From a virus: a stretch of DNA of 64,000 bases. This document shows positions 1 to 64,000 of the stretch, one piece after another. Positions within the stretch are counted from its first letter, which is position 1; each line of letters begins with the position of its first letter. Where the stretch lies: the IMG/VR virus record IMGVR_UViG_3300046804_003518, positions 124,324 through 188,323 of that record. One strand, written 5' to 3'. The notes under the pieces were generated by a model. The model made no database searches and was not told where the DNA came from. It saw only the letters and a list, made by a program, of their open reading frames with translations. Made by a program: the position numbers and the translations under genes.

Positions 1-19
1 GCTCGATACAACCCAAACA

Positions 20-2053
20 ATGTATGAAGAGAAAGAAAAGCATGTGGTGTTTGCTTTTGGTAGAATGAACCCACCAACTGTTGGCCACGAAAAGCTAGTT
101 GATGCTATTAAGGCACATGCTGAGAAGGTTGGTGGCGAAGCCCATATCTACCTATCCAAGTCTCACGACAAAAAGAAGAATCCACTAGATTACGAAACAA
201 AGCATGCATTTGCCAAGAAGGCATTTGGTGATGTTGTAAAGCATACGCCAGAAGGCCACTCTAGTATTTTTGGTATTCTTCAGCATCTTCATAACCAAGG
301 GTTCACCCACGCAACTTTAATTGCTGGTGATGATAGAGTAGAAGATTATAGAAGAATTGCTAACACCTATAATGGTCCAGGAAAGGATTTCAACTTCAAG
401 AAGATTGAAGTTAAGTCAGCTGGCGCCAGAGATCCAGATGCAGAAGGTGTAGAGGGAATGTCAGCCTCTAAGATGAGATCATTGGCATCTGCTGGTAAGC
501 ATAAGGAATTTAAAGAAGGTCTACCAAAGAATCTTCAGAAGCACCATAAAGAAGTAATGAATACATTACGCACTGCTCTCCATGAAGAAGTATCACCAGA
601 AGACTTGATGGAAGTAGTGAGCGTACAATCAAGAATTAAGAAAGCTGCTAAAGCAAGATCAATGAAAAGTCGTCTTGCATTTGGTAGAAAGAGAGCACTA
701 AGAAGAAAGGCATCAAAGTCTGTCTTGCAAAGAAGAGCTCAAAGAGTAGCTCGTAAGTTTATGAGAGCAAGAATACTAAGAGGCCAAAAATATTCTAGCC
801 TATCATACGGTGCAAGAGTAGCTCTGGACAAAAGACTAAAGCTAAAATCAAAGTCAGTAAATAGATTAGCTCAAAAACTTCTACCAAGAATATCATCAGC
901 TGAGCAAAGAAGAAAGCTAGGAGCTGGCTTTAAGGCACCAAGAGGTCTAGGGGCAGCAGCAGGTGTACCAGGTATCAGAGAGGCTCTAGATTTAATTATT
1001 AGAGAGCAACCATTAGCAACAGCCATCATTCAATCTTTACAAAAGAAATCAAACGAGCATAGTATTCCGTACGAGGTACTAGAGACTGTATACTACCGTG
1101 GTCTTGCTGATTATGCAGCTGGCCACAGACCAACTCTAACTGCTCAGCAATGGGCATTCAATAGAGTTAATTCCTATATTCACGAAGGTCTAACATACCA
1201 CACAGCTGATAAAGATTTAGCTGAAGCCGCCATGGATGTTAAGAGAGCACAGAAAGCCGCCCTTCAACTACACAAGAAAGGCAAGAAGACTGTAGAGGAA
1301 GAAAAAGTTACTGGTACCAATTGTGCTAATTGTAAGTGGTGGTGTGAAGAAACAGAGAAGCCAGTTGGCAAAGATGAACTCAATGCAAATGGTGGCTTGA
1401 AGGCACCAAACAAAGAATACGTTGCAATGTCAAAGAGAGTTGATCTTGTTAGCCTACCAGGTGAAGCAACATCATCCATCAAGGCAATGTATGAGCACGA
1501 AGAAATCAACGATTGGGTTACCGAGAGAATGTGTTGCGCCAAGTGGGATGCAGTTGGAGTTGTAAGAGACTACAAGGGTGAGTCTCCTCTAATGGCAGAA
1601 GAAGGTGGCGCTGGTTTAATTGGCACACCACAACTAACGGATGTATATAAGAATGCAACTCCTGGCCAGGGCAAGAAGTTATCATTTAAGAACTTTGTTA
1701 AGGAAGCAATTGAAGCTCCTTACGATCCACACCGAAGCAATAAGCTGGACATTATGCAAGCTGAGCAGATTAGAAAGGCAAGAGCACCATCATGGGATAT
1801 GATTCAAGGTCATCACCTATCAAAGAAGTTTGTGGGTAAGGACTATCTTGATATTGAGATGTTTACAAAAGAAGTAAATAAGCTAGCTGTAAAGATGGAT
1901 CACTTTCCAGAGATAAGCAATTTTTATAACGAAGCGACTGTCAAGCTAACCACAGTTGATGTTGAAGGGTTAACAGGGATTGATTTTGAAATGGCAGCAG
2001 AGATTGATACAATTGCTAGCATGATGGGGCTGGAGGGAAGCGTCGATGAATAA
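20..2053 (+). CDS. Multidomain protein: N-terminal cytidyltransferase-family (HxGH) nucleotidyltransferase, basic middle region, C-terminal pterin-4a-carbinolamine dehydratase-like domain
   Basis: N-terminal VVFAFGRMNPPTVGHEKL (HxGH-type motif, typical of T4-like phage cytidyltransferases); C-terminal DHFPEISNFYNEATVKLTTVDVEGLTGIDFEMAAEID resembles PCD/DCoH. Confidence 0.75.
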   Translation: MYEEKEKHVVFAFGRMNPPTVGHEKLVDAIKAHAEKVGGEAHIYLSKSHDKKKNPLDYETKHAFAKKAFGDVVKHTPEGHSSIFGILQHLHNQGFTHATLIAGDDRVEDYRRIANTYNGPGKDFNFKKIEVKSAGARDPDAEGVEGMSASKMRSLASAGKHKEFKEGLPKNLQKHHKEVMNTLRTALHEEVSPEDLMEVVSVQSRIKKAAKARSMKSRLAFGRKRALRRKASKSVLQRRAQRVARKFMRARILRGQKYSSLSYGARVALDKRLKLKSKSVNRLAQKLLPRISSAEQRRKLGAGFKAPRGLGAAAGVPGIREALDLIIREQPLATAIIQSLQKKSNEHSIPYEVLETVYYRGLADYAAGHRPTLTAQQWAFNRVNSYIHEGLTYHTADKDLAEAAMDVKRAQKAALQLHKKGKKTVEEEKVTGTNCANCKWWCEETEKPVGKDELNANGGLKAPNKEYVAMSKRVDLVSLPGEATSSIKAMYEHEEINDWVTERMCCAKWDAVGVVRDYKGESPLMAEEGGAGLIGTPQLTDVYKNATPGQGKKLSFKNFVKEAIEAPYDPHRSNKLDIMQAEQIRKARAPSWDMIQGHHLSKKFVGKDYLDIEMFTKEVNKLAVKMDHFPEISNFYNEATVKLTTVDVEGLTGIDFEMAAEIDTIASMMGLEGSVDE

Positions 2054-2804
2054 AATAAACGAAATTAGTACTAAGCCACCAAGTGCTGCCAAGAAGTTTA
2101 AGTACTTCTTGAAGACTCCTCGTCAGATTCCAGGCCCACCAGGTGGCCATCCTGTTCCTCCAGGATATGAAAGAGTCCACGATGTAATAAGTGGTGGACA
2201 TGTTTTAAGAAAGAAGCGAGATATAAGCGAGAAGGTAGGATTGGGTACAGCATTTGGCGCGGGCCTAGGTGCTGGTGTAGGAGCAGCAATGGGTGCTCCA
2301 TTGGTTGGTGCAGCAGCTGGTGCATTTGCAGCTCATAAGATTGGTCAGAAGTTAAAGAAGACTTTTGGTGCCAAGCCAACATCTCAGAAGGTAGGCCAGA
2401 AGGCCAGACCAGTTACACAGCCTCGTGGAGGATTGAGAGAAATGAAAACATTCAAAGACTTTGCTGACGAGATTGACTTTGGATTTACCGAAGAGGAATT
2501 TGAAGTCACTGGTGAAGAGGTCTATGAGGACTGGAATGAGGTTGAGGAATTAGAGGAAGCTGAAAAGGGTGGCCGTAAGGTTAAGCTTGGCAAGCCATTC
2601 CTAACACCAGGTGGTCCAAAGAAGAGATCGGTTTATGTTAAGCATCCATCAACTGGTAATGTTGTCAAGGTAAACTTTGGTGACCCTAACATGAGAATTA
2701 AGAAGAGTGATCCAGAAAGAAGAAGATCATTCAGAGCAAGACACAATTGTGAGAACCCTGGCCCAAGACATAAGGCAAGATACTGGTCTTGCAAGGCGTG
2801 GTAA
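2046..2804 (+). CDS. Hypothetical virion/internal-head-like protein with conserved basic C-terminal domain
   Basis: C-terminal KRSVYVK...NVVKVNFGDPNM...RRRSFRARHNC...ARYWSCKAW is a recurrent phage domain; internal MKTFKDFADE at 2442 resembles the T4 capsid-targeting sequence. Confidence 0.55.
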   Translation: MNKINEISTKPPSAAKKFKYFLKTPRQIPGPPGGHPVPPGYERVHDVISGGHVLRKKRDISEKVGLGTAFGAGLGAGVGAAMGAPLVGAAAGAFAAHKIGQKLKKTFGAKPTSQKVGQKARPVTQPRGGLREMKTFKDFADEIDFGFTEEEFEVTGEEVYEDWNEVEELEEAEKGGRKVKLGKPFLTPGGPKKRSVYVKHPSTGNVVKVNFGDPNMRIKKSDPERRRSFRARHNCENPGPRHKARYWSCKAW

Positions 2805-2805
2805 G

Positions 2806-3222
2806 ATGTTAAGGTTTAAGCAACTTATTCTTGAAGACCTAGCCCACGAACAGATGGTCCAAGGCCACGTTGATGACTTCATGGGTCACGCAAAAGAACA
2901 TTTGGGACTACAAGAACTACCTAGAGTAGAGCTTGTAAACAATAAAAGAGTTGCTCAAGAGAATGCTAGCTTTGGTGGATATTATCCAGCAGAGAAGACA
3001 ATTAGAGTAAACATTGCTGGTAGACATCCAGTTGATATTCTAAGAACTCTAGCGCATGAGATGGTTCATTATAGACAGGACCTAAACGGAGAGCTAGAAG
3101 ATGTAGCAATGGCTGGTGAGACTGGTAGCACATGTGAGAATGAGGCTAATAGTGAAGCTGGTATTATGATGAGAAACTACGGAAGGGCTAAGCCATCAAT
3201 CTATGAGAGTTACAGAAAATAA
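2806..3222 (+). CDS. HExxH metallopeptidase-like protein
   Basis: RTLAHEMVHYRQ ... ENEAN zinc motif; start moved to ATG 2806 just after the upstream stop. Confidence 0.6.
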   Translation: MLRFKQLILEDLAHEQMVQGHVDDFMGHAKEHLGLQELPRVELVNNKRVAQENASFGGYYPAEKTIRVNIAGRHPVDILRTLAHEMVHYRQDLNGELEDVAMAGETGSTCENEANSEAGIMMRNYGRAKPSIYESYRK

Positions 3223-3826
3223 GTTTAGTAGATATCTAGGGCTTGCTCTAGGCCTACACGAAGATGATTACTATAACCTATCAATGGATTTTTTTGATAG
3301 AGATGGGTTTGAGTTGAATGAATTGGAGCAAGCATTATATAGACGCAATATGATTAATATTGGCGAGCAGCATTTAAACCATACTGCAAACCATGTTAGT
3401 TGGATAGAGCATGATACAAATGATGATCCAAGAATTATGATAGATCATAGTTGCCTACAACAGCGACATGATTATGTTGGCGAAGGTAGAGAATTATTAC
3501 AAATAGCTTCTAATTATAGACCTGAACTAAAGAAGCTATTGGCAATAGTTCCCAAATGGGGAATAGATTTTAATGTGGATTACGTTGGTGAGACTGTTAT
3601 GGAGCTATTCCATATAGAGGTTGATAGACGTAATTACGAAGAGATTTTGGATCAAAAGTACCTAGCTGAAAGGCTAATACTTAGGACTGACTGGGTAAAT
3701 GTTGCCAACATCTTCCATAAAAAGAGGGATCAGTGGGAACATTTATCAGCAGATGATCAGATTGAATGGAAAGTTAACTACCTAGGATGGCCTAGGGTAT
3801 ATGACACTAGAAAAGTGTTCATATAA
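3203..3826 (+). CDS. Hypothetical protein
   Basis: 207-aa ORF tiling with neighbours. Confidence 0.55.
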   Translation: MRVTENKFSRYLGLALGLHEDDYYNLSMDFFDRDGFELNELEQALYRRNMINIGEQHLNHTANHVSWIEHDTNDDPRIMIDHSCLQQRHDYVGEGRELLQIASNYRPELKKLLAIVPKWGIDFNVDYVGETVMELFHIEVDRRNYEEILDQKYLAERLILRTDWVNVANIFHKKRDQWEHLSADDQIEWKVNYLGWPRVYDTRKVFI

Positions 3827-3829
3827 ATA
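3822..3829 (+). promoter_or_regulatory. T4-type late promoter
   Basis: TATAAATA, 25 nt upstream of ORF 3854 (SD GGAG). Confidence 0.7.
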
Positions 3830-3853
3830 TTTTGAATAGATTTGGAGTAATCC

Positions 3854-4912
3854 ATGACAGATAAAGAGATTTTTGAGGAAGTTAAGCAACGTTTCACAGA
3901 TCCAAAAGTAATGGATCTGTTACGCAATGGCTTAGCAACTCCTGAAGAAATGGAATTGATGAAAAGAGCAATACGTTATGGTGATGCTTCAATGAACATT
4001 CCATCTCTCAGAGATGCGCTTTACAAGTTATTCGACCGTTTGTTGAATGTTGTAAAGGATGATAGTACAACAAGACAAATGGTTAAACAAGATTTAAGAA
4101 AACTACAAAAGGGAGACTCAGACATGAGCGAAGATCTAAACACAGCTAACGTAGCCAAGGCAGTTAAGCACGATTGTGCCAAACATGTTGTCCACGAGAC
4201 ATGGGGCAAGGGCCAATGCATTCCTGAAGAACACACTCTTCTAGATGATGGCACAGTAACCCACTATGATGTTATGTTTGATCATGGCATCGAGCAAGAC
4301 GTGCCAGTAGAAGATCTAACAATTGTCGTATCTGAGTCCCACATGCACGCTTCTAAAAAGAAGAAGCCAATGATGGAAACAGCTGCAAGCGATTCCCTAA
4401 AGGGCGAAGGTTCAGCTCCTCCTAAGCTAGCGGATGTTACACCACAACAAGGTGGCGGCGAAGATACATCTAAGGCTTCTAAGAAGGGTAAGCCAGAAAT
4501 GCCAATGGAGAAGCTAAAGGCAATTATGGAAAAGAAGAAGTCCAAGGCCTACCTAGCAATGTTAAAGTCACAAGGCAAGATGGAAGAAGAGACAGAGATT
4601 GAAGAGAAGACTCTAACAAAGGCAGAAATGAAGAAGCGCGAAGAAGTTGCTAAGGCAATCGAGCGTGATCAGCCAGGTATGCCAATGGGCAAGAAGATGG
4701 CAATTGCCACAGCGACAGCCAAGAAAGTTGCTGAAGCAAAGGCACATACAGTTCCAAAGACACCAAAGGAAAAGAGCCTAGCAGCTCTAGCTCCTCCACA
4801 CGATAAGATCACTCATGCCGATGTTATGGTTGGTCGCGGTGTAGGTAAGAAGAAGACAATGAAAGAGTTTGTTGAGCAACTAGCAGAGTCTCTATCACCA
4901 AAGGCAGAGTAA
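3854..4912 (+). CDS. Hypothetical K/E-rich virion/internal-head-like protein
   Basis: Late promoter; conserved HDCAKHVVHETWGKGQCI..H..YDVMF block; many (hydrophobic)-x-E motifs. Confidence 0.55.
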   Translation: MTDKEIFEEVKQRFTDPKVMDLLRNGLATPEEMELMKRAIRYGDASMNIPSLRDALYKLFDRLLNVVKDDSTTRQMVKQDLRKLQKGDSDMSEDLNTANVAKAVKHDCAKHVVHETWGKGQCIPEEHTLLDDGTVTHYDVMFDHGIEQDVPVEDLTIVVSESHMHASKKKKPMMETAASDSLKGEGSAPPKLADVTPQQGGGEDTSKASKKGKPEMPMEKLKAIMEKKKSKAYLAMLKSQGKMEEETEIEEKTLTKAEMKKREEVAKAIERDQPGMPMGKKMAIATATAKKVAEAKAHTVPKTPKEKSLAALAPPHDKITHADVMVGRGVGKKKTMKEFVEQLAESLSPKAE

Positions 4913-4913
4913 T

Positions 4914-6368
4914 ATGAAAAAGTTCTCAGAAGCAGTTCTTGCGCCAAATAAACATATGGCCAAAAAGGCTAGCCCTTACCACCCTCACAGTCAGGGTTTA
5001 GTCTACACTCCTAAGGGTAAAGAAGAGGTTAGACCTATTGACACAGCTGATGCTGGGTATGGTGGCGAAACTGTTGCTGATGCTGAAGGGGGTGACGCTA
5101 ATCCAGGTATTGCTTCTAAGAAAGCAGTATCTCCTATGCCAATGCAAACATTGGTTAAGCCTGGTTTAGATAAGGCTAAGAAAGCCAAAACAAATGAAGA
5201 GACAGAGCGCGAAAGACTAATCAAGCTAAGATCATTTGCCGCTAAGAACCGTGTAGCCGGACTAGGCAAGGCAATGGTTGAAGAAGAACAGATTGATGAA
5301 CTAAAGAAGTCAACTCTTGCCTCATATGCTAAGAAAGCAACAGACGATGTTAGCTACCACTCATTTATGGCCGGTACAATGTCATCCAAAGATCCAGAGC
5401 GTCTAACTCAAGACAAAAAGGCAATGAAGAGACAAGCTGGTGTTATTAAAGCTGTTAATAAATTAGCTAAAGAAGAAGCTGAAGTTGTTGGAGAGGCTAC
5501 TGGTGTAACTAATTACAATCCAAAAAGCCAAGGTGGCACAAGAGCTGAGCTACTAGCTAAGCTAGCAAAATCAAAGAACCCAGGACATGCTACAGCAGCA
5601 AGAAAGGCTGGCGCTACTCAGAGCGAACTTAAAGCTGCCATGATGAAAGAGGAAAACGATGGTACCGAGGCTGACCAAGGCGAGTACGGATACGAAGGTG
5701 ACATGGCAATGTCACAGTTAAAGTCTATTATCCGCAATGCCCAATCTCTTCACGATCATATGGAACCACAAACGGATCTTCCTGAGTGGCTTCAAGCAAA
5801 GATAACATTGGCCTCTGATTATATTCAGACAGCAGCTGATTACTGGAAGTCTGAAAAGGAAGAAGTCAGTGAAGGTAAGATGAAAGACATTGCCACAGAT
5901 AAAGCTGAAAACGAAAGACTAGCTGCCCAAGATGTTCTTGGGGGTCCAGTCAGAAAGAAACCAGAAGGTCCAAAAGGTAAGCTGCCGCTTGGTTTTAGAT
6001 TAGCACGATCAGCTGCTAAGAAGGCAATGAAGTCTGTGTCTGAAGAACAGATTGATGAGCTAATGGGTCCAGATCTAAGATCCCAACAAGCCAAAGAAAA
6101 CGATGCTCATTTTAAGAAGCAGCCACCACGTATGCAGACAGCTATCAGATATCATTTGAAGAATAGAAAATCCTATAAGGATGCTGTCTCGGCTGCAGAA
6201 AAAGATGTAGCAACAATGCACGAAGAAGTTTGGGATAAGCCAATGCCAGATTCTAAGAAGCAGGGTTCTCTTTCACCAGAACAAAAAGCAAAAGCTAAGG
6301 CAAGAGCTGAAAGAGCCGGTAGAAGCTATCCAAACATGATTGATAATATGTGGGCTTCCAAACAATAA
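4914..6368 (+). CDS. Hypothetical K/E/A-rich virion/internal-head-like protein
   Basis: Contains EGDMAMSQLKSII...LPEWLQAKITLASDYI block recurrent in T4-like phages; repeated xEE motifs. Confidence 0.55.
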   Translation: MKKFSEAVLAPNKHMAKKASPYHPHSQGLVYTPKGKEEVRPIDTADAGYGGETVADAEGGDANPGIASKKAVSPMPMQTLVKPGLDKAKKAKTNEETERERLIKLRSFAAKNRVAGLGKAMVEEEQIDELKKSTLASYAKKATDDVSYHSFMAGTMSSKDPERLTQDKKAMKRQAGVIKAVNKLAKEEAEVVGEATGVTNYNPKSQGGTRAELLAKLAKSKNPGHATAARKAGATQSELKAAMMKEENDGTEADQGEYGYEGDMAMSQLKSIIRNAQSLHDHMEPQTDLPEWLQAKITLASDYIQTAADYWKSEKEEVSEGKMKDIATDKAENERLAAQDVLGGPVRKKPEGPKGKLPLGFRLARSAAKKAMKSVSEEQIDELMGPDLRSQQAKENDAHFKKQPPRMQTAIRYHLKNRKSYKDAVSAAEKDVATMHEEVWDKPMPDSKKQGSLSPEQKAKAKARAERAGRSYPNMIDNMWASKQ

Positions 6369-6385
6369 GGTCAATAAATAGTTAC

Positions 6386-6640
6386 ATGGGTATTGTAGCA
6401 GGAAAATTTATAACTGGTTCAGCTGTGGTTTATGAAAAGCCAGTAGCTGAAGTGCCTAGGATACCAGCTCGCAACGCGATAGCAATTAGGTCATTAGCTG
6501 AGCTGAGAACTTCCAATAAAGTGGAAGTTAAAGAAGATGCAGAGGGTAATAGAGAAATTGTACCAGTTGATAAAAGACTTTCGAGCTACTTTTTAGTAAA
6601 TAAAGAATCTGATTATCTAGATCATAACAAGAAAACTTAA
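6386..6640 (+). CDS. Hypothetical protein
   Basis: ATG 6386 follows ATAAATA late-promoter-like site; fills the gap between two genes. Confidence 0.45.
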   Translation: MGIVAGKFITGSAVVYEKPVAEVPRIPARNAIAIRSLAELRTSNKVEVKEDAEGNREIVPVDKRLSSYFLVNKESDYLDHNKKT

Positions 6641-6654
6641 CAGGAGATAGAGAT

Positions 6655-7221
6655 ATGGCACTTTGGGGAAAAACAGACGCAGCAGCAAGCGCACCAAAAT
6701 TTACGGGCTTGGCCTCAAATGGTGCCATTGCTAACACACTTTTTGGTGGAGCAAAGACAGGTGTATTTGGTGTAGACGCAGCAGAATCACAATATGCTCG
6801 CGCAACAACAAAGAAGCCAGTTGCACAGGGTTGGGTTCTACAGCAATACGGTACTGGTCCAGTACTAACAATTGCAAAGAACAACGGTGGTTCAAGCTAT
6901 GTTAACACACAGGTAGTTACACTATCAAATGGTGTGGTTAATGCAACAGCTACAATCACAACAAACTCAACTGGTGGTGTTACAGCTCTAACATTAACAA
7001 ATGCTGGCTCAGGTTTTGCTAATGCATCACACATCGTGATTCAAGTTGCAAATACAACTGCTCCATCAAACTCAACAAACGGTAACACATCACTAGGTAC
7101 AGGTCTAACATTGACCCTAACTTTTGGTGGTCGTGCAGGTCGTGTTAATAGAGAAACACTAGTTGCTATGACAGCATATCCAAATAACGATGCATCGGAT
7201 GATACACAGTTCCCAGAATAA
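6655..7221 (+). CDS. Putative virion structural protein (T/N/G-rich, beta-rich)
   Basis: MALWG start, VAQGWV and GRVNRETLVAM motifs typical of a conserved T4-like structural protein; strong SD AGGAG. Confidence 0.55.
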   Translation: MALWGKTDAAASAPKFTGLASNGAIANTLFGGAKTGVFGVDAAESQYARATTKKPVAQGWVLQQYGTGPVLTIAKNNGGSSYVNTQVVTLSNGVVNATATITTNSTGGVTALTLTNAGSGFANASHIVIQVANTTAPSNSTNGNTSLGTGLTLTLTFGGRAGRVNRETLVAMTAYPNNDASDDTQFPE

Positions 7222-7239
7222 TAGGACTGCATTTTATTA

Positions 7240-7647
7240 ATGAATAATGAGAAATTGACTGAAGAAAACTTTTTGTTATTTGCAGCAAGACATTATGATA
7301 ATCCATCATGTATAGACGTGACGGAGTTTGAGGATGATCTTAATACACTAAAGTATATTAAGAGGCTGCTAACAAGGTACCAAGAATCAGGTGAGTTGAA
7401 GGAGAGATTAATCCTCAACCACCTGAACTTGTTAAACAATTTATTTGGCCCTGAAGCAACAGTGAAGATGTGTTTACTAAAGATGCAGGGTCAGTGGCAT
7501 GTCCTAAAGCCATTTTTGGTTTACTTAGGATACATGCCAGATGTTGTCTATAATGTGGGTGAGGACCAAGTCATTAGAAATAGTGATATTCCGCTTGATA
7601 CAAATGTTGTAAAGAAACTAAGAGAGTTCCATGAAGGATCTAGTTGA
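7240..7647 (+). CDS. Conserved T4-like hypothetical protein
   Basis: LTEENFLLFAARHYDNP...EFEDDL...YIKRLL..Y..SGELKERLILNH pattern. Confidence 0.7.
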   Translation: MNNEKLTEENFLLFAARHYDNPSCIDVTEFEDDLNTLKYIKRLLTRYQESGELKERLILNHLNLLNNLFGPEATVKMCLLKMQGQWHVLKPFLVYLGYMPDVVYNVGEDQVIRNSDIPLDTNVVKKLREFHEGSS

Positions 7648-8161
7648 TTTAGCGATCACATACAAGTTCTTGAAGAACCTTGTCACTCCTTTTGATAGGT
7701 GGCCAGCATATAAGCTTGGGCTAATAGACAAGGATGGCAACATCATCAAACAAAGAAGAGAGAGACTAAAGCAAGAAGAAAAAGATGCTCTAGGCTACTT
7801 TGATGTTGTTACTCTCAATCTAAGAAAACTATTAGGTAAGCTACCAGGCGGTAAGTCTGCTATTGCAACATACGCAGCTGCTTACCTTTTGATGAAAGAG
7901 TATCCAAAGAAGAATTTAAAAGAAGGGTTTGAACCTTCAGAACAACAAGTCGCCTTTATGCTACAAGAAGCCATAAAGGAGATTGAAGAGATGGAAGGAA
8001 TGCCAACTAATAATACAGGTGGTATTGCTGGCCTAAAACCAGATTCAGTTGGTGTACCAAAGAAGGCAATGATTAGATATAAAAAGTCTAATCAAAAGCT
8101 AGCACCATCGAGAATAGGTAAGAGATTTATTAACATAGTAACCGAAGAGGAAAAACAATGA
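7631..8161 (+). CDS. Conserved T4-like hypothetical protein
   Basis: TYKFLKNLVTPF..WPAYKLGLIDKDGN pattern, habitual partner of the upstream gene. Confidence 0.65.
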   Translation: MKDLVDLAITYKFLKNLVTPFDRWPAYKLGLIDKDGNIIKQRRERLKQEEKDALGYFDVVTLNLRKLLGKLPGGKSAIATYAAAYLLMKEYPKKNLKEGFEPSEQQVAFMLQEAIKEIEEMEGMPTNNTGGIAGLKPDSVGVPKKAMIRYKKSNQKLAPSRIGKRFINIVTEEEKQ

Positions 8162-8421
8162 AAGCTGTATTAGTAGCACTTTCATTATTATTGGTTGCTG
8201 GTTGTGGCGATCATTATAGATACCCTTGCCAAGATCCAGCAAATTGGAAAAAGAAAGAATGTAACCGTCCTCTATGTGAAGCTGACGGTATGTGCTGGGA
8301 TAAACTATCTGGGGTGGATCCAAAAGAGTTAGAAAATAAGCCAGCAGAGGAACAATCTGCTGCGGACGTAACAGAACCTGCACATGATGCAGCTACACAT
8401 GAAGAGCATACTGGAGAATAA
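8158..8421 (+). CDS. Putative lipoprotein, Cys-rich
   Basis: Lipobox LVAG-C; CGDHYRYPCQDPANW..KEC..PLCEADGMC. Confidence 0.65.
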   Translation: MKAVLVALSLLLVAGCGDHYRYPCQDPANWKKKECNRPLCEADGMCWDKLSGVDPKELENKPAEEQSAADVTEPAHDAATHEEHTGE

Positions 8422-8423
8422 TT

Positions 8424-8735
8424 ATGTTTAATGGTCAAAAATATACAAGCGATGAGTTGATGACACGCCTAAAGGTATTTGTTGGCGCAATGCTAGCAAT
8501 CACTTTAACAGGTATTGTCTTTGTTGTTCTTTATTCATTGATCTTTGTCACACAGCCAATGCAGCAGTCACCAAATGATGCAAAGTTCTTTGAATTGATT
8601 ACACCAATTGCAACTTTCTTAACTGGTATTCTATCAGGCATTATGCTTGGCAAGAATGAAGAAAAGAAAGAAGAGCCACCACAAGCACCACCAGCCCCTG
8701 AAGCACCAGCTGAGCCAGAAGATCATATTGCCTGA
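8424..8735 (+). CDS. Small membrane protein (2 TM), holin-like candidate
   Basis: Two hydrophobic helices, charged/Pro-rich C-tail, directly upstream of the endolysin. Confidence 0.55.
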   Translation: MFNGQKYTSDELMTRLKVFVGAMLAITLTGIVFVVLYSLIFVTQPMQQSPNDAKFFELITPIATFLTGILSGIMLGKNEEKKEEPPQAPPAPEAPAEPEDHIA

Positions 8736-8743
8736 GGTAGAAA

Positions 8744-9904
8744 ATGAGTATTGAAAATTTTTGTAAAAGGATTGGCGTAGCACCAGATCCTAAGTTTGGT
8801 ACAGAGACACTAAAAGCCGCAATGGCTTATTATAAGATGACGCCTGAAAGGGCCGCTCATTTCTTTGCCCAAACAAATCACGAGTCTGGTGGGTTTGCCA
8901 AGTTTACAGAAAACTTAAACTATGGTGCAAAAGGCCTACGCGGTATCTTTGGTAAGTATTTTCCAACAGACGCTATGGCTGTTGCATATGAGAGAAAGCC
9001 AGAAAAGATTGCTAACAAAGTCTATGCAAGCAGAATGGGCAATGGCCCAGAATCTTCTGGTGATGGTTGGAAGTATAGAGGCCGCGGTGCCCTCCAGCTA
9101 ACCGGTAAGGACAACTACCAAGCTCTAGCAACATATCTTGGCAAGCCAGAGATTATGTCAAACCCTGACTTAGTTGCTACAGATTACATCTTTGAATCAG
9201 CTATTTGGTTCTTTGATAAGAATAAGCTATGGGCAATTTGCGATCAAGGTGTTACAGATGCTACTATTCTTTCTATCACAAAGAAGATTAACGGTGGTAC
9301 CCACGGTCTAGATGATAGATCAACAAAGACAAAGAAGTACTATAATCTTCTCAAGGGTACTTCTGTTGCTGTAACTCTAGCAGCAGCTCCAGCACCAGCT
9401 CCTAAGCCAGTATCAACTGGTGTAATTAAGCCTGGTAATCTATCAGAACATTTCTCTCTAAAGGAAATGACAAGATCAGAGACAGCCACAAGAAAGGGTA
9501 TTGATAATACCCCAAACCCAGAACATCTCCATAACCTAACCCTAGTATGTAAGAACATTCTAGAGCCTGTTAGAAATCATTTTGGTAAGCCAGTGCAAAT
9601 TAATTCTGCATATAGAGGTCCAAAACTAAATGCAGCTGTAGGCGGATCATCCAAGTCGCAACATTGCAATGGCGAGGCTGTAGACTTTGAGATTGATGGA
9701 TTACCAAACCCAGAATTAGCAAAATGGGTTACAGAGAATTGTGATTTTGACCAGGTCATCTTAGAATTTTATGACCCTAAAGAAGGTCCTAACAGCGGCT
9801 GGGTCCATGCTAGCTATTCATCCACTGGCAAGCAAAGAAGACAAATCCTTACTGCAGTGATGGAGAAAGGAAAAACAGTTTACAAGCCAGGGTTTGTAAT
9901 TTAA
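8744..9904 (+). CDS. Endolysin: GH19 glycoside hydrolase + peptidase M15-family domain
   Basis: GH19: AHFFAQTNHESGGF, YRGRGALQLTGKDNY, TKKINGG; Ala/Pro linker; M15: HFSLKEM...SAYR...SQHCNGEAVDF...GWVHASY. Confidence 0.88.
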   Translation: MSIENFCKRIGVAPDPKFGTETLKAAMAYYKMTPERAAHFFAQTNHESGGFAKFTENLNYGAKGLRGIFGKYFPTDAMAVAYERKPEKIANKVYASRMGNGPESSGDGWKYRGRGALQLTGKDNYQALATYLGKPEIMSNPDLVATDYIFESAIWFFDKNKLWAICDQGVTDATILSITKKINGGTHGLDDRSTKTKKYYNLLKGTSVAVTLAAAPAPAPKPVSTGVIKPGNLSEHFSLKEMTRSETATRKGIDNTPNPEHLHNLTLVCKNILEPVRNHFGKPVQINSAYRGPKLNAAVGGSSKSQHCNGEAVDFEIDGLPNPELAKWVTENCDFDQVILEFYDPKEGPNSGWVHASYSSTGKQRRQILTAVMEKGKTVYKPGFVI

Positions 9905-9908
9905 GGAT

Positions 9909-9916
9909 TATAAATA
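9909..9916 (+). promoter_or_regulatory. T4-type late promoter
   Basis: TATAAATA in the intergenic region upstream of ORF 9999. Confidence 0.65.
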
Positions 9917-9998
9917 AAAGTATAATTTATTTGCGTTACTTGCTGAAACTAAATTATGTTTTTGGTAATGTTAAACATAACAGCTTTCAGGAGTAAAC

Positions 9999-11369
9999 AT
10001 GAAGAAGGTACTATTTGCGCTACTGTTAGCAGTAAGCGCTGTTCAAGCGTATGGCCAAACTACGACCACAACTACATCTACTGTTAACACCACTTCAGAT
10101 GTAAATACGACGTCAAATTCTACATCGACTTCTACGTCGACCAATACCAACACGAATGTTAACACAAATAATAACATTCAGTCAGGTACAGCTACCAATA
10201 TTAATCAGAACACGAATACCTCTACTTCAACTTCTGATAATACAAATACAAACATAAACACAAATACGTCGACTTCTACTTCGACAAATGTGAATACTAA
10301 TGTTAATACCAACAATAATATTAACAGTGGTACAGTAAATTACAACAATAATAACACCTCTACCAGCACTGCAACTAACAACAACAATAATAATTCGGTT
10401 GTTAATAGCACCAATCTAAACACGAATGTTAACACAAATAATAACATTCAATCTGGTACAGTGACAAATAATAACAACAATACAAATAACACAACCAGTG
10501 TGAATACAAACAATAACAATAACAACACTGTTTCTGTTAATACAAATAACAATAACAATGTTAGCACATCCACAAGTACTAATACTAACTTTAACAATAA
10601 CAACACTACTTCAACCAACACAAACAATAACAACAATAACATGTCGGGTGAAGTGACCTATAATAACAATAACAAAAATGATACAAACATTAATTCAACC
10701 AATGTTAATACCAACAATAACAACTCAGTGTCTGTAAACACAAATAACAACAATAACATATCTACAAGCACTAATGTTAATAAAAACGATAGCACTAGCG
10801 TAAATACAAACAATAACAATAATGTAAGCGTAAGCACATCAACAGCTGTAAACAAAAACGAGAATGTAAACAAGTCAGAAAGCACAAGCCAAAGTAACGT
10901 AAAGACTGAGAACACAAATACAAATATTAACCGTAACGAAAACTACACAAAGGTGGAACAGGATATCAAGTCACCACCTGCTAGTGCTATCGCTCCTATG
11001 ATTTCAACATACTCTCAAGATGTTTGTGTATCAGGTGTTTCTGGTGCTGTTCAAACTCAGGTCATTGGTCTATCAGCTGGTAAAGCAGTTCGCGATATGA
11101 ACTGCGAGCGCCTCAAGCTATCCAAGACTCTATACGACATGGGTATGAAGGTTGCTGCTGTATCAATGATGTGTCAAGACGAGCGCGTCTTTAAGGCTAT
11201 GGAAATGGCAGGCACACCTTGCCCATATATGGGTAAGATTGGTAAAGATGCAACTGATCAATGGTCACAAAATAAGCAAGAGCGCCCAGACCACAAGAAG
11301 AAGTGGTGGGAAGTTTGGAAGAAACAAACAACTGAAGACCTACCTGCTGCAAAACCAGCTGGTGAATAA
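9999..11369 (+). CDS. Secreted Asn/Thr-rich low-complexity protein with Cys-containing C-terminal domain
   Basis: Signal peptide; about 300 aa of N/T/S/V repeats; C-terminal PPASAIAP..DVC..GVSGAVQ...NCERLKLSKTL...AAVSMMCQD..VF.AM..AGTPCP. Confidence 0.75.
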   Translation: MKKVLFALLLAVSAVQAYGQTTTTTTSTVNTTSDVNTTSNSTSTSTSTNTNTNVNTNNNIQSGTATNINQNTNTSTSTSDNTNTNINTNTSTSTSTNVNTNVNTNNNINSGTVNYNNNNTSTSTATNNNNNNSVVNSTNLNTNVNTNNNIQSGTVTNNNNNTNNTTSVNTNNNNNNTVSVNTNNNNNVSTSTSTNTNFNNNNTTSTNTNNNNNNMSGEVTYNNNNKNDTNINSTNVNTNNNNSVSVNTNNNNNISTSTNVNKNDSTSVNTNNNNNVSVSTSTAVNKNENVNKSESTSQSNVKTENTNTNINRNENYTKVEQDIKSPPASAIAPMISTYSQDVCVSGVSGAVQTQVIGLSAGKAVRDMNCERLKLSKTLYDMGMKVAAVSMMCQDERVFKAMEMAGTPCPYMGKIGKDATDQWSQNKQERPDHKKKWWEVWKKQTTEDLPAAKPAGE

Positions 11370-13780
11370 TGAAGCGCCTACTTGCTTTATTACTGTTACT
11401 GTCAAGCCCTGCGCTCTATGCGCAGCAGCTAGATTGGACCAATGCTGTTAATGTTCCAAACATTGTTGTAAATCCAACAATGGATAATTGTGCTGCTGGT
11501 CAACCAACATGCGGTGCCTGGAAAGAAGCGGGGTTTCCTCTTGGTGACTGGGTCCCATCGGGTGGTGGAAAATTATACACGTTCAGTTATCTTCAAGGCA
11601 CATTGTATCAAGATATTGATCTTTCCCAATACGAAACAAACCTATTTAATTTTACATTCTCATTTGATTTGAATAATTCTTGTCGTAATTTTATTGGTGG
11701 ATCTTGCTCTAGTATTAATGGTCCTATTGATCCATTTTCTGTAACTCTAAAGTTCTATGATACAAGTGGATTAAATAATTCCTTTACATTTTTAAGTGGT
11801 ACACCGTCTACCGCAAATATTGGTTGTGTTGGTGGTGTTGAAATCCTTGGTTTATGTTTACTTGGACAAGAAGCGCAAAGTGCCTGGCAAAGTTTTGGTT
11901 GGTATAGTCATGTTCAATCAAATAGTTTATTCACGAGCGCAAGATTAGAATTTACTGGCAGAGATGCTGGCTTCTGGGCTGGATTGTATGGTCCAAGTAT
12001 TGATAATCCAATGCTACAAATCAATTATATGCCACCTCCATTACCAACCTCTGGTGGTCTTGCTGGTATGAATGTCAGTGCTCCTGGTAGTGATTACATT
12101 TTCATCTATAAGGGAAATGATCCTATATTGTTTAGCCAGCTTGCTATAAAGGGTGAAGATCTTGTTGGTTGGACTGCAGTGAGTTCTAGTGGCGAAGCAT
12201 TAAAAATTACTTCTATTGAAAGACCAGATTCAGATTATCTATTCCTTTATACAGAGGGCATTCCAACTTCTGGAAGATATTATAGTTTTCAGGAAGCAGC
12301 ACCAATCACTACTGTTGACTGTGCTCTTTCTCCATATGACCCATCGTGTGTTATCGATACTCTAGGTATTGATGATGGTACTATTGATTACACAGACCCA
12401 CAGCAAGTTTTAGCAGCATCAGAAACCACATCTGAGATGACCACTGGTTCTGACGATGGATCCGACGATGGTTCATCAGATGGTACTGAAGTTGTTGCTG
12501 AAGAAGAAGAAACTGTAGTTGCTGATAATACGGCAACTGAGGATACAACCTCTGATGATTCAACAGATGAAGAACAAAGTGATGAAGAAGAAAAGGTTGT
12601 AGTAGCAGAAACAGCTACAACTACGACCACTCTTGAGTCAACAGCTGTGGCAGCATACCGTGAATTAAGCGACGAAGAAAAAGCAGCTATTCTAGCTGAC
12701 GCAATATCTAAAAATGTTCTAGAGGGTGCTTTGTCAATTGCAGCAGAAGCAACAAGTGCAGCATCAAATGCGGGTGGCAGTGTAGCAACAACTTCAGATA
12801 CTACATCTACTAGAACAACCACTAATACATCTACGTCCGACATTATAGCAATTGCTCAAGACAATTCACAAGGACCAACAAATAATGAAGAAGCAAAACA
12901 GGAAGGGTCTGATTCTTCATCAAATGGTTTAGATGTCCTTGAAACAGGGCGCCAGATAGGTATTAATGCTTTAACTACAATACTTGCCGATAGTGCAACA
13001 TCTGCAAGCGATTCAATGACTCAGGCAGAATCAATTGCAGCAACCTCATCCGAATCTTCATTCGTATCTAATGATGTCACCCAGTTAAGAACAGATACTG
13101 TTATTGCAGATATTAATATTGAAGTTGATACATCAATAGTAAATATTGATACATCAGGTGCAATAGAAGATACAACTGCTGCAGTAACTCTTGCTGCTAC
13201 AAATAACACTGTTGAGGATTCCACTCAAGCTGATACATTTGCAGATATTATGCAACTTGATATTAAGCCAGATACAGGTGAAGTTAAGGATAAGGACCTA
13301 GAGTTTGTACAACAAATTGTTGCTGCATCACAAGAACAAAAACAAGATGAAGTAAATAATACTGGCTTCTCAGAAGATGAGAAAGTTACTATTAATTTTG
13401 ACCCAGCTCTGGCTAATGCATTTAACGTTGCACCAAATATTACTAACCTAGAAGTAGCTGGTGTATTAAATAATAAGCAGGAAGAAAAGTCGGATGCTGA
13501 AAAGGCAGCAGATAAAGTCGTAGCGGCAAACAAAGAACAACAAGAAGAAATCAACAAAAATTATATGGATGCAGATCAATCAGGCATCGTAGCTGCAATT
13601 GGTGCAGATACAGATGTTACATCATACCGTACTGCAATGATACGTGACAACAACGTTTGGTATAAGCCAGAAGATATTTACAAGAATGTTATCTATAAAG
13701 ATAATGTTCGTGGAGCATACTTCTTAGAAAAAGGAAACACAGACACTTATAAAAAGATGGTCGAGGAGCAATACAAATGA
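11369..13780 (+). CDS. Large secreted/exported protein with acidic S/T/D/E-rich C-terminal half
   Basis: Signal peptide; Cys/Trp-containing N-terminal domain (FTGRDAGFWAGLYGP); TAATG coupling to upstream gene. Confidence 0.7.
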   Translation: MKRLLALLLLLSSPALYAQQLDWTNAVNVPNIVVNPTMDNCAAGQPTCGAWKEAGFPLGDWVPSGGGKLYTFSYLQGTLYQDIDLSQYETNLFNFTFSFDLNNSCRNFIGGSCSSINGPIDPFSVTLKFYDTSGLNNSFTFLSGTPSTANIGCVGGVEILGLCLLGQEAQSAWQSFGWYSHVQSNSLFTSARLEFTGRDAGFWAGLYGPSIDNPMLQINYMPPPLPTSGGLAGMNVSAPGSDYIFIYKGNDPILFSQLAIKGEDLVGWTAVSSSGEALKITSIERPDSDYLFLYTEGIPTSGRYYSFQEAAPITTVDCALSPYDPSCVIDTLGIDDGTIDYTDPQQVLAASETTSEMTTGSDDGSDDGSSDGTEVVAEEEETVVADNTATEDTTSDDSTDEEQSDEEEKVVVAETATTTTTLESTAVAAYRELSDEEKAAILADAISKNVLEGALSIAAEATSAASNAGGSVATTSDTTSTRTTTNTSTSDIIAIAQDNSQGPTNNEEAKQEGSDSSSNGLDVLETGRQIGINALTTILADSATSASDSMTQAESIAATSSESSFVSNDVTQLRTDTVIADINIEVDTSIVNIDTSGAIEDTTAAVTLAATNNTVEDSTQADTFADIMQLDIKPDTGEVKDKDLEFVQQIVAASQEQKQDEVNNTGFSEDEKVTINFDPALANAFNVAPNITNLEVAGVLNNKQEEKSDAEKAADKVVAANKEQQEEINKNYMDADQSGIVAAIGADTDVTSYRTAMIRDNNVWYKPEDIYKNVIYKDNVRGAYFLEKGNTDTYKKMVEEQYK

Positions 13781-14331
13781 GTACAGATGTAGATAAGAAA
13801 GTAGAAGATTTAGAAGCTGCTAAAGAGCAGTATATGAGCGAGAATACTGTTATTAGTATTGGTGGTTATAGCTTTACACCAGCCAAACTAATGATTGCTG
13901 CTGGTATTGTTTCTTCAATATTGGGTGGTCTTTATGGTGCATTTGAAATCTATAAAGATTATATGGATATGAAAAAGCAAATCCAAGAATATGTTGCACC
14001 AGATTTATCAGCAATTAATGAACGCATTAGCAAGATTGAAGAACGTATGGAAAAGGTTCAGGCTCTAGCTGGCGAATCTAATGATATGATCCGTGATGTT
14101 AGATCGGATCTGAAGGGCGACATTGATGCACTACAGGGCGATGTTGATGCCGGGGAAAAGCGTAACCGTGAGCTAGATAAGGATGTGCGTGGATTTGTTA
14201 ATGTTACAGACCGCGATATGTCAGCAAGACTACGTCAGATTGAACGTGAAACTGACCAAAAGTTAAAAGAGCTAGAAAAGAAGGTTGACGAGAAGATTCA
14301 GAAGGCTTGGGAAAATCCGTTGGCTAAATAA
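13777..14331 (+). CDS. Membrane-anchored coiled-coil protein
   Basis: One TM (LMIAAGIVSSILGGLYGAF) then heptad-rich region, ends NPLAK. Confidence 0.7.
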   Translation: MSTDVDKKVEDLEAAKEQYMSENTVISIGGYSFTPAKLMIAAGIVSSILGGLYGAFEIYKDYMDMKKQIQEYVAPDLSAINERISKIEERMEKVQALAGESNDMIRDVRSDLKGDIDALQGDVDAGEKRNRELDKDVRGFVNVTDRDMSARLRQIERETDQKLKELEKKVDEKIQKAWENPLAK

Positions 14332-14507
14332 TGATGGAGACGTTAGTTTTACCGCTTTCTGATAAGCGATTTGTTGTTTCTAATAAGAATAAAATCATAT
14401 TGGTAACTTACAATCGTCGCAGCGCAGAAATGTTGAACAATTTAATAACTAAAAATGACTATCCAGGATCATATGTTCTTGCAGTCGAAAAACCATCGAA
14501 GATGTGA
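14331..14507 (+). CDS. Small hypothetical protein (58 aa)
   Basis: TAATG-coupled ORF MMETLVLPLSDKRF...KPSKM not in the provided track. Confidence 0.4.
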   Translation: MMETLVLPLSDKRFVVSNKNKIILVTYNRRSAEMLNNLITKNDYPGSYVLAVEKPSKM

Positions 14508-14630
14508 CCGTTGTCTTTTAGTTAGGAAATCAAGTAAAATAACAGATGGAATTTATTATACCTTTCTGATAGTGTTGCCGGCGTTTGTTATTATTCATAC
14601 TATTATAATAAGTCTATAAGGAGACGAAGT

Positions 14631-14855
14631 ATGGGTATCCTAGCAAACTTAAAGTCAATGGTAGCAGATGGTGTAGATGGATCAATCTCATCAAAGAGAG
14701 TAATTACATGCATGGCAACATTCCTAGTAGCTCTAGCATTCGTGCTAAATCTATTTTGGGATCTAGATGTTGATCAAAACATGTATGACTCAATGATGAT
14801 GATTGTAATAGCAGGTCTTGGTACAACTGTAGCAGAAAAGTTTGCCAAGAAATAA
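14631..14855 (+). CDS. Small membrane protein (2 TM), holin-like candidate
   Basis: SSKRVIT followed by two TM helices; SD AAGGAG. Confidence 0.6.
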   Translation: MGILANLKSMVADGVDGSISSKRVITCMATFLVALAFVLNLFWDLDVDQNMYDSMMMIVIAGLGTTVAEKFAKK

Positions 14856-14879
14856 TTTTCAACTAACGGAGTATATTAA

Positions 14880-15062
14880 ATGAAGAAGTTTATTGCATTA
14901 TCTGTTCTAGCCCTAGCCCTAACTGGTTGCGCCGCCAAGGAAGAGGCAGCACCAGCCGCCGAAGCAGCCCCAGCCGCTGAGGCTCCAGCTGCCGAAGCAG
15001 CCCCAGCAGCAGATGCAGCTGCTCCAGCCGAGGCACCAGCCGAAGCACCAGCAGCACAGTAA
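14880..15062 (+). CDS. Small Ala/Pro/Glu-rich lipoprotein
   Basis: Lipobox LTG-C; AEAAPAA repeats. Confidence 0.7.
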   Translation: MKKFIALSVLALALTGCAAKEEAAPAAEAAPAAEAPAAEAAPAADAAAPAEAPAEAPAAQ

Positions 15063-15074
15063 TAAAACTGTGAA

Positions 15075-15105
15075 TGGGGCGAGGGTAACCTCGCCCCAAC
15101 TTTTT
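15075..15105 (+). terminator. Rho-independent terminator
   Basis: TGGGGCGAGG-GTAA-CCTCGCCCCA 10-bp stem followed by TTTTT. Confidence 0.85.
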
Positions 15106-15115
15106 GAGGTGACCT

Positions 15116-15532
15116 ATGAAAAAGATTTTATTTCTCTTAGCAGTAATCCCAACAACAGCTCTAGCCAATCCATATGATTGGAAAGTAACAAGAGTCCTTG
15201 ATGGGGATACAGTAGAATTTGAAGCCAAGTTCCTTCCAGCTGAACTTGGTGATAAGTTAAAGATCAGAGTACTTGGTGTTGATACACCAGAGAAGGCTCC
15301 AAGAGCCAAGTGTGATAAAGAAGCAGCAGCAGGATTAGCTGCAACAGAATTTACAAAGAAAGCTGTCAACGAAGCCAAAAAAGTTCAGATTGAAATTAAA
15401 GAATGGGATAAGTTTGGTGGCCGAGTTTTAGGTGATGTAATCATTGATGGCAAAAAGCTAAGTGAAGAATTAATCAAAAAGAACTTGGCAAGACCATACT
15501 TTGGGGAAGCTAAGAAATCGTGGTGTGAATGA
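15116..15532 (+). CDS. Thermonuclease (SNase-like) with signal peptide
   Basis: VTRVLDGDTV, IRVLGVDTPE, DKFGGRVLGDV. Confidence 0.9.
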   Translation: MKKILFLLAVIPTTALANPYDWKVTRVLDGDTVEFEAKFLPAELGDKLKIRVLGVDTPEKAPRAKCDKEAAAGLAATEFTKKAVNEAKKVQIEIKEWDKFGGRVLGDVIIDGKKLSEELIKKNLARPYFGEAKKSWCE

Positions 15533-15540
15533 GGTAACTT

Positions 15541-16098
15541 ATGTTAAGTATTATACCATTGCCATATAGAATTTTATTGTTTGCTATGATTGTTGGCGGC
15601 GCATTTGCTGCTGGCTTCAAGAAGGGTGGTGAGCATGGGGAACAAGAACTTGCTCGAGCATCAACAGAGGCTGAAAATCTTCGCCACCAATTAGAACTAG
15701 AACAACAGAGAATTCGAGAAGTAGTCAAGGTAGAATACGTTGACAGAATTACTAAGATTAAAGAAAAAGAAACTAAGATTGTTGAAGCAGCGGCTCAAAC
15801 AGTTCCTGGACAGTATGATATGTCTAACGGTTGGGTACACGCACACAACGCTGCAGCTTCTCCTAAGATTGATCTCGATTTAAACCTAGCCGCAGATGGT
15901 ACGAGCTCATTTGTTAAAGATAATGTTGCATTGCAAACAGTCGTAGAGAATTACTCAATCTGTTTACAAAATGCTCAGCAGCTAACTTCTCTTCAAAAGT
16001 ATTTGATTGAAGTTAATAAAAAGATTGATGAAGAAAACAAGAATCGTGGTATTGATATTAAACTACCTGACTTGCCTTGGAAAAAGAAAGAGGGCTAA
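15541..16098 (+). CDS. i-spanin (Rz)-like membrane-anchored coiled-coil protein
   Basis: N-terminal TM, coiled coil, VVENYSIC..NAQQL..LQ, followed by a Pro-rich lipoprotein. Confidence 0.55.
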   Translation: MLSIIPLPYRILLFAMIVGGAFAAGFKKGGEHGEQELARASTEAENLRHQLELEQQRIREVVKVEYVDRITKIKEKETKIVEAAAQTVPGQYDMSNGWVHAHNAAASPKIDLDLNLAADGTSSFVKDNVALQTVVENYSICLQNAQQLTSLQKYLIEVNKKIDEENKNRGIDIKLPDLPWKKKEG

Positions 16099-16100
16099 TT

Positions 16101-16328
16101 ATGAAACACCTTCTAGTAATTGTTATTGCTCTAATGCTTGGTGGCTGCGGTAAAGGTCTAACAAGATTAATGCCTAAGGTAGAAAAGATTAGTTTACCAG
16201 AAGAGTTAATGAAACCACCTCAGGATTTGAAAATAATTGTCAAGCCTGATCCGCCTCCTATTAATGATGATAAGAATGCAAGCAACCCACAAGCGGAGAT
16301 AGCAAGAGATGTCATCACACCTAAATGA
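16101..16328 (+). CDS. o-spanin (Rz1)-like lipoprotein
   Basis: Lipobox LGG-C, Pro-rich (LPEELMKPP..PDPPP); start moved to ATG 16101. Confidence 0.55.
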   Translation: MKHLLVIVIALMLGGCGKGLTRLMPKVEKISLPEELMKPPQDLKIIVKPDPPPINDDKNASNPQAEIARDVITPK

Positions 16329-16599
16329 AACCGGAATGGGATACTTTAGCCACCTAGCAAGAGCTTGGAAGTGGGCGTTTATGCTTATAGTCCACGGATT
16401 GTTTCCAAATATTTGGAAGACAAAGGTAAGCGATCAAATATGTGTCAACAGAGAAGTTGATAGTGCCACTCGCAGGTATCTTTTAAAAACAATGTGGAAT
16501 ATTAAAGAGAGAGATCCCGACAATAAGCCAAGTGTATTTTCAAGATTAACAGATAGTGAGGTTGTCGCAAGACGTCTATATTATAGTTCTGATAAATAA
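16309..16599 (+). CDS. Hypothetical protein
   Basis: HL.ETGMGYFSHL..AW.....LIVHGLFP motif recurrent in phage/proteobacterial small proteins. Confidence 0.55.
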   Translation: MSSHLNETGMGYFSHLARAWKWAFMLIVHGLFPNIWKTKVSDQICVNREVDSATRRYLLKTMWNIKERDPDNKPSVFSRLTDSEVVARRLYYSSDK

Positions 16600-16626
16600 C
16601 CTTGCATTAACTGTTAGGAGACTTTC

Positions 16627-16971
16627 ATGGTTGATTTTGAGGCTCGACTTTCCAGAATAGAAACAGATGTGGCAGCCATGAAAGAGAAGGTTAGCTTCTT
16701 CTCTGTCATCTACGAAAAATTTGATAGAACCCTAGACAAACTTGACGAACGTCAGGTTGAAGACCGTAAAGAAATTAATTTAATGATGGACCAGCTTCAA
16801 TCCACTATCATGCAAGAGATTAAAGCACTCAGAGATGATATGGCCAAGCAGCATATTGTCGAAAGACAAAAAATTGAGGACTTAAATAAATGGCGTTGGA
16901 TCGTAGTTGGAGCCGCAGCGCTCGTCGCCTGGGTAGTATCGACGTTTTCCAAAACTATGTTTGGAAAGTGA
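16627..16971 (+). CDS. Coiled-coil protein with C-terminal TM (XhlA-like)
   Basis: Heptad region then KWRWIVVGAAALVAWVV; SD AGGAG. Confidence 0.65.
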   Translation: MVDFEARLSRIETDVAAMKEKVSFFSVIYEKFDRTLDKLDERQVEDRKEINLMMDQLQSTIMQEIKALRDDMAKQHIVERQKIEDLNKWRWIVVGAAALVAWVVSTFSKTMFGK

Positions 16972-17156
16972 GACCAGTTGAATCAACCAGTGATGCCAGT
17001 TGGCAAGTATATCAGGATGACATAAAAAGAAGATTACAGCAGACTAGGAATAACAATGTTCCTGATAATAGTTTGTTGGCCACATCCCCAGAAGAAATCA
17101 AACGTCAGATTGAACAATTTAGAGAACAACAGGAACGAATCCATATAGTTGTATAA
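16968..17156 (+). CDS. Small hypothetical protein
   Basis: GTGA overlap with the upstream stop; in frame with track ORF 16890. Confidence 0.4.
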   Translation: MRPVESTSDASWQVYQDDIKRRLQQTRNNNVPDNSLLATSPEEIKRQIEQFREQQERIHIVV

Positions 17157-17164
17157 GTTATATT

Positions 17165-17905
17165 ATGGATGAACAATATATTAATAAGTATGATCAATTT
17201 AGTTTTAGTAATGAAGTTATATTCATGAATGATGGATATGTTCAGCTAGATCAAAAATTCTTACCAATAAACATCACCCCCTTTAAGCTAAATTCCAAAA
17301 ACAAACTTTTTGCATATCAAGCTCACCTATATTATAAAGCCCTAAAAGAAGGTGACTGCTTCACAGGAACATATCTAGATCTCAGTTGTGGCCGTGGTGG
17401 CGGTGTGGATCTAGCAAGAGATAATTTTTCTTTCAGTAGAGTTATTGGTGTTGACCCAAATCAAAAACAAATAGAGTTTTGTAAGAGCTGGTGTAGGGAT
17501 ATTGAGTTCTATGTTGGTAGTGCAATAGATATACCAATTGAAGATAACAGTATTAATGTTATTACATCTATTGAAGCCAGTGGATACTATGTTCCTCGAG
17601 AAACCTTTTTAAAGGAATGTTGTAGAATTCTAAAGGTAGGAGGCAAACTGATAGTTGCGGGACGAAAGAGTCCCTCAGAAAAGGTCAAGGTCCCCGAATC
17701 AATTAATAGCATGATGAAACTTACAAAGATTGTTGACATTACAAATAATGTAAATATATCATGTGCAATCCTCAAATATGCTTTACCCTTAAATTTAAAG
17801 GATAGTGATTCAAAGCTTCAGACAAAGTCAGTGTTATTTAACGATGAAAGAAAGTATATTAGTGGTCAAGAAAAGTATTTAATATCTGTATACGAAAGGT
17901 TATGA
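17165..17905 (+). CDS. Class I SAM-dependent methyltransferase
   Basis: YLDLSCGRGGG, VIGVDPN, GSAIDIPIEDNSINVITSIEA, RILKVGG. Confidence 0.88.
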   Translation: MDEQYINKYDQFSFSNEVIFMNDGYVQLDQKFLPINITPFKLNSKNKLFAYQAHLYYKALKEGDCFTGTYLDLSCGRGGGVDLARDNFSFSRVIGVDPNQKQIEFCKSWCRDIEFYVGSAIDIPIEDNSINVITSIEASGYYVPRETFLKECCRILKVGGKLIVAGRKSPSEKVKVPESINSMMKLTKIVDITNNVNISCAILKYALPLNLKDSDSKLQTKSVLFNDERKYISGQEKYLISVYERL

Positions 17906-18093
17906 GATTCAAGCAATTCCTAGAAAACTTTATGGACGGTCGTAACCCTCAAGATAGGGGTGATATGGCTCGCCACGGTTTGAAAGGCAAATCAATTACT
18001 CAGTTAAGAAAGATAAGATCATCTAGTACTGCCTCACCTAGAAAGAAGCAGCTTGCACATTGGTTTATTAATATGCATAGTAAAAGAAAATGA
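17902..18093 (+). CDS. Small basic hypothetical protein with capsid-targeting-like N-terminus
   Basis: MRFKQFLEN start; ARHGLK...KKQLAHWFINM. Confidence 0.55.
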   Translation: MRFKQFLENFMDGRNPQDRGDMARHGLKGKSITQLRKIRSSSTASPRKKQLAHWFINMHSKRK

Positions 18094-18596
18094 ATAAACA
18101 ATTAGTCCTTGAACCAATGCCAGTTAAGTCTCTTGCTCCTGTAATGAGTAAGGCAACAATAGACTATCACCATGGGACATTAGCTAAAGGCTATGTTGAC
18201 CGTTTCAACAAAGGTGAAGGTGACCCAATCTTCAATAAGGCTGGCGCCTTCCTCCACAACATCTACTTCCCACAGTTCACATATCCATCGCAGACGAATA
18301 AACCATTTGGTAAGAGTCTACAAGTTATTCAAGATAAGTTTGGTTCCTATGCTGAATTCAAACGTGACCTAAAAGATGTAGCAATGAAGATCCAGGGGTC
18401 TGGTTGGGTATATCTTTCGTTGAATGGTGAGATTAAAACTATTCCTAACCACCAAGAACGAAAGGATATTGCTCTACTAATTGATTGGTGGGAACATGCT
18501 TGGGCTTTAGACTATCAAGCAGATAAAGCCAAGTATCTAGAAAACATCTGGTCTATCATTAACTGGCAAGTAATCAACGATAGATTGAACAGTTGA
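18090..18596 (+). CDS. sod: Fe/Mn superoxide dismutase (compact form)
   Basis: LAPVMSKATIDYHHG, LHNIYF, QGSGWVYL, DWWEHAWALDY motifs. Confidence 0.9.
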   Translation: MNKQLVLEPMPVKSLAPVMSKATIDYHHGTLAKGYVDRFNKGEGDPIFNKAGAFLHNIYFPQFTYPSQTNKPFGKSLQVIQDKFGSYAEFKRDLKDVAMKIQGSGWVYLSLNGEIKTIPNHQERKDIALLIDWWEHAWALDYQADKAKYLENIWSIINWQVINDRLNS

Positions 18597-18621
18597 CATT
18601 TTAACGCCCTCTCTGTATAAT
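18593..18621 (+). promoter_or_regulatory. Sigma70 promoter upstream of primase
   Basis: TTGACA-17 nt-TATAAT (perfect consensus). Confidence 0.9.
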
Positions 18622-18653
18622 CAGCGTGTCGCCATTCTGATTAGGGTTATAGT

Positions 18654-19700
18654 ATGCTCTGGATTGATATTAAGTACGCTAACCTTGCCTCCAGCAAGTT
18701 CCCCCGTTATAAGGTAAAAAAGCAGAAGCCGTTCCAAGCTAACTTCCGCTGCGTGTACTGCGGCGACTCTAAGAACAATAAATACAAGACCAGAGGTTAC
18801 CTCTTAGAGAACACTAAGGGGTATGTGGTGTATCATTGCCACAACTGTGGTGTGTCTACGAGCTTCGACAGTGCTCTAAAATTTGTCGATCCAGTTCTAC
18901 ATAAGGAATATGTTCTCGAGAAGTATAAGGAGAGAGCAACGCAAGTCGTTACCTCCACAGTTTCTGCGAACGTATTTCAGCCCGATATGTCTAAGTTTGC
19001 TAAGAGGAGATTTGAAAAGTTTGAACCATTGAAAGAGCTAAAGAAGGTCTCCCAGCTACAACCAGATCATATAGCAAAGAAGTATGTGGTCAGTAGACAG
19101 ATCCCTTCTAATAAGCACTATATGCTTTACTACTGCCCTAAGTTCAAAGAGTTTACCAATAAGTTGATTCCTGGTAAGTTTGAGAACACAGACCATGATA
19201 GTGGTAGGCTTTTGATTCCACTGATTGACCGTGAAGGTACAATGTTTGGGTATCAGGGTAGAGCTCTCTCAAATGATAAGATTAGATACATAACCATCGT
19301 TTTGGATGAAACAAAGCCAAGAGTGTTTGGATTAGACACACTTGATATAAACCAAGATGTGATTGTTGTAGAAGGTCCTATCGATTCATTATTCTTACCT
19401 AATGCTATTGCCATGGCTGGTGGTGACAATGGAGATGTTGAGAAGTTAGGACTAGATAGTAAACTTATTTTCTGCTTTGATAATGAACCACGTAACGTGG
19501 ACACTGTCAAGCGTATGAAGAAGATGATAGATAAAGGATATAGAGTAACTTTTTGGCCAAGCCACATACAACAGAAGGATGTTAATGATATGGTCCTAAA
19601 TGGGTTGAGCCAAGAAGAGATTTCAGGTATAGTATACAGAAATGCAAAGAAGGGCATAGAAGCTCTTCTAGAATTACAAAAATGGAAGAAAGTGCAATGA
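18654..19700 (+). CDS. 61: DNA primase (T4 gp61-like)
   Basis: Zn finger NFRCVYCGDS...YHCHNCG; YQGRAL; TOPRIM VVEGPIDSLF; FDNEPRN; KDVNDM. Confidence 0.95.
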   Translation: MLWIDIKYANLASSKFPRYKVKKQKPFQANFRCVYCGDSKNNKYKTRGYLLENTKGYVVYHCHNCGVSTSFDSALKFVDPVLHKEYVLEKYKERATQVVTSTVSANVFQPDMSKFAKRRFEKFEPLKELKKVSQLQPDHIAKKYVVSRQIPSNKHYMLYYCPKFKEFTNKLIPGKFENTDHDSGRLLIPLIDREGTMFGYQGRALSNDKIRYITIVLDETKPRVFGLDTLDINQDVIVVEGPIDSLFLPNAIAMAGGDNGDVEKLGLDSKLIFCFDNEPRNVDTVKRMKKMIDKGYRVTFWPSHIQQKDVNDMVLNGLSQEEISGIVYRNAKKGIEALLELQKWKKVQ

Positions 19701-19888
19701 CTGAAACAAGCGATACAAAAGTGTGGACTACGGAAGTAGTCGAAGATGAGAACAGTGATACAGTTCTATTATTTCCGCCTGACTTTTTAAGTCGTGTTGG
19801 ATGGAAAGAGGGTGATACTTTAGCATGGGTAGTATCTGATGATGGTATGTCATGCTATATTCGTAAACTACAAACACCCGAGGGCTGA
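19697..19888 (+). CDS. AbrB/MazE-like small protein
   Basis: LLFPPDFLSRVGWKEGDTLAW; ATGA overlap with primase stop. Confidence 0.65.
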   Translation: MTETSDTKVWTTEVVEDENSDTVLLFPPDFLSRVGWKEGDTLAWVVSDDGMSCYIRKLQTPEG

Positions 19889-19889
19889 A

Positions 19890-21671
19890 ATGAAATATCT
19901 AGACATCAACATCGACTTATCAAGAGACGAACTATTTGACGATCATGGCATGAAGAGAATGAAAGACTCTTATATGCGTGACGATGAAACGTCTCCACAA
20001 CATCGCTTTGCCTTTGTATCAAAGGCATTTGGTACTGATGAAAAGCATGCACAGAGATTGTATGACTATTCATCTAAGCATTGGTTGTCTTATTCCACAC
20101 CTATTCTTTCTTATGGTAGGACATCTAAGGGATTGCCTATCTCTTGCTTCCTCAACTACATGGACGACTCATCTCAGGGTCTTGTAGATACACTTTCTGA
20201 AACTAATTGGCTATCAATGCTTGGTGGTGGTGTTGGCATTGGTCTAGGTATTAGATCAGCTGACGAAAAGTCTACTGGCATTATGCCTCACCTAAAGATC
20301 TATGATGCTTCTTGCTTGGCCTACCGCCAAGGTAGAACTCGTAGGGGTTCTTATGCTGCCTATCTTGATATTGGCCACCCAGATATTATTCCATTCTTGG
20401 AAATGAGAAAGCCAACTGGTGATCAGAATATTCGTTGTTTGAATCTTCATCACGGTATTAATATTCCTGATAAATTTATGCAGATCATTGAGAAATGCAT
20501 GACAGATCCAACAGCCGATGATACCTGGGAACTTGTTGACCCAGCATCTGGTGAAGTGAAGGAGAAGGTCTCGGCAAGAGAGCTTTGGCAAAAGATTCTA
20601 GAACTTAGAATGATGACAGGCGAACCATATCTTCACTTTGTTGATACTTCCAACAAGTATCTACCAAAGTGGCTAAAGGATAAGGGGCTAACAGTTAGGC
20701 AGTCAAACCTTTGTTCTGAGATCATTTTGCCAACAGATAAGAAGAGGACAGCTGTCTGCTGCCTATCGTCTGTTAATCTTGAGTATTATGATGAGTGGAA
20801 GGATGATAAGAAATTCCTTCGTGATGTAGCTGAGATGCTAGACAATGTTCTTCAACACTTCATCGACAATGCACCAAAGCCAGTTCATAGAGCTGTCTAT
20901 TCTGCCACTCGTGAAAGATCAATTGGTGTTGGTGCATTAGGGTTTCATGCCTATCTTCAAAAGAATATGATGCCATTTGAATCAGCAATGGCTAAGTCTG
21001 CCAACATGAGAATGTTTAAGAACATAAGAGAAAAATTAAATGAGGCTAATAAACAGCTTGGAAAGGAACGAGGTGAAGCCCTTGATGCAGAAGGCACTGG
21101 GTTGCGTTTTAGTCACCTTATGGCTGTTGCTCCAAACGCTAGTAGTTCAATTATTATGGGTAACACTAGCCCATCAATCGAACCTTATAGAGCAAATGGA
21201 TTCCGCCAGGACACATTATCCGGCGCCTATTTCTATAAGAACAAATACCTCAACAAACTATTAATGTCTAAGGTTAAGGAAGATGAACTACCTGAGATCT
21301 GGTCTTCCATTATTGCTAATGATGGTTCTGTCCAGCATCTAGATTTTCTCGATGAATATGAAAGGGATGTCTTTAAGACTTCGATGGAGATTGATCAACG
21401 TTGGATTGTTGAGCATGCTGCCGACCGTCAGCAATTTATTGACCAGGGTCAGTCAGTCAATCTATTCTTTAGACCTAATGTTAATATCAAGTATCTTCAT
21501 GCTGTACACTTTTTGGCATGGAAGCATGAACTAAAGACACTCTACTATTGCCGTTCTGAAAAGATTGGTAAGGCAGATAAGGTTGCCAAGAAAATTGAGC
21601 GTGAGATCATTCAAGAGATTGATATCAAGGCTCTAACAGAGGGTACTGAATGCTTGGCGTGTGAGGGTTAA
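19890..21671 (+). CDS. nrdA: Ribonucleotide reductase class I alpha subunit (short, no ATP cone)
   Basis: GLPISCFL, GEPY, QSNLCSEI, VAPNASSS, DQGQSVNLF, KTLYYCRS, C-terminal CLACEG. Confidence 0.95.
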   Translation: MKYLDINIDLSRDELFDDHGMKRMKDSYMRDDETSPQHRFAFVSKAFGTDEKHAQRLYDYSSKHWLSYSTPILSYGRTSKGLPISCFLNYMDDSSQGLVDTLSETNWLSMLGGGVGIGLGIRSADEKSTGIMPHLKIYDASCLAYRQGRTRRGSYAAYLDIGHPDIIPFLEMRKPTGDQNIRCLNLHHGINIPDKFMQIIEKCMTDPTADDTWELVDPASGEVKEKVSARELWQKILELRMMTGEPYLHFVDTSNKYLPKWLKDKGLTVRQSNLCSEIILPTDKKRTAVCCLSSVNLEYYDEWKDDKKFLRDVAEMLDNVLQHFIDNAPKPVHRAVYSATRERSIGVGALGFHAYLQKNMMPFESAMAKSANMRMFKNIREKLNEANKQLGKERGEALDAEGTGLRFSHLMAVAPNASSSIIMGNTSPSIEPYRANGFRQDTLSGAYFYKNKYLNKLLMSKVKEDELPEIWSSIIANDGSVQHLDFLDEYERDVFKTSMEIDQRWIVEHAADRQQFIDQGQSVNLFFRPNVNIKYLHAVHFLAWKHELKTLYYCRSEKIGKADKVAKKIEREIIQEIDIKALTEGTECLACEG

Positions 21672-21672
21672 C

Positions 21673-22302
21673 ATGAAGTTCGAAATCAGAGATGACTTCA
21701 TTGGTGTATTTGACCAAGCATACTCCCAAAAGCAATGTGATGATTACATTCGGTTCTTCAAGAATGCTGAAAAGGCAGGTCTAGTTGTCAATAGACAATC
21801 GAGCGAAAATGTTTCACCATTTAGCAAAAATGATCTTTCCACAACGGCAAATGGATTGCATGTTTCTCAGTTCATGCTGGATAAAAATCCAGAACTTGCT
21901 GAAGTCTATATGCACTCCAATGAGTTTTCAAAAGTCTTAATGGAACAATGCTTGAAGGAATATTGTAGAGTATATCCAGGATTAGCTGGATTTCCTGATG
22001 CTGAAAAGAAATTATCAATTCAAGATTCTAAGGTTCAGAAAACAGTACCAGGTCAAGGATACCACGTATGGCATCACGAGCATGGTTTTGGTGGTAGAGC
22101 CCATAGACGTTTATTAGCCTTTTCTCTTTATTTGAATGATGTGGCTGAAGGTGGCGAAACAGAATTTCTATACCAAAGAGTAAGATTTAAACCAGTAATG
22201 GGTCAGATGTTAATTTGGCCAGCATACTTCACACATGCCCATAGAGGCAACCAGCCACTTAGTGGCGAGAAATATATTGTAACAGGGTGGATCGAAAAAT
22301 GA
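21673..22302 (+). CDS. 2OG-Fe(II) oxygenase
   Basis: YHVWHHE, LYLNDVAEGGETEF, THAHRG. Confidence 0.88.
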   Translation: MKFEIRDDFIGVFDQAYSQKQCDDYIRFFKNAEKAGLVVNRQSSENVSPFSKNDLSTTANGLHVSQFMLDKNPELAEVYMHSNEFSKVLMEQCLKEYCRVYPGLAGFPDAEKKLSIQDSKVQKTVPGQGYHVWHHEHGFGGRAHRRLLAFSLYLNDVAEGGETEFLYQRVRFKPVMGQMLIWPAYFTHAHRGNQPLSGEKYIVTGWIEK

Positions 22303-23279
22303 CAACAAAACAACAACTAATACTAACAGATGAAAGAAGCTACTTCAAGCCATTCAATTATCCATGGGCCTATGATGCTTGGCTAAAGCATGAGCAGAGT
22401 CATTGGCTACATACAGAAGTGCCAATGAATGAAGATATGAAGGACTGGAAGAATAAACTCAATGACAATGAGAAGAGTTTCCTAACTCAGATCTTTAGAT
22501 TCTTCACCCAGGGGGACATTGATGTTGCTGGTGGTTATATTAAGACCTACCTTCCATTCTTCCCACAACCTGAAGTTAGAATGATGTTGGCTGGCTTTGC
22601 TGCTCGCGAGGCATTACACGTTGCTGCTTATTCTCATTTGATTGAAACTTTAGGTATGCCGGAAGATACATACAATCAGTTCCTAGAATATCAGGCAATG
22701 AAGGATAAGCATGACTATCTAGCAAAGTTTACAAAGAGTGATAAGAAGAGAATTGCACAGAACATTGCTGCATTCTCTGCCTTCACAGAAGGTATGCAAT
22801 TGTTTAGTTCATTTATTATGCTACTTAACTTTCCACGACATGGCAAGATGAAGGGAATGGGCCAGATCATTACCTGGAGTATTGTTGATGAAACTCAACA
22901 TGCTGAGGCAATGATTAAATTATTCAGAACCTATATCGAAGAGAATAGGGAGCTGTGGAATGATGAACTTAAATCTGAAATATATACTATTGCGACTAAG
23001 ATGGTGGAACTCGAAGATCAATTTATTGATTTGGCGTTCCAGGTCGGGCCGATGGAGGATCTTACTTCAGAAGACGTCAAGAAGTATATCCGATACATCG
23101 CTGATCGCCGTCTCATATCACTAGGTATGAAGGGTATCTTTAAGGTCAAGAAGAATCCATTGCTGTGGGTTGAGGAGATGATTAATGCTCCTACCCATAC
23201 CAACTTCTTTGAGAATAGAGCCACTGATTATGCTAAGGGTGCGTTGAGTGGAACGTGGGAAGATGTTTGGGCAGATTAA
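22299..23279 (+). CDS. nrdB: Ribonucleotide reductase class I beta subunit
   Basis: FFTQGDIDV, EALHVAAYS, TEGMQLFSSF, DETQH, YIADRRL, TNFFENRATDY. Confidence 0.95.
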   Translation: MTTKQQLILTDERSYFKPFNYPWAYDAWLKHEQSHWLHTEVPMNEDMKDWKNKLNDNEKSFLTQIFRFFTQGDIDVAGGYIKTYLPFFPQPEVRMMLAGFAAREALHVAAYSHLIETLGMPEDTYNQFLEYQAMKDKHDYLAKFTKSDKKRIAQNIAAFSAFTEGMQLFSSFIMLLNFPRHGKMKGMGQIITWSIVDETQHAEAMIKLFRTYIEENRELWNDELKSEIYTIATKMVELEDQFIDLAFQVGPMEDLTSEDVKKYIRYIADRRLISLGMKGIFKVKKNPLLWVEEMINAPTHTNFFENRATDYAKGALSGTWEDVWAD

Positions 23280-23826
23280 AGTCTTTGATAACTATGTTCC
23301 TAACTTTGTAACAGAAACAATTACAAAGATTGTTGTTGGTTCAAAAACATTAACCAATGAAACAACCAATGCCAACGGAAAGTTATCTTTCTTTTTAAAG
23401 ATTGATGGTACTAGCCCCGGAATGGTAAGCCTGGCCTCTCCAATATTTGACGTTGGAGCGGAAAGTAATAATTTTGAGCTCAGAAAGACCATACACAAAC
23501 TTGCAACTGAAAATATATTAGCCCACCCTCTACTCACTGGCTTTAAACCATACAGAGCCAGAATATATTTTCAGTTTCCAATGGCTGTAGATCATGACCA
23601 CAAGAGCCCTCATGTTAATATGAGAGGTCCTCATCTAGTGGCGTTGCTCTATCTTAATGATAGCGATGGTACAACTGCTTTTTATAATGATGATGAATCT
23701 TTACGAATGGAAGTTGAGCCAAAGAAAAATAGACTAGTAATATTTGATGGTTGTATAAAGCACGGAGTTGGTATTCCAAAACACTCACCACGTATGGTAT
23801 TAACATACGACCTTATTGCAGAATAA
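23263..23826 (+). CDS. 2OG-Fe(II) oxygenase-like protein
   Basis: PHVN..., LLYLNDSDGTT, PKKNRLVIFDG..KH, R; HxD appears as HVN. Confidence 0.7.
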   Translation: MFGQIKVFDNYVPNFVTETITKIVVGSKTLTNETTNANGKLSFFLKIDGTSPGMVSLASPIFDVGAESNNFELRKTIHKLATENILAHPLLTGFKPYRARIYFQFPMAVDHDHKSPHVNMRGPHLVALLYLNDSDGTTAFYNDDESLRMEVEPKKNRLVIFDGCIKHGVGIPKHSPRMVLTYDLIAE

Positions 23827-23829
23827 TTT

Positions 23830-24636
23830 ATGGGCTCAGTAATTGTTAAAGGTCATAAAATAAAAGGCGAAAAAGTTGTTGGTGGGAATAGTATGGAATT
23901 AGATAGAACCAATCATAAGGCAATGGGTGACACTGGTAAGATTCGTCACGCATATATCATCTATATTAATAGGCCTGAATCTATTCAATATGCAAACGAA
24001 TGTGCTAGGTCTTGCGAACAATATGGTTTACCATATACGCTTTGGGAAGGCGTTAATATGGAAACAACAAGAGGTGAGGATCTAGAGAAGGTTACTGGAT
24101 TCATCTGGACATCAAGAACCCCTGAAATGGGATGTACGGCAAGTCATCTTAAACTTTGGAGAACACTTGCTGAACAGCCACATGCTTGCTGTGTGTTTGA
24201 ACATGATGCAATACTAAAAGATAAAATCTACGATACAGAGATACCAGATAATAAACTTGTTATGCTTGGGTATAGAGTATTAAAAGCTGAAGATTATGAA
24301 AGACCAGATGACCCAGTTACATTTATGGATATCAATAAGTTTGAAGGGACTCATGCCTATGCAATAACACCTGCTATGGCAAGGCATATGATCGAAAGAA
24401 TGGAAGGGTTTTATACAAAAGAATTTGGTGGTGTTAATACAACAATTGATGGTATTCTTTCCATCCATGATAATTTTGGAATAGCAAGATGTGTCATGGA
24501 CCCACCACCTGTGGTGTGTGTAGTTGGTGATAGGATATCAACTATTCAAGGTAGGCCAGCTGCCTACAATGCCAGCGTGTCCCCTGGTTTTATGAAAGGA
24601 TTGAAAGCTGAACCTTTGAGGATCACTGCTAGCTGA
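23830..24636 (+). CDS. Glycosyltransferase family 25-like protein
   Basis: AYIIYINR, MGCTASHLKLW, VFEHDA, GTHAYAITP. Confidence 0.75.
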   Translation: MGSVIVKGHKIKGEKVVGGNSMELDRTNHKAMGDTGKIRHAYIIYINRPESIQYANECARSCEQYGLPYTLWEGVNMETTRGEDLEKVTGFIWTSRTPEMGCTASHLKLWRTLAEQPHACCVFEHDAILKDKIYDTEIPDNKLVMLGYRVLKAEDYERPDDPVTFMDINKFEGTHAYAITPAMARHMIERMEGFYTKEFGGVNTTIDGILSIHDNFGIARCVMDPPPVVCVVGDRISTIQGRPAAYNASVSPGFMKGLKAEPLRITAS

Positions 24637-24662
24637 TACATAAATATACCAAGAGGTATATT

Positions 24663-25058
24663 ATGTGGCTATACAATGATAAAGAACTTACGGATGAAGA
24701 CACCAAAGGGTACTATGGTTTCATCTATGAGATTGAGTGCTTAGTTAATGGTAAGCTCTATCTAGGCCGTAAGTATTTTACTAAGGCTGGTACCAAACAA
24801 GTAAAGGGTAAAAAAAGAAAGACACGTAAGGAGTCTGATTGGAAAGACTATTACGGGTCCTCTCCTCGTTTATTAGAGGATGTAGAGAAGTTAGGTAGAG
24901 ATAAGTTTGTAAGAAGAATTGTTCGTCTCTGTAAGACAAGAGGTGAAACAAACTATTGGGAGGCTAAGCTTCAGTTTGCCAATGAAGTGTTGGAGTCAGA
25001 CAAATATTATAACGACAACATCCTGGTGAAATTCACAAGGAGGAATATTGGATTATGA
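24663..25058 (+). CDS. Conserved T4-like GIY-YIG-type nuclease
   Basis: GFIYEI..LVNGKLYLGRKYF, DWKDYYGSS, YYNDNI. Confidence 0.75.
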   Translation: MWLYNDKELTDEDTKGYYGFIYEIECLVNGKLYLGRKYFTKAGTKQVKGKKRKTRKESDWKDYYGSSPRLLEDVEKLGRDKFVRRIVRLCKTRGETNYWEAKLQFANEVLESDKYYNDNILVKFTRRNIGL

Positions 25059-25498
25059 AAGTAGGATTCACTTGTTCGACGTTTGATTTGTTTCATGCTG
25101 GTCATGTGATCATGTTGAAGGAAGCAAAGACGCAATGTGACTATTTAATTGTTGGTCTACAGACAGATCCAACAATTGATAGAAAGGAAAAGAATAAACC
25201 AGTACAAAGTATTTTTGAACGATATGTCCAGTTACAGGCTTGCAAGTATGTGGATGAAATTGTTGTGTATGCTACTGAGAAGGACTTAGTGGATATTCTC
25301 CTAGCCTATCCAATTAATGTTCGTATTCTAGGTAATGAATATGAGCATAGAGATTTTACAGGTCGTGACCAATGTATTGAAAGGGGCATTAAGTTCTACT
25401 TTAACAAAAGAGAACATACATTTTCTACTACCGAACTTCGCCAAAGGGTTGTGGAAGCAGAAGCAGAAAAGACGGTAAAACAGTACGGGTTGCCGTAA
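25055..25498 (+). CDS. Glycerol-3-phosphate cytidylyltransferase-like (TagD family)
   Basis: GFTCSTFDLFHAGH, LIVGLQTDP, RTFSTT-like REHTFSTTELR. Confidence 0.85.
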   Translation: MKVGFTCSTFDLFHAGHVIMLKEAKTQCDYLIVGLQTDPTIDRKEKNKPVQSIFERYVQLQACKYVDEIVVYATEKDLVDILLAYPINVRILGNEYEHRDFTGRDQCIERGIKFYFNKREHTFSTTELRQRVVEAEAEKTVKQYGLP

Positions 25499-25508
25499 CC
25501 TGTTGATT
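25496..25508. promoter_or_regulatory. IHF-consensus site upstream of early promoter
   Basis: TAACCTGTTGATT = reverse complement of WATCAANNNNTTR. Confidence 0.55.
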
Positions 25509-25526
25509 TTATTAGGAATTTAGTTG

Positions 25527-25555
25527 TTGACAAGTTGACCGGATGTGCGTATAAT
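25527..25555 (+). promoter_or_regulatory. Sigma70 early promoter (leaderless transcript predicted)
   Basis: TTGACA-17-TATAAT; ATG 7 nt downstream of the -10. Confidence 0.9.
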
Positions 25556-25562
25556 GGACCTC

Positions 25563-25943
25563 ATGTTAGTATACACTCGTGCTCGCTTCAAGCCTAAAAA
25601 GAAGCGCAAAGTTCGTGGCGTCATTGCAACTAAGTATGATGCCAAGAAATATGCTGATACGAAATCAACATACATTCCTACCTATACCGGGCGCTCCCTT
25701 CGTCCTGGTAGCGAGACCGCAATGCAGGCTCAATCACTACAAACTAACGCATGCTTTACAACTAAGCATTCTGTAATGGATGCTGCCATGTTAGCAAGAG
25801 AGCCAGAGCATGTTCGTGAGGCAATCATTGCTAAGAGTAAGCGGATTGCTATTGCCTACAATAAGGGTGCCTACCAATATGTTACAGACGACACTGATCC
25901 TAAAACTATTGGCAGTGGTGAGAGGTTGAGACGCGGTGGCTAA
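25563..25943 (+). CDS. Basic hypothetical early protein
   Basis: Start set at ATG 25563 because the track start lies inside the promoter; IAIAYNKGAYQY motif. Confidence 0.65.
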   Translation: MLVYTRARFKPKKKRKVRGVIATKYDAKKYADTKSTYIPTYTGRSLRPGSETAMQAQSLQTNACFTTKHSVMDAAMLAREPEHVREAIIAKSKRIAIAYNKGAYQYVTDDTDPKTIGSGERLRRGG

Positions 25944-26781
25944 TGCATTAGTTGTTTTTACACCTAGAAGCGGAAGCACCATTGTTGGCGACCTTCTTGC
26001 CCATAAGTACGATGCTGTAAATCTGGATGAGGCACTAGGTGGTCAGATTAGAGGACCACTAATTAAAAGAATTCCTCCAGATGTAAAACATTGTCTTGAC
26101 CAGTTCAATGTCCTCAAACGAGGCTCAAAGGTTCTTGAAATTGGTCCTGATAGTGCAAAGATTGCATGGGGTGAAGCAGTACAATTTTATGACGATGGTC
26201 TAGCATGCTTTGATCAAATAGCAGCAAAGCATTCGATTGTGGTTAAATGTTATCCTACTATCGGCATACCTGGTGTAAAAATTATCAACTGGGCAATCAA
26301 AAATAACTTTGAGTTGTATTTCACATATAGAAGAAATTTTGAGGAACAACTCTATAGCTACACCTTAGCAGAATGTAGAGAGAAGTTTTATAATAATATT
26401 GCTAAAGCTGGCAAACTAAAAATGCCACCTTATGCCGGCTTCTTGAATACAAAGGGTAGCACTAGAGTGGAGTTTCCACCTGTAGAGTATCCTATTCAAT
26501 TGGCAATGCCTCTAATTATCAGGTTGTGTGGAATAAGAAGTCTATGGTCTTCGTATTATAGAACATACGGTAGATATGGTAAGGTGTTGTGTTACGAGGA
26601 CACCATACAAAAAAATGATTTCAGTGCTCTTGGTATTACTGCCGAGCAATTTAAAGAATATTCCGATAAAGATTCATCTTTAAGACCATCCAATGAGTAT
26701 GTATTGGGAAAGCAAATTAAAAATTGGGAACAAATTGTAAACATAGCCCGCAACTATCATATCGAGCAAGACGATGAATAA
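25936..26781 (+). CDS. Sulfotransferase-like protein (Stf0/P-loop type)
   Basis: 5'-PSB-like VVFTPRSGSTIV, LDE, 3'-PB-like YRRNFEEQLYS, LCYED. Confidence 0.7.
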   Translation: MANALVVFTPRSGSTIVGDLLAHKYDAVNLDEALGGQIRGPLIKRIPPDVKHCLDQFNVLKRGSKVLEIGPDSAKIAWGEAVQFYDDGLACFDQIAAKHSIVVKCYPTIGIPGVKIINWAIKNNFELYFTYRRNFEEQLYSYTLAECREKFYNNIAKAGKLKMPPYAGFLNTKGSTRVEFPPVEYPIQLAMPLIIRLCGIRSLWSSYYRTYGRYGKVLCYEDTIQKNDFSALGITAEQFKEYSDKDSSLRPSNEYVLGKQIKNWEQIVNIARNYHIEQDDE

Positions 26782-27595
26782 CCTTATTCTTTTTACCAAT
26801 AGATCAGGTAGTACCGTTCTATGTGATATGATAACATACGCAAATGAAACAATGAATCTTGGTGAGGCTACCCACTCAACCATTCGTAAATACAATTACA
26901 ATAAACCAGAATATAGGCAAACAGATCTTTATAAAGCCCTTACAGATGATAATCTTACATTCAAGTATCATAGTTTAGAAACTAGAGGATCTGATCATGT
27001 TGGCTTTGTCAAAGCTAAGTCAAAAAGACTTGAACTAATTAAACAAACTTCTATACCATGGACTGCTAAAGAGAACACTGAAAAACAAACAATTGATTTT
27101 GATTTTGTGGATTACTGCATTAATAATAAAAATATTAATGTCTACATGACCCACAGAGAAAATATTGTCGATCAGTTTATATCAACTATCAACGCAAGAT
27201 ATAGAACAGAGATTGCAAAGTCAGGTACTTTCATTTATACGAATCAGCAGACCCAGCGTCCATATGAAACAATGGAAGTAAAATTTAGCTGGTTATATCT
27301 CTATCTCAATGTGTTTATTGACCAGCTGTTGATGTGGAGATTTTTATACGATAAGTATAAACCACATATCAAACTCGTATCATACGAGAAAGAAATCAAA
27401 CCAATGAAGTTTGAAAATATTGGAATTAGTTCAAGTATTGTTGACAAATACAAAAAGGAAACGCAGTACCTAGTGCCTACACCATACAACACATCAAAGG
27501 TAATAGTTACTGATGACCACCCAAAACCAATTGTTGGTGCTTGGGAGCAATCATTATATTACGTTGAAAAATTTAAACATCTAGTGGAGATTTAA
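26774..27595 (+). CDS. Sulfotransferase-like protein (paralogue)
   Basis: LILFTNRSGSTVL, NLGE, HRENIVDQFIS, VSYE. Confidence 0.7.
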   Translation: MNNLILFTNRSGSTVLCDMITYANETMNLGEATHSTIRKYNYNKPEYRQTDLYKALTDDNLTFKYHSLETRGSDHVGFVKAKSKRLELIKQTSIPWTAKENTEKQTIDFDFVDYCINNKNINVYMTHRENIVDQFISTINARYRTEIAKSGTFIYTNQQTQRPYETMEVKFSWLYLYLNVFIDQLLMWRFLYDKYKPHIKLVSYEKEIKPMKFENIGISSSIVDKYKKETQYLVPTPYNTSKVIVTDDHPKPIVGAWEQSLYYVEKFKHLVEI

Positions 27596-27596
27596 T

Positions 27597-28367
27597 ATGG
27601 CATGTACAATATTAGTAATGGGCTTACCAGGCTCTGGTAAAACCACATTTGCAGAAAAGCTGGCAGCGCTACTCGGCGATAATGTTGATTGGTATAATGC
27701 TGACAAAGTAAGACAGCTTCATAACGATTGGGACTTCTCGCCAGAAGGTAGAATGCGTCAAGCAAAAAGAATGAAGGATCTTGCTACAGCATCTAATAAA
27801 CAAGGTCGTTATGCTATTTGTGATTTTGTATGTCCAACATATGAAACCCAGTCATTGTTTGCCAGCGATATTATTATCTGGATGGATACAATCAAAGAAG
27901 GTAGATTTGAAGATACTAATAAGATCTTCCAAAGACCACAAGAGTTCATGTTCTGGATCGATAGCTGGGACTATGAAGATGAGCTTCTTGATATTGCCTA
28001 TATGATTGTAAGTGAGCATTTTGATTGGACAAAGCCAACTGTTCAGATGATGGGCCGCTATCAGCCATTCCATGATGGTCATAAGGCTTTGTTTGAAGAG
28101 GCTCTAAAGAAGACTGGTCAGGTTGCTATCTTTATCAGGAAGATGCCTGAGGACGAAAAAAATCCATTTGGTCATAGAGAAACAGAAACTTATATCTTAA
28201 AGAAGTTGTCAAACTATCTTGGTAAGTTTCAAATTGTTTGGGTACCTAACATTGTTGACATTTCCTATGGACGTGATGTAGGATATACTATTAGTAAGAT
28301 TGAATTACCCGAAGACATTCAGGCCATCTCAGCAACAAAGATCAGGAAAGAGATGGGAATTGGTTAA
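27597..28367 (+). CDS. cysC: Adenylylsulfate (APS) kinase fused to an HxGH nucleotidyltransferase domain
   Basis: ILVMGLPGSGKT, NADKVR, DFSPEGRMRQ, DFVCP, EGRFEDTN; C-terminal MGRYQPFHDGH...ISATKIR. Confidence 0.8.
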   Translation: MACTILVMGLPGSGKTTFAEKLAALLGDNVDWYNADKVRQLHNDWDFSPEGRMRQAKRMKDLATASNKQGRYAICDFVCPTYETQSLFASDIIIWMDTIKEGRFEDTNKIFQRPQEFMFWIDSWDYEDELLDIAYMIVSEHFDWTKPTVQMMGRYQPFHDGHKALFEEALKKTGQVAIFIRKMPEDEKNPFGHRETETYILKKLSNYLGKFQIVWVPNIVDISYGRDVGYTISKIELPEDIQAISATKIRKEMGIG

Positions 28368-28458
28368 TAGTTTTTAACTATTGAGGTAACAGAAACTATG
28401 CATTGAATAAACTGTTAAATTTTGATACACTTTAAATACATATATGAGGTAATACATT

Positions 28459-28761
28459 ATGAAAAAGACAGTTTTAAGTCGGCATGTAGAATGGCCAAGT
28501 AAGAATGGTAATGTTGCTATTTGTAATATGACAGATAGTCACATTAAGTTTACGATTAACAATCTTTACTTCTACGCTGAAGATAGAACAGGTTATGGTA
28601 TAGATGGCATGGATACAAATGTTAGCTATACTGGTTTTACTATTCGTGAGTGGATTCACGCACTTCAGCGTGAGCAGAAACAAAGAAAAAGGGAAGTCAA
28701 AAAGGCTCGCTCAATCCAGCGAGGATTGGCTGCCAGCAAAAAAAGAAGGAGCTTTAAATGA
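28459..28761 (+). CDS. Hypothetical protein
   Basis: SD GAGGT; ATGA overlap with ahpC. Confidence 0.5.
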   Translation: MKKTVLSRHVEWPSKNGNVAICNMTDSHIKFTINNLYFYAEDRTGYGIDGMDTNVSYTGFTIREWIHALQREQKQRKREVKKARSIQRGLAASKKRRSFK

Positions 28762-29333
28762 AAACAGTAGGTGATAAGTTAAATCCGTTTGTAATTACGG
28801 GCGTCAAGCCTGGTGCTTTGGTACCAGAAGGTGCTTTTGAAGATATTACAGAAAAGTCTTTCGAAGGTAAGTGGAAGGTAATTGTTTACTATCCAAAGGA
28901 CTTCACATTCGTTTGCCCAACAGAGATTGTGGCTTACGATAAGCTAAATAAAGACTTCGCTGATAGAGATGCAGTTCTTCTAATTGGTTCTACAGACAAT
29001 GAGTTCTGTAAGCTAGCATGGAAGAATGCACATGAGGGCTTGAAGAAGACAACTTCTTGGTTCTTTGCTGACACGAAGCGTGAACCAGCTGACTATGGTG
29101 TAGAAAACCTAAGTCTTGTTTCAGACCTTGGCGTGTTCTTTAACCCAGCGGGTGCAGCTCTCAGAGCAACATTTATTGTTGATCCTGAGAACGTAATTCA
29201 GCATGTTACAGTTAACAGCTTAGCTGTTGGCCGTAATGCTGATGAAACGCTTCGCATTCTTGATGCATTGCAGACTGGTGAGCTTTGCCAGTGTAATCGT
29301 CAAGTAGGCGAGGCAACATTAAACGCGGCCTAA
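28758..29333 (+). CDS. ahpC: Peroxiredoxin (AhpC)
   Basis: YPKDFTFVCPTEI, RATFIVDP, VGRN..E.LR..DALQ. Confidence 0.95.
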   Translation: MKTVGDKLNPFVITGVKPGALVPEGAFEDITEKSFEGKWKVIVYYPKDFTFVCPTEIVAYDKLNKDFADRDAVLLIGSTDNEFCKLAWKNAHEGLKKTTSWFFADTKREPADYGVENLSLVSDLGVFFNPAGAALRATFIVDPENVIQHVTVNSLAVGRNADETLRILDALQTGELCQCNRQVGEATLNAA

Positions 29334-29482
29334 TGGAAGCAGAAGCAAAACTTCCATTCAGAGAAGTCATTTGGCACTTCTTGTGCTCCCAGTGTAAGCT
29401 CTGGTGGAGTTTTGCTACTGACGACAATTGGAAACCAAAGACATGGTATTGCCCACATTGTGGACATAAAAAAGAAATATGA
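29333..29482 (+). CDS. Small zinc-ribbon/rubredoxin-like protein (49 aa)
   Basis: MEAEAKLPFREVIWHFLCSQCKLWWSFA...WYCPHCG; coupled on both sides (TAATG, ATGA); absent from the track. Confidence 0.7.
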   Translation: MEAEAKLPFREVIWHFLCSQCKLWWSFATDDNWKPKTWYCPHCGHKKEI

Positions 29483-29874
29483 TTGAATGTTTAATTTTAG
29501 GTGACAGTATTGCTGTGGGCACAGGGTTGTATCGTCCCGAGTGTAAGGTGTTAGTTCAACAGGGCATAACTAGTAAAGGCTGGAATATGTCTAATGTTAA
29601 GTCAACATTGGACGCAAATACTGTCATTATTAGTTTAGGTAGCAATGACTATGCTCAAATTGATTCTTTAGAAGAACTGACTAAGTTACGGAAAAGAATT
29701 CATGCTGAAAAGGTATATTGGATTATGCCTGCTATCAAACCTGTTGTACAAGACATTATTGAAAACATTGCTCACGAAAACGGTGATTGGATAATCCAAA
29801 TACCATATCTTTCTAATGACGGTGTGCATCCAACGATGCAAGGTTATAGGAAAATAGCAGAAATTACAAAATGA
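29479..29874 (+). CDS. SGNH/GDSL hydrolase
   Basis: ILGDSIA, LGSND, DGVHP. Confidence 0.85.
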   Translation: MIECLILGDSIAVGTGLYRPECKVLVQQGITSKGWNMSNVKSTLDANTVIISLGSNDYAQIDSLEELTKLRKRIHAEKVYWIMPAIKPVVQDIIENIAHENGDWIIQIPYLSNDGVHPTMQGYRKIAEITK

Positions 29875-29989
29875 AGAACGGTCTCGAGTTTATAAAAGAG
29901 TGGGGTTTACTTTTTGTTCCTTTTATAGTTCTAGGCATATTTTGGTTGTTTATACATTATACAAACTTACTTTACTAGAGGAAACACAA

Positions 29990-30238
29990 ATGAAGAAATT
30001 AATTCTCGCTCTTGCTCTCGCATCAACACCAGCATTGGCAGTTGACCGAGTCGCACAATATGACTTTGACAAGGATGGCAAAGTTTCTTTTGAAGAAGTT
30101 GGCCGTGTTTGCAACATTTCAAAGTCACTCTTTGAAAAAGCAGATAAGAACGGTGATGGCTTTTTAAGCAATGCAGAAATGAGTATAGCAAGACGTTACA
30201 TTTTTGATCGTTGCAGGAATACAACAAAGGCTGCTTAA
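29990..30238 (+). CDS. Secreted EF-hand protein
   Basis: Signal peptide; DFDKDGKVSFEE and DKNGDGFLSNAE loops; SD GAGG. Confidence 0.8.
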   Translation: MKKLILALALASTPALAVDRVAQYDFDKDGKVSFEEVGRVCNISKSLFEKADKNGDGFLSNAEMSIARRYIFDRCRNTTKAA

Positions 30239-30239
30239 T

Positions 30240-30749
30240 ATGAACCTAGTTGATGAAATAAAGAAATCTATTGCAAGCTACGCAAAGGATGCAAGTCTTA
30301 ATCTAGATAACGTCATCAACCGTAGTACACTTGATGAGGTCACTGTCAAGGGAGTGGCTTTGGCCTCAGCTTTTGCTGCCGGTAACATGGATCTTGTTAA
30401 TATTATTAAGCCATATCTACTAGAAGAGGATCGCCAAGCTGCTCTAACAGCTGCTTCTCTCATGGCTATGAATAATGTTTGGTATCCATACGTTGAGATG
30501 ACTGGGGACTCAGCACTAAGGGGTCTACCAGCTCAGCTTCGTATGAATGCGTATGCTAATCATGGTGGCACAACAAAGGCTAAGTTTGAATCTTATGCCC
30601 TCGCTGCTTCCATTGTTGGTAAGTGTCACTTCTGCGTAAAGTCACATTATGACACATTGCAAAAGGAAGGGTTGACCGTTGAACAACTTCGTGATATTGG
30701 TCGCATTGCAGCAGTTGTTACTGCTGTTGCTAGGGCTATGACTGCATAA
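30240..30749 (+). CDS. ahpD: Alkyl hydroperoxide reductase AhpD
   Basis: YAKDASLNL, ASLMAMNNVWY, LAASIVGKCHFCVKSH. Confidence 0.9.
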   Translation: MNLVDEIKKSIASYAKDASLNLDNVINRSTLDEVTVKGVALASAFAAGNMDLVNIIKPYLLEEDRQAALTAASLMAMNNVWYPYVEMTGDSALRGLPAQLRMNAYANHGGTTKAKFESYALAASIVGKCHFCVKSHYDTLQKEGLTVEQLRDIGRIAAVVTAVARAMTA

Positions 30750-30758
30750 TTCACGCTG

Positions 30759-30795
30759 TTGACTTGACCATTTGAATACTGTATAATCATAAATA
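30759..30795 (+). promoter_or_regulatory. Sigma70 promoter with adjacent late-promoter-like site
   Basis: TTGACT-17-TATAAT followed directly by CATAAATA. Confidence 0.75.
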
Positions 30796-30819
30796 TTTGG
30801 TAATGTAGAGGTTGAACAA

Positions 30820-30984
30820 ATGGATCTTCCGATCACTTTAGATGAACTTAGAACAGTTGTTGTTGCACTTCAAGCTGCTAACCAACAGGAACTCGCAGAC
30901 AGGCTCAAGCTCGTCTGCCTCTTGGTTGAAGAAGGAAAGCCATACAAGAAGATCTTGAGAGAAGAGTATGGAATGGTTGCCTGA
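30820..30984 (+). CDS. Small hypothetical protein (54 aa)
   Basis: SD GAGG, MDLPITLDELRTVVVALQ...; directly after the promoter. Confidence 0.55.
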   Translation: MDLPITLDELRTVVVALQAANQQELADRLKLVCLLVEEGKPYKKILREEYGMVA

Positions 30985-31049
30985 TTGGTACTGGCTTCTT
31001 GGTATTAGTATTTGGTGCAACTACATTTATAGGTTCATTAAAAATTAAT

Positions 31050-31335
31050 GGTAGTAAACTGACGACTAAAGGTGTTCTGGACGGGGTTTCAATACCCCCA
31101 TCTCCACCAAATTTAACGTGTGTGTCACACTTTACCAGAGTTGACGACTCTGGCACGGACTACGGGGATGACAGGTTTCGACAGGGCAAGTAATAAACCG
31201 ACGGCTACCAGTGAGGCGACTGACTTAATCAGCGCAAACAAAGTAAACGCAAACGATGATGTTTACAACATGGCTCTAGCTGCCTAAGGCACTAGATTAC
31301 CAGAGTTGACCGCTTGGTAACAGAAAGGTCGGAGG
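31050..31335 (+). ncRNA. ssrA: Circularly permuted (two-piece) tmRNA, tag peptide ANDDVYNMALAA
   Basis: Acceptor piece 31050-31109 ends ...GGGGTTTCAATACCCC-CATCTCCACCA; coding piece starts GGGGATG at 31164 (G3:U70 pair); tag ORF 31249-31287; inter-piece helices CAGGGCA/TGTTCTG and GCTACC/GGTAGT. Confidence 0.92.
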
Positions 31336-31360
31336 CGGCAGCTTTCGCTGCCGCCTTTTT
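31333..31360 (+). terminator. Rho-independent terminator ending the tmRNA
   Basis: AGGCGGCAGC-TTTC-GCTGCCGCCT followed by TTTT. Confidence 0.85.
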
Positions 31361-31389
31361 CTTCCAACTGCATAAATGGAGGTAACAAC

Positions 31390-32016
31390 ATGAAAGCAGT
31401 AGAAATATTTAATCGCATTGAAGCATACTTTGATAGAAACCATAATCTGTTCATTAAGTTTGGTGGTCTTTTTGCAGCATTGTTCTTTTTCTTATATGTG
31501 CCATTTGCAATGCACTTTCAAACAATGCATAGACTCGAAGCTGAGCAGGAACGAAATGTTTATCTGCTATCCCAAATGGAGGATATGAACCATCGCATGG
31601 AGTTCCTTGAGCTTTCTTTTGACAAGAAGCAAAAGGTTATGCGAGAGGTTGAATGTCTTGCCAAAAACATTTATTATGAAGCTGGTTCAGAGCCTCGTAA
31701 TGGTAAACTTGCAGTTGCTCAAGTAACAATGAATAGAGTTAAGAGTAACGAATTCCCAAGATCTGTTTGCGGTGTTGTTTACCAAAAATCAAAGGGCGTT
31801 TGCCAATTCTCTTGGGTGTGTGAAAAAGACCTCCATCCTCGTTATGGTAAAGAGTGGAAGGAATCCTTGAAGATTGCTGAAAGTATCTTGATTAACAAGA
31901 AGTCGTATAACGTCGTTGGTACTGCAAAATATTTCCACGCAACCTATGTTGACCCAGCTTGGTCAAATACAAAGAACATGGTTGCACAAATTGGTAACCA
32001 CATCTTCTATCACTAG
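31390..32016 (+). CDS. Cell wall hydrolase SleB/CwlJ family, membrane anchored
   Basis: ECLAKNIYYEAGSE, AVAQVTMNRV, VCGVVYQ, CQFSW, YFHATYV.P.W, IGNHIFY. Confidence 0.92.
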   Translation: MKAVEIFNRIEAYFDRNHNLFIKFGGLFAALFFFLYVPFAMHFQTMHRLEAEQERNVYLLSQMEDMNHRMEFLELSFDKKQKVMREVECLAKNIYYEAGSEPRNGKLAVAQVTMNRVKSNEFPRSVCGVVYQKSKGVCQFSWVCEKDLHPRYGKEWKESLKIAESILINKKSYNVVGTAKYFHATYVDPAWSNTKNMVAQIGNHIFYH

Positions 32017-32074
32017 TTGTCTTTCTATTGTTATCATGTGATACTACTACTGTAGTTTTGTTATGAGGTGACTT

Positions 32075-32272
32075 ATGTCCGAAGGTGATTTTGAAGTGAT
32101 GCCGCGAGGCACAATGGAAGAAATTAAGGCTCTAAGAGCTTTTGCTAAGTCTATCATTGATCTAGATGGTAAGTATGGAATCAATACTCCTCAAGTTCTT
32201 AGAGAGGAGATTCATAAGATCCATACGTTCTATGTTAGCCACGTTGAACGGTATCCCTCCAATGGACTCTGA
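32075..32272 (+). CDS. Hypothetical protein
   Basis: SD GAGGTG. Confidence 0.55.
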   Translation: MSEGDFEVMPRGTMEEIKALRAFAKSIIDLDGKYGINTPQVLREEIHKIHTFYVSHVERYPSNGL

Positions 32273-32513
32273 TGAATCTATCCTCTATGTGTTAGAGCAC
32301 GATATCGCCGACACTGCTAACTTGTTAGATGCTGGCCACGATGTTAATGTAATCTGTGCAGCCAAGCTTCGGAACGTCTTAATGATCTATAAGACAACTT
32401 TGTCAGATAGTGATTTCAAAAACATGATGGAATATGTTATGTCAGCCCTTGATGATGTTCCTAATCTCAAGGACTATGCTAAACAGATCAATTCTAAATT
32501 GGGAATGCACTAA
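32262..32513 (+). CDS. Hypothetical protein
   Basis: Probable start ATG 32262; TAATG coupling to purA. Confidence 0.5.
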   Translation: MDSDESILYVLEHDIADTANLLDAGHDVNVICAAKLRNVLMIYKTTLSDSDFKNMMEYVMSALDDVPNLKDYAKQINSKLGMH

Positions 32514-33502
32514 TGGTTAATTTTTGTGATGCCGTAGTAGACCTCCAGTCAGGTGATACTGGGAAAGGTAAGGTTACTCATTCTTTACTAAGTAGTGGAG
32601 AGTACGACCTAGTTCTCCGATATAATGGTGGCTCGAATGCTGGACATACTATCTACCACAATGGTGAGAAGATTGTCACACATCAAGTGCCAGCTGGAGT
32701 TCTCTACGGCATCCGATCTTTGATTGGTCTTGGTTGTGTTGTTAATGTTAGAAAGCTCGAGGATGAGATTCGATACCTTAACGACAAAGGCTTTAAGACG
32801 GATGGTTTGTTATATGTTGACAAGAGAGCTCATGTTGTTATGCAAGAGCATCTTGATGAAGATAATAATGATACAGCGATTGGCACAACTAAGCAAGGAA
32901 TAGGCCCAGCCTATAGAGACAAATATGAGCGAACTGGTACTCGGATTGGTGATATGTGCTCTGGCAATTTCTACTTTAATATCATTGACAGTCTGGATAT
33001 TCTTTCTGGCGCTAATGTACTCGCTGAAGGTGCTCAGGGTTTTAGTTTGGATATTGATTGGGGCGACTATCCTTACGTTACTAGCTCCCATTGTACTATT
33101 GGTTCTGTTATTTTAAACGGCGTATCACCAAGAAAGATTAAAAAGGTCTATGGTGTCGCAAAGGCGTATGAGACTTATGTTGGAACAAAAGACTTCGGAA
33201 TGGATTGTGGAGAGCTCGAAAGGATCCAGGAGCTTGGGCAAGAATTTGGAGCAACCACTGGTCGTCCTAGAAAGTGTAATTGGATTAATCTTGATAACCT
33301 TGCTTATGCTGCAAGAGTTAATGATATTAGCCACTTGATTGTTAATAAAATTGATATTTTAGATCAAGTTAATGTATACAAATATATTAGGCAAAACAAA
33401 AAATATGATGCAGGCAGTCGTCTTGGATTAATCGATGCGATCGTCAATGCATTACCAAATAATGTTAGAGTAGTGTTTTCAGATACGCCACATTCGATAT
33501 AA
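32513..33502 (+). CDS. purA: Adenylosuccinate synthetase (short form)
   Basis: GDTGKGK, RYNGGSNAGHT, IGTTKQGIGPAY, EGAQGFSLDIDWGDYPYVTSS, GATTGRPR, NKIDILD. Confidence 0.95.
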   Translation: MVNFCDAVVDLQSGDTGKGKVTHSLLSSGEYDLVLRYNGGSNAGHTIYHNGEKIVTHQVPAGVLYGIRSLIGLGCVVNVRKLEDEIRYLNDKGFKTDGLLYVDKRAHVVMQEHLDEDNNDTAIGTTKQGIGPAYRDKYERTGTRIGDMCSGNFYFNIIDSLDILSGANVLAEGAQGFSLDIDWGDYPYVTSSHCTIGSVILNGVSPRKIKKVYGVAKAYETYVGTKDFGMDCGELERIQELGQEFGATTGRPRKCNWINLDNLAYAARVNDISHLIVNKIDILDQVNVYKYIRQNKKYDAGSRLGLIDAIVNALPNNVRVVFSDTPHSI

Positions 33503-33505
33503 ATA
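33498..33505 (+). promoter_or_regulatory. T4-type late promoter
   Basis: TATAAATA upstream of SD AGGAG and ATG 33530. Confidence 0.65.
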
Positions 33506-33529
33506 TCTCTGCTATTGCAGGAGATAGAA

Positions 33530-33751
33530 ATGGAAAGTTTAGTGTTAGTTGTGCTATACATTTTAGCCTCGGGTGATGCTAAAGAATATACTAACTTTCG
33601 CTATAGTAAAGAATGGGAATCTTACAAAAGAGAATGTGAAAAGGAAATACCAAAATACTATTCCAACATGCAAAGTCCTAGATATCGTGATATGCAGAAG
33701 AACAAGTGTGCTCGCAACAAGTCCCGCAAATATCAGGAAACTCAAATATGA
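33530..33751 (+). CDS. Small hypothetical protein with hydrophobic N-terminus
   Basis: SD AGGAG; ATGA coupling downstream. Confidence 0.5.
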   Translation: MESLVLVVLYILASGDAKEYTNFRYSKEWESYKRECEKEIPKYYSNMQSPRYRDMQKNKCARNKSRKYQETQI

Positions 33752-34155
33752 AAAAGTTAGCCCTTTTATGTCTATTAGTTTTAACCCCTATGGCTTATGC
33801 TGACCAGGAAGATGAAAAAATTCTTGGTGCTATTGCTGGAGGTTACCTTGGGTCCACTATCGGAGGCGGTGACGGCAAAAAGGCAGCAACAGTATTAGGA
33901 GCAATCATAGGATATAGAGTTGGTCCCCAGGTATTGGGTAGCAATCAAGGATACACTTACGGATACCAGGATAGACGATGGAGACAGCCAAGATATAGAC
34001 AAGCAGACATATACAAAATTTGTGACCATAGAAACCCATATACAAGGGATTCGAGATTATATTGGTCATACAATAGGGGATGTGTTCAGCGTCTAAGCGA
34101 TGAAATGAGAGAACTGGAGCAACAAGCATATGAACAGGGTTACCAAGGACAATGA
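33748..34155 (+). CDS. Glycine-zipper (2TM) domain exported protein
   Basis: Signal peptide; GAIAGGYLGSTIGGGDGKKAATVLGAIIG. Confidence 0.8.
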   Translation: MKKLALLCLLVLTPMAYADQEDEKILGAIAGGYLGSTIGGGDGKKAATVLGAIIGYRVGPQVLGSNQGYTYGYQDRRWRQPRYRQADIYKICDHRNPYTRDSRLYWSYNRGCVQRLSDEMRELEQQAYEQGYQGQ

Positions 34156-34318
34156 TGTTGAACTGTACGCCAAACTTATTCAGAAACTCGATGTCCCAGC
34201 TGATAGAAAAGCAGCGACACCACTGAATGCAAGATGGTTCATAAGAACAGGGTACGTTCAAAACAGAAACAATCCAATGGCGGATCAAGTATTGGATCTA
34301 GCCAGAAAGCTCGCCTAG
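34130..34318 (+). CDS. Hypothetical protein
   Basis: 62-aa ORF tiling the operon. Confidence 0.5.
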   Translation: MNRVTKDNDVELYAKLIQKLDVPADRKAATPLNARWFIRTGYVQNRNNPMADQVLDLARKLA

Positions 34319-34329
34319 GGAGTAATATC

Positions 34330-34542
34330 ATGTATAGCGAAAGTGTATTGAAGACTCGTCCACGAATCAATTTTGATCCCTCTAATAAGGATCATGTTCA
34401 GGATTATGCTAATTTTATAAAGCATTCTAATTGGAAAACAGGATGCAAATATTTGCTTGAACAACCATTTCAAGACATCCCTACAATGATCAACTACAAA
34501 TTAATTAGACATTTTCTCACACCCTATATGAAGAAGGACTAA
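34330..34542 (+). CDS. Conserved small hypothetical protein
   Basis: FDPSNKDHVQDY..F....W..GC.Y.LEQP pattern; SD GGGAG. Confidence 0.55.
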   Translation: MYSESVLKTRPRINFDPSNKDHVQDYANFIKHSNWKTGCKYLLEQPFQDIPTMINYKLIRHFLTPYMKKD

Positions 34543-34572
34543 ATATATCATTGGTTATTTCTTCAGTAGGAT

Positions 34573-35370
34573 TTGAAAATGAATAAATTAGAAGAGTATG
34601 TTTTGAGATATCAGGGCATTCATCATGGAACTGATCAGTTCCTCGCCCTAGATGGTAAGTTGCATTCTAATGAGCAAGATCCAAGTAACGGTAAAGTACT
34701 ATTTGATGGGTCTCAGCTAGGTAAAAAGTTTCCAACATACATTCAACATTTTATTAACTCTAAAAATAGGGCAGTAACATTGTTGGATTATGGTTGTGGT
34801 AAGGCTATCCACACGTATATACCATTGCCTATTCATGGCAACAAAACATTACTCGGTAGATTCAATGGCATGATTCAATGCTATTATTCTTATGACCCAG
34901 CTGTCAAACACTACTCTATCAAACCACCATCGGGTATGGTATTTGATGTTACTTGTTGTGCTGATGTAATGGAGCATATTCCTGAAGAGTTTGTTCCAGA
35001 AATTCTAACAGAGATTGGTAACTATACCAAGGATGATGGCGCCATGATATTTTCTATATCTGGTAACCCAGCTAAAAAAATGTTTAAGGATGGTGAGAAT
35101 CTCCATGCCACAATCAAATCATTGGAGTGGTGGATTGAGGCAATACAGAAGTATTGTGGTGATAAGTCGTTTGTATTAATTTACAATGATGACTCGAAAA
35201 TGATTCCGGCAACAGGGGCCCCACCAAAGGTTGACAACAAAGGTGTCGTAAAACAAACAATCTGTAATACATTAATTAGATACTACAACTCTCCAGCTCT
35301 TAATATTTGGGAGCAGAGTTTTGTGCAGAATGCTTATTACGCTAGCTGTAATGTTGAGGAAGTGAAGTGA
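34573..35370 (+). CDS. SAM-dependent methyltransferase-like protein
   Basis: LLDYGCGKA, YDPAV, FDVTCCADVMEHIPE, ENLHAT. Confidence 0.8.
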   Translation: MKMNKLEEYVLRYQGIHHGTDQFLALDGKLHSNEQDPSNGKVLFDGSQLGKKFPTYIQHFINSKNRAVTLLDYGCGKAIHTYIPLPIHGNKTLLGRFNGMIQCYYSYDPAVKHYSIKPPSGMVFDVTCCADVMEHIPEEFVPEILTEIGNYTKDDGAMIFSISGNPAKKMFKDGENLHATIKSLEWWIEAIQKYCGDKSFVLIYNDDSKMIPATGAPPKVDNKGVVKQTICNTLIRYYNSPALNIWEQSFVQNAYYASCNVEEVK

Positions 35371-36059
35371 AAGAGCGCGTTAAGTTATTCATAGGGCATG
35401 ATGTTAAGCAAACATCCATTTGTGATGCCTGCAGACTTTCAATTGAAGACCATTCGGAAATTAAGATTGAAACAATTCACCTCAATTCACTTGAAGGTAG
35501 AGGGTTGTTTTGGAGACACCAAGCTGAAGGTAGCACCGACTTTGCCTTCACTAGATTCTTAACACCATATCTCAAAGGCTTTTATGGTTATGCTATCTTT
35601 TGTGATAGTGATTTTATTTGGAATTGTGACCCACTAGAGTTATTAGACCAGATAGATCGAAACAAGGCTGTTAGTGTTGTTAAGCATGACATTCATCCAA
35701 GTCAGATCAAGCCAACAAAAATGGATGGACAAAAGCAAAGTTGGTATCCAAGAAAAAACTGGTCTTCATTAATGGTGTTCAATTGCGACCACCCATTTAC
35801 TAAGAGACTAACGCCTCAAGTTGTATCCGAATCGCCTGCTGGCTATCTGCATGAGTTCAAATGGTGTGATGATACAAACATTGGAACTATTCCACATACA
35901 TATAACTATCTTGTAGGATACTATCACGATATCAAAGAACCAAAAGCTGTACATTACACAGACGGTGGTCCGTGGCATCCTGGATATGAGAATGTTGAGT
36001 TTGCTGATAGATTTAATTTCTATAAAGAAAAAGTTATTCAGAAGTATGGAAGATTCTGA
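35367..36059 (+). CDS. GT-A glycosyltransferase (GT8-like)
   Basis: LFIGHD, STDFAFTRFLTP, AIFCDSDF (DxD), PRKNWSSLMVFNC, HYTDGGPW. Confidence 0.85.
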   Translation: MKERVKLFIGHDVKQTSICDACRLSIEDHSEIKIETIHLNSLEGRGLFWRHQAEGSTDFAFTRFLTPYLKGFYGYAIFCDSDFIWNCDPLELLDQIDRNKAVSVVKHDIHPSQIKPTKMDGQKQSWYPRKNWSSLMVFNCDHPFTKRLTPQVVSESPAGYLHEFKWCDDTNIGTIPHTYNYLVGYYHDIKEPKAVHYTDGGPWHPGYENVEFADRFNFYKEKVIQKYGRF

Positions 36060-36934
36060 TGTGGAATAAAAGACTAAACGATAAGTTTGAAAACAGATTG
36101 ATTGGTTATTGCCAAGACAAGAGAGTTCTTGTTGTTGGTAACTCCATATCCCTGTTTAATAAACCATATGGTGAATTCATTGATAGTTTCGATGTTGTAG
36201 TGAGAATGGGTAAAGGATATCCCTGGCCAGAGTTTAAAGAACATTTGGGCAGTAAGACAGATGTGTGGGTACTCTCGATGCTCAGAGCTAACCACTACGT
36301 TGAATTTAAAGATGCAGCATATAAAGTGCTTAATATATCTCAGATATCACTTTATGATAGTGAGAGAACAACTACATCAATTTCCAAACATTTCTACGAC
36401 ACGGATTTTCAAATTTATAGAGATTACTTTTTGATGGGTGATGCTGCACAGACAAAGGCTTTAATTAAAAAAGCATATGGCAGTATAAATGTTAATGAGA
36501 GAGCATCCCAAGGTGCTCTTACATTATCTTACTTTACTAATATAGTTAGATCATATAAAGAGCTTCATGTAATTGGATTTGACTTCTTTGAAGGTAGAGT
36601 TCAATATGAGCTGATGGGTGCCGTAAATGAGGTAAGTAGCTTTCACCTACCTGTACCTTCTGTGAAGGGTACAAACTCTAACCCCCATGCAGGCCTTTAC
36701 ACAAAAGAGCACATGGACAAAAAGTATATCCTTTCTTTAAAAGATCAAGGAAAGATAATCTTTCACGAAATGGATAAAGTAGAAAACACTCCTCGTGAAA
36801 AAATAGATTTAATGATGGCAAGATTTAGAAAGCATGGTACATTTATCAAGAACGAAACCATGGTTGCAAAGGATCTGCCAGATAATCCAGAAATAACTAA
36901 AGACGAGAGCTCAAACAATGAATCTAGTGATTGA
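36059..36934 (+). CDS. GT29 (sialyltransferase)-like glycosyltransferase
   Basis: Sialylmotif-L-like VLVVGNS...GEFIDSFDVVVRM...LGSKTD; motif-S-like LHVIGFDF. Confidence 0.65.
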   Translation: MWNKRLNDKFENRLIGYCQDKRVLVVGNSISLFNKPYGEFIDSFDVVVRMGKGYPWPEFKEHLGSKTDVWVLSMLRANHYVEFKDAAYKVLNISQISLYDSERTTTSISKHFYDTDFQIYRDYFLMGDAAQTKALIKKAYGSINVNERASQGALTLSYFTNIVRSYKELHVIGFDFFEGRVQYELMGAVNEVSSFHLPVPSVKGTNSNPHAGLYTKEHMDKKYILSLKDQGKIIFHEMDKVENTPREKIDLMMARFRKHGTFIKNETMVAKDLPDNPEITKDESSNNESSD

Positions 36935-37862
36935 AAGAAACGAAACAAATAAAAACTCTAAGGGTGGCACTGAGCTAATGGCTGAGGGTCTGGAGAAGCA
37001 TGTTGATAAAGAGCTTCTAAGTAAGTTTCAAATTATCCCTTCAAGAGTTAGGGAGATTAATCCCGATAAGATTCCCATCCTCTGGCTACATGATCTACCA
37101 TGGGACCCAGAGTCTGCTAAACTGAAAGACCCAGAATATAGAAAGCAATTTAAAAAGATTGTATTTGTGTCTCATTGGCAGCAACAGATGTATCATACAG
37201 TTCTTGGTGTACCTTATTCAGAAGGTATTGTAATCAAGAATGCTATTAATCCAATTCCATCAGAGTTGATCAATAAGGAAAGTGAAGATGGAAAGATTAG
37301 ACTAATCTATCACCCTACTCCTCACCGTGGCCTTGAAATTCTTGTGCCAGTGGTTAAGGAGATGTTAAAGTATCATCCTGATATTCACCTTGATGTATAC
37401 TCCAGCTTTAAGCTATATGGTTGGGCAGAGAGGGATAAGCCATACCAAGAGTTGTTTGATGAAATCAAAGAGCACCCAAGTATGACATATCATGGTTCAG
37501 TATCTCAAGACGAGTTGAGAGCTGCCATTGGTAAAGCTCATATCTTTGCTTATCCTTCTATTTGGCAGGAGACAAGTTGTCTTTGTGCCCTTGAAGCAAT
37601 GTCAGCTCAGTGCTTGACGGTCACCTCCTCTCTTGCAGCATTACCAGAGACCTGTGCCAATTATGCTCTGATGTATAATTACACAGAGGATATTAATGAA
37701 CATGCAAACACTTTCTTCAAAGTACTTCACCATGCTATTGATGTTGCTAAGAAGGGTAGTGCCGCAAATTATCTAAGAGCCCAGAAGGAATACTTTGATA
37801 GAAATTATGATTGGAACTTGAGGAAAGATGAATGGACATTCCTGCTAAATTCATTAATGTAA
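36918..37862 (+). CDS. GT-B glycosyltransferase (GT4-like)
   Basis: KGGTE, WLHDL, VSHWQ, LIYHPTPHRGL, FAYPSIWQETSCLCALEAM. Confidence 0.85.
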   Translation: MNLVIERNETNKNSKGGTELMAEGLEKHVDKELLSKFQIIPSRVREINPDKIPILWLHDLPWDPESAKLKDPEYRKQFKKIVFVSHWQQQMYHTVLGVPYSEGIVIKNAINPIPSELINKESEDGKIRLIYHPTPHRGLEILVPVVKEMLKYHPDIHLDVYSSFKLYGWAERDKPYQELFDEIKEHPSMTYHGSVSQDELRAAIGKAHIFAYPSIWQETSCLCALEAMSAQCLTVTSSLAALPETCANYALMYNYTEDINEHANTFFKVLHHAIDVAKKGSAANYLRAQKEYFDRNYDWNLRKDEWTFLLNSLM

Positions 37863-38524
37863 AGCCATACGTTGAAGAGTTATTTGAGAACTTTGCCTGG
37901 CGAAAGCATCCTCTTTTACCAGAACTCGAATTCTTTTGTCTAAAGCAAAAAGATGATGAGGTAAAGAAACAACTTCAAGACGGTCACCATTCGTGGCAAT
38001 GGCCCTACCTTTGGGAATGTGGTGTTGCTCTAGGTAGATGGGTTCTTGATAATCCAGATGTTGTTAGAGACAAAGTAATCTACGATGTAGGTACCGGCCA
38101 GGGTACAGTTGCAGTTGCAGCAAAAAGAGCAGGAGCAAAAATATCTATTGGTGTTGACTGTTGTGTGTTTAGTGAATTTGCTGTTGCCGTTAACAGTGAT
38201 CGTAATAATGTAATTGTAACATCATACATTAAAGATCTCTTCAAGGCGAAGATTGCTGAGCAGTCTGTTATCTTCGCTTCTGATCTTATCTATGGTCAGA
38301 AGACAAGCGATGACCTTTTAAACTATCTAGCCGATCTTGGTCAGACATCTACCGTCATCATTGCCCAGTCAGGTCGTCAGAATCCACCATATGAAATCAA
38401 GCACGAAGCATTCCACCATCTTATGTCTTACGATGTTCCATGCTTTACACCAGGCCTAGAAATCATCGAAACCATGCCAGTTTCCCTATGGACTACTAAC
38501 TCCTTGATTCTACAGGATTTGTAA
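37832..38524 (+). CDS. Protein lysine methyltransferase-like (ETFB-KMT/METTL20, PrmA-related)
   Basis: WPYLWECGVALGRWVLDNPDVVRDKVIYDVGTGQG, ASDLIY. Confidence 0.75.
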   Translation: MDIPAKFINVKPYVEELFENFAWRKHPLLPELEFFCLKQKDDEVKKQLQDGHHSWQWPYLWECGVALGRWVLDNPDVVRDKVIYDVGTGQGTVAVAAKRAGAKISIGVDCCVFSEFAVAVNSDRNNVIVTSYIKDLFKAKIAEQSVIFASDLIYGQKTSDDLLNYLADLGQTSTVIIAQSGRQNPPYEIKHEAFHHLMSYDVPCFTPGLEIIETMPVSLWTTNSLILQDL

Positions 38525-38579
38525 CTCCCTGATTCTACAGGACTTTTTAAGGCTCTTGTAACTCCTTGATTCTAAAGGA
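38497..38579. repeat. Three 21-bp direct repeats containing IHF-consensus sites
   Basis: TAACTCCTTGATTCTACAGGA (38497), TAACTCCCTGATTCTACAGGA (38522), TAACTCCTTGATTCTAAAGGA (38559). Confidence 0.85.
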
Positions 38580-38589
38580 GCCGTTGCTG

Positions 38590-38617
38590 TTGCATCTATT
38601 GACCAACAGTGTATAAT
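38590..38617 (+). promoter_or_regulatory. Sigma70 early promoter (leaderless transcript predicted)
   Basis: TTGCAT-16-TATAAT, ATG 7 nt downstream. Confidence 0.75.
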
Positions 38618-38624
38618 GGACGGC

Positions 38625-38894
38625 ATGGAAAGCAAACAACAAGTACGAATCGGTGACGTCGTCAAGAGCCTTGACTTCGTTGGTATCAGTGACTGCTACT
38701 ATGTCGGCCTCATCGTCGGCATTAATGAGATGGATAGCACGTTCCGTGCTAAGACGATTAAGCGTGTGTGGCAGGGTCAGGCTGACAAGAAGCCGCTCTC
38801 TGACTACTTCACTGCTCCTCTTCCTGGTCACGAGTTCTTCGACGACCTTGCCGAAGAGCGTGGAACCGAACCCCGCATCCAGGTGCTTGCCTAA
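38625..38894 (+). CDS. Hypothetical early protein
   Basis: IGDVVKSLDF...CYYVG.I.GI pattern; start set at ATG 38625. Confidence 0.65.
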   Translation: MESKQQVRIGDVVKSLDFVGISDCYYVGLIVGINEMDSTFRAKTIKRVWQGQADKKPLSDYFTAPLPGHEFFDDLAEERGTEPRIQVLA

Positions 38895-39193
38895 TGAACA
38901 TCGCTAAGACTATTCTCTCTCAGATCAAGACGATCGACGCTTGGGCGCTCAGCGCTTGGGGCGCCAAGGACTTGGTCGCCATGGAAGATGGCTTGAAGTT
39001 CAAGACTTCAGGGATGACTCCTTGGAAGGGCTACGTGTACGTTAAGTACAATCCTGTTCCTGACCTCTATGAGGTTCAGTTCTTCCGTCTTCGCAAGATG
39101 CGTGTCGAGGGCCATGAGGTCATTGTTGACAACATTGTCAAGGATGTCTACGCTCCCGAACTCGTTAGCGTGATTGATAAGTTTGTAGGCTAA
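38894..39193 (+). CDS. Hypothetical early protein
   Basis: MNIAKTILSQIK...ALSAWGA...DLYEVQF pattern common in phages. Confidence 0.65.
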   Translation: MNIAKTILSQIKTIDAWALSAWGAKDLVAMEDGLKFKTSGMTPWKGYVYVKYNPVPDLYEVQFFRLRKMRVEGHEVIVDNIVKDVYAPELVSVIDKFVG

Positions 39194-39194
39194 G

Positions 39195-39605
39195 ATGCAG
39201 ATCCCAGCTATCGGTTCTCTTGTTAGGGTGACGACTCGTTACCCGAGCAACCTTTTAGGCAAGGAATTTGATGACAATACTACTGTTGGTAGGGTCGTTC
39301 CAATTCCGGTCTACTGGAAGCACGAGACCGGTAACACATTTGCAGTAGAGACTGGTAAGTCGTATCATCCTATCTCGCTGATCTATGCTCATAGGGTCAT
39401 TGACCTTGAGATCATAGAGGGTAAGGCCCTCAACAAGACTGAGTTCAGTAGATTACTAACTATTCAGGCGACTGTTGCCGGCAGCAAGGGTAACATGTAT
39501 AATGTCACCTCTACTGGTGGTGTTTGGAGTTGCACTTGTACTGGCTTTCAGTTCCGTAATCAATGTAAGCATATTGCACAGGTAAAGACTAAAATTTATG
39601 GCTAA
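39195..39605 (+). CDS. SWIM zinc-finger domain protein
   Basis: VAGSKGNMYNV...WSCTCTGFQFRNQCKHI. Confidence 0.8.
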   Translation: MQIPAIGSLVRVTTRYPSNLLGKEFDDNTTVGRVVPIPVYWKHETGNTFAVETGKSYHPISLIYAHRVIDLEIIEGKALNKTEFSRLLTIQATVAGSKGNMYNVTSTGGVWSCTCTGFQFRNQCKHIAQVKTKIYG

Positions 39606-40647
39606 GAATAACGTACTCGCTCGTGCTATTGGTGGTGAACCTTTGTTCACTGAACCGACTAAGGCTGCGCTTTGCGATGCTCTTAATTGGTACAATTACA
39701 ATAGCAATGAGTCTGACTATAAGGGTTGGTTGAAGACCTATATGGTTCAGAACAAGTATTCGAAGACTGATATCTCCAAGGCTACTGAGAACACTCCTCC
39801 TCGTGCAATGGCTGCTGTTGCTCGAATGGAATCTCGTGGTGTTAACACTGGTGTTAAGGACCGTGTCGATTCCTATATTGCCGAGACGATTGCTGCATCT
39901 AAGCATGTGGAAGTTGTCGAGGAAGATACTGGTGTTGTCATTTCGATTCGTGACCGTATGAAGGAGGCTTGCGCTCCTCATATGAATTGGATCGACGAGC
40001 AAATCGATAACTTCGTCCTTGGTAAGCCATACAGCGATGAGCTATATGAGTACCTCAATGGTCGTGGCTGTAAGGCTGGCCATGCTCGAGTTATCCGTGA
40101 GGAGTTCCAAACGTACTTTGATGCTGCCGCTGCTCTCAAGGCTGGTGATCCAGTTGTGATGGAACATTATGAGCATTATGGCAAGAAGGGTATCAAAGCT
40201 GTCATTGCGTTCTACGAGAAGCTCGAGAGTGACCTTGACCAGCTTGAGCAGACTAAGAAGGCTGCTCGTGTCCGTAAGGTCAGGAAGCCTAACGTCGAGA
40301 AGATGTTGTCCAAGGTCAAGTACCTGAAGGAGTCGACCGAGTTCAAGGTTGGTTCAATTCATCCTCAGAAGGTTCTTGGTTGTGAACAGCTCTGGGTCTT
40401 CAACACTAAGACTCGTCAGCTTGGTCGCTACGTTGGTAGCAACATTCAGTTCAAGCGTTCTTCTCTTGTTAATGTTGACCTCGATGAATGCGTTAGCAAG
40501 AAGCTTCGCAAGCCTGAGGACTTCCTCAAGGTTGTAATGAATGCATCTAAGCCTCAGTTGAACAAGCAGTTCGATGCCATCAAGGCTGTTGCTAAGCCGA
40601 TGAATGGTCGACTGAACGAGTTTACTGTCCTGCTGCGAGTGTGGTAA
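39598..40647 (+). CDS. Conserved T4-like hypothetical protein
   Basis: ALNWYNY, IHPQKVLG...LWVFNTKTRQL, KKLRKPEDFL, NGRLNE..VLLRV. Confidence 0.75.
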   Translation: MAKNNVLARAIGGEPLFTEPTKAALCDALNWYNYNSNESDYKGWLKTYMVQNKYSKTDISKATENTPPRAMAAVARMESRGVNTGVKDRVDSYIAETIAASKHVEVVEEDTGVVISIRDRMKEACAPHMNWIDEQIDNFVLGKPYSDELYEYLNGRGCKAGHARVIREEFQTYFDAAAALKAGDPVVMEHYEHYGKKGIKAVIAFYEKLESDLDQLEQTKKAARVRKVRKPNVEKMLSKVKYLKESTEFKVGSIHPQKVLGCEQLWVFNTKTRQLGRYVGSNIQFKRSSLVNVDLDECVSKKLRKPEDFLKVVMNASKPQLNKQFDAIKAVAKPMNGRLNEFTVLLRVW

Positions 40648-40736
40648 TGAAAAGGTTTTTGATTGCTCTAGTTGTTATTGCTCTTGCCCCTTGGATCATT
40701 GGTTTCATTATAGGATTTACACATGGCTTCCAATAA
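40647..40736 (+). CDS. Small membrane peptide (29 aa)
   Basis: TAATG-coupled MKRFLIALVVIALAPWIIGFIIGFTHGFQ. Confidence 0.45.
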   Translation: MKRFLIALVVIALAPWIIGFIIGFTHGFQ

Positions 40737-40932
40737 GTATTCGATCTTTGTTAAGAACGCTGATGGTGGTATTGTTGAGTTTTTCGACCTCAGTAAGATG
40801 GAGGCAATCAACCTTCTGAAGGAAATGAAAGACGAAGGGTTTACGGAACTTGATATGGTTCCTACCTATAGCACTCCTCTGTTCACCGACACATTGGTTG
40901 CTCGAGAAGAGGAAGATGAGCAACTCGAATAA
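40723..40932 (+). CDS. Hypothetical protein
   Basis: Acidic 69-aa ORF, SD AGGA. Confidence 0.55.
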   Translation: MASNKYSIFVKNADGGIVEFFDLSKMEAINLLKEMKDEGFTELDMVPTYSTPLFTDTLVAREEEDEQLE

Positions 40933-41302
40933 CAACAATGTTATTAGCATGGCTGAGTTCCGACAAAGGAAGAACGCGCCAAAGCTAGAACAATCAGCAA
41001 ACCTCAGAGGGTTTGTTGAGGCCTACCACGAGGCCGGCCCTGAGACGTTGAGCATATTTAACGAGGCTATGCACCTCTTAGAGGCATATGGTTTTGACCC
41101 TGAGGGATTTGACAGAAGGGATGTTCTGCTGTTGAGGGAAGCCTTGTTTTCCATTATAATAAGGTATAGGGGTGAGTTCCATCCTCTCCATACTATGGCA
41201 GATGAATTCGATAAATACTTTAATAAACTTGAATTTTTCCTGGATACCGAATGGCAAAATGCCGATGAAGATCCAGACGATGAAGGACCAGAAAGAGCAT
41301 GA
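40916..41302 (+). CDS. Hypothetical protein
   Basis: Start moved to ATG 40916 (MSNSNNNNVISMAEFRQRK). Confidence 0.6.
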   Translation: MSNSNNNNVISMAEFRQRKNAPKLEQSANLRGFVEAYHEAGPETLSIFNEAMHLLEAYGFDPEGFDRRDVLLLREALFSIIIRYRGEFHPLHTMADEFDKYFNKLEFFLDTEWQNADEDPDDEGPERA

Positions 41303-42165
41303 TACTTGTTGACTTAAACCAGGTAATGATTTCTAACCTGATGATGCAACTTGGTAACCATACGGATGCCAAGATTGAAGAGGGCCTTGTACGACACATG
41401 GTCTTGAACGCCATCCGTTCCTACAAACAAAAGTTTGGGGAGGAATATGGCGAGATCGTTATTGCATGTGACGATAAGAACTATTGGCGTAGAAAGATCT
41501 ACCCATACTATAAAGCCAACCGAAAGAAGGCTAGAGAAGAATCGGAGATTGATTGGGCTACTATATTCGAATGCTTCAACAAGATCCGAGAGGAGCTAAA
41601 GGAATACTTTCCGTACAGAGTGCTGAAGGTAGAAACAGCAGAAGCAGATGACATCATCTCTACACTTGTTCACCATAATGGTGCATTGCTAATGACAGGC
41701 AGTGCCGAAAAGATTCTTATCCTATCAGGAGATAAGGACTTCATCCAGCTTCAAAAGTTTGTCAACGTAAGACAGTATGACCCTGTCCGTAAGAAGTTTA
41801 TCTCCCACAACAACCCTGATGTCTACTTGAGGGAACATATCCTCAAGGGCGACTCTGGTGACGGAGTTCCTAACTTCCTATCTCCTGACGATGTATTCAT
41901 TTCAGGCGGTCGTCAAAAGCCGGTACGCCAGAAGAGCCTTGACCAGTGGGTCAAGCAGGCTCCGGAAGAGTTTTGTGACCAGAACATGCTTCGTGGCTAT
42001 AAGAGAAACGAAGCGCTTGTAGACCTATCTAAGATTCCAGCTGATGTCTACAACACTATCCTTGCTCAATACAATGAGCAGGATGGTAAGAAGAAAGGTG
42101 ACTTGTTTAACTACTTCATTAAGTTCAAGCTGAAGAACTTGATGGAACATATTGGAGAGTTCTAA
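41299..42165 (+). CDS. rnh: RNase H / 5'-3' exonuclease (T4 rnh-like)
   Basis: MILVDLNQV, YWRRKIYPYYKANR, AEADDII, LSGDKDFIQL, ILKGDSGDGVPN. Confidence 0.95.
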   Translation: MILVDLNQVMISNLMMQLGNHTDAKIEEGLVRHMVLNAIRSYKQKFGEEYGEIVIACDDKNYWRRKIYPYYKANRKKAREESEIDWATIFECFNKIREELKEYFPYRVLKVETAEADDIISTLVHHNGALLMTGSAEKILILSGDKDFIQLQKFVNVRQYDPVRKKFISHNNPDVYLREHILKGDSGDGVPNFLSPDDVFISGGRQKPVRQKSLDQWVKQAPEEFCDQNMLRGYKRNEALVDLSKIPADVYNTILAQYNEQDGKKKGDLFNYFIKFKLKNLMEHIGEF

Positions 42166-42605
42166 TGAATAGTAATGTATGTGATGTATTTGAAATTGCC
42201 TGCCGTTATAAGACAAAGCAGGAAAGGGCTGATGTCCTAAAGGCTAACGATTCGTTTGCTCTGAAGAGTGTTCTTCAGCTTGCGTTTCATCCTAATGTTG
42301 TGGCAGCATTGCCAGAGGGTGCTCCACCATATAAGAAAGTGGACCCAATTCAAAACGATTACCATCGTGGTTATCTCCATGCTGAGTCTCGTAAGTTTGG
42401 TTACTTGGTTGAACAGCCTGGTCAAAACTTAAATAGAATGAAGAGAGAAAATATCTTCATTACAATTCTCGAATCGCTTCCTGGCCCTGAAGCAGATATG
42501 TTAATTGCTGCCAAGGACAAGAAACTACATAAGCTGTATAAGGGAATCACAGCTGATGTTGCTAAGTTAGCATTCCCTGATATCCTACCGGATGATGTTA
42601 AGTAA
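42165..42605 (+). CDS. Conserved T4-like hypothetical protein
   Basis: LQLAFHP...LPEGAPPY, KRENIFITILESL. Confidence 0.75.
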   Translation: MNSNVCDVFEIACRYKTKQERADVLKANDSFALKSVLQLAFHPNVVAALPEGAPPYKKVDPIQNDYHRGYLHAESRKFGYLVEQPGQNLNRMKRENIFITILESLPGPEADMLIAAKDKKLHKLYKGITADVAKLAFPDILPDDVK

Positions 42606-42620
42606 GAGGTTTATAGTTCC

Positions 42621-42818
42621 ATGACGATCAAGAAGTATTCTCGCAACCAACGTTTTGATGATTACGAGGACCGCCCATCAAAGCCTAAGCAGAGGGATCG
42701 CTCTGAAAAGCGATTACGTAATGCCTTGAGAACAAATGACTATGAAGTTCTTTCGAAGTTACACGATGAGGATCTTGATCTTGACGAAGAATTTTTTGAC
42801 GACGATGATCGAAGGTAA
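42621..42818 (+). CDS. Small charged hypothetical protein
   Basis: SD GAGG; basic N-terminus, acidic C-terminus. Confidence 0.55.
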   Translation: MTIKKYSRNQRFDDYEDRPSKPKQRDRSEKRLRNALRTNDYEVLSKLHDEDLDLDEEFFDDDDRR

Positions 42819-42823
42819 TATTA

Positions 42824-43036
42824 ATGTATGAATTATACATATACCACATAACGTGGTTTATTCTAAGCTCTGCTTTTGGATACTGGATGTATACAAGAGG
42901 AGCAACGCTTGGAGTCAAGGCTGGTGTTAAGGCCGCTTCCCTATACCTTGTATTAAATGGACAAGAAAAAGATGTTCCTGCCCTACTAGATTTCGTAAAT
43001 GATCTAAGTGGTGGAAACATTGAGAAGTATAAATAA
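42824..43036 (+). CDS. Small membrane-anchored hypothetical protein
   Basis: N-terminal hydrophobic helix. Confidence 0.5.
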   Translation: MYELYIYHITWFILSSAFGYWMYTRGATLGVKAGVKAASLYLVLNGQEKDVPALLDFVNDLSGGNIEKYK

Positions 43037-43068
43037 AACATATGCCAAAATATCCAGAATACTAAATA
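43028..43068 (+). promoter_or_regulatory. Late promoter(s) for HNH endonuclease
   Basis: TATAAATA at 43028 and ACTAAATA at 43061; hairpin TATAGG-TAG-CCTATA (43069-43083) over the SD. Confidence 0.55.
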
Positions 43069-43086
43069 TATAGGTAGCCTATACAT

Positions 43087-43536
43087 TTGGAAATAAACGT
43101 GGATATACAAACTAATCAAAGACTTCCTTCAGTTAAGAAAGGATACTATACTAAAACCAAGAATCCTGTTGACACATACCTAAAGTCAGTGTTTAGTCAA
43201 CAAAAATATGACTCAGATAAAAATCATAGAGACATAGTTTGGACACTGTCATTTGACGAATGGAAAGAAATAGCTCAGCAGAATTGTTATACGTGTGGTG
43301 CCGCACCGGAAATGAGACAAGGCAAGTTTCACTCCAAACGGGGCAAGCAAGTTCCTATAAATGGTTTAGATAGGTTTGATAGTTCCAAGGGATACACGAA
43401 GCAAAATGTTAGACCTTGCTGTTCAAGATGTAATTATATGAAGCATAAAATGACACACGAAATTTTTCTTGAACACATTGAGAAAATTTTAGACTTTCAA
43501 AAAAAGGATAAATCCCTTGCCAACATACACATTTGA
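43087..43536 (+). CDS. HNH-type (His-Me) homing endonuclease
   Basis: CYTCG...NGLDRFDSSKGYTKQNVRPCCSRCNYMK. Confidence 0.85.
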   Translation: MEINVDIQTNQRLPSVKKGYYTKTKNPVDTYLKSVFSQQKYDSDKNHRDIVWTLSFDEWKEIAQQNCYTCGAAPEMRQGKFHSKRGKQVPINGLDRFDSSKGYTKQNVRPCCSRCNYMKHKMTHEIFLEHIEKILDFQKKDKSLANIHI

Positions 43537-43753
43537 AAACACCCTAACGGGTGAAGTCATTGAGGAGTTTATGTCGATCTCCGCGCGAGACGAGTACCTC
43601 GCTGCCAACCCTCACCTCAAGACTATTATCACACAGGCTCCGCCTATAGGAGATCCACACCGCCTCGGTCTTAAAAAGCCAGATGCTGGGTTCCGTGACG
43701 TCCTTAAAAATATTAAATCCCATCATAAGAGATCAAATATTAATACTTGGTAG
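43517..43753 (+). CDS. FmdB-like putative regulatory protein
   Basis: MPTYTFENTLTGEVIEEFMSIS...KKPDAGFRDVLKNIK. Confidence 0.75.
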   Translation: MPTYTFENTLTGEVIEEFMSISARDEYLAANPHLKTIITQAPPIGDPHRLGLKKPDAGFRDVLKNIKSHHKRSNINTW

Positions 43754-44348
43754 ATAAAAATTCCCACCGCCAGGAGCCATCGTTGTTATACACACGCCGT
43801 CTTCTAGAAGCTGAATCTGATAGGAGTTTTTTTGTTGACTCTTCGACAATTCTACCCTTCTGTTTATTCCTCTTGGCCTGCTTAGCACTTTCAGGACACA
43901 CCTTACCCTTATTTGGACTAGGCTTACCCTTTCGAGCCTCCGACATTTTTTTCTTAGTTTCGTCTGAGAGCTTTCTACCTTTTAGTTTGCTACCTTGCAT
44001 AGCATACCTCTTTTTTAATGATGAACGCGTACGCTCCAATGATTCTTCTGTGTGCACAATACCACCTCGTACATTCTGGTTTAGCCAGTCAGTTTTTTTG
44101 CATACGTTTAATCTTTCTAGTACTCTGCCTTCCCATTCAACAGCTTGCTCTGGTGTTTCAAACACCCGCCTGATTTCGTATTCAAAGGATTTGGGCCCGT
44201 ATTCTTCAATTAAGGAATGTACGGCTCTAGAGGAGGTAAAATAATTTTGCCATAAATCATCAGGGTGACAATCTTTAGCAAACTTTACACCATAATATTT
44301 CTTGCCTGTTGGTTTATGTCTCAAGTAATAAGTGAATGGAGTGGTCAT
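43740..44348 (-). CDS. GIY-YIG homing endonuclease with NUMOD3 repeats
   Basis: FTYYL...TGKKYYGVK, YFTSS, WLNQN; KGRKLSDETKKKMSEARKGK. Confidence 0.88.
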   Translation of the reverse strand: MTTPFTYYLRHKPTGKKYYGVKFAKDCHPDDLWQNYFTSSRAVHSLIEEYGPKSFEYEIRRVFETPEQAVEWEGRVLERLNVCKKTDWLNQNVRGGIVHTEESLERTRSSLKKRYAMQGSKLKGRKLSDETKKKMSEARKGKPSPNKGKVCPESAKQAKRNKQKGRIVEESTKKLLSDSASRRRRVYNNDGSWRWEFLSTKY

Positions 44349-44375
44349 TTTGGCTACTGTATGGCTATGATGTTA

Positions 44376-44383
44376 TATTTATA
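44376..44383 (-). promoter_or_regulatory. T4-type late promoter on the minus strand
   Basis: TATTTATA on + = TATAAATA on -, 28 nt upstream of the GIY-YIG start. Confidence 0.7.
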
Positions 44384-44420
44384 ATTTCTTTCAACACATG
44401 GTAACAAAGGGTAGTACTCG

Positions 44421-45131
44421 ATGCCAAACAAAGCTAAGAAGAAACTTCGTCTAGTCGCAAACGGCAATCAACATCAGCAAGGAGTAAAGCTACATCAAAT
44501 ATATCCAATAACAAAAGCACAGCAAAAAGTATTCGAATCATTCTATAAATCACATTTGCTGTTACATGGTATCGCAGGCACAGGAAAGACATTCGTCAGC
44601 CTCTACCTCGCTCTAAAAGAAGTATTAGAGCACAAAGGTTTCAAACGTATAGCAATTGTTCGCAGTTGCGTTCCAACAAGAGAGATTGGCTTCATGCCAG
44701 GTACACTTGAAGAGAAGTTAAGTGTATATGAACAACCATATAAAGAAATTGTTAACTGTCTAACTCAGAGAGCAGATGGGTATGACCTACTCAAAGATGC
44801 TGGAGTGATTGAGTTTATGTCAACATCCTATATAAGGGGTCTGACATTAGACAATACAATTATCCTTGTAGATGAAATTCAAAACATGACATTTGGTGAA
44901 CTTGATTCGGTCATTACGAGAGTTGGTGACTATTCTAAGATTATCTTTTGTGGTGACTATAGACAAACAGACCTTCAATCATCTAGAGATAAATCTGGTT
45001 TACAAGACTTTATGAAGATCCTAAACACCGTAGCAGATGTTGACTATATTGAGTTTTTAGTGGATGATATTGTGAGATCAGGATTTGTTAAGAAATACAT
45101 CATCGCTAAGATGGAGTTAGGAATTGGATAG
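44421..45131 (+). CDS. phoH: PhoH-family ATPase
   Basis: HGIAGTGKT, GFMPGTLEEK, YIRGLTLDN, VDEIQN, ITRVG, CGDYRQTDL, IVRSGFVK. Confidence 0.95.
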   Translation: MPNKAKKKLRLVANGNQHQQGVKLHQIYPITKAQQKVFESFYKSHLLLHGIAGTGKTFVSLYLALKEVLEHKGFKRIAIVRSCVPTREIGFMPGTLEEKLSVYEQPYKEIVNCLTQRADGYDLLKDAGVIEFMSTSYIRGLTLDNTIILVDEIQNMTFGELDSVITRVGDYSKIIFCGDYRQTDLQSSRDKSGLQDFMKILNTVADVDYIEFLVDDIVRSGFVKKYIIAKMELGIG

Positions 45132-45850
45132 TGCTATACGCTTTAGGTGATAGTTTTACCTACGGTTTTAATTTTAAGAATAAGCGAGAGAGGGTAGAGT
45201 CAGTTTGGCCTACCCATCTCGCTAACTTACTTTCCGTACCTTGTAAAAACTTAGCACTACCTGGTGCCAGCAACTGGCGAATGGCCCGGCAACTATTGTC
45301 ATTGCCTCTTACAAAAGATGACATTGTTGTAGCTGCACTTACAACGTATGTAAGGTTTGAGTTTGGAGTTAATAAAAAGCATAAGATGCCTCCAGCCAAC
45401 CTTCCAGGAGATATCAATGAAGTAGATGGGGATATGATAACAAAAAGATTCTTCCCCCAACTAACTGAAAGAACAACATGCGAGGCAACAAAGACCTTTA
45501 ACACATTGGCATTTGATACATTTTGTAACGAGCTTTGGTTTGGACAAATGCACCACGTAATGTGTAGTGCGATTGCCTATCGTTTACAAGCTGTTGGTTG
45601 TAGAGGTATCCTGTTTAATGCGTGGTCAGATCACAACCCAATAGTTGATGTGCCCTACTTTCTCTTGCCAGGAACAACAATGCATAAGGCAATAGAACTA
45701 CCTGAGTTAGCTGGAACTCCAATCCAGTATTGGTCAAAACAACAGCATCAGTCAATTGCAGATATCTTATATAGACATCTCAATGGTGAGCAAATTGAAT
45801 CACCAATTAACAATTATAACGCATCTACAGACTTGGATAATTTTTACTAA
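45131..45850 (+). CDS. SGNH-hydrolase-like protein
   Basis: YALGDSFTYG, WP..LA, NLALPGASN. Confidence 0.65.
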   Translation: MLYALGDSFTYGFNFKNKRERVESVWPTHLANLLSVPCKNLALPGASNWRMARQLLSLPLTKDDIVVAALTTYVRFEFGVNKKHKMPPANLPGDINEVDGDMITKRFFPQLTERTTCEATKTFNTLAFDTFCNELWFGQMHHVMCSAIAYRLQAVGCRGILFNAWSDHNPIVDVPYFLLPGTTMHKAIELPELAGTPIQYWSKQQHQSIADILYRHLNGEQIESPINNYNASTDLDNFY

Positions 45851-46539
45851 TGATACCATCAAATTTTAATTTAAGAATTAACGAATATCAATTCTCAAAA
45901 CTTGAGAGAATTGATGGTGAACCTAGACGGTATGTTTTACCAGATGGAGGCCAAGTTCCTTCTGTAACATCTGTAACAGGCCTAACAACCAAGGATGGAA
46001 TTCTTAAATGGAGACAAAAGGTTGGGGAACAAGAAGCAAATAGAATATCCAAAAAGGCTTCCGGTAGAGGAACAGTTGTTCACAACCTAACAGAAAAATA
46101 TATTCTAAACGATAGTAAATTTAAAGAATCTTATGATAAGGCAATGCCTGACGCCAAAGATCTTTTTAGAAAGCTTCAGTCGGTCCTAAATCAATATGTG
46201 ACTGAAATTAGGGCATTGGAAACCCCAATATGGTCTTCCTATCTAAAGGTTGCTGGTACCGTAGATTGTATTGGTATGTTTGAGGGCAAACTTAGCGTCA
46301 TTGATTTTAAAACTGCAAGTAAGACAAAAGAGGAGCGGTATATAGATCACTACTTCATGCAAACATCAGCTTATGCATGCGCTTGGTATGAACTTACTGG
46401 AGAACCGATAAATAACTTAGTAGTTTTGATTGCTAATGATGAGGATATCAGACCTCAAATATTCAGAAAAACTACATATCAATACCTAACTATGTTCAAG
46501 CAGGCTAGGGATAGTTTTTACCAACAATACGGGTTTTAA
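45850..46539 (+). CDS. PD-(D/E)xK exonuclease (Cas4/lambda-exo-like)
   Basis: PSVTSV, ASGRGTVVH, AGTVDCI, IDFKTASK, YFMQTSAYA. Confidence 0.9.
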   Translation: MIPSNFNLRINEYQFSKLERIDGEPRRYVLPDGGQVPSVTSVTGLTTKDGILKWRQKVGEQEANRISKKASGRGTVVHNLTEKYILNDSKFKESYDKAMPDAKDLFRKLQSVLNQYVTEIRALETPIWSSYLKVAGTVDCIGMFEGKLSVIDFKTASKTKEERYIDHYFMQTSAYACAWYELTGEPINNLVVLIANDEDIRPQIFRKTTYQYLTMFKQARDSFYQQYGF

Positions 46540-46540
46540 A

Positions 46541-46714
46541 ATGTCAGAAAGTAATACAGAAACCGGTACAGTTGTTATGTCGGTGGAGTTGCCAGAAGGC
46601 GATCTCAAAACATACAAGAATAATTTTGCGGCTAATATCATATACACAAGCACGGCGTCAAACACTGTAGTACTTCATGTCAATACACAGGCTAAAACAG
46701 GAGAGTATCTATGA
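46541..46714 (+). CDS. Small hypothetical protein (57 aa)
   Basis: MSESNTETGTVVMSVELP...; ATGA overlap with the next gene. Confidence 0.5.
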   Translation: MSESNTETGTVVMSVELPEGDLKTYKNNFAANIIYTSTASNTVVLHVNTQAKTGEYL

Positions 46715-47142
46715 GCTTTTATGGCGCAAAAACATTTAGAGGTTTATTTTCCGCCCACAAACAACGTCTAGCAGGAAACGCAAGTTATCGTTTTGGTGGA
46801 GCACATCATCAAGTCGCCTACGATACAGTCAGTGGTGCTGAAGTACCTGTAACTCTACACAGCTCAGGCGTTAATGTAATTGCAGCTGGCGAGAATGATG
46901 TGGTATCAGTTGTGCTAATGGGATTAAGTCCAACAGCACCAGCAACGTTTTCTGACGTGTCCTTTTTAGATGTAAATGGACCAGCTGTATTAGCAGCAAA
47001 TCAATATGGTCTTGTATTGGAGGGCTCAGTTGCAGCTGGCGACGAAACCTTGGATGCTGAAACAGATATTCATCTTGTTCAGCCTGAGGCTTCTATCAGC
47101 GGTAATGCAAAGCTAGTTGTATTTGGTTACCAACAAAACTAA
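46711..47142 (+). CDS. Hypothetical beta-rich protein (paralogue family, copy 1)
   Basis: Shares L.ANQYGLVLEGSV...ISGNAKLVVF pattern with neighbours. Confidence 0.6.
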   Translation: MSFYGAKTFRGLFSAHKQRLAGNASYRFGGAHHQVAYDTVSGAEVPVTLHSSGVNVIAAGENDVVSVVLMGLSPTAPATFSDVSFLDVNGPAVLAANQYGLVLEGSVAAGDETLDAETDIHLVQPEASISGNAKLVVFGYQQN

Positions 47143-47154
47143 TAGGGTAAACCG

Positions 47155-47655
47155 ATGAACTACGTTACCAAAGTATTTCCAGATTTTGTAGTTAGTAGAT
47201 CACCACTACCAGCTGACAGTATAATTGCGTTTGATGTGAGTGTGGGTGACTTACTATACAGAACAAATGATGGTAGCGTTCTTACGTTCTTAGAAGGAAC
47301 ATCAAATACATCCCTTGTTGGTACAACTCTAAATCCAGACACCCTTTTGTCAATACCAAATGTATTTGGTCCAGGGCCTATCCGTTTTCTTACTGGTAAC
47401 ACACAACCATTTAGTTACACAGTTGTAGTTCTAAGAGATAAAAATGCTGTCAATCCTCAGCTAATTAATGTTAGCGATTCATATACGGTTCCAGCCAATA
47501 CCTTTGCTGTTCTTGTAGAGGGTACTATCACTGCACCAGTAGGTAATACAACTACGACAATGAATGTCGACGAAGATATTTACGCCATTGGCAAAAAGGA
47601 ACAACAGTATACAGTAACTGGAAACGGAAAGTTAGTTATATTTGATATTAACTAA
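47155..47655 (+). CDS. Hypothetical beta-rich protein (paralogue family, copy 2)
   Basis: VPANTFAVLVEGTI...VTGNGKLVIF. Confidence 0.6.
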   Translation: MNYVTKVFPDFVVSRSPLPADSIIAFDVSVGDLLYRTNDGSVLTFLEGTSNTSLVGTTLNPDTLLSIPNVFGPGPIRFLTGNTQPFSYTVVVLRDKNAVNPQLINVSDSYTVPANTFAVLVEGTITAPVGNTTTTMNVDEDIYAIGKKEQQYTVTGNGKLVIFDIN

Positions 47656-47664
47656 AAACGTTTT

Positions 47665-47868
47665 ATGGATAATGAACATTTCGAAGAAGTGATCTATAAA
47701 CCTCTAACAAAGCAAAAGGTTATAGGAACAATTAATGTTGTAACTGCTAGTGGCAAGGTATTGAAAAAGCCAATTAGGGAAATTACAATAGGGATATTCA
47801 ATAAGCAGACAGATGACCTTATTGCTGAAATAAATTATCGTATTCATCATTTTGCTAAGCAGGTTTAA
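47665..47868 (+). CDS. Small hypothetical protein
   Basis: TAATG coupling to the next gene. Confidence 0.5.
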   Translation: MDNEHFEEVIYKPLTKQKVIGTINVVTASGKVLKKPIREITIGIFNKQTDDLIAEINYRIHHFAKQV

Positions 47869-48338
47869 TGTATACCTTAAACATTGTAAGATATCCTGGA
47901 TTTAGATTAGTCCAGCATCAACTGATTAAAAATACATTCGTAACATTTTCTGATCGAGTTGATTTTTCATTCTTTCCCCATTCGGGTGGTCCTACAGTAA
48001 GAAATATCAGTGGTGTGGACCACTACAACGGTATACGCTCTCCTGGTTCATATATGGATCTGAGGGAGATATCAAAGGGCACTCGTGAAGTTTTTGTAAT
48101 TGAGACTGGTTATACTTGTTGCTTTACAGCAGTCGTTGGAGCAATAATGATGTCGTATAGTAGAGGTACGGAAACTATACTGCCACCAAATACTATGGCT
48201 ATTATTCTAAATGGTAGTGTTGAGTTCAATGATAGGGGAAAGATTAAGAAGGCCAATCAATACAATTTAATCGTCAAGCGGCCCTATGAAGTAACTCTTT
48301 TAGGTGAGGCCGAAATAGCACTTGCTGTGAAGGATTAG
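47868..48338 (+). CDS. Hypothetical beta-rich protein (paralogue family, copy 3)
   Basis: ILPPNTMAIILNGSVEFND...LLGEAEIALAV. Confidence 0.6.
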   Translation: MYTLNIVRYPGFRLVQHQLIKNTFVTFSDRVDFSFFPHSGGPTVRNISGVDHYNGIRSPGSYMDLREISKGTREVFVIETGYTCCFTAVVGAIMMSYSRGTETILPPNTMAIILNGSVEFNDRGKIKKANQYNLIVKRPYEVTLLGEAEIALAVKD

Positions 48339-48341
48339 GGT

Positions 48342-48824
48342 ATGCAGTATACAAACTTCATGTATTACTATGGTGACTTTCATTTAATACAACAACAAGT
48401 GTTAAAGGGAACGTGTAGGGATTATGACGAGTCTGTGTTGTATACATGCCTACCAGCAGTCGGTGGCGCAACAGTCAGAATGCATACTGGAATGTTACAA
48501 TTTGAGGGGCAAATTTACGGTCCTGGCACGTTTCTTGATCTTAAAGAGATTAGTGATTTGGGGGGAACGCGTAAAATACAAGTTTTAGATAGTGGAGTTG
48601 TATGTTGCCTAGATTCGCCAAAAAATAAAAATATACATATGGTATATACAAGCGGTGATAGTCATATATTGCCGCCCGACACAGCAGCGATAGTTATGAG
48701 TGGTAGTGTTAGTTTTAATGATAATGGTATTGTTAAACAAGCTGAACAATTTAATATGATTAAGAGACGACCTTATAGTATAAACTTAAACGGACAGGCA
48801 GAGCTGGTACTAGTAACAAAGTAG
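48342..48824 (+). CDS. Hypothetical beta-rich protein (paralogue family, copy 4)
   Basis: ILPPDTAAIVMSGSVSFND...LNGQAELVLV; collinear with copy 3. Confidence 0.6.
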   Translation: MQYTNFMYYYGDFHLIQQQVLKGTCRDYDESVLYTCLPAVGGATVRMHTGMLQFEGQIYGPGTFLDLKEISDLGGTRKIQVLDSGVVCCLDSPKNKNIHMVYTSGDSHILPPDTAAIVMSGSVSFNDNGIVKQAEQFNMIKRRPYSINLNGQAELVLVTK

Positions 48825-48836
48825 TGGAGCTATCAA

Positions 48837-49334
48837 ATGAAACTACAGATTGAAGGTGGGTCAAAATTACACCACAAGCATTGTAGGCAGTTTGCTCGTT
48901 TCTTTTCCAATAGGTTCTTTTCTAAAGATCTTAACAAACAAATAAGTGTTAAATTAAAATTTATCAGGAAGGCAGAGATTGCATACGGGGACGAATGTGC
49001 TTGTATGGAATGGATGGATAACAATAGGCAACCAAGAAAGTTCACAATCTATATCTACACGCCTCCAAAAGTTTCTTTAAAGTATGTCATTAGTACTCTT
49101 GCACATGAAATGGTTCATGTTAAACAGTATGTGAGAAACGAACTAGTTGATCTATCATCAACAGATTTCAACTCTTCTGTATTTAAGAATAAGAGATATA
49201 ATCTTAATAGAGTAGACTATTATGACCAACCTTGGGAAATCGAGGCTTTCGGTCGTGAACGAGGTTTAACAAAAGAATACCTCGAAAGGGTCAAGTTAGC
49301 TAAAAAATTATTGAAGCACCCTGTTGACTTCTAA
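48837..49334 (+). CDS. HExxH metallopeptidase-like protein
   Basis: STLAHEMVHVKQY...QPWEIEAF. Confidence 0.75.
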   Translation: MKLQIEGGSKLHHKHCRQFARFFSNRFFSKDLNKQISVKLKFIRKAEIAYGDECACMEWMDNNRQPRKFTIYIYTPPKVSLKYVISTLAHEMVHVKQYVRNELVDLSSTDFNSSVFKNKRYNLNRVDYYDQPWEIEAFGRERGLTKEYLERVKLAKKLLKHPVDF

Positions 49335-49352
49335 TTCAAGATGCCGTAATAT
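49324..49352 (+). promoter_or_regulatory. Sigma70 promoter
   Basis: TTGACT-17-TAATAT. Confidence 0.7.
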
Positions 49353-49415
49353 ATACCCTACTTGATGAGTGTGACATTAAGTAATTTGTTAAACTGTTAA
49401 ATTGATGGAGTTGTT

Positions 49416-49682
49416 ATGAATAAGCCTAATGTTGTTAAGGTTCTTGAGAAGGGTCCTAAGACCGTTGCCCAGCTTGTTGAAGCTGTTGGTACTGGTGCTC
49501 AGGCTCGTGTTAGCGAGGCTCGCTTTGCTGGCTTCTCAATCTACTCGAACCGTAAGACGTTTGCTAACGGCCGTACAACGACTGTTTACCGTCTCGGTAA
49601 GCCTTCTAAGCGCTTCACGCGTAACATGAAGGCCGGTCGTACGCAGATCGCCGTTCGCTCGCTCTATACTCGCGCTGCCTAA
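49416..49682 (+). CDS. Small basic winged-HTH-like protein
   Basis: ARVSEARFAGFSIYSN...TTVYRLGKPS; SD GGAG; own promoter and terminator. Confidence 0.65.
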   Translation: MNKPNVVKVLEKGPKTVAQLVEAVGTGAQARVSEARFAGFSIYSNRKTFANGRTTTVYRLGKPSKRFTRNMKAGRTQIAVRSLYTRAA

Positions 49683-49705
49683 TTCCCAATAGGCACAAAA
49701 GAGCC

Positions 49706-49742
49706 AAGAGGGGGCTGGAGTCTTCTAGCCTCCTCTTTTTTT
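49706..49742 (+). terminator. Rho-independent terminator
   Basis: AAGAGGGGGCTGGA-GTCT-TCTAGCCTCCTCTT followed by a T-run. Confidence 0.8.
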
Positions 49743-50228
49743 ATGACAACGATAGATTTACCCTTCTACTATCCATATAGTGAACCTAATCCACAATTAA
49801 AGTGGCATTCGAGGTTCATAACTCTTGCTACCCATATTGCTGATTGGTCAAAGGACCCTTCAACAAAAGTTGGAGCTGTTATTGTCGATGATGAGCGAAG
49901 AGTAGTTTCTCTTGGCTATAATGGTCTACCGAGGGGTATGGTTGACCATGACTACATACTAAATAATAAAGAACTTAAACTTCAGGTTGTCAAGCATGCT
50001 GAAGAAAATGCTATCCTCAATTCGCTCCTTCGTCCAGCTGGCTGTACAATTTACGTTACTCATCATCCTTGTTCCAGTTGTGCTGGTAGCATCGTTCAGT
50101 CTGGTATTCGTCGTGTTGTCTTTCCTACCATTAATCTTGATAGTACGTTTCCTGACAGATGGCGACAATCAATATCACTCGCACAGACGATATTTGAAGA
50201 AGCCGGAATAGAGGTTATAGAATTATGA
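49743..50228 (+). CDS. cd: dCMP deaminase
   Basis: SKDPSTKVGAVIV, GYNG, HAEENAI, PCSSCA. Confidence 0.92.
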   Translation: MTTIDLPFYYPYSEPNPQLKWHSRFITLATHIADWSKDPSTKVGAVIVDDERRVVSLGYNGLPRGMVDHDYILNNKELKLQVVKHAEENAILNSLLRPAGCTIYVTHHPCSSCAGSIVQSGIRRVVFPTINLDSTFPDRWRQSISLAQTIFEEAGIEVIEL

Positions 50229-50461
50229 TAGAATTAGATAACAGAGTTACTGTTAATAACTTTCAGACAACGATTGAAAGTTGGGTCCACAGAAAGGGGA
50301 TGGGTTATCTCGAAGCAATTATGTTTTATTGCGAACAGCACAATATTGAAATTGAAGCTGTTGCCTCTTTGATTAGAAAGTCAGAGGCTATCAAGGCTAA
50401 ACTTGAAGCAGAGTGTGAGGACCAAAACATGATTTTAAAGCAACCTAAGTTACCAATATGA
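50225..50461 (+). CDS. 33: Late-transcription coactivator gp33
   Basis: YLEAIMFYCEQHNIEIEAVASLI....KAKLEAE....N.......KLPI. Confidence 0.85.
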   Translation: MIELDNRVTVNNFQTTIESWVHRKGMGYLEAIMFYCEQHNIEIEAVASLIRKSEAIKAKLEAECEDQNMILKQPKLPI

Positions 50462-51006
50462 AAATTACGTGTACCAATAAACTAACACCAAAACTGCGTA
50501 AGCACGTAATTGCCATTACACGATTCACTGTTGAACAGATCTTTACGAAACGACAACGAGATAAGTTGCAATCTATTTCTATCAGAGTAGATAAGTCGTT
50601 AAATGATTCTACAATCCACAATGTGGGTGCTGTTCCATTAGCCTATATGGATGCTCACATTGACGACTATGGTGAAAATCAAAGCCCAAGAAACTTTGTA
50701 ATTTGGATTAATCCTTTCTTCACTAGGAAGAACCTCACGAGGTTTACAAAGTCAACATTCCTGGAAACCATTGTTCACGAGACTGTCCACATTAAGCAAG
50801 CAATCAGTGGTCAGATGAAGCAAGTGTACAAAAATGGTAACATGATGATTAAGTTCCATAAGAAGTACTATAAGCTCGACTCAAACGACAAGTACTGGTT
50901 GTTCCCTTGGGAAGTTGAAGCAAGAGGGTATGAGAAAGGAATCATCAATCTTTATTGCATTAAGAACCAATGCTATATGGAATTTCCTGACCATCAGCTG
51001 AAGTAA
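50458..51006 (+). CDS. HExxH metallopeptidase-like protein
   Basis: ETIVHETVHIKQ...FPWEVEARG. Confidence 0.7.
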   Translation: MKITCTNKLTPKLRKHVIAITRFTVEQIFTKRQRDKLQSISIRVDKSLNDSTIHNVGAVPLAYMDAHIDDYGENQSPRNFVIWINPFFTRKNLTRFTKSTFLETIVHETVHIKQAISGQMKQVYKNGNMMIKFHKKYYKLDSNDKYWLFPWEVEARGYEKGIINLYCIKNQCYMEFPDHQLK

Positions 51007-52004
51007 TGTATACGCTTGGTATTAATCTCTCACATCACTCATCTATAGCACTTCTTAAAGATAATGAAGTCATTCTCTTTCTACACGAAGAAAGAGCAAA
51101 TAGAGAGAAGTATTATAGAGGTATTCCATACAAGTCGCTCGACTTGATTAAGAGCTACACAAACTCTATAGATAACGTAGTTCAGGTTAGTGGCTCTTTA
51201 AAAAATCTCCATACGATAGTAAAATACCTAGCTAGTAGAGGCGTGGGCGTCAAGCGCTCAGAATCTAGAAGTGACCTACACCACATGGCACATGCTGCAG
51301 CTGGGTTCTATATGTCTCACTTCAATGAGGCAACAGTGGCTGTTGTTGATGGAGCAGGAGCAATGCACCGTCTTCCTGATTCCAATGTTAGGATATCAGA
51401 AACAACATCATTATACAAAGCAACATTTCCAAAAATTATTTGCACTGATAAGCACTTTGTTATTGGCTTATATGATAAGAAGCCATTAGCTTATACATCT
51501 GAAAGCAAAAGAAAGTTCAGAGAAAAGTTCAAAGGAACTAGACTCAGTATATCAGAAGCCCACGATATAGGTTGGAAATATGCTGCGGTAACATCGCGTA
51601 TTGGATTTGGGGTTTTTGGAGAAGGTAAGACAATGGGTCTGTCTGCATATGGCTACACACCCTCTACTGACTTAAATATCAAGAGAGCTTATAAAATTCA
51701 AAGACAGCTAGAGTCGTTTTTCCTAGAGTTAGCAGCTAAGGTCAAAACCTCTAATTTAGTTTTAAGTGGCGGCTGTGCATTGAACATCTTGGGTAATTCT
51801 CTAATTAAGAAAAATCACCCTCATTTAAATTTATTCATTGATCCAATTGCAGCAGACGGTACAGTTGCCTTGGGAGTGGCAGCTTATAGTTATTACGCTG
51901 TAACTAAAGATATAAATAAATTAGTATTTGGTCCATATCAGGGACCCAACTATTTGATTGAGAAGAATTACATTTATGAATGTGCAAGAAAATATTCAAT
52001 ATAG
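51006..52004 (+). CDS. Carbamoyltransferase N-terminal (Kae1-like) domain protein, copy 1
   Basis: TLGINLSHHSSI, HHMAHAAAGFY, VVDGAG, EGKTMGLSAYG, LSGGCALN, ADGTVALG. Confidence 0.88.
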   Translation: MYTLGINLSHHSSIALLKDNEVILFLHEERANREKYYRGIPYKSLDLIKSYTNSIDNVVQVSGSLKNLHTIVKYLASRGVGVKRSESRSDLHHMAHAAAGFYMSHFNEATVAVVDGAGAMHRLPDSNVRISETTSLYKATFPKIICTDKHFVIGLYDKKPLAYTSESKRKFREKFKGTRLSISEAHDIGWKYAAVTSRIGFGVFGEGKTMGLSAYGYTPSTDLNIKRAYKIQRQLESFFLELAAKVKTSNLVLSGGCALNILGNSLIKKNHPHLNLFIDPIAADGTVALGVAAYSYYAVTKDINKLVFGPYQGPNYLIEKNYIYECARKYSI

Positions 52005-52533
52005 TGATGTTGCTAAACTCCTTGCCGATAAGAAGATTGTAGCTTTATTCCAAGGTAGGTCTGAGAGTGGTCCAAGGGCACTTGGCAATAGATCTATGTT
52101 ATATACTCCTACCGACCCCAACGGTAGAGATTATGTTAACCAGGTTAAAGGAAGAGAATACTTTAGACCTCTTGCCGCCTCCATGTTACATGAATATGCT
52201 AACGACTGGTTTGATATGCTTGGGATTCCAGAATCTCCATATATGACATTCTCCTTTACTTGCAAAGAAGATAAAAAGAATATCATACCTTCTGTCATAC
52301 ATGTTGATGGTTCATGTAGAATACAAACTGTTACACAACAACAGAATTTTCATTACTATAATCTAATTAAAGCATTCAATAACATCACAGGCGTACCAAT
52401 GGTACTTAATACATCTCTGAACCTTGGGGGTGAGCCATTAGTAGAAACAATTGATGACGCTTTCAAGACTTTTGCTAAGTCCAAAATAGATTACCTATAC
52501 CTTCCAGAGTTAGAGTTGATTGTATCCAAATGA
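51976..52533 (+). CDS. Carbamoyltransferase C-terminal (YrdC-like) domain protein
   Basis: FQGRSESGPRALGNRS, VKGREYFRPLA, SPYM, HVDGSCRIQTV, LNTSLN..GEPLVET. Confidence 0.92.
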   Translation: MNVQENIQYSDVAKLLADKKIVALFQGRSESGPRALGNRSMLYTPTDPNGRDYVNQVKGREYFRPLAASMLHEYANDWFDMLGIPESPYMTFSFTCKEDKKNIIPSVIHVDGSCRIQTVTQQQNFHYYNLIKAFNNITGVPMVLNTSLNLGGEPLVETIDDAFKTFAKSKIDYLYLPELELIVSK

Positions 52534-53723
52534 GTTACTACACTCTAGCCATTTCATCTTCCAATCACGACTCATCTATTTGTTTGCTAAAGGATGATAC
52601 AATCCTTGCAGCCTATTCTTGTGAAAGAACTAATAGAATGAAACATACACAGCGGATTGAACAATGTGACTTAGATATAATTAAAAGATACACTAACACC
52701 ATTGATAAACTTGTTCTTGTTAATGTGCTTGAACACTTAAATCAAACAACACCATCAATAAATGCATTCAATGTATCTGAACCAGTTGATTCAATAAAAA
52801 GAAAGCTTAGGTCAAGTGGCATACACTATAAAAACATAGTTGTCGATAATGCCAACCATCATTTGTATCACGCAGCAGCAGGATTCTATACATTAGGTGT
52901 AGAGGATGCTATTGTTATCATTATGGATGGATTTGGTTCTGTGCAACGATATCCAGACGCATCGTTCTCTGAAACGACAACAATCTTTTATGCAAAGGAT
53001 ACAATAGACACATTACATAAAAACATACTATACAAGTCCTGTAGTGCAATTCAGGTTGGTTGGAATCCTGAGAAACTGAAGCAAAAGCAACAAGAGTATA
53101 ACTTTCCTGTAACATTATCTTCTCATCTCGATATCGGCAAGATGTACGGTACTGTTACAAGATACATTGGATTCCGTACTGTTGATGCTGGCAAGACGAT
53201 GGGTCTTTCAGCATACGGTAAACCAAATAACTTACCACCAATGCTAGTGGATGATACTACTATTTCAAATAGTAACTTGTTTAGATATGATAGCCATATC
53301 GACACTCAATGCTATCCCCAACTAGAAAATCCTAATGACGAAATTAAAAAGAACATGGCCTACAATGTTCAAAGGGCTCTTGAAAAGATATTTGCTGAAA
53401 GAGTTGCATCTGCTTTAAAAATCAAGTATAGTGATAATGTAATTCTTGGTGGTGGTTGTGCACTTAACATCTTAGGCAACTCAGTTGTTAAAAGACACTT
53501 TCCTGACATTAACGTATATGCAGAACCGATTGCAGCTGATGCTGCTCAATCAGTTGGAGCGGCGTTACATCATTATAAGTTAGACTTTCCAAACACAAAG
53601 TTTAAGAAGATAGATAATTTATATTTTGGACCACATTACCAACTACTAACTGTTAAACAGAGACTTTTCGACCTAGTGGAGCGATACAACAATGAGTCTA
53701 CTTTACAGAGCCTCAGCAACTAA
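52530..53723 (+). CDS. Carbamoyltransferase N-terminal (Kae1-like) domain protein, copy 2
   Basis: HDSSICL, HHLYHAAAGFY, IMDGFG, AGKTMGLSAYG, GGGCALN, EPIAADA. Confidence 0.88.
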   Translation: MSYYTLAISSSNHDSSICLLKDDTILAAYSCERTNRMKHTQRIEQCDLDIIKRYTNTIDKLVLVNVLEHLNQTTPSINAFNVSEPVDSIKRKLRSSGIHYKNIVVDNANHHLYHAAAGFYTLGVEDAIVIIMDGFGSVQRYPDASFSETTTIFYAKDTIDTLHKNILYKSCSAIQVGWNPEKLKQKQQEYNFPVTLSSHLDIGKMYGTVTRYIGFRTVDAGKTMGLSAYGKPNNLPPMLVDDTTISNSNLFRYDSHIDTQCYPQLENPNDEIKKNMAYNVQRALEKIFAERVASALKIKYSDNVILGGGCALNILGNSVVKRHFPDINVYAEPIAADAAQSVGAALHHYKLDFPNTKFKKIDNLYFGPHYQLLTVKQRLFDLVERYNNESTLQSLSN

Positions 53724-53877
53724 TACGAAGGTAGCTGAGCTGGTTGTCAATAGCAACACGATCGTTTGCGTCCTAACGGATAAGACGACTAAGACGGCTA
53801 AGACAATCATCTGTATGACTGTCCAGCAAGCCGAGAAGTTGATCGAGCAATTCCTACATCCTAAAAATCCCTACTAG
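53692..53877 (+). CDS. Small hypothetical protein
   Basis: SD GGAG, host-like codon usage. Confidence 0.45.
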   Translation: MSLLYRASATNTKVAELVVNSNTIVCVLTDKTTKTAKTIICMTVQQAEKLIEQFLHPKNPY

Positions 53878-54112
53878 AATCAATAAGTTACACTACCGTG
53901 TTTTTGGATGAAGAAAACACGTTTTCCTTTAGAATCAATGGGTTACACGTTTCGAGGTCGTCTAGAAGGTGTAGTAGTGTATGATTGGCGTGCTGCTAGC
54001 CCAATTTTCGTATATACGCGTCAAAATGCGCTCTTAAATTACTCAATAGAATCAACAAGTTATAACTCCTTGGAAATCAAAGGGTTATGGTCAATTTTGT
54101 AACTCCTTGATT
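53878..54112. repeat. Cluster of five IHF-consensus sites
   Basis: AATCAATAAGTTA (53878), AATCAATGGGTTA (53933), AATCAACAAGTTA (54050), AATCAAAGGGTTA (54075), TAACTCCTTGATT (54100). Confidence 0.75.
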
Positions 54113-54119
54113 TTTGATG

Positions 54120-54147
54120 TTGTACTATTCTGCCATTCGCGTATAGT
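54120..54147 (+). promoter_or_regulatory. Sigma70-like early promoter
   Basis: TTGTAC-16-TATAGT directly downstream of the IHF cluster. Confidence 0.55.
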
Positions 54148-54180
54148 GGCCGTATGTTGAATATGAATGAGGTGATCTGA

Positions 54181-55056
54181 ATGCCTAGAGGTGTTCCGAA
54201 GAACGGGTTCCGAATGACCAAACGTCGTCGGCAATCGCTTGGTAAGTCTGCAACCGTTGCTCTTACTCTTAATAAGAGTACTGAGTCAGTGGAACAGATC
54301 CAGGAGAAGCTGACTGAGCGTTTCAACGCTCTAGAGGTTCTTTCGGAAGCGACTGGTAAGGGTATCAACCGCTCTCTGATTGTATCAGGACCTGCTGGTC
54401 TTGGTAAGTCGTATACGGTTGAGCAGAAGATGCGACAGCTCGAGAATGCAGGTCACGTTGTGTCCTACATCAAGGGCTATGTTCGTCCGCTCGCGCTTTA
54501 TCGGTTGCTATACAACGCTCGGTTTGAGCATTGTGTACTTGTGTTCGACGACTCGGACTCTATCTTCGCAGACGACGTCTCGATGAACCTTCTGAAGAGT
54601 GCGTGCGACTCAACTGAGAAGCGCAAACTCCACTGGTTGTCGCGATCTGTTGAGAGCTTAGAGGATGAGGATGGTGAACCTGTTCCGGATAACTTTATCT
54701 TCGAAGGTTCTGTGATCTTTATTACGAACTACGACTTTGACGACCTCATTGCTCGTGGCTCGCGACTTGCTCCTCACTTTGAGGCGCTGGTTTCGAGGTC
54801 TCATTACCTCGACCTTGCAATGAAGACGAAGCTCGACTATGTCGTTCGTATCAAGCAGGTTGTTGGTCAGGGGATGCTTCGTGATAAGCAGATTTCAGAC
54901 TACGATGCTGGAATACTTGTAGACTTTGTAGAGAAGAACATGGATAATCTCCGTGAGCTGTCTCTCCGAATGGTCATCAAGTTGGCCACGCTGATGAAGA
55001 TGGACTATGTCAACTGGCAAAAGTTAGCAAAACAAACTTGTTTTCGTAGCCGTTGA
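54181..55056 (+). CDS. AAA+-type ATPase, conserved in T4-like phages
   Basis: Walker A SGPAGLGKS, Walker B LVFDDSD, FITN, SRSHYLDL; SD GAGGTG. Confidence 0.85.
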   Translation: MPRGVPKNGFRMTKRRRQSLGKSATVALTLNKSTESVEQIQEKLTERFNALEVLSEATGKGINRSLIVSGPAGLGKSYTVEQKMRQLENAGHVVSYIKGYVRPLALYRLLYNARFEHCVLVFDDSDSIFADDVSMNLLKSACDSTEKRKLHWLSRSVESLEDEDGEPVPDNFIFEGSVIFITNYDFDDLIARGSRLAPHFEALVSRSHYLDLAMKTKLDYVVRIKQVVGQGMLRDKQISDYDAGILVDFVEKNMDNLRELSLRMVIKLATLMKMDYVNWQKLAKQTCFRSR

Positions 55057-55081
55057 CATATATAGTAGTCTAGCTGATAAT
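55053..55081 (+). promoter_or_regulatory. Sigma70 promoter of the tRNA/ncRNA array
   Basis: TTGACA-17-GATAAT. Confidence 0.75.
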
Positions 55082-55087
55082 GCTAGG

Positions 55088-55422
55088 CCTAGTCGAGTGA
55101 CCATGAGCTTACTCGACTGCTCTTTAAAAACATGAATTCCAATTAGGTGCTTCGCGACCTGTCGGCAAACATTAGTCAATTTATTTAGACCGACTGGAGT
55201 GTTTCGACGCTCGGCTTCCGTTCAGGATGGCTTAACAGCGACCTTATTACTGGGTGCCCACCACCCCCTCGTTGTAGGTAGACTCATTTTAAACAGAGTC
55301 CGAGCCGTTTTGTTGTTGTAGCGGTGAAAAGAGTGGACCTTTTTTGCAGACTGCTACCTGACCTTCGTAGCAGCGTGGACTGTCACCACGGAGCATAGTG
55401 TGACGCCGGATCAGTAACCGGC
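55088..55422 (+). ncRNA. Candidate structured non-coding RNA(s) heading the tRNA array
   Basis: No ORF; hairpins AGTCGAGT/ACTCGACT, GTCGG/CCGAC, GCTCGG/CCGAGC, GACTC/GAGTC, CTGCTAC/GTAGCAG, GTCAC/GTGAC, GCCGG/CCGGC. Confidence 0.45.
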
Positions 55423-55430
55423 ACTTATTT

Positions 55431-55506
55431 GGACCCATCGTCTAGAGGCCTAGGACGTGGCCCTTTCACGGCCGTAACGTGAGTTCGAATCTCACTGGGT
55501 TCACCA
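55431..55506 (+). tRNA. tRNA-Glu(TTC)
   Basis: Cloverleaf, loop CT-TTC-AC, encoded CCA. Confidence 0.93.
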
Positions 55507-55512
55507 CATTAT

Positions 55513-55588
55513 GGATCGTTAGCTCAGCTGGTAGAGCATTTGACTCTTAATCAACAGGTCGTAGGTTCGAACCCTACACGGTCCACCA
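55513..55588 (+). tRNA. tRNA-Lys(CTT)
   Basis: Cloverleaf, loop CT-CTT-AA, CCA. Confidence 0.93.
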
Positions 55589-55593
55589 TTTTT

Positions 55594-55670
55594 GGCTCGG
55601 TAGTTCAGTTGGTTAGAATACTCGCCTGTCACGTGAGTGGTCATGGGTTCAAGTCCCATCCGAGTCGCCA
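55594..55670 (+). tRNA. tRNA-Asp(GTC)
   Basis: Cloverleaf, loop CT-GTC-AC, GCCA. Confidence 0.93.
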
Positions 55671-55674
55671 CATT

Positions 55675-55748
55675 GCCGGATTGGTATAACGGAATTACAG
55701 CGGTCTCCAAAACCGTTAACGGGGGTTCGACTCCCTCATCCGGTGCCA
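55675..55748 (+). tRNA. tRNA-Trp(CCA)
   Basis: Cloverleaf, loop CT-CCA-AA, GCCA. Confidence 0.92.
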
Positions 55749-55762
55749 GCTATATAGTTTAT

Positions 55763-55837
55763 TGGCGAGTAGATCAGAGGTAGATCAGCTGACTGTTAAT
55801 CAGCCTGTCGATGGTTCGATCCCATCCTCGCCAGCCA
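55763..55837 (+). tRNA. tRNA-Asn(GTT)
   Basis: Cloverleaf, loop CT-GTT-AA, GCCA. Confidence 0.93.
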
Positions 55838-55841
55838 TTTT

Positions 55842-55973
55842 GATGTCGCGACATCCCTATAGTGTAAGAGTTTGTCTGTATGGGTAGCACTATATGAATT
55901 ATGAGAGCTAACAGAATGCATCCTTGCTGTGTGGGGGTAAGGTCTAAGAATGAACCTTAAATGGTAGCCCACA
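55842..55973 (+). ncRNA. Candidate structured RNA between tRNA-Asn and tRNA-Ala
   Basis: GATGTC/GACATC, TATAGTG/CACTATA, TCTGT/ACAGA, GTGTGGG/CCCACAC, TAAGGT/ACCTTA. Confidence 0.4.
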
Positions 55974-55981
55974 CCTTATTT

Positions 55982-56056
55982 GGGGGATTAGTGCTAATGG
56001 GAACACGCCGCGTTTGCATCGCGGAGTTGAGAGTTCGATTCTCTCATCCTCCACCA
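55982..56056 (+). tRNA. tRNA-Ala(TGC)
   Basis: G3:U70, loop TT-TGC-AT, ACCA. Confidence 0.93.
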
Positions 56057-56059
56057 AAC

Positions 56060-56168
56060 TTGTCATTCGTAAGCCATGGGTGATCGTAAAGCCCGAGTAA
56101 CTGCGCCAACAGAAAACTTCAATTCTAGATACATGAAGGTGAGACGCAGCAGATAGTACGAATGACAA
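56060..56168 (+). ncRNA. Candidate structured RNA closed by a perfect 12-bp helix
   Basis: TTGTCATTCGTA/TACGAATGACAA enclosing GGGT/GCCC, CTGCG/CGCAG, CTTCA/TGAAG. Confidence 0.55.
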
Positions 56169-56216
56169 TCTTATTTGCCCGACACCTCTGCCTCGTGTAC
56201 GTGTCGGCTGTCTTTT

Positions 56217-56265
56217 CTGTCTCTGATGAGTCCAAAGGGACGAAACGCTGTGAAGCGTCAGACAG
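56217..56265 (+). ncRNA. Hammerhead ribozyme (type I topology)
   Basis: Stem I CTGTCT/AGACAG; core CTGATGA; stem II GTCC-AAAG-GGAC; GAAA; stem III ACGCT-GTGA-AGCGT; GUC cleavage triplet at 56257-56259. Confidence 0.9.
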
Positions 56266-56275
56266 CAACTTACCT

Positions 56276-56443
56276 TATGGTGTAAAGTTTGCAATGAGCG
56301 ATAAAGAATAACAGGGGCATGCCATCTTATGCGAAGGGATGGAACAACATGTGTGACACTCGATCGCAGGTGCAGAGGTTAGAGTAATTCCAGCAAACCC
56401 GTAGTCGCATTACTGAGAGGCTGGCATCCAAAGCAAAACCATA
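56276..56443 (+). ncRNA. Candidate structured RNA downstream of the hammerhead
   Basis: Closing helices TATGGT/ACCATA and TTTGC/GCAAA; internal CCATC/GATGG, CCAGC/GCTGG. Confidence 0.45.
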
Positions 56444-56449
56444 CTTATT

Positions 56450-56523
56450 TGGGGGTTCGTCTAAAGGTAGGACGCAAGACTTTGACTCTTGCTATCGTGG
56501 TTCGAATCCATGACCCCCAACCA
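56450..56523 (+). tRNA. tRNA-Gln(TTG)
   Basis: U1-A72, loop CT-TTG-AC, CCA. Confidence 0.92.
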
Positions 56524-56537
56524 GTTTATTTTTATGT

Positions 56538-56623
56538 GGGCGAGCGGTGAAGTTGGAGAGTCACATCAGACTGTAAATCTGACGCCAATGGCTGAGTAGG
56601 TTCGAATCCTTCCTCTCCCACCA
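56538..56623 (+). tRNA. tRNA-Tyr(GTA)
   Basis: Loop CT-GTA-AA, long variable arm, ACCA; single mismatches in acceptor and T stems. Confidence 0.88.
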
Positions 56624-56629
56624 TATTTC

Positions 56630-56705
56630 GGGACTATAGCTCAGCTGGTAGAGCAAGATGCTTTTAACTTCGAGGTCGTGGGTTCGAGTCCCACTGGTCC
56701 CACCA
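56630..56705 (+). tRNA. tRNA-Lys(TTT)
   Basis: Loop CT-TTT-AA, ACCA; anticodon stem AGATG/CTTCG has two mismatches. Confidence 0.88.
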
Positions 56706-56710
56706 ACTAA

Positions 56711-56786
56711 GGGCCTATAGCATAACGGTTAATGCAGAGGACTCATAATCCTTTGAGTCTAGGTTCAAATCCTAGTGGGCCCACCA
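56711..56786 (+). tRNA. tRNA(CAT), Ile2 (lysidine)-type
   Basis: GGGCCTAT acceptor, GACTCATAATC anticodon arm like bacterial ileX. Confidence 0.85.
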
Positions 56787-56801
56787 ACAGTGAGGTAGAT
56801 A

Positions 56802-57206
56802 ATGGACACTAACGTAAGAACTTTAGCGAAGACTGCTACGTATAGAATAGCAACATTTGTCTTTACATTTGTTATAACTTATTTACTTACAGGCCAGCAA
56901 AACACATCTGCTGGTCTAGCTGTGCTATCAATTACACTTGGAGCACTGACGTTTATTATTCATGAAAGGATTTGGACTAGGGTCAAATGGGGTAACCTAG
57001 GTGGCTTTGACCGTAAGATTAGATCAGCCACTAAGACTGTTACCTATAGACTTTGGTCGCTGTTTATTGTCTTTATTCTTGGTCTAGCCTTTGGTCTAAA
57101 GGGCAACGAAGCGTTGACTCTTACTGTTGCATTGAATATAATGTACCTACTTACTCACTACACAAACGAAAGGTTGTGGAATAAGGTTAAGTGGGGAAAG
57201 AATTAA
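56802..57206 (+). CDS. Membrane protein with two tandem DUF2061-like repeats
   Basis: RTLAKTATYRI...HERIWTRVKWG and RSATKTVTYRL...NERLWNKVKWG; SD GAGGT. Confidence 0.75.
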   Translation: MDTNVRTLAKTATYRIATFVFTFVITYLLTGQQNTSAGLAVLSITLGALTFIIHERIWTRVKWGNLGGFDRKIRSATKTVTYRLWSLFIVFILGLAFGLKGNEALTLTVALNIMYLLTHYTNERLWNKVKWGKN

Positions 57207-57223
57207 TTTCGGAATAAACATAT

Positions 57224-57299
57224 CAGGGTGTAGCTCAATTGGTAGAGCGCTACGTTTGGGACGTAGAAGTTGGAGGTTCGAGTCCTCTCACCTTGACCA
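57224..57299 (+). tRNA. tRNA-Pro(TGG)
   Basis: C1-G72, loop TT-TGG-GA, ACCA. Confidence 0.93.
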
Positions 57300-57304
57300 T
57301 TTTT

Positions 57305-57389
57305 GCGATTGTGGTGGAATCGGTATACACAACAGACTTAAAATCTGTCGGCTTTGGCCATGTCGGTTCAAGTCCGACCAGTCGCACCA
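57305..57389 (+). tRNA. tRNA-Leu(TAA)
   Basis: Loop CT-TAA-AA, variable arm, ACCA. Confidence 0.93.
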
Positions 57390-57395
57390 TCTACT

Positions 57396-57472
57396 GGCCC
57401 CGTAGCTCAGCTGGATAGAGCATGAAGCTTCTACCTTCAATGTCGGGAGTTCGAATCTCTCCGGGGTCGCCA
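57396..57472 (+). tRNA. tRNA-Arg(TCT)
   Basis: Loop CT-TCT-AC, GCCA. Confidence 0.92.
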
Positions 57473-57486
57473 TATTAGGGTAACAT

Positions 57487-57843
57487 ATGAACAACATTAC
57501 ACAACAGCTTATCCTTGGATCTTTGTTTGCTCTATTCTGTATTGTATCTGTGTATACAATGGTCGGGTGGAGAGCAATTGCTGATTGTTACAGAAAGTTC
57601 TTTACAAAAGAATACTGGACCGACTACAATACTGTTGAATTGGCTAGCTGGCTTGCCAAGGCATTTATTATTGTTCCTGGTTTGATTTTTGGTATTCAGT
57701 TCTGGTGGTTATACATATTTACACTGTTTACTAGTCTTACATTAATCTGGGCTAGTAACAGAAAGCTGCTACCTACATTGGTTGGTTTTAATACAATTTG
57801 GGTGTGGCTATCTTGTATGGCTATTGTGGGACACTTTGTATGA
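57487..57843 (+). CDS. Membrane protein (4 TM)
   Basis: YNTVELASWLAKAFIIVPGLIFG...WASNRKLLPTLVGFNTIW. Confidence 0.7.
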   Translation: MNNITQQLILGSLFALFCIVSVYTMVGWRAIADCYRKFFTKEYWTDYNTVELASWLAKAFIIVPGLIFGIQFWWLYIFTLFTSLTLIWASNRKLLPTLVGFNTIWVWLSCMAIVGHFV

Positions 57844-59039
57844 CAAAAAGAATAGCAGTAATAGGAGCAGGAACAGCTGGTGCAATATCAGCTGGAATGT
57901 TCTTACGTCACTTTCCAGATGATGAAATACAATGGTATTTTGACTCAAGCATATCTCCCCAGGCAGTCGGCGAGGGGTCAAATCTAGGTGTTCCTAGAAT
58001 GCTTCTTAACACAGTCAATTTTAGATACCAAGACTTATTTGCAATCCAAGGAACAATTAAGATGGGGATTGCAAAATATAATTGGGGCTCAAAGAACAAT
58101 TACTTTTTTCACGACTTTGGTCCACCATTAGTTGGTTACCATTTCAATGCTGTTGGTTTACAACAACACATCTTATCTGTTATTAAAGACAAAGTAACTG
58201 TCATTGATAAGAATGTTACAAGAGATACGATTGATGCTGACTATGTTATTGATTGCTCTGGCAGACCAAAAACATTTGAAGATTACAATGTTCTAGATTG
58301 CATTCCTGTTAACTCAGTCCATGTTACACAATGCTTTTGGGATTATCCAAAGTTTGTCCACACATTGACAATTGCGAGGAAGCATGGTTGGGTATTTGGT
58401 ATACCTTTACAGAATAGGTGTTCAATTGGATACCTATTCAACAACAATATTAGTAGTCTTGAGGATGTGAAAGAAGATGTTAAGGAAGTGTTTGAGCAGT
58501 TTGGTCTCCAGCCAAGTGATACTACCAATACGTTTTCGTTTTCCTCATACTATAAAAAGGTAAACTACACTGACAGAGTTGCATTCAATGGCAACGCATC
58601 ATTCTTTTCTGAGCCACTAGAGGCCACAACAATTGGAAATATGGTTGAGGTCAATTCAAGAATGGTTCATATAATTAACAATAATCTTTCACCAGAAAAA
58701 GCCAACAAATTTTATAATGCCTTAAATAGGGGTGTCGGTGATATGATATCCCTACACTACTTTGCTGGCTCTACATTCAACACTCCATTTTGGAGCCATG
58801 CGTCAACATTGGCTACAGCTCAAATTAGGAAAGCGTGCCAGACAAGGACTTTCAGAAGAATGATTACAGCCGCAGTTGACCATATACTTGCAAACCAATC
58901 GTTTCCAAGTTTATTAGAGAAAGCAAAGACATTTCCAATTCCAGAGTGGGGAAGTTGGCCACTTGTGGCTTATTATACTAATATTCAAGGACTAGGTATT
59001 GTTGAACAGTTGAAGCAAGTCCTAGATGAAACAAAATAA
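57840..59039 (+). CDS. Flavin-dependent tryptophan-halogenase-like (PrnA family) oxidoreductase
   Basis: IAVIGAGTAG, VGEGS, YVIDCSG, GWVFGIPL, GNASFFSEPLEATTI; start moved to ATG 57840. Confidence 0.82.
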   Translation: MTKRIAVIGAGTAGAISAGMFLRHFPDDEIQWYFDSSISPQAVGEGSNLGVPRMLLNTVNFRYQDLFAIQGTIKMGIAKYNWGSKNNYFFHDFGPPLVGYHFNAVGLQQHILSVIKDKVTVIDKNVTRDTIDADYVIDCSGRPKTFEDYNVLDCIPVNSVHVTQCFWDYPKFVHTLTIARKHGWVFGIPLQNRCSIGYLFNNNISSLEDVKEDVKEVFEQFGLQPSDTTNTFSFSSYYKKVNYTDRVAFNGNASFFSEPLEATTIGNMVEVNSRMVHIINNNLSPEKANKFYNALNRGVGDMISLHYFAGSTFNTPFWSHASTLATAQIRKACQTRTFRRMITAAVDHILANQSFPSLLEKAKTFPIPEWGSWPLVAYYTNIQGLGIVEQLKQVLDETK

Positions 59040-59047
59040 GTTAGTTG

Positions 59048-59076
59048 TTGACTATATACATATCGTATAGTATTAT
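59048..59076 (+). promoter_or_regulatory. Sigma70 promoter for the second tRNA block
   Basis: TTGACT-17-TATTAT, about 10 nt upstream of tRNA-Thr. Confidence 0.75.
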
Positions 59077-59086
59077 ATCCCAACAC

Positions 59087-59162
59087 GCTCCTTTAGCTCA
59101 GCCGGTAGAGCAGTCGCCTTGTAAGCGACAGGTCGTCTGTTCGATTCAGACAGGGAGCACCA
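59087..59162 (+). tRNA. tRNA-Thr(TGT)
   Basis: Loop CT-TGT-AA, ACCA. Confidence 0.93.
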
Positions 59163-59173
59163 GTTTTAAGTTT

Positions 59174-59181
59174 TATAAATA
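59174..59181 (+). promoter_or_regulatory. T4-type late promoter
   Basis: TATAAATA upstream of a structured spacer and the initiator-like tRNA. Confidence 0.55.
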
Positions 59182-59299
59182 TGTCTTACCCGCCCTACCT
59201 TTCGGTGTAAGGTTTGTCGCATAGCGATGGGTATTTTTGTAAGTAGGAATCTAGGGCATAGTGCGCACTGTGTGACGATAGATGAACCGAGACCTTTAT

Positions 59300-59374
59300 T
59301 GCGGGGTAGAGAAGTGGAATCTCGTCAGCCTCATAAGCTGAAGATCGGTGGTTCAAATCCATCCCCCGCTACCA
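59300..59374 (+). tRNA. tRNA-Met(CAT), initiator-like
   Basis: 1:72 mismatch (T:T), GCGGGG/CCCCGC acceptor, loop CT-CAT-AA; anticodon stem TCAGC/GCTGA. Confidence 0.88.
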
Positions 59375-59381
59375 ACTTATT

Positions 59382-59654
59382 ATGACACTAGACCAATTCA
59401 ATAGCGTGTTTCCATTCGTGGCAAGTATTGCCATCATAATGAACATTCATAGACTATTGAGGGATAAAATAGTTAAGGGTATTCACCCATTCAGTCCTCT
59501 CATTGGATACGCTGGTCAGATCTCTGGAACTACTCTTCTCTATCATCTTGGTCAATACTACTCAGCAATAGCTGGTGCATGGTACACACTGTTGTCTTTG
59601 ACGTGGTATTGTATGATGATATACTATAACTTTTATAAGAAAGCGCCTGGTTAG
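59382..59654 (+). CDS. Small membrane protein (PQ-loop-like)
   Basis: NIHRLLRDKIVKGIHP plus hydrophobic helices. Confidence 0.6.
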   Translation: MTLDQFNSVFPFVASIAIIMNIHRLLRDKIVKGIHPFSPLIGYAGQISGTTLLYHLGQYYSAIAGAWYTLLSLTWYCMMIYYNFYKKAPG

Positions 59655-59665
59655 CTCAGCTGGTA
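59645..59665 (+). pseudogene. 5' remnant of a tRNA gene (acceptor strand + part of D arm)
   Basis: GCCTGGT-TA-GCTCAGCTGGTA then abrupt switch to the HNH leader. Confidence 0.6.
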
Positions 59666-59670
59666 AAATG

Positions 59671-59702
59671 GTAGACCTTATAAATATAAGGAGGAGGTCT
59701 AC
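59671..59702 (+). promoter_or_regulatory. RBS-sequestering hairpin containing a late promoter
   Basis: GTAGACCT...AGGTCTAC stem with inner CCTTAT/ATAAGG; TATAAATA at 59679-59686; SD AAGGAGG in the 3' arm; ATG at 59704. Confidence 0.8.
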
Positions 59703-59703
59703 T

Positions 59704-60126
59704 ATGAACACGTACAATTGTTTGCATTGCAATAAACAATGCAAGAAGGGATATAGCAAAAAGAATAAGTTTTGCAGCAACGCGTGCCAAGGGAAACACA
59801 AGTGGGTTTGCGAAACAGTTCCCAGAATAGAACGTGGTGAATGTAGCGAGGCTCCAACACTTGCCAAATATCTAATTGAACAGCATGGCAAAAGATGTAA
59901 GGGGTGCGGCATAGGCGATATATGGAATGGTAAGCCACTTACATTACAAGTGGACCATATCGATGGTAACAGTGACAACAACCAAGTTATTAATCTAAGA
60001 CTACTATGTCCCAATTGCCATACACAAACAGAAACATATGGTAGTAAAGGTCTAGGCAATAGGTACAGAAAAGGTACTAGACGGAATACATACAAAAGAG
60101 ATTATCATAAAGCACGGATGGTCTGA
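59704..60126 (+). CDS. HNH homing endonuclease
   Basis: CLHC..C...FCSNAC; CKGCG...LQVDHIDGNSDNNQVINLRLLCPNCH. Confidence 0.92.
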   Translation: MNTYNCLHCNKQCKKGYSKKNKFCSNACQGKHKWVCETVPRIERGECSEAPTLAKYLIEQHGKRCKGCGIGDIWNGKPLTLQVDHIDGNSDNNQVINLRLLCPNCHTQTETYGSKGLGNRYRKGTRRNTYKRDYHKARMV

Positions 60127-60187
60127 GAGGTCAAGCGTCACCTTTACACGGTGAATTATGTAGGTTCGAGTCCTACTCCGTGCACCA
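60112..60187 (+). tRNA. tRNA-Val(TAC)
   Basis: GCACGGA/TCCGTGC, loop TT-TAC-AC, ACCA; overlaps the HNH stop codon. Confidence 0.9.
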
Positions 60188-60293
60188 ACCAATTAATAGC
60201 CTCGTACTGTTCAGGCAAGTGGGGCAAAGGCCGGTGGACTCGCGGCGCCAAGCACGAAAAAGGCCTTGGCCAACATGAGTCCTTCTTTCTATT

Positions 60294-60381
60294 GGAAGGT
60301 TGCTAGAGAGGCCTATTAGCGCTCTTTGCTAAAGAGATGGATGTAACAGTCACGTAGGTTCGAATCCTACACCTTCCGCCA
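60294..60381 (+). tRNA. tRNA-Ser(GCT)
   Basis: Loop TT-GCT-AA, long variable arm, GCCA. Confidence 0.9.
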
Positions 60382-60382
60382 T

Positions 60383-60458
60383 AGCAGTGTAGCATAGTGG
60401 CTAATGCGCCTCCTTCATACGGAGTCTATCGTCAGTTCGAGTCTGACCACTGCTACCA
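60383..60458 (+). tRNA. tRNA-Met(CAT), elongator-like
   Basis: AGCAGTG/CACTGCT, loop TT-CAT-AC, ACCA. Confidence 0.88.
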
Positions 60459-60463
60459 TTTTT

Positions 60464-60540
60464 ACCCTCTTAGTTCAGTGGATTAGAACGCAACGCTACG
60501 GACGTTGAGGTCGGGAGTTCAAGTCTCTCAGAGGGTGCCA
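60464..60540 (+). tRNA. tRNA-Arg(ACG)
   Basis: Loop CT-ACG-GA, GCCA. Confidence 0.92.
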
Positions 60541-60544
60541 GTAT

Positions 60545-60621
60545 GCGGGTAGATAGGACAAGGGGCGTCCAGCAGCCTTCCAAGCTGACAATGCGGAGTT
60601 CGACTCTCCCTACCCGCTCCA
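60545..60621 (+). tRNA. tRNA-Gly(TCC), atypical D arm
   Basis: GCGGGTA/TACCCGC-TCCA, loop CT-TCC-AA. Confidence 0.82.
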
Positions 60622-60623
60622 AT

Positions 60624-60700
60624 GGTGGCTGTCGTCAAGTGGTTAAGACCATGGATTGTGATTCCATTATTCGTGGGTTCGAATCCCACCAGTCACCCCA
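60624..60700 (+). tRNA. tRNA-His(GTG) with encoded G-1
   Basis: G-1:C73, loop TT-GTG-AT, CCA. Confidence 0.92.
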
Positions 60701-60715
60701 TATACATATAAGATC

Positions 60716-60791
60716 GGGACCATAGCTCAGTTGGTAGAGCAAACGCTTGATAAGCGTTAGGTCACTGGTTCAAGCCCAGTTGGTCCCACCA
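60716..60791 (+). tRNA. tRNA-Ile(GAT)
   Basis: Loop TT-GAT-AA, ACCA. Confidence 0.93.
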
Positions 60792-60814
60792 CCTTTAAGG
60801 TCTTACTATTTGCA

Positions 60815-61501
60815 ATGAACAGTATAAAAACATTTACAATTGATCAGCAACTAGCAGACCAGCTAGAGCAAGAAGTTATAACGAGTAGTATACCAAAATA
60901 CACTTACCTTAAAAGAACAGCTGAATATCCTTACAACAATAGAAGTCCTACAGCTGGTGGTATGAAAATAATACATGCCCAAGGATTCACCAACGGTGTC
61001 TATACAATGCATAGACACTTCCCCCTCCATGGTTCGTTTGAAGATATGCTAAAGAAAGACCCAACGAATACAGCTGTGGTCGCTCCTAGCATTGCCAATA
61101 TAACTTTTCATCTGAGAGAAAGATTTTTAGATCCTTCATATGATGTCGTAAGAGTCTATGCTAATATTATGACAATTGGAGTAGAGTATGGGGTGCTTGA
61201 TCCCCATCCAGACCTCAAGGATCCAGATGCAGTGACATTTCTTTACTATGTTATTGATAGTGATGGGGATACGTTTATCTTTGATGAAAAAGAAGACAAA
61301 GTGGTCTCTAGGCATTCGCCTAAAAAGGGAACAGGAATAATGTACCCATCATCAACTATTCATGCTGCCTCTGTGCCAATGAAGCACGAAATCAGATCGG
61401 CATTGAATATCATATACGGTAAGAATTATTATAAAAGATTTGGTCAAAATGTTATAGATCAATATAACCAACACCGTGTGAAACAAACAAGACGACGCTA
61501 A
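60815..61501 (+). CDS. 2OG-Fe(II) oxygenase
   Basis: PHPD, TFLYYVIDSDGDT, PKKGTGIMYPSSTIHAAS, R. Confidence 0.8.
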   Translation: MNSIKTFTIDQQLADQLEQEVITSSIPKYTYLKRTAEYPYNNRSPTAGGMKIIHAQGFTNGVYTMHRHFPLHGSFEDMLKKDPTNTAVVAPSIANITFHLRERFLDPSYDVVRVYANIMTIGVEYGVLDPHPDLKDPDAVTFLYYVIDSDGDTFIFDEKEDKVVSRHSPKKGTGIMYPSSTIHAASVPMKHEIRSALNIIYGKNYYKRFGQNVIDQYNQHRVKQTRRR

Positions 61502-61510
61502 GGAGTAGTT

Positions 61511-62092
61511 ATGGCATACCTACCAGAGTATTTGGCATTTGTAACAGAAGCAATTAGGCTCGAGTTCTTTCAGCCTAATGGACTATGGATGTTTGAGCTT
61601 GGTAATCAAAGATTTATTGGTGGTCAGTTTACAACAGGCAAAGAACATTTTGAAAATCTTGGCATGGCCCACACATCAGTGGACTTGAATGGAGAGGATG
61701 GTGCCCTACCTCTTGATCTAAGATGTCCAGAAATGTTCTACAAATTTAGATGTAAGTATGATGTTCTTACCAACCTTGGTACCACAGAGCATGTGGAGCC
61801 AATTGAAAAGCAATACGAATGCTTTTCTATTGTCCACGACGTTGTCAAACCAGGTGGTATTATGATTCACATGGTTCCTGATGTCGAAGAGCTAGACAAC
61901 TCAGGAGCATGGAATGGGCATTGTAATGTATACTATAGAAAAGAATTTTTTGATAAGTTAGCTGAGCATTGTGACTATACAGTACTAGAGAATAAAGTTA
62001 TATTTGGTTTAAGGTCTGTTGTCCTGAGAAAGGAAAATGCAATAGGATTTACTACTAACACTGATATCTTTAACCTAATTGAATATCGATGA
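61511..62092 (+). CDS. SAM-dependent methyltransferase-like protein
   Basis: MFELGNQ, SVDLNG, YDVLTNLGTTEHV, VKPGGIMIH. Confidence 0.75.
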   Translation: MAYLPEYLAFVTEAIRLEFFQPNGLWMFELGNQRFIGGQFTTGKEHFENLGMAHTSVDLNGEDGALPLDLRCPEMFYKFRCKYDVLTNLGTTEHVEPIEKQYECFSIVHDVVKPGGIMIHMVPDVEELDNSGAWNGHCNVYYRKEFFDKLAEHCDYTVLENKVIFGLRSVVLRKENAIGFTTNTDIFNLIEYR

Positions 62093-62727
62093 TGAAGCCT
62101 TTTACTGTACCCAATGAACTAGCCAATAAGTTAGAAAGTGATGCAATGCATCTACTTACTACAAACAAACCAGTATGGAGACTACTTACTGGAATGGAAA
62201 ATTATAGTCCAATGGAATTAGCTAGACGTAAGGTACTTAGTGAGGCAGTAAATATACCACTGAAAGAACCAACGTGCCTCTTTGATCCAATTTATTATTC
62301 ATCAAGAGACTATCAGTCGCATGGTACCTTTGAGCGGATGGTTAAAAAGGTACCTCCGGCTATTCCAAGTATTGTAAATTTAGTTAATTATCTTCGTGAT
62401 GCATATCTTGATCCTTCATATGATTTGTGTAGGCTATATGTTAACCTATTATCGAAGGCACCAAGAACTCTATTTCCTCCCCACATGGATTGGAATAAAG
62501 ATGGTAGTTATACTTTCCTCTATTATATTATAGATAGTGATGGCGAGACATTTGTGTTTGATAAAGATACAAATCAAGTAGCAGGGCAGGCGTTGCCTAA
62601 GAAGGGGACAGGAATTTATTTCCCTTCATCAACTATCCACGCCGCATCAACACCAGTGGTCTCAGAAGTTCGTCTTGTAGCCAATGTTGTCTTTTGTAAA
62701 GACTTCTTCAAACAGAACAAGATGTAA
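62089..62727 (+). CDS. 2OG-Fe(II) oxygenase
   Basis: PHMD, TFLYYIIDSDGET, PKKGTGIYFPSSTIHAAS, RLVAN. Confidence 0.8.
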   Translation: MMKPFTVPNELANKLESDAMHLLTTNKPVWRLLTGMENYSPMELARRKVLSEAVNIPLKEPTCLFDPIYYSSRDYQSHGTFERMVKKVPPAIPSIVNLVNYLRDAYLDPSYDLCRLYVNLLSKAPRTLFPPHMDWNKDGSYTFLYYIIDSDGETFVFDKDTNQVAGQALPKKGTGIYFPSSTIHAASTPVVSEVRLVANVVFCKDFFKQNKM

Positions 62728-62728
62728 T

Positions 62729-63289
62729 ATGGTAACTTTAGTAAACAATATACCTTCAGTTATATCTGATCGAGTAGAAGATTGGGTGACGGGAACAAAA
62801 ATTCCATGGTTTTATTTTAACCACACTCTCGGTGTCAACCCTAAGGGAGCGTATAGCGTTGACCAGGACAAGTATATCATCAAAGACCTTCCTAGGTTCA
62901 CACACTACTTTTTTCCAAACTCAAAAACATTAGTAGAGGATAAGGCTGCTATTCAACCATTGACCGAATGGATAAAGGCTAACTATTTACCTAATTATGA
63001 TGTGAAGAGGGTAATGGGTAACCTCACAACACAAATGGCTGATGCTAACAAATATTTAAACATACCGCATGTTGATTCAGATGCTGATACAATGTATACT
63101 TTTCTTTACTATGTAAATAGTAGCGATGGAAAGACAGTGTTCTTTAAAGACAGAAAAATTGATTGTGAGGTAGACCCTATAAAGGGAACTGGTGCTTTGT
63201 TTCCGTCAAATGTTATTCATGCCGGCCAAATTCCACATATAAATACAAGCAGGTATGTGATTAATATTATCTTTTCAAAGCGGGATTGA
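62729..63289 (+). CDS. 2OG-Fe(II) oxygenase
   Basis: PHVD, TFLYYVNSSDGKT, PIKGTGALFPSNVIHAG, RYVIN; stop lies inside tRNA-Gly. Confidence 0.82.
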   Translation: MVTLVNNIPSVISDRVEDWVTGTKIPWFYFNHTLGVNPKGAYSVDQDKYIIKDLPRFTHYFFPNSKTLVEDKAAIQPLTEWIKANYLPNYDVKRVMGNLTTQMADANKYLNIPHVDSDADTMYTFLYYVNSSDGKTVFFKDRKIDCEVDPIKGTGALFPSNVIHAGQIPHINTSRYVINIIFSKRD

Positions 63290-63353
63290 TGTAATGGTAG
63301 CCTGGAACCTTGCCAAGGTTCACGCGCGAGTTCGATTCTCGCATCCCGCTCCA
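63280..63353 (+). tRNA. tRNA-Gly(GCC)
   Basis: GCGGGAT/ATCCCGC-TCCA, loop TT-GCC-AA. Confidence 0.92.
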
Positions 63354-63363
63354 GGAGCTTATA

Positions 63364-63996
63364 ATGGTTGAAGTTATTACAGTGGATAAGGGGTTAGCAG
63401 ATGAGGTGGAGGCTGAGTTGTACTCGCCACTCAAACCTCAGTGGGGATATTATAATATGACAACTGAGTTCTATCATAAGAATGCTAACGATCAACAAAG
63501 AGCAGTGATCGATAAACATTCTCAGGCATACGGGCCCGTAATAGATACTCAGCGATTTACGTTTCCTATATACTCTCGTTTGCCAGAACCAAATAACCAA
63601 CAATCATTTTTTCAAATTCGTAGTAACCCAAACTCATTATACAGAAAAAGATTTAAATTTCTACCAGACCTAATTGATCATCTCCAAGGGAACTACATTC
63701 CACCTCGCTACATTGTAGATAGATTTATTGTTAACATGCAGCTGATAAGACCACAATGGTCAATGAATGCTATCCACCCTGATACAAGAGTCCCTGGAGC
63801 ATTGACTATTCTATATTATGTTAACAATAGTGATGGTGATACTTTCTTCTTCGATGACGATACTTGTATAAAAAGAGTGCCTCCTATTAAGGGAACTGCT
63901 GCCATATACCCATCGTCAACCTATCATGCTGGTTCAACTCCTGTTCAACATGAAACAAGAACAGTGGTCAATATAGTGTTCGTGCCTAAAAATTAA
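63364..63996 (+). CDS. 2OG-Fe(II) oxygenase
   Basis: IHPD, TILYYVNNSDGDT, PIKGTAAIYPSSTYHAGS, RTVVN; SD AGGAG abuts the tRNA CCA; start moved to ATG 63364. Confidence 0.82.
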   Translation: MVEVITVDKGLADEVEAELYSPLKPQWGYYNMTTEFYHKNANDQQRAVIDKHSQAYGPVIDTQRFTFPIYSRLPEPNNQQSFFQIRSNPNSLYRKRFKFLPDLIDHLQGNYIPPRYIVDRFIVNMQLIRPQWSMNAIHPDTRVPGALTILYYVNNSDGDTFFFDDDTCIKRVPPIKGTAAIYPSSTYHAGSTPVQHETRTVVNIVFVPKN

Positions 63997-64000
63997 ATAA

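Follow-up and report, generated by a model that had tools for sequence, protein, structure and literature searches.

The locus lies in a window of 64,000 nucleotides from IMG/VR record IMGVR_UViG_3300046804_003518, whose source genome is a large T4-like phage. The ORF list of this window contains three closely packed sulfation genes (25936-28367; Table 1), two for putative sulfotransferases (ST1 and ST2) and one for a 256-aa fusion (27597-28367) of an APS-kinase-like domain with an HxGH nucleotidyltransferase (NTase). ST1 overlaps both the preceding gene for a small basic protein and ST2 by 8 nt, and the fusion starts 2 nt after the end of ST2. Twelve related viral contigs keep the promoter, as TTGACn-17-TATAGT or TATAAT, with a conserved ATG 7 nt past the -10 element; in the window this ATG, at 25563, may be a leaderless start. 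The first operon gene stands upstream of ST1 in 12/12 relatives (75-84% identity) and found no phage match by tblastn, nor did the region match phages by megablast. One relative (L010) carries ST1 and ST2 with no fusion at the corresponding site.

Table 1. Features of the sulfation locus and its upstream flank, in window coordinates
Feature	Position	Strand	Basis or description
GT25 gene	23830-24636		Family match, E 2e-12; upstream of sulfation genes
TagD/RfaE-II-like cytidylyltransferase	25055-25498		E 3e-16; upstream of sulfation genes
Terminator-like hairpin	25485..25503	+	8-pair stem then T-run, directly 3' of cytidylyltransferase gene
Sigma-70-type promoter	25527..25555	+	TTGACA-17-TATAAT, 12/12 consensus
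Operon gene 1, basic protein, ~126 aa	25563..25943	+	PHROG 4593 (unknown function), E 1.6e-6
ST1, putative divergent Stf0/Sulfotransfer_3-like sulfotransferase, 281 aa	25936..26781	+	Fold, motifs, distant relatives
ST2, ST1 paralogue, 273 aa	26774..27595	+	BLASTP to ST1, common invariant motif set
Fusion, N-terminal APS-kinase-like domain, residues 1-145, truncated lid	27597..28031	+	Pfam PF01583, PDB phmmer, Foldseek, VIA
Fusion, C-terminal minimal HxGH NTase, residues 146-256, candidate sulfate adenylyltransferase	28032..28367	+	Pfam PF01467, PDB profile, VIA

An earlier note on this DNA had pointed to GT25 and TagD-like genes just upstream of the module. Both are present, but they do not belong to the sulfation transcription unit, and relatives can do without them: a segE homing endonuclease gene, the hairpin (which divides the cytidylyltransferase gene from the sulfation operon), and the promoter stand in between.

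The description of ST1 and ST2 as tandem paralogues with PAPS-binding-type motifs directly upstream of the fusion proved correct. The two proteins share 24% identity (BLASTP, E = 5e-12), and neither TPRSGST nor R132..Q138..S141 varies among 17 ST1 homologues or across the two paralogue families. The invariant residues (T9, R11-S-G-S-T15, R132, Q138, and S141) supply the 5′-phosphosulfate loop and the R...S 3′-phosphate motif expected of sulfotransferases; E32 of ST1 is also invariant. The same PRSGST-type loop and downstream motif and an invariant Glu roughly 20 residues past the loop are found in the Stf0 (PF09037) and Sulfotransfer_3 (PF13469) enzymes, whose fold the ST1 model resembles. Unlike these, ST1 and ST2 score under all Pfam thresholds, with no direct match at E 0.1 (PF09037, PF13469, and PF00685 included), no direct PHROG, NCBIfam, or PDB sequence match, and nothing meaningful in the PDB by phmmer. 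A tblastn search of phages with ST1 gave no match, and comparison of the ST1 family with SAR86 Sulfotransfer_3 proteins by hhalign gave a negative result (probability 13%). The family is fast-evolving and small, with 52 representatives, apparently viral, among 1.84 billion proteins. Its homology to sulfotransferases is supported, at the level of sequence, through intermediates: 10 of 38 distant relatives match PF13469 and 7 of 38 match PF09037, with no other recurring family. Among the protein-language-model (Atlas) neighbours of ST1, every named one is a sulfotransferase cluster. A third ST1/ST2 paralogue is located elsewhere in the phage genome, near replication genes.

Structural comparison of the ST1 AF2 model (pLDDT 89) gave Stf0 1tex as the best VIA match (Z 10.4), with MiaA and P-loop kinases within 1-2 Z units (Z 8.5-10.4), and Foldseek returned kinases and sulfotransferases alike, none at E < 1e-3. 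Such similar scores, and the lack of any direct sequence match, would be compatible with ST1 and ST2 being P-loop kinases or MiaA-like transferases that neighbour the fusion by chance. We consider this highly improbable, given that TPRSGST lacks the Walker-A lysine and is followed by the invariant R..Q..S, that many sulfotransferases align with ST1 over all 281 residues whereas kinases align over only ~150, and that both the recurring Pfam families of the distant relatives and the named Atlas neighbours are sulfotransferases. Based on the PAPS-loop motif, the Stf0-like predicted fold, the distant relatives, and the language-model neighbours, ST1 and ST2 are placed in the sulfotransferase superfamily; PAPS use and sulfotransfer by them are inferred.

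The N-terminal half of the fusion matches Pfam APS_kinase (PF01583) over residues 2-84 (E = 3e-9, 37.5 bits against a cut-off of 21.1), a match that covers only model positions 2-88 of 152. Its phmmer matches in the PDB are APS kinases, as are nearly all of the best 30 Foldseek matches, and VIA scores APS kinases at Z 18.5, 17.8, 16.8, and 16.2 against at most 14.6 for other kinases. The overall fold is that of CysC (PDB 2yvu, 4rfv, 1m7g; Z 18.5, rmsd 2.2 Å over 139 residues, 26% identity), and the P-loop, D-x2-R, and F-S-x-E-x-R motifs are retained. All of 35 fusion homologues retain GLPGSGKTT, NADKVR, and DFSPEGR unchanged, and these align with the corresponding motifs of 2yvu and PAPSS1; there is likewise no variation at the positions that correspond to the Asp, Arg, and Phe-x4-Arg through which solved APS kinases bind APS. 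The domain differs from CysC in its lid, from which ~20-27 residues are deleted (a gap of ~27 columns in the alignment with canonical CysC), and in the DGD motif, whose first Asp is Asn. Canonical APS kinases carry an FISP motif with a Ser; the fusion has FVCP at this position, with Cys79 invariant in the 35 homologues, and so shows neither the lid helix nor the FISP Ser of a standard APS kinase. Because the canonical lid is missing and Cys replaces the FISP Ser, the substrate of the kinase could differ from APS, the phosphorylation of which is inferred.

In the C-terminal half, residues 152-189 match Pfam CTP_transf_like (PF01467; 25.4 bits against a cut-off of 21). Most residues of GRYQPFHDGH (153-162) and SATKIR (245-250) are invariant or nearly so in the 35 homologues, and the near-invariance of H159-D-G-H162 satisfies the expectation of an HxxH motif on a Rossmann-like fold; this combination is common to the whole superfamily. 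The 256-aa protein is therefore, as the earlier note had described it, a CysC-type domain fused to an HxGH NTase. The kinship to ATP sulfurylase that the note drew from this holds for the superfamily fold and goes no further. The NTase had no Pfam match to PF01747 (Sat) at E 0.1, and its profile found no Sat chain in the PDB at E 10; instead, it retrieved archaeal and NadM-type NMN adenylyltransferases (NMNATs; E = 1e-8), aligned over the N-terminal half only (profile positions 11-81). Structure prediction, which had been proposed as a check, recovered the HxGH transferase fold with PPAT, NMNAT, and NadM as nearest neighbours (VIA, Z 10.2-10.7), these neighbours being taken from the whole-fusion model only and not from the isolated domain. 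Sat is characterized by the sulfate-binding motifs QxRNP and GRDHAG and a PUA-like N-domain. The fusion NTase has no QxRNP motif and no PUA-like domain; its invariant YGRDVGY resembles GRDHAG, a likeness of sequence alone, without structural superposition.

Archaeal and NadM-type NMNATs (PDB 1f9a, 2qjt, 2qjo) carry the same GRxQPxHxGH, NPF, and SxTxIR motifs as the NTase (structure Z ~10.5, 23-25% identity), but only the ATP-binding N-half aligns. The acceptor-binding half is absent or cut down, and the NTase is far shorter past the third strand, where it has an invariant Arg-bearing VRD / YGRDVGY pair instead. A full-length NMNAT match was not found in NCBIfam (≤33 bits against cut-offs of 127-409, e.g., 32.9 against 397). 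Judged by its sequence, the NTase half derives from archaeal/NadM-type NMNATs and is a trimmed relative of these enzymes that falls outside the Sat family.

The fusion as a whole bears out the suggested likeness to eukaryotic PAPS synthases. Metazoan PAPSS1/2 (PDB 1x6v) and the Aquifex Sat-APS kinase (2gks) also join an APS-kinase fold and an HxGH-superfamily adenylyltransferase in one polypeptide, and the metazoan enzyme has the kinase first, as does the phage protein. VIA aligned 1x6v with the fusion model over 244 residues (Z 16.4), each domain falling on its counterpart in a different mutual orientation. Known bifunctional PAPS synthases are roughly 620 aa long, against 256 aa here; the second domain of the fusion comprises 110 aa, without a PUA-like domain or a PF01747 match and of NMNAT-like descent, and the kinase has no lid helix. 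The fusion family comprises at least 7,961 clusters, at present labelled "kinase", "cytidyltransferase", or "adenylylsulfate kinase", and no paper describing the fusion or the NTase family was found in the literature.

Bacterial relatives supplied the functional context. In SAR11 and SAR86, ocean bacteria for which the ATP-sulfurylase step is reported to be missing, kinase and NTase are encoded on the chromosome by two overlapping genes. Across 71 SAR11-order genomes, the NTase and the APS reductase subunit AprA co-occur exactly, with both in 56/56 and neither in 15/15. The position before aprM-aprB-aprA is usually held by sat. In some SAR11 genomes a stand-alone NTase immediately precedes these genes, thus occupying the place of sat in the sat-aprMBA clusters of sulfite oxidation and sulfate reduction, but as a 126-aa HxGH protein and not a Sat; in another arrangement, the kinase/NTase pair lies tail-to-tail with aprA. 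Sat itself was found in only 3 of the 71 genomes. Other SAR11 loci read kinase-NTase-Sulfotransfer_1 (L045) or kinase-Sulfotransfer_3 (L078), and some hold the kinase only or the NTase only. Published work describes SAR11 as lacking sat and cysDNC (PMC5069961) and ATP sulfurylase as absent from most SAR11 (PMC10356861).

SAR86 links the NTase to sulfotransferases. Among 81 SAR86-order genomes, 34 of the 36 with the NTase also have Sulfotransfer_3 (34 with both, 2 with the NTase alone, 8 with the sulfotransferase alone, 37 with neither; Fisher p = 1e-12, without phylogeny correction). As for SAR11, these counts are uncorrected for shared ancestry, and independent gains and losses were not counted. 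A Sulfotransfer_3-kinase-NTase operon is present in at least 14 genomes, six of which were fetched and checked; three loci (L023, L025, L026) depart from this arrangement, as their kinase is immediately preceded by a gene (cluster 30) without a Pfam match. Sat occurs in 1/81 genomes and CysD in 2/81, the latter both sulfotransferase-positive, NTase-negative exceptions, while neither the NTase nor CysD was found in six further sulfotransferase-positive genomes. The complete genome G002 encodes two strong sulfotransferases, with no Sat, CysD, or AprA found. On other viral contigs, sulfotransferase-like ORFs of the PRSGST type occur within 6 kb of the fusion at 16 to 26 of 80 loci, several directly upstream of it; nine of ten such ORFs tested match Pfam sulfotransferase models, eight above the curated cut-off. 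The gene-neighbourhood survey that the earlier note had called for thus places the kinase/NTase beside sulfotransferases in SAR86, in SAR11, and on other viral contigs, and the NTase beside aprMBA. An ATP-sulfurylase function of the NTase would be expected to show as genomic association with enzymes that use APS, in genomes where other sulfurylases are not found, and such association was observed; the function is supported by context, without biochemistry.

These associations also bear on the main rival, in which only the kinase half serves sulfation, turning APS that the host makes by CysDN, Sat, or AprBA into PAPS, and the NTase is unrelated, acting for instance in the adenylylation of NMN or a small phosphate ester or in regulation of the kinase. 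Among solved structures, the NMNATs are, after all, most closely related to the NTase and share its motifs, and a kinase without the NTase adjoins a sulfotransferase at L078. We hold this to be unlikely, if still a serious possibility: the NMNAT alignment is confined to the ATP-binding half, NCBIfam NMNAT scores stay far under their cut-offs, the presence of the NTase coincides exactly with that of AprA in the SAR11-order genomes sampled, the NTase adjoins aprMBA, and SAR86 genomes that have both sulfotransferases and the pair showed no other source of APS.

The altered kinase lid and Cys79, with the divergence of ST1 and ST2 beyond Pfam detection, admit a further alternative. Campylobacter Cj1415 is an APS-kinase homologue that 3′-phosphorylates cytidine diphosphoramidate, and the phage module might similarly make a non-PAPS donor, from which ST1 and ST2 would transfer a group other than sulfate. 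There is little to recommend this: the enzymes paired with the kinase/NTase in SAR86, in SAR11, and on other viral contigs are Pfam-confirmed sulfotransferases, the NTase is linked with APS reductase, and no glutamine-kinase/amidohydrolase-type partner appeared among ~90 annotated neighbours (many without a family match). Two other candidates were rejected. Enoyl-CoA hydratase and CoA-binding genes near the SAR11 pair had prompted a CoA-synthase-like reading (PPAT plus dephospho-CoA kinase), which the AprA and sulfotransferase associations speak against; NAD/NADP synthesis was dismissed on the same associations and on the missing acceptor half.

We therefore favor, as probable though by no means settled, the reading of the operon as a self-contained sulfation module with the fusion as a mini PAPS synthase, in which sulfurylase activity, PAPS use by ST1/ST2, and the target are inferred. 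The earlier proposal of a minimal phage PAPS synthase is accordingly well supported by context, namely the association of the NTase with APS metabolism and with sulfotransferases in genomes in which Sat and CysD were not found, without biochemistry for any family member. The conserved early-type promoter would drive all four genes. The 110-residue HxGH domain would adenylylate sulfate (ATP + sulfate → APS + PPi), and the lid-less APS-kinase domain would phosphorylate the 3′-OH of APS to give PAPS, this second step pulling the unfavourable first. With PAPS as donor, ST1, ST2, and the third paralogue may then sulfate targets that vary from one related phage to another, glycans of the host envelope or of the virion being the most plausible. 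DNA was also considered as a target and has no support beyond the position of the third paralogue. No PAPS reductase was found in the phage genome, so PAPS would not be made for sulfur assimilation. Counting against the mini PAPS synthase are the absence of detectable Sat similarity beyond the HxGH superfamily, the NMNATs as nearest relatives, the lid-less kinase, the relative without the fusion, the kinase-only and NTase-only SAR11 loci, and the six sulfotransferase-positive SAR86 genomes that lack both NTase and CysD.

The identities of the domains, their folds and motifs, the arrangement of the operon, and the genomic associations are observed; what they may add up to, and we incline to this view, is a third kind of ATP sulfurylase, so far unrecognised, beside Sat and CysDN. 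The 256-aa phage protein would then be the smallest PAPS synthase, and the stand-alone bacterial form the "missing" sulfurylase for AprBA-based sulfite oxidation in SAR11 and for PAPS supply in SAR86, carried by phages because the known routes of sulfate activation are closed to their streamlined hosts. A PAPS synthase of this size, if real, would be handy for PAPS regeneration in enzymatic sulfation. If the small domain does activate sulfate, the gap noted for SAR11 in papers from 2016-2025, AprBA without sat or cysDN and sulfate pathways reported as incomplete, would close, and a single small protein would suffice to test it directly. A function would also be assigned to at least ~8,000 protein clusters. 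Sulfate activation and sulfation would prove to be encoded by many marine and freshwater phages themselves and would probably remodel cell or virion surfaces, a phage modification hardly studied so far.

The virus record is a single contig of 188,323 bp, rated complete, of which the window forms the last 64 kb, and the phage is T4-like by gene content (nrdAB, a segE homing endonuclease, clamp and clamp-loader genes). An oxidative-stress set (SOD, AhpC, AhpD) flanks the sulfation genes on both sides. Because the ORFs for a small protein, two sulfotransferase-like paralogues (ST1 and ST2), and a fusion of an APS-kinase-like domain to an HxGH nucleotidyltransferase (NTase) are tightly packed behind a hairpin and promoter, with an 8-nt ST1/ST2 overlap and a 1-nt gap between ST2 and the fusion, they are read as one transcription unit. 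Twelve related viral contigs keep the promoter and an ATG located 7 nt past the −10 element, a spacing that points to a leaderless transcript for the operon's first gene (25527-25565); the operon is probably expressed early from this host-type promoter. The earlier note had also placed a GT25 glycosyltransferase gene and a TagD/RfaE-II-like cytidylyltransferase (CTase) gene upstream. Both are real, but they precede the terminator hairpin and promoter, a homing endonuclease lies between them, and GT25 is missing at its place in two viral relatives (L003 and L004) that keep the sulfation genes; local gene content therefore turns over. A close IMG/VR relative (L010:6833-8364) retains ST1 and ST2 followed directly by ahpC, with the fusion absent at the site.

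Features of the probable sulfation operon and related genes (window coordinates unless stated)
Feature	Position	Strand	Description
SegE-type GIY-YIG homing endonuclease	24663-25058		between GT25 and cytidylyltransferase
Hairpin	25485-25503	+	directly upstream of operon
Promoter	25527-25555	+	TTGACA-17-TATAAT, perfect sigma-70 consensus; directly upstream of operon
Small protein	25563-25943	+	~126-aa ORF, first operon gene; 8-nt overlap with ST1
ST1	25936-26781	+	281-aa ORF
ST2	26774-27595	+	273-aa ORF
Fusion	27597-28367	+	256-aa ORF
Third ST1/ST2 paralogue	outside window: G000:C1:95369-96148 (= L186:5370-6149)	+	259 aa; E 4e-40 to family profile; IYTPRTGST

The proposal of tandem sulfotransferase paralogues with PAPS-type motifs is upheld by the ORFs at 25936-27595 and their invariant RSGST and R..S motifs. 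ST1 and ST2 share 24% identity (E 5e-12), and neither has a match in Pfam, PHROGs, NCBIfam, or PDB sequences. Residues T9, R11-S-G-S-T15, E32, R39, K104, R132, Q138, and S141 are invariant in 17 ST1 homologues and in the joint alignment of both paralogue families. The TPRSGST loop is accordingly assigned as the putative PAPS 5′-phosphosulfate loop, without the Walker lysine, R132...S141 as the predicted 3′-phosphate motif, and E32 as a candidate catalytic Glu. Foldseek on the ST1 AF2 model (pLDDT 89) alone was ambiguous; exhaustive structural comparison gave M. smegmatis Stf0 as the top match (Z 10.4), many further sulfotransferases coming next with full-length alignments, and P-loop kinases aligned over ~150 residues at Z 8.5–9.7. 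Only 52 ST relatives emerged when 1.84 billion representatives were searched by profile; among 38 of these tested, 10 matched Sulfotransfer_3 and 7 matched Stf0, with no other family recurring. Protein-language-model neighbors of ST1 are sulfotransferase clusters throughout, mostly viral. The third paralogue is flanked by a 320-aa glycosyltransferase-like ORF and by sliding-clamp and clamp-loader genes. Across 12 syntenic relatives, identity is 38–51% for ST1 and 51–70% for ST2 versus 69–97% for the fusion and 89–96% for nrdB and CTase; divergence is thus much faster in the transferases than in the genes around them.

The noted joining of a CysC-like domain to an HxGH NTase is confirmed by Pfam (APS_kinase, residues 2-84; CTP_transf_like, residues 152-189), and PHROG 10255 ("kinase") spans the full length. 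In structural comparison of the fusion model (pLDDT 92), APS kinases come clearly first for the N-terminal domain (Z 18.5, 17.8, 16.8, and 16.2), with gluconate kinase next at 14.6. In alignments with solved APS kinases, the P-loop, D36-x2-R39, and F47-S-P-E-G-R52 fall on the acceptor motifs, and none of them varies among 35 homologues. In contrast to canonical CysC, the lid segment is deleted in the alignment and FISP is replaced by FVCP; the kinase is atypical.

The C-terminal domain had been linked to ATP sulfurylase, a relationship that holds at the superfamily level; by sequence, however, it is a trimmed relative of NMN adenylyltransferases (NMNATs), not of Sat. Its profile matches archaeal and NadM NMN adenylyltransferases in the PDB (E 1e-8), over the ATP-binding first 64–70 positions only, and Sat was not among these matches. 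Structural neighbors of the domain in the whole-fusion model are PPAT, NMNAT, and NadM (Z 10.2–10.7, ~110 residues). Most of the NMNAT acceptor-binding region is absent; in its position stand the invariant motifs V-R181-D, N189-P-F, P217-N, and Y224-G-R-D-V-G-Y.

The fusion has full-length matches at ~50% identity in at least 7,961 protein clusters and is present in at least 574 IMG/VR stretches. Cultured carriers include the Xylella Sano/Salvo group, Stenotrophomonas phage DLP6, and others, where it is labeled "kinase" or "adenylylsulfate kinase". In Sano-group phages, Sano itself among them (L001:2211-2888, 4024-4704), genes for an annotated cysteine dioxygenase and for a MazG-like pyrophosphatase lie within a few genes of the fusion. 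Fused forms occur in phages and in a SAR11 glycan-biosynthesis island; in SAR11 and SAR86 chromosomes the halves are separate genes overlapping by a few bases, a ~136-aa kinase preceding a ~124–131-aa NTase, and kinase-only and NTase-only loci exist. One SAR11 genome (G001) encodes, besides such a pair, a canonical APS kinase (E 4e-35) with an unexplained ~200-aa C-terminal extension (L183:156-1250, minus strand, contig 2). In two SAR11 loci the gene immediately before the kinase or fusion encodes a protein made up of the pyruvate-kinase barrel alone (L078:5004-5975, L081:912-1892), and downstream in L081 come a glycerophosphotransferase-like gene and an APH-like kinase.

The gene-neighborhood survey suggested in the earlier note revealed sulfotransferase operons in SAR86, sulfotransferase ORFs beside viral fusions, and NTase genes adjoining apr genes. 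Among 81 SAR86-order genomes, 36 encode the NTase and 42 Sulfotransfer_3 (both, 34; NTase alone, 2; transferase alone, 8; neither, 37; Fisher p 1e-12, not corrected for phylogeny). At least 14 have a sulfotransferase gene ~550 nt upstream on the same strand, and six retrieved loci display the operon order sulfotransferase-kinase-NTase. In L096:993-4421 and matching SAR86 loci (L095, L097-L100), the operon further includes a D-2-hydroxyacid dehydrogenase after the NTase and, ahead of the sulfotransferase, a 183-aa protein that is conserved but has no known function. In SAR11 locus L045 the gene next after the pair is a Sulfotransfer_1, and in L078 the kinase is followed by a Sulfotransfer_3 gene. 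Of 80 further viral loci, 16 to 26 contain PRSGST-type sulfotransferase-like ORFs within 6 kb, several immediately upstream of the fusion; 9 of 10 tested matched Pfam sulfotransferase models, 8 above the curated cut-off. Sulfotransferases are two of the six commonest neighbor families at viral fusion loci.

The NTase is likewise associated with APS reductase: across 71 SAR11-order genomes, NTase and AprA both occur in the same 56 and are missing from the same 15. In three loci (L082, L083, L085), a stand-alone NTase precedes an AprM/QmoC-like gene, aprB, and aprA, the place usually occupied by sat in such clusters. Elsewhere (L073-L076 and no fewer than 13 sampled genomes), the pair and aprA are arranged tail-to-tail, with a 116-aa ORF between aprA and NTase. 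This conserved ORF, without a family match, always follows aprA in SAR11 (L082:6394-6744, L073:4416-4766, and relatives). Searches for Sat (PF01747) were positive in 3 of 71 SAR11-order and 1 of 81 SAR86-order genomes, and those for CysD in two of the 81 SAR86-order genomes, both among the eight sulfotransferase-positive, NTase-negative exceptions. One CysD-containing genome, G067, still shows the NTase as a relic interrupted by two TAA stops, along with a disrupted Sulfotransfer_3 gene (C1:33747-33914; C1:93035-93668), as though one route of sulfate activation were decaying in the presence of the other. No Sat, CysD/CysH-type protein, or AprA was found in a complete SAR86 genome with the pair and two strong sulfotransferases. 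According to published work, Ca. P. ubique possesses AprBA but neither cysDNCHIJ nor sat (PMC5069961), ATP sulfurylase is absent from most SAR11 (PMC10356861), and sulfate pathways are "incomplete" across Pelagibacteraceae (PMC12636525). Without taxonomy for the sampled genomes, the co-occurrence counts could stem from just a handful of evolutionary events. The two distinct gene layouts beside apr, and the occurrence of operons in several lineages, partly escape this shared-ancestry problem.

On the most parsimonious reading, the NTase would interconvert ATP + sulfate and APS + PPi, and the kinase would turn APS into PAPS. The phage would hold both activities on one chain, kinase first, as in metazoan PAPS synthase, serving its own sulfotransferases. 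A search across the phage genome found no PAPS reductase, and PAPS would therefore be made for sulfation and not assimilation. With no family member assayed, a sulfation operon with PAPS supplied by the kinase domain is considered quite likely; the full mechanism, in which a lid-less APS kinase and a mini-adenylyltransferase derived from NMNATs together form a PAPS synthase, is moderately favored. The postulated minimal phage PAPS synthase is supported at the level of comparative genomics. Although their target is not identified, ST1 and ST2 may modify variable glycans of the host envelope or virion, an inference that fits their fast divergence and the glycan genes (FkbM methyltransferase, sugar epimerases) that neighbor the fusion elsewhere. 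A host unable to activate sulfate would explain why the phage carries the whole pathway.

Follow-up and report, generated by a model that had tools for sequence, protein, structure and literature searches.

Two stable RNAs of unknown function, rnaC and rnaD, are encoded in the tRNA cluster of phage T4 (PMC9697503). GOLLD and ROOL, structured RNAs whose function is also unknown, often lie beside phage or prophage tRNA genes and may be co-transcribed with them (PMC5737381). The hammerhead ribozymes published from phages lie beside protein genes or in plain intergenic regions (Perreault et al., 2011, PMC3088659). In the locus described here, small structured RNAs and a hammerhead are found within a single tRNA array.

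The window analyzed covers the final 64 kb of a 188-kb phage from IMG/VR and contains 23 tRNAs, all on one strand. Searches of the whole genome found no further tRNA, hammerhead or module copy outside the array. We consider that the stretch listed below probably belongs to a single long, untranslated tRNA operon of an uncultured, T4-like freshwater (lake) phage and forms its promoter-proximal end. At least six conserved RNAs, predicted to fold and absent from Rfam, occupy the gaps among its first tRNA genes; S1a, S1b, S2, S3, Hp and S4 are independent structured-RNA cassettes. An earlier, sequence-only reading had described four ORF-free segments (55088-55422, 55842-55973, 56060-56168 and 56276-56443). 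These were found where they had been placed, apart from the start of the fourth (S4), which is moved from 56276 to 56260, the predicted hammerhead cleavage site. The first segment (S1) is composite, consisting of a promoter-proximal leader, S1a and S1b, and a small hairpin module between S3 and the hammerhead (56177-56213) had been missed.

55053-55081, + strand: sigma-70-type promoter of the tRNA operon, TTGACA-17-GATAAT, 11/12 consensus matches
55091-55130, + strand: leader hairpin (55091-55118, MFE fold), then boxA-like TGCTCTTTAAAAA (55118-55130), a match to the E. coli rrnH boxA
55131-55340, + strand: S1a, conserved leader RNA core of about 210 nt, found in the 6 closest phages
55341-55423, + strand: S1b, three hairpins directly 5' of the first tRNA, 8 distinct homologues
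55424-55430, + strand: CTTATTT linker 1, adjoins tRNA-Glu
55431-55837, + strand: tRNA-Glu, Lys(CUU), Asp, Trp and Asn, with A/U-rich spacers of 4-14 nt
55838-55974, + strand: S2, RNA of about 140-175 nt, five helices including two pseudoknotted, 13 distinct homologues
55975-55981, + strand: CTTATTT linker 2, adjoins tRNA-Ala
55982-56056, + strand: tRNA-Ala(UGC), found by ARAGORN and Rfam
56058-56172, + strand: S3, cassette of 115 nt closed by a 12-bp helix, with two or three helices inside and an almost invariant core, 7 distinct homologues
56170-56176, + strand: CTTATTT linker 3, adjoins the Hp hairpin (56177), not a tRNA
56177-56213, + strand: Hp, small conserved hairpin module, GCCCGACACC...GUGUCGGCUGUCU, 6 distinct homologues
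56217-56265, + strand: type I hammerhead ribozyme (Rfam RF00163), predicted cut after C56259
56260-56443, + strand: S4, RNA of about 180 nt whose 5' end is the predicted hammerhead cut, 5 distinct full-length homologues and a 120-nt mini form
56444-56450, + strand: CTTATTT linker 4, its last T being base 1 of tRNA-Gln
56450-56523, + strand: tRNA-Gln(UUG), of a type that differs from the clade's usual tRNA-Gln and travels with the hammerhead and S4

The head of the operon

The boxA-like element TGCTCTTTAAAAA matches 12 of the 13 bases of TGCTCTTTAACAA, the boxA of E. coli rrnH. No other site in the window comes within one mismatch of TGCTCTTTAACAA. The element lies 37 nt from the -10, compared with 36 nt in rrnH P2. 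The promoter is kept in the related contigs L003-L006, and a different hairpin replaces the leader hairpin in relatives. The boxA match falls to 11/13 in L003 and L005, 10/13 in L006 and 9/13 in L004 and L119; this degeneration in close relatives counts against our main reading. Because the sigma-70 promoter, the hairpin and the 12/13 boxA match coincide at the start of S1, we regard S1 as the operon leader. Transcription would start at about 55086. The hairpin and the rrn-like boxA probably recruit host Nus factors, and such recruitment would allow the untranslated transcript to escape Rho.

A terminator scan of 54900-57300 returned one site, a weak one, formed by the final S1b hairpin and ACTTATTT (55405-55430); S2, S3 and S4 end in long-range helices. 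Open reading frames on the + strand of the segments are all of 49 aa or less. A TTG-initiated frame on the minus strand (55944-56294, 116 aa) runs antisense through tRNA-Ala and spans a 115-nt indel. Coding potential of the segments was rejected, since no frame is conserved and there are indels of 1, 2 and 115 nt.

Conservation, covariation and exchange of the cassettes

Each of the four segments has conserved counterparts in contigs of related phages, and conservation extends to phages whose neighboring ATPase is only about 64-72% identical (L008, L018/L203, L021/L204). Pairing was counted in the same alignments from which the structures had been derived, and on this basis paired cells made up 97.6% for S2 (13 phages; compensatory changes in 13 of 33 pairs; slid controls 31-42%), 99.6% for S3 (7 phages; 7/32 pairs) and 98.2% for the hammerhead plus S4 (5 phages; 15/44 pairs). 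Slid controls for these three together gave 26-43%. In S1a, 99% of cells are paired and covariation is thin (5 of 57 pairs); its helices are kept and its loops vary. The Hp stem shows a double swap of CA/UG to AG/CU among homologues, and the inner helices of S3 are at present invariant. S2 and S4 both retain invariant loops and pseudoknots, and the loop of the 5' hairpin of S4 pairs with the 3' end of the same RNA. The earlier proposal that the segments are genuine structured non-coding RNAs is therefore upheld, and they have no matching family in Rfam.

Minimum free energies were no better than those of shuffled sequences for S1 (z = -0.8), S2 (+0.4) and S4 (+0.6), and modestly lower (z about -2) for S3 and for Hp plus the hammerhead. 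Rfam was searched at gathering thresholds over the window, at E ≤ 10 over 2 kb, S3 alone and S2 alone, and at E ≤ 1 over seven related loci, and gave no family for the segments; the matches in these searches were tRNAs, the hammerhead, the COG2908 RNA and chance hits. A twister lead for S3 likewise came to nothing: a cmscan of 56050-56215 alone, with E up to 10, yielded three chance hits and no twister model. The S3 core pattern had five hits in 185,579 prokaryote genomes, all attributable to chance (unrelated coding flanks; about four expected). The INPHARED phage collection gave matches to tRNAs only, a 17-mer scan with S1 added chance hits only (L206-L208), and an exact scan of IMG/VR for the tRNA-Gln type of the window gave no hits. 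Relatives' S1b, S2 and an S1-tRNA-Glu junction occur in metatranscriptome contigs; these have a depth of 2-7 and may contain DNA, so RNA ends and levels are not readable from them.

Each close relative has its own combination of modules in the Ala-to-Gln spacer. S1a is limited to the six closest phages, the homologues of S1b include L203 and L211, and in L004 and L119 a tRNA-Leu is inserted between the two. S3 behaves as a presence/absence indel: it is missing from L005, and 56057 is joined to 56173 in DNA run X2. Its two ends are inverted repeats of 12 bp. It follows the tRNA-Ala CCA at a distance of 2-5 nt in six of the seven phages, and in L205 it comes after an apparent degenerate tRNA-like 3' end. 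About 70% of the S3 core is invariant over the seven phages, whose arrays are rearranged. Comparison of the related phages shows that each cassette is gained, lost or relocated as a unit.

The hammerhead scores 33.9 bits against RF00163, 0.1 bit short of the gathering score of 34.0 (E = 3.6e-6 in a 2-kb search). Its core (CTGATGA at 56223-56229, then GAAA, then GTC/A at 56257-56260) is invariant in five homologues. Stem I is open-ended; stems I, II and III are paired in 100% of cells, with compensatory changes in II and III (5 phages). The ribozyme is thus intact by sequence, and self-cleavage is predicted. It lies directly 5' of S4 in this phage and in L201, L205, L210 and L211, and 5' of the mini form in L213/L214. 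What precedes it varies by phage (S3 plus Hp, other modules, S3, tRNA-Trp, tRNA-Val or tRNA-Asp); in L211, for example, a cassette of hammerhead, S4, CTTATTT and tRNA-Gln comes after tRNA-Val. In five different phages S4 is bracketed by the hammerhead and a downstream tRNA. S4 has no tRNA before it, which is probably why it carries its own hammerhead. Circularization or repair of a 5'-OH S4 by phage ligases was considered and rejected, as the genome is without RtcB, Rnl1 and Rnl2, and its AAA_33 matches are weak.

The CTTATTT linkers and processing of the transcript

All four copies of CTTATTT described in the sequence-only reading are present on the + strand, and each lies directly against the 5' end of the RNA that follows. 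ARAGORN and Rfam place the starts of tRNA-Glu, tRNA-Ala and tRNA-Gln at 55431, 55982 and 56450, so three of the copies end at tRNA position -1 (that of tRNA-Gln overlaps +1). The heptamer is not enriched across the window (14 found, 18.4 expected), whereas four + strand copies within 1.36 kb have a Poisson probability of about 1.8e-5. At orthologous junctions relatives have CTTATTAT, CTTTTTAT, CATTTTT, CTGTTTT, CCTTTTT, CCTAAC or AAAATAT, and the orthologues of linker 3 are AAAATAT or CTAATAT. At every junction the linker is 7-10 nt long, unpaired and U-rich, but its sequence varies. Leaders of the tRNAs in these arrays are all A/U-rich, with U at -1 in 78% and at -3 in 68-86%. TTATT was found in 17 of 71 leaders after long spacers and in 4 of 37 after short ones, an enrichment that is not significant. 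Given the variable orthologous junctions and the U-rich leaders throughout, we take CTTATTT to be one version of a linker that is U-rich, single-stranded and degenerate in sequence. Four identical copies of the heptamer in a single genome do exceed what degenerate leaders would lead one to expect, and this also weighs against our main reading.

The processed polycistron proposed earlier accordingly stands in part. The segments share the tRNA strand, one strong promoter and a single weak terminator-like site, which is consistent with co-transcription, but CTTATTT as a shared, specific signal is not supported in that form, as other sequences take its place at the orthologous junctions of relatives. 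The suggestion that it is an RNase P leader fits copies 1, 2 and 4, which are unpaired, have U at -1 and are followed by a tRNA. Copy 3 precedes a plain hairpin, so an RNase P cut cannot be assumed there. In L201, U-rich AATCCTTTTT followed by GAGA punctuates non-tRNA modules three times, which hints at a second, RNase P-independent cut.

Most likely, a single untranslated transcript is cut by RNase P, tRNA 3' maturation and the hammerhead, so that the cassettes would be freed by the tRNA maturation machinery. RNase P would cut at the 5' end of each tRNA and thereby form the 3' ends of S1b, S2 and S4. The 5' ends of S2 and S3 would come from trimming or from RNase E-type cleavage 3' of the tRNA CCA, and the hammerhead would cut exactly at the first base of S4, leaving a 5'-OH. 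CTTATTT would serve as a 7-nt unpaired U-rich linker from the last helix of a cassette to the next RNA, without sequence specificity, and would keep the leader for RNase P free of pairing (U at -1 to -3, A at -4). By analogy with T4 RNA C and D, it is most likely that the freed cassettes remain as small, stable RNAs and have functions of their own, which may be exerted in trans.

Roles of the cassettes and comparison with known systems

The released RNAs need not have such functions. They could instead help the operon only in cis, by denying Rho a place to load, insulating tRNA folding or pacing processing, and be degraded once released. An untranslated operon headed by a boxA-like element would suit such a role, as would ordinary folding energies and cassettes that are dispensable and variable among close relatives, but we think it unlikely. 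Filler needs structure and not sequence, yet the S3 core has stayed about 70% invariant in seven phages, S2 and S4 have kept their invariant loops and pseudoknots, and a dedicated ribozyme is predicted to set the exact 5' end of S4 in six different contexts. Furthermore, most tRNAs in the arrays are joined by spacers of 1-15 nt, so no insulator is needed. The unremarkable MFE z-scores, together with the degenerate tRNAs found in some long spacers of related arrays, could also mean that the segments are no more than spacers, or tRNA genes in decay, whose helices arose by chance. This is barely credible given their conservation in phages with an ATPase only about 64-72% identical, the absence of a cloverleaf, the pseudoknots and the many compensatory pairs; the covariation counts contradict it.

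Two other explanations concern how the modules are separated and how they came to be there. CTTATTT and its U-rich variants might be a true recognition site at which a dedicated endoribonuclease, either RNase E/G-like or encoded by the phage, cuts between all modules, whether tRNA or not. The clustering of four identical copies in 1.1 kb points this way, as do the copy ahead of a non-tRNA hairpin, the AATC(C)TTTTT/GAGA junctions that recur three times between non-tRNA modules in L201, and the G that comes next after the linker in nearly all cases. We nevertheless judge it improbable: the heptamer is not kept at orthologous junctions, the S3-hammerhead joint in L205 is CCTT only, the motif agrees with the generic leader profile of all tRNAs in the arrays, and no candidate nuclease was identified. 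Alternatively, the cassettes could be selfish mobile elements that colonize tRNA arrays, with the inverted-repeat ends of S3 (12 bp) and the hammerhead of S4 as mobility features and with conservation reflecting recent spread rather than benefit to the phage. Presence/absence polymorphism, new contexts and the homing endonuclease genes in these arrays (HNH at 59668-60126; a NUMOD3 ORF that interrupts a module in L204) are in keeping with this. It is made very unlikely by compensatory changes, which signify selection on RNA pairing over considerable divergence, and by the lack of target-site duplications, of a reverse transcriptase or RNA ligase in the genome, and of more than one copy of any module per genome. 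We retain the reading of a tRNA operon whose cassettes would be released by tRNA processing and the hammerhead.

A more specific proposal, which we offer tentatively and hold to be doubtful, is that the cassettes are a toolbox of phage small RNAs with particular biochemical jobs in conflict over tRNA. They may be protein-binding decoys or inhibitors of host nucleases that cut tRNAs in defence, or new classes of ribozyme or aptamer. If this were true, the hammerhead/RNase P bracket would be a general delivery system, in which RNAs are swapped as plug-in units. S3 is the cassette that stands out: its core is almost invariant, and six of the seven phages have it 2-5 nt after tRNA-Ala.

To our knowledge, the small stable RNAs of the T4 tRNA cluster have gone without explanation for some fifty years. 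The phage lineage studied here has a far richer repertoire, comprising six or more families with covariation (thin in S1a), pseudoknots and invariant cores, and offers good material for comparative and biochemical work. The bracket of ribozyme and RNase P supplies a concrete, testable rule for excising a non-tRNA RNA from a tRNA transcript, and the boxA-like leader suggests a route by which a long untranslated phage operon could escape Rho. Cassettes are swapped rapidly between near-identical phages, in a way that recalls the turnover of counter-defence genes.

The T4 species 1 and 2 RNAs (rnaC, 139 nt; rnaD, 119 nt) resemble the cassettes in being small non-tRNA RNAs within the tRNA cluster of a T4-type phage. 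Both sets are encoded on the same strand as the tRNAs, within a few nucleotides of one of them, and the T4 RNAs are co-processed with tRNAs (PMC9697503). The T4 tRNA region gave no match to nhmmer profiles of S1a, S1b, S2, S3 and S4, and its BLAST matches were limited to T-loop words in tRNAs. A tRNA-like T-arm (GGTTCGAATCC) is present in rnaC, and the 3' end of rnaD is GCGCACCA (...CACCA), whereas S1-S4 have neither feature and terminate in a helix followed by CUUAUUU. The cassettes are also more numerous; some are pseudoknotted and one is led by a ribozyme. At 35-210 nt they are far from the size of GOLLD and ROOL (about 580-800 nt), whose covariance models had no hit in the window region (E ≤ 10) or in seven related loci (E ≤ 1). 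The operon head recalls the rrn leader (boxB hairpin, boxA) that serves Nus-factor antitermination, in which a promoter, a hairpin and a boxA-like run likewise precede a long untranslated RNA operon (PMC4807359, PMC3177189). Another spacer of this array (59188-59232), and the arrays of relatives, contain the COG2908 RNA motif (RF02939), a catalogued small structured RNA, so at least one array cassette is already a named family; its sequence is unrelated to S1-S4, and Rfam classes it as cis-regulatory. The hammerhead shares with the type I hammerheads of phages and prophages in RF00163 a full core, three stems, a GUC site and an intergenic, polycistronic phage context (PMC3088659). Unlike the published examples, it is tied to one specific downstream family of non-coding RNA, inside a tRNA array, and it therefore seems to serve as the 5'-end maker of S4.

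Structured cassettes among the tRNA genes

The source virus record is 188,323 bp long and rated complete by CheckV, and the window is its final 64 kb. Relatives, all uncultured phage contigs (numbered with L here), were collected via the AAA-ATPase gene upstream of the array (54181-55056) and DNA patterns; deposited phage genomes matched the region through its tRNAs only. When the rest of the record was searched, no further copies of the tRNAs, the hammerhead or the modules were found.

Features of the array and its leader
55053-55081, sigma-70 promoter TTGACA-17-GATAAT, 11 of 12 consensus matches, kept in relatives
55091-55118, leader hairpin, its place taken by a different hairpin in relatives
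55118-55130, boxA-like run TGCTCTTTAAAAA, 12 of 13 bases as in E. coli rrnH boxA TGCTCTTTAACAA
55131-55340, S1a, restricted to the six nearest relatives
55341-55423, S1b, three-hairpin module separable from S1a
55838-55974, S2, 13 distinct homologs
56058-56172, S3, seven distinct homologs
56177-56213, Hp, small hairpin, six distinct homologs
55431-63353, plus strand (all), 23 tRNA genes

The cassettes form a genuine, rich repertoire of structured RNAs outside the existing catalogs. The sequence-only reading had taken four segments to be ORF-free, novel structured RNAs; none holds a credible ORF, and pairing with compensatory change bears out the RNA claim for S2, S3 and the hammerhead with S4, the support from covariation being thin for S1a. 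S2 usually occupies the tRNA-Asn/tRNA-Ala interval, with other contexts also found. Its alignment fits five helices, two of which cross others as pseudoknots; 97.6% of cells (base-pair by sequence entries) pair, against 31-42% with slid partners, and both sides have changed in 13 of 33 pairs. The homolog in L136 has its closing helix swapped for a wholly different complementary strand pair.

S3 matches no Rfam model, twister included. It starts 2-5 nt past the tRNA-Ala CCA in six of the seven homologs; that of L205 follows an apparent degenerate tRNA-like 3' end. Pairing holds in 99.6% of cells around an almost invariant inner core, with compensatory changes (7/32 pairs) mainly within the 12-bp closing helix. 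S3 comes and goes as one discrete block: a DNA contig from sequencing run X2 joins 56057 to 56173, and L005 is without it. The Hp stem has two compensated pair changes (CA/UG to AG/CU), and the linker 5' of it reads CTTATTT, AAAATAT or CTAATAT.

S1 (55086-55423) is a composite of several separate parts. S1a is nearly invariant, which explains its thin covariation (5/57 pairs compensatory). L004 and L119 carry a tRNA-Leu insertion that separates S1a from S1b, and S1b (3/21 pairs compensatory) is present without S1a in L203 and L211. Between 54900 and 57300 a single terminator-like site occurs, formed by the last S1b hairpin and ACTTATTT.

Upstream of S1a, the boxA-like run is the sole window site with at most one mismatch to the rrnH boxA of E. 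coli MG1655, and it lies 37 nt from the -10 element, compared with 36 nt in rrnH P2. BoxA recruits NusB-NusE and counters Rho on untranslated rRNA operons (PMC3177189, PMC4807359); a phage tRNA operon of several kb faces the same Rho problem on untranslated RNA. Whether hairpin and run form a Nus-factor antitermination leader is evenly balanced, because the match falls to 9-11 of 13 in close relatives.

Elsewhere in the array, a COG2908 RNA (RF02939, 70.7 bits) lies at 59188-59232 in the tRNA-Thr/tRNA-Met spacer and at the equivalent position in L119 and L005. Its Rfam class is cis-regulatory; here it is one more tRNA-array cassette. The 106-nt tRNA-Val/tRNA-Ser spacer (60188-60293; ...GCCTTGGCCAACATGAGTCCTTCTTTTACT), kept in L003, L006 and L119, is probably an additional cassette or a degenerate tRNA. 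Outside the array, a permuted, two-piece tmRNA (31018-31378, tag ANDDVYNMALAA) fits the permuted and betaproteobacterial Rfam models alike, which may hint at the phage host.

The hammerhead-S4 unit and related modules

The type I hammerhead scored 33.9 bits against an Rfam threshold of 34 (E 3.6e-6); its core, three stems and GUC site are intact, and cleavage is predicted after C56259. The first six bases of S4 are the 3' strand of hammerhead stem I, and S4 spans 56260-56443, not 56276-56443 as first read. The same hammerhead lies directly 5' of an S4 homolog in L201/L212, L205, L210 and L211, and a 120-nt mini S4 follows that of L213/L214. Stem I is invariant among these homologs. The upstream neighbor is different each time (S3 plus Hp, other modules, S3, tRNA-Trp, tRNA-Val or tRNA-Asp) while the pair stays constant; hammerhead and S4 therefore move together as a unit. 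In an alignment of five sequences the pairing rate is 98.2% of cells, with compensatory change in 15 of 44 pairs. Included here is the pairing of the first-hairpin loop of S4 (UAUGGU) with its 3' end (ACCAUA), which reads UGUGGU/ACCACA in L205. Behind the L211 unit come CTTATTT and a tRNA-Gln of the window's unusual type; exact scans of IMG/VR for the window's own tRNA-Gln gave no match. Ligation or circularization of S4 is unsupported, since the phage genome has no RtcB, Rnl1 or Rnl2.

Other modules occur in the relatives. M5 (...GGATGCC..GAGCAAACCCA..CATCCWGCACTTATT) lies 5' of tRNA-Gln in L005, L008, L101, L119, L123, L147 and L199, in the slot held by hammerhead plus S4 in the window, and ends in CACTTATT-like linkers. 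M6, common to L204, L003, L008 and L202, is interrupted in L204 (3085-3747, minus strand) by an ORF of 220 aa whose NUMOD3 motifs are characteristic of homing endonucleases; a repeat, C(C)AGA(C/G)GATGAGAAG, flanking the insertion suggests an intron-like or homing event within a noncoding RNA. The 1183-nt tRNA-Ala/tRNA-Tyr spacer of L201 (10763-11945) holds S3, S4 and no fewer than three other modules (a tRNA-like T-arm is present in one), set apart by repeated AATC(C)TTTTT|GAGA; its hammerhead carries a 50-nt insert in stem III.

Linkers and proposed processing

CTTATTT starts on the plus strand at 55424, 55975, 56170 and 56444, each copy abutting the next RNA, just as the sequence-only reading reported. 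The last base of copy 1 is position -1 of tRNA-Glu and that of copy 2 is position -1 of tRNA-Ala; copy 3 ends at the first base of Hp, and copy 4 shares base 1 of tRNA-Gln. Four plus-strand copies within 1.36 kb are a marked cluster (Poisson P ~1.8e-5); window-wide the motif is not enriched (14 found, 18.4 expected).

Linkers at orthologous junctions
S1b end (relatives): CTTATTATT, CTTATTAT, TTTATTAT, ATTTTTTGC, AACTATTTT
S2 end: CTTATTT, CTTATTAG, CTTATTTT, CTGTTTT, CATTTTT
S3 end: CTTATTT, CTTTTTT, CCTTTTT, CCTTATT, CCTAAC, CCTT
S4 end: CTTATT, TTATTTT, TTTATTTT, TTCTTGA

To call CTTATTT a shared, specific processing signal was to over-interpret it: orthologous junctions are spelled differently, and all tRNA leaders of these arrays are A/U-rich (U at -1 in 78%, at -3 in 68-86%). 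The constant feature is an unpaired U-rich linker of 7-10 nt, a role filled in short spacers by the single-stranded ACCA end of the preceding tRNA. The RNA subunit of bacterial RNase P base-pairs with U at -1, and its protein subunit contacts -4 to -8, an arrangement with which such a linker agrees. RNase P alone would not account for copy 3, which is followed by a hairpin that is no tRNA, or for the L201 repeat, which stands between non-tRNA modules three times.

A single early transcript would start at ~55086, with the boxA element perhaps guarding against termination. With RNase P cleaving at tRNA 5' ends, S1b, S2 and S4 would gain their 3' termini; S2 and S3 would gain their 5' termini through tRNA 3' maturation, and hammerhead cleavage would leave S4 with a 5'-OH. 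In metatranscriptome X18, relatives' contigs cover S1b and S2, and X20 holds a near-identical 238-nt contig (end of S1a, S1b, tRNA-Glu, start of tRNA-Lys), all at a depth of 2-7 and with DNA carry-over possible. A second strong sigma-70-like promoter (57114-57142, TTGACT-17-TATAAT) lies within the 3' end of a DUF2061 ORF, ~80 nt 5' of tRNA-Pro, and the array may therefore comprise more than one transcription unit.

Comparison with known phage RNAs

GOLLD and ROOL likewise often lie beside phage tRNA genes (PMC5737381); neither matches the window cassettes. The nearest known kind for S1-S4 is T4 rnaC and rnaD, stable RNAs of unknown function in the T4 tRNA cluster (PMC9697503), to which the cassettes bear no sequence relation; the T4 RNAs have tRNA-like ends, whereas S1-S4 do not. 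Phage hammerheads are known and, in the part of the published account available (PMC3088659), are described as flanking protein genes, whereas the window hammerhead precedes a noncoding RNA, S4, within a tRNA array.

Follow-up and report, generated by a model that had tools for sequence, protein, structure and literature searches.

A hammerhead ribozyme in a phage tRNA array that probably forms the 5' end of a conserved pseudoknotted RNA

We identify a complete type I hammerhead motif within the tRNA array of a T4-like phage genome. The motif is conserved among relatives, two of its three stems covary, and it occupies an obligate position at the first base of a structured RNA that follows it. 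Judged from sequence comparison, positions 56217–56265 are a genuine, selected hammerhead in the predicted transcript of the array. Our main reading, to which we assign a probability of about 0.7, is that hammerhead cleavage most likely generates the 5' end of a ~184-nt RNA that is conserved and pseudoknotted (56260–56443), with RNase P bounding its 3' side. All coordinates refer to the window, i.e. the whole stretch of DNA that was analysed, which is the final 64 kb of a 188,323-bp viral record rated complete by CheckV.

The tRNA array and its hammerhead

The 23 tRNA genes of the window and its two-piece tmRNA all lie on the plus strand. The tmRNA is phage-encoded and circularly permuted (30998–31378), and it carries the tag ANDDVYNMALAA. 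Genes nearby encode several 2OG-Fe(II) oxygenases, a halogenase-like flavoprotein and an HNH endonuclease. The hammerhead is located inside the 393-nt spacer between tRNA-Ala and tRNA-Gln, where an earlier note on this DNA had also placed it. It lies on the strand of the 23 tRNAs and 3' of a promoter-like site. The main features of this part of the array are as follows:

55053–55081, plus strand: sigma-70-like promoter upstream of the array, a consensus match only (11 of 12 matches)
55982–56056, plus strand: tRNA-Ala(UGC), upstream of the hammerhead
56060–56168: element A, a structured segment of ~109 nt closed by a 12-bp helix, directly 3' of tRNA-Ala(UGC)
56170–56216, plus strand: window-specific insert of 47 nt between element A and the hammerhead
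56217–56265, plus strand: type I hammerhead, recognized by its complete core, its alignment to Rfam family RF00163 and its fold
56450–56523, plus strand: tRNA-Gln(UUG), downstream of the hammerhead

Element A also follows tRNA-Ala in two other contigs (L089 and L090), where its outer helix differs yet stays complementary, and it is found in L076 and L204 as well. A permissive-threshold scan of the spacer gives no Rfam match for this element. Because L089 and L090 contain element A without an adjacent ribozyme, it is independent of the hammerhead. The motif CTTATTT occurs four times within 1 kb of the array (55424, 55975, 56170 and 56444), each time directly 5' of the next RNA unit, and may be a shared 5' leader or processing signal; across the window it shows no overall enrichment (14 copies in total, both strands counted).

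The hammerhead consists of the following parts, all on the plus strand:

56217–56222 paired with 56260–56265: stem I, CUGUCU with AGACAG
56223–56229: core segment CUGAUGA
56230–56241: stem II, including its 4-nt loop
56242–56244: GAA
56245–56258: stem III, with a GUGA loop
56259: C17, with predicted cleavage between C56259 and A56260

The type I core is intact, with C3, U4, G5, A6, N7, G8 and A9, then G12, A13 and A14, the A15.1–U16.1 pair (56245/56258) and H17 all present. When the 49-mer is folded in isolation, its minimum-energy structure is exactly the three-way junction (-15.7 kcal/mol), in which loops cap stems II and III while stem I is open, the type I topology. The complete hammerhead that the earlier note had described is thus borne out, both in its elements and in its fold. 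The Rfam search proposed in the same note was run as well: RF00163 (Hammerhead_1) aligns end to end at 33.9 bits, with an E-value of 7.1e-7 when the 393-nt spacer is compared with all 4227 Rfam families and of 7.9e-8 when the whole 188-kb genome is searched with this one model. The match is not due to chance. A default Rfam scan is nevertheless silent on it because the score falls 0.1 bit below the gathering score of 34.

Folding in context is less informative. Nearest-neighbour folding gives the active fold an equilibrium share of only ~1e-3 to 2e-4 in the window, and its share in the relatives is likewise low (5e-5 to 4e-2), including relatives that have no upstream copy of the stem I strand. 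Because the relatives score similarly low, these shares say little either way; they mainly reflect poor handling of hammerhead junctions by nearest-neighbour models. Natural fast-cleaving hammerheads usually have a tertiary contact between stem I and loop II that supports fast cleavage at physiological Mg2+. By-eye inspection of both flanks revealed no conserved complement of loop II that could make such a contact here.

Relatives of the hammerhead and the RNA at its cut site

Pattern scans of uncultivated viral contigs and metagenomes recover the same hammerhead, with the same stem I, in ~60 viral and metagenomic contigs, mostly of T4-like phages and usually in or beside tRNA arrays. The carriers are regarded as T4-like phages because one of them (L094) encodes RegA, Hsp20 and a family B DNA polymerase, and the sample names suggest that the contigs come from aquatic sources. 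BLAST searches of cultured phage genomes with the array, the spacer and a typical relative give no match, and a search of E. coli genomes with the typical relative gives none either. A pattern limited to the core, stem II and the first part of stem III finds 82 loci, nearly all of which are type I hammerheads, while a pattern of the core plus the stem I 3' strand finds 29 loci and a junction pattern 44. Only one of 10 relatives tested reaches the RF00163 gathering score, so standard annotation mostly misses this subfamily.

Covariation was assessed in the short versions of the hammerhead (18 distinct relatives), in which the three stems are paired in 98.5% of cells. A CG/UA exchange occurs at one pair of stem II and exchanges occur at three pairs of stem III; changes on both sides of a pair in these two stems amount to 21 cells, a value that 0 of 500 shuffles reach. 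Stem I is invariant among the relatives and hence provides no covariation support. The search patterns constrained the 3' strand of stem I only, and 11 of 12 copies found with a ribozyme-blind pattern carry this same strand.

The neighbours of the hammerhead vary among phages. Its distance from the preceding tRNA is 6 nt in L023 (tRNA-Asp), 2 nt in L059 (tRNA-Trp), 45 nt in L092 (tRNA-Cys) and 69–73 nt in many T4-like contigs (tRNA-Thr). In four phages (L059, L188, L207 and L023), the tRNA 3' end precedes the ribozyme by only 2–6 nt, so there is no room for an upstream partner RNA. No conserved sequence 5' of the ribozyme was found in this family, in which the ribozyme is terminal and not inserted internally into a loop of some larger RNA. 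Stem III carries inserts in some members of the subfamily (e.g. ~50 nt at L089:11665–11763, and ~90 nt at L133:9786–9924 and L138:11193–11330). The L138 hammerhead has A rather than C at the cleavage-site position.

The first base of the downstream RNA is the cut-site base. We aligned 37 distinct sequences, each beginning at the cut site (alignment A3), and built covariance model R1 from this alignment. The RNA is ~184 nt long in the window and 112–185 nt long elsewhere, and its general layout is an invariant 7-nt start, a hairpin, an optional variable insert, a 3' domain and a conserved end. Its parts in the window, all on the plus strand, are as follows:

56260–56443: conserved structured RNA starting at A56260 (alignment A3, model R1)
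56267–56271 paired with 56285–56289: first hairpin stem, variable in sequence between phages with pairing always kept, enclosing a conserved loop
56276–56281: UAUGGU, a loop segment of the first hairpin that forms the 5' strand of the long-range helix
About 56295–56365: variable insert
56371–56435: 3' domain, supported by covariation in its closing helix P3, with inner helices read from sequence and alignment
56371–56373 paired with 56433–56435, plus 56377–56378 paired with 56428–56429: closing helix P3
56390–56394 paired with 56420–56424: inner helix of the 3' domain
56401–56405 paired with 56409–56413: terminal hairpin of the 3' domain
56438–56443: 3' strand of the long-range helix (ACCAUA), ending 6 nt before tRNA-Gln

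The 6-bp long-range helix, which makes the RNA a pseudoknot, was predicted by RNAalifold. Across the 37 sequences it is paired in 97.7% of cells and has three covarying pairs (UA/GC 23:10, GC/AU 18:16 and GC/AU 30:7). Helix P3 is paired in 92.7% of cells, and all five of its pairs covary; controls with the register slid are only 29–44% paired. R1 scores the window copy at 76.1 bits (E 3e-20). At permissive thresholds, no Rfam family matches the downstream RNA in the window spacer or in five relatives. RF02939, the model of the COG2908 motif, gives only 11.2 bits (E 8.6) against a cut-off of 58.7, and the resemblance is limited to the first hairpin of the RNA and the 5' half of the motif. A 7-mer complementary to the 5' tail of the RNA is not enriched in the window, so there is no sign of a seed–target relation.

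The coupling between ribozyme and RNA is best seen from the RNA side. A pattern drawn from the 3' domain of the RNA only finds 53 loci, of which 12 are true members and the rest are chance-like and mostly in coding sequence. In all 12 true members, the hammerhead ends exactly at the first base of the RNA; some of these hammerheads have stem III inserts of 50–90 nt and one has a different stem I. No strong copy of the RNA lacking a hammerhead is found in 100 further loci, nor among the 36 matches that a loop-motif pattern gives in species-representative bacterial and archaeal genomes. None of these 36 matches has a hammerhead, and most of them are chance-like in coding sequence. Matches to the 3' end motif in L086–L088 are coding sequence and were rejected as homologues of the RNA.

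The ribozyme, on the other hand, is not tied exclusively to this RNA, because some T4-like contigs have the hammerhead immediately before the leader of a small winged-helix gene instead. The downstream RNA is missing in L004, L010, L021, L024, L049, L093, L098, L101, L105 and L106. In these contigs, the stem I 3' strand is used again in a short hairpin that comes after the hammerhead, and a small gene begins ~45 nt further on. The corresponding gene in L094 encodes an 81-aa winged-helix protein and lies between regA and the DNA polymerase gene.

Proposed maturation route and rival explanations

Hammerhead self-cleavage produces a 2',3'-cyclic phosphate and a 5'-OH. We propose that an active hammerhead is co-transcribed with the tRNA array and would cut itself after C56259. 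With the type I topology, the ribozyme remains on the 5' fragment and seven of its nucleotides remain on the downstream product. The upstream fragment would therefore keep the whole ribozyme, with stem I open, and would be expected to end in a 2',3'-cyclic phosphate. The downstream fragment would begin with a 5'-OH at A56260, the first nucleotide of the RNA. The ribozyme may thus serve as a 5'-end maturation device for a stable non-tRNA RNA, which RNase P cannot trim, and RNase P would set the 3' side at the 5' end of tRNA-Gln, six bases past the long-range helix.

Beyond this, we suggest tentatively, and at somewhat less than even odds, that a new class of knotted phage RNA, distantly related to COG2908 and found in the tRNA arrays of apparently aquatic T4-like phages, depends on the hammerhead as its obligatory device for 5' maturation, and that the RNA acts in trans in a role linked to tRNA biology (e.g. 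as a decoy or cofactor). On this reading, the invariance of stem I would be accounted for if the cleaved RNA uses the stem I 3' strand again as a 5' element of its own; stem I would be doubly constrained and cleavage would become irreversible.

Three other explanations bear on the same observations. The earlier note had proposed that a second copy of the stem I strand at 56207–56213 could compete for the stem I 3' strand and act as an on/off switch. Such a device would capture that strand and keep the ribozyme inactive until a signal releases it. The copy does exist, and in contexts of 60–126 nt the alternative fold is computed to be 5–6 kcal/mol more stable than the active one (e.g. -22.1 versus -16.2 kcal/mol for 56207–56266). 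However, the copy belongs to the 47-nt insert, which comprises the CTTATTT leader, an 8-bp hairpin (56177–56208), a U-rich tail and the copy itself, and which is absent from all compared relatives, including the closest ones (L204, L076, L188, L207 and L059). A distance of 4–6 nt separates the upstream element from the hammerhead in L204 and L076, and in L059, L188, L207 and L023 a tRNA end adjoins the hammerhead instead. Moreover, the window shows no enrichment of the 7-mer of the copy, and there is no evident sensor element. Transcription reaches the stem I 3' strand only after the local stems II and III have formed, which leaves a kinetic route to the active fold open. We therefore consider a switch improbable as the explanation of the element; it is possible in the source phage of the window, where it has no comparative support.

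The cut could also serve general processing of the polycistronic transcript, or provide ends for ligation or circularization of the RtcB type, rather than the maturation of one RNA. RtcB ligases join ends of the kind that hammerheads leave (5'-OH and 2',3'-cyclic phosphate). For prophages, it has been suggested that hammerheads flanking genes divide long transcripts into units (PMC3088659). Against this, the spacer has one ribozyme only, so the released RNA would have no 3' end with a cyclic phosphate, and searches of the complete 188-kb genome revealed neither an RtcB gene nor an Rnl2-type ligase gene (the search for Rnl1 was silent even on its control and says nothing). The type I topology would leave a 43-nt ribozyme trailer on the upstream RNA and so gives no help to tRNA 3' maturation. 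The way in which the ribozyme adjoins the downstream RNA, tightly and without variation, indicates a specific partner. We regard this explanation as unlikely. Of the earlier suggestion that the cut defines the ends of neighbouring RNAs, the part that holds concerns the 5' end of one RNA, which is downstream and conserved; the ligatable or circularizable products that were suggested alongside are not supported, given the single ribozyme and the ligase search.

Lastly, the hammerhead and the RNA might form a selfish or drifting cassette that moves among phage tRNA arrays and has no role here, or might be an inactive relic. The module does lie behind different tRNAs from phage to phage (Asp, Trp, Cys, Thr, and Ala plus element A), T4-like contigs that otherwise resemble each other may have or lack it, and a gene for an HNH endonuclease lies 3.4 kb from it in the window. 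But no mobility gene is adjacent to the module, core nucleotides and helices are all intact in the window copy, and the covariation (37 distinct sequences) shows purifying selection on both ribozyme and RNA. We give this possibility little weight, and 5'-end maturation of the downstream RNA remains our preferred reading.

Known systems and a probable paralogue without hammerhead

The tRNA cluster of phage T4 yields two stable RNAs, 'species 1 and 2' (rnaC and rnaD), which are non-tRNA RNAs of ~120–140 nt, co-transcribed with the cluster and of unknown function. They are not known to be processed by a ribozyme. The hammerhead-led RNA is similar to these species in that both are non-tRNA RNAs of T4-type tRNA clusters.

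Hammerheads of phages and prophages were described by Perreault et al. 2011 (PMC3088659), who proposed that they cut long transcripts; in a halovirus, the cut site of the hammerhead coincides with a mapped 5' end (PMC3088659). The window hammerhead agrees with these type I hammerheads (RF00163, PMC3088659) in its catalytic core, in its three helices with stem I open, and in its intergenic location in a phage. Its subfamily differs from them in having an invariant 6-bp stem I and no recognized contact between stem I and loop II, in scoring mostly below the Rfam threshold, and in its fusion, exact to the base, with a single conserved non-coding RNA within tRNA arrays. A literature search found no published description of hammerheads in phage tRNA arrays or of the downstream RNA. 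Phage hammerheads have been known since 2011 with their purpose mostly open, and here an identifiable, conserved client RNA starts at the cut site. The client has a covarying pseudoknotted fold and many conserved unpaired bases, a profile that usually marks a specific biochemical role.

Theta ribozymes, which are minimal HDV-like ribozymes of gut phages of Bacteroidota and Bacillota, trim the 3' ends of phage tRNAs (PMC10879173). Both they and the window hammerhead are small, self-cleaving and co-transcribed with phage tRNAs, and both would make RNA ends without host nucleases. The theta ribozyme, however, has a different fold and cuts at its own 5' edge to free the 3' end of the upstream tRNA, whereas the hammerhead is predicted to cut at its own 3' edge and free the 5' end of a downstream non-tRNA RNA. 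The reported sources also differ, in that the hammerhead contigs are T4-like and, from their sample names, apparently aquatic. No HDV-like family is found in the spacer at E-values up to 10, and the topology there is that of a hammerhead. The client RNA suggests a concrete, testable job for a phage hammerhead, i.e. host-independent 5'-end formation of a stable RNA in a tRNA operon, which would mirror tRNA 3' trimming by theta ribozymes.

Compared with the COG2908 motif (RF02939; Weinberg et al. 2017, PMC5737381), the hammerhead-led RNA has in common the conserved loop of the first hairpin, found in the 5' half of the motif. The second hairpin and the closing stem of the motif are absent from it, and its long 3' domain and long-range helix lie outside the Rfam model. 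The idea that the Drum motif is preceded by hammerheads is not borne out by the text of Weinberg 2017 (PMC5737381). The window also contains a COG2908 RNA of its own, 3 kb 3' of the hammerhead in the same array:

59174–59291, plus strand: probable distant paralogue with no hammerhead, recognized by RF02939, by R1 and by an upstream box

A full COG2908 RNA lies at 59188–59232 between tRNA-Thr and tRNA-Met (RF02939, 70.7 bits), and R1 weakly extends it to 59291 (12.3 bits, E 0.015 in 10 kb). Just 5' of tRNA-Met lie six bases complementary to its hairpin loop. This RNA probably extends beyond the Rfam motif and is probably distantly paralogous to the hammerhead-led RNA. It is preceded by a TATAAATA box at 59174–59181, at a spacing from which a T4-type late promoter with this box would start transcription at about 59187/8, the first base of the RNA. 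The window has nine TATAAATA boxes, eight of which lie on the gene strand. A late promoter at this site would be a different route to a defined 5' end, and we count this among the arguments for 5'-end formation by the hammerhead.

Two minor observations concern possible further occurrences of the loop motif. Two Clostridia-type contigs (L178:2602–2660 and L180:6551–6610) have in common an intergenic-looking segment that starts with the same 7-mer and loop motif and has no hammerhead, and which may be an unrelated conserved RNA. In the window, between tRNA-Asn and tRNA-Ala, positions 55841–55894 resemble a very weak mini-version of the loop and its distal complement (R1 7.5 bits, E 0.3).
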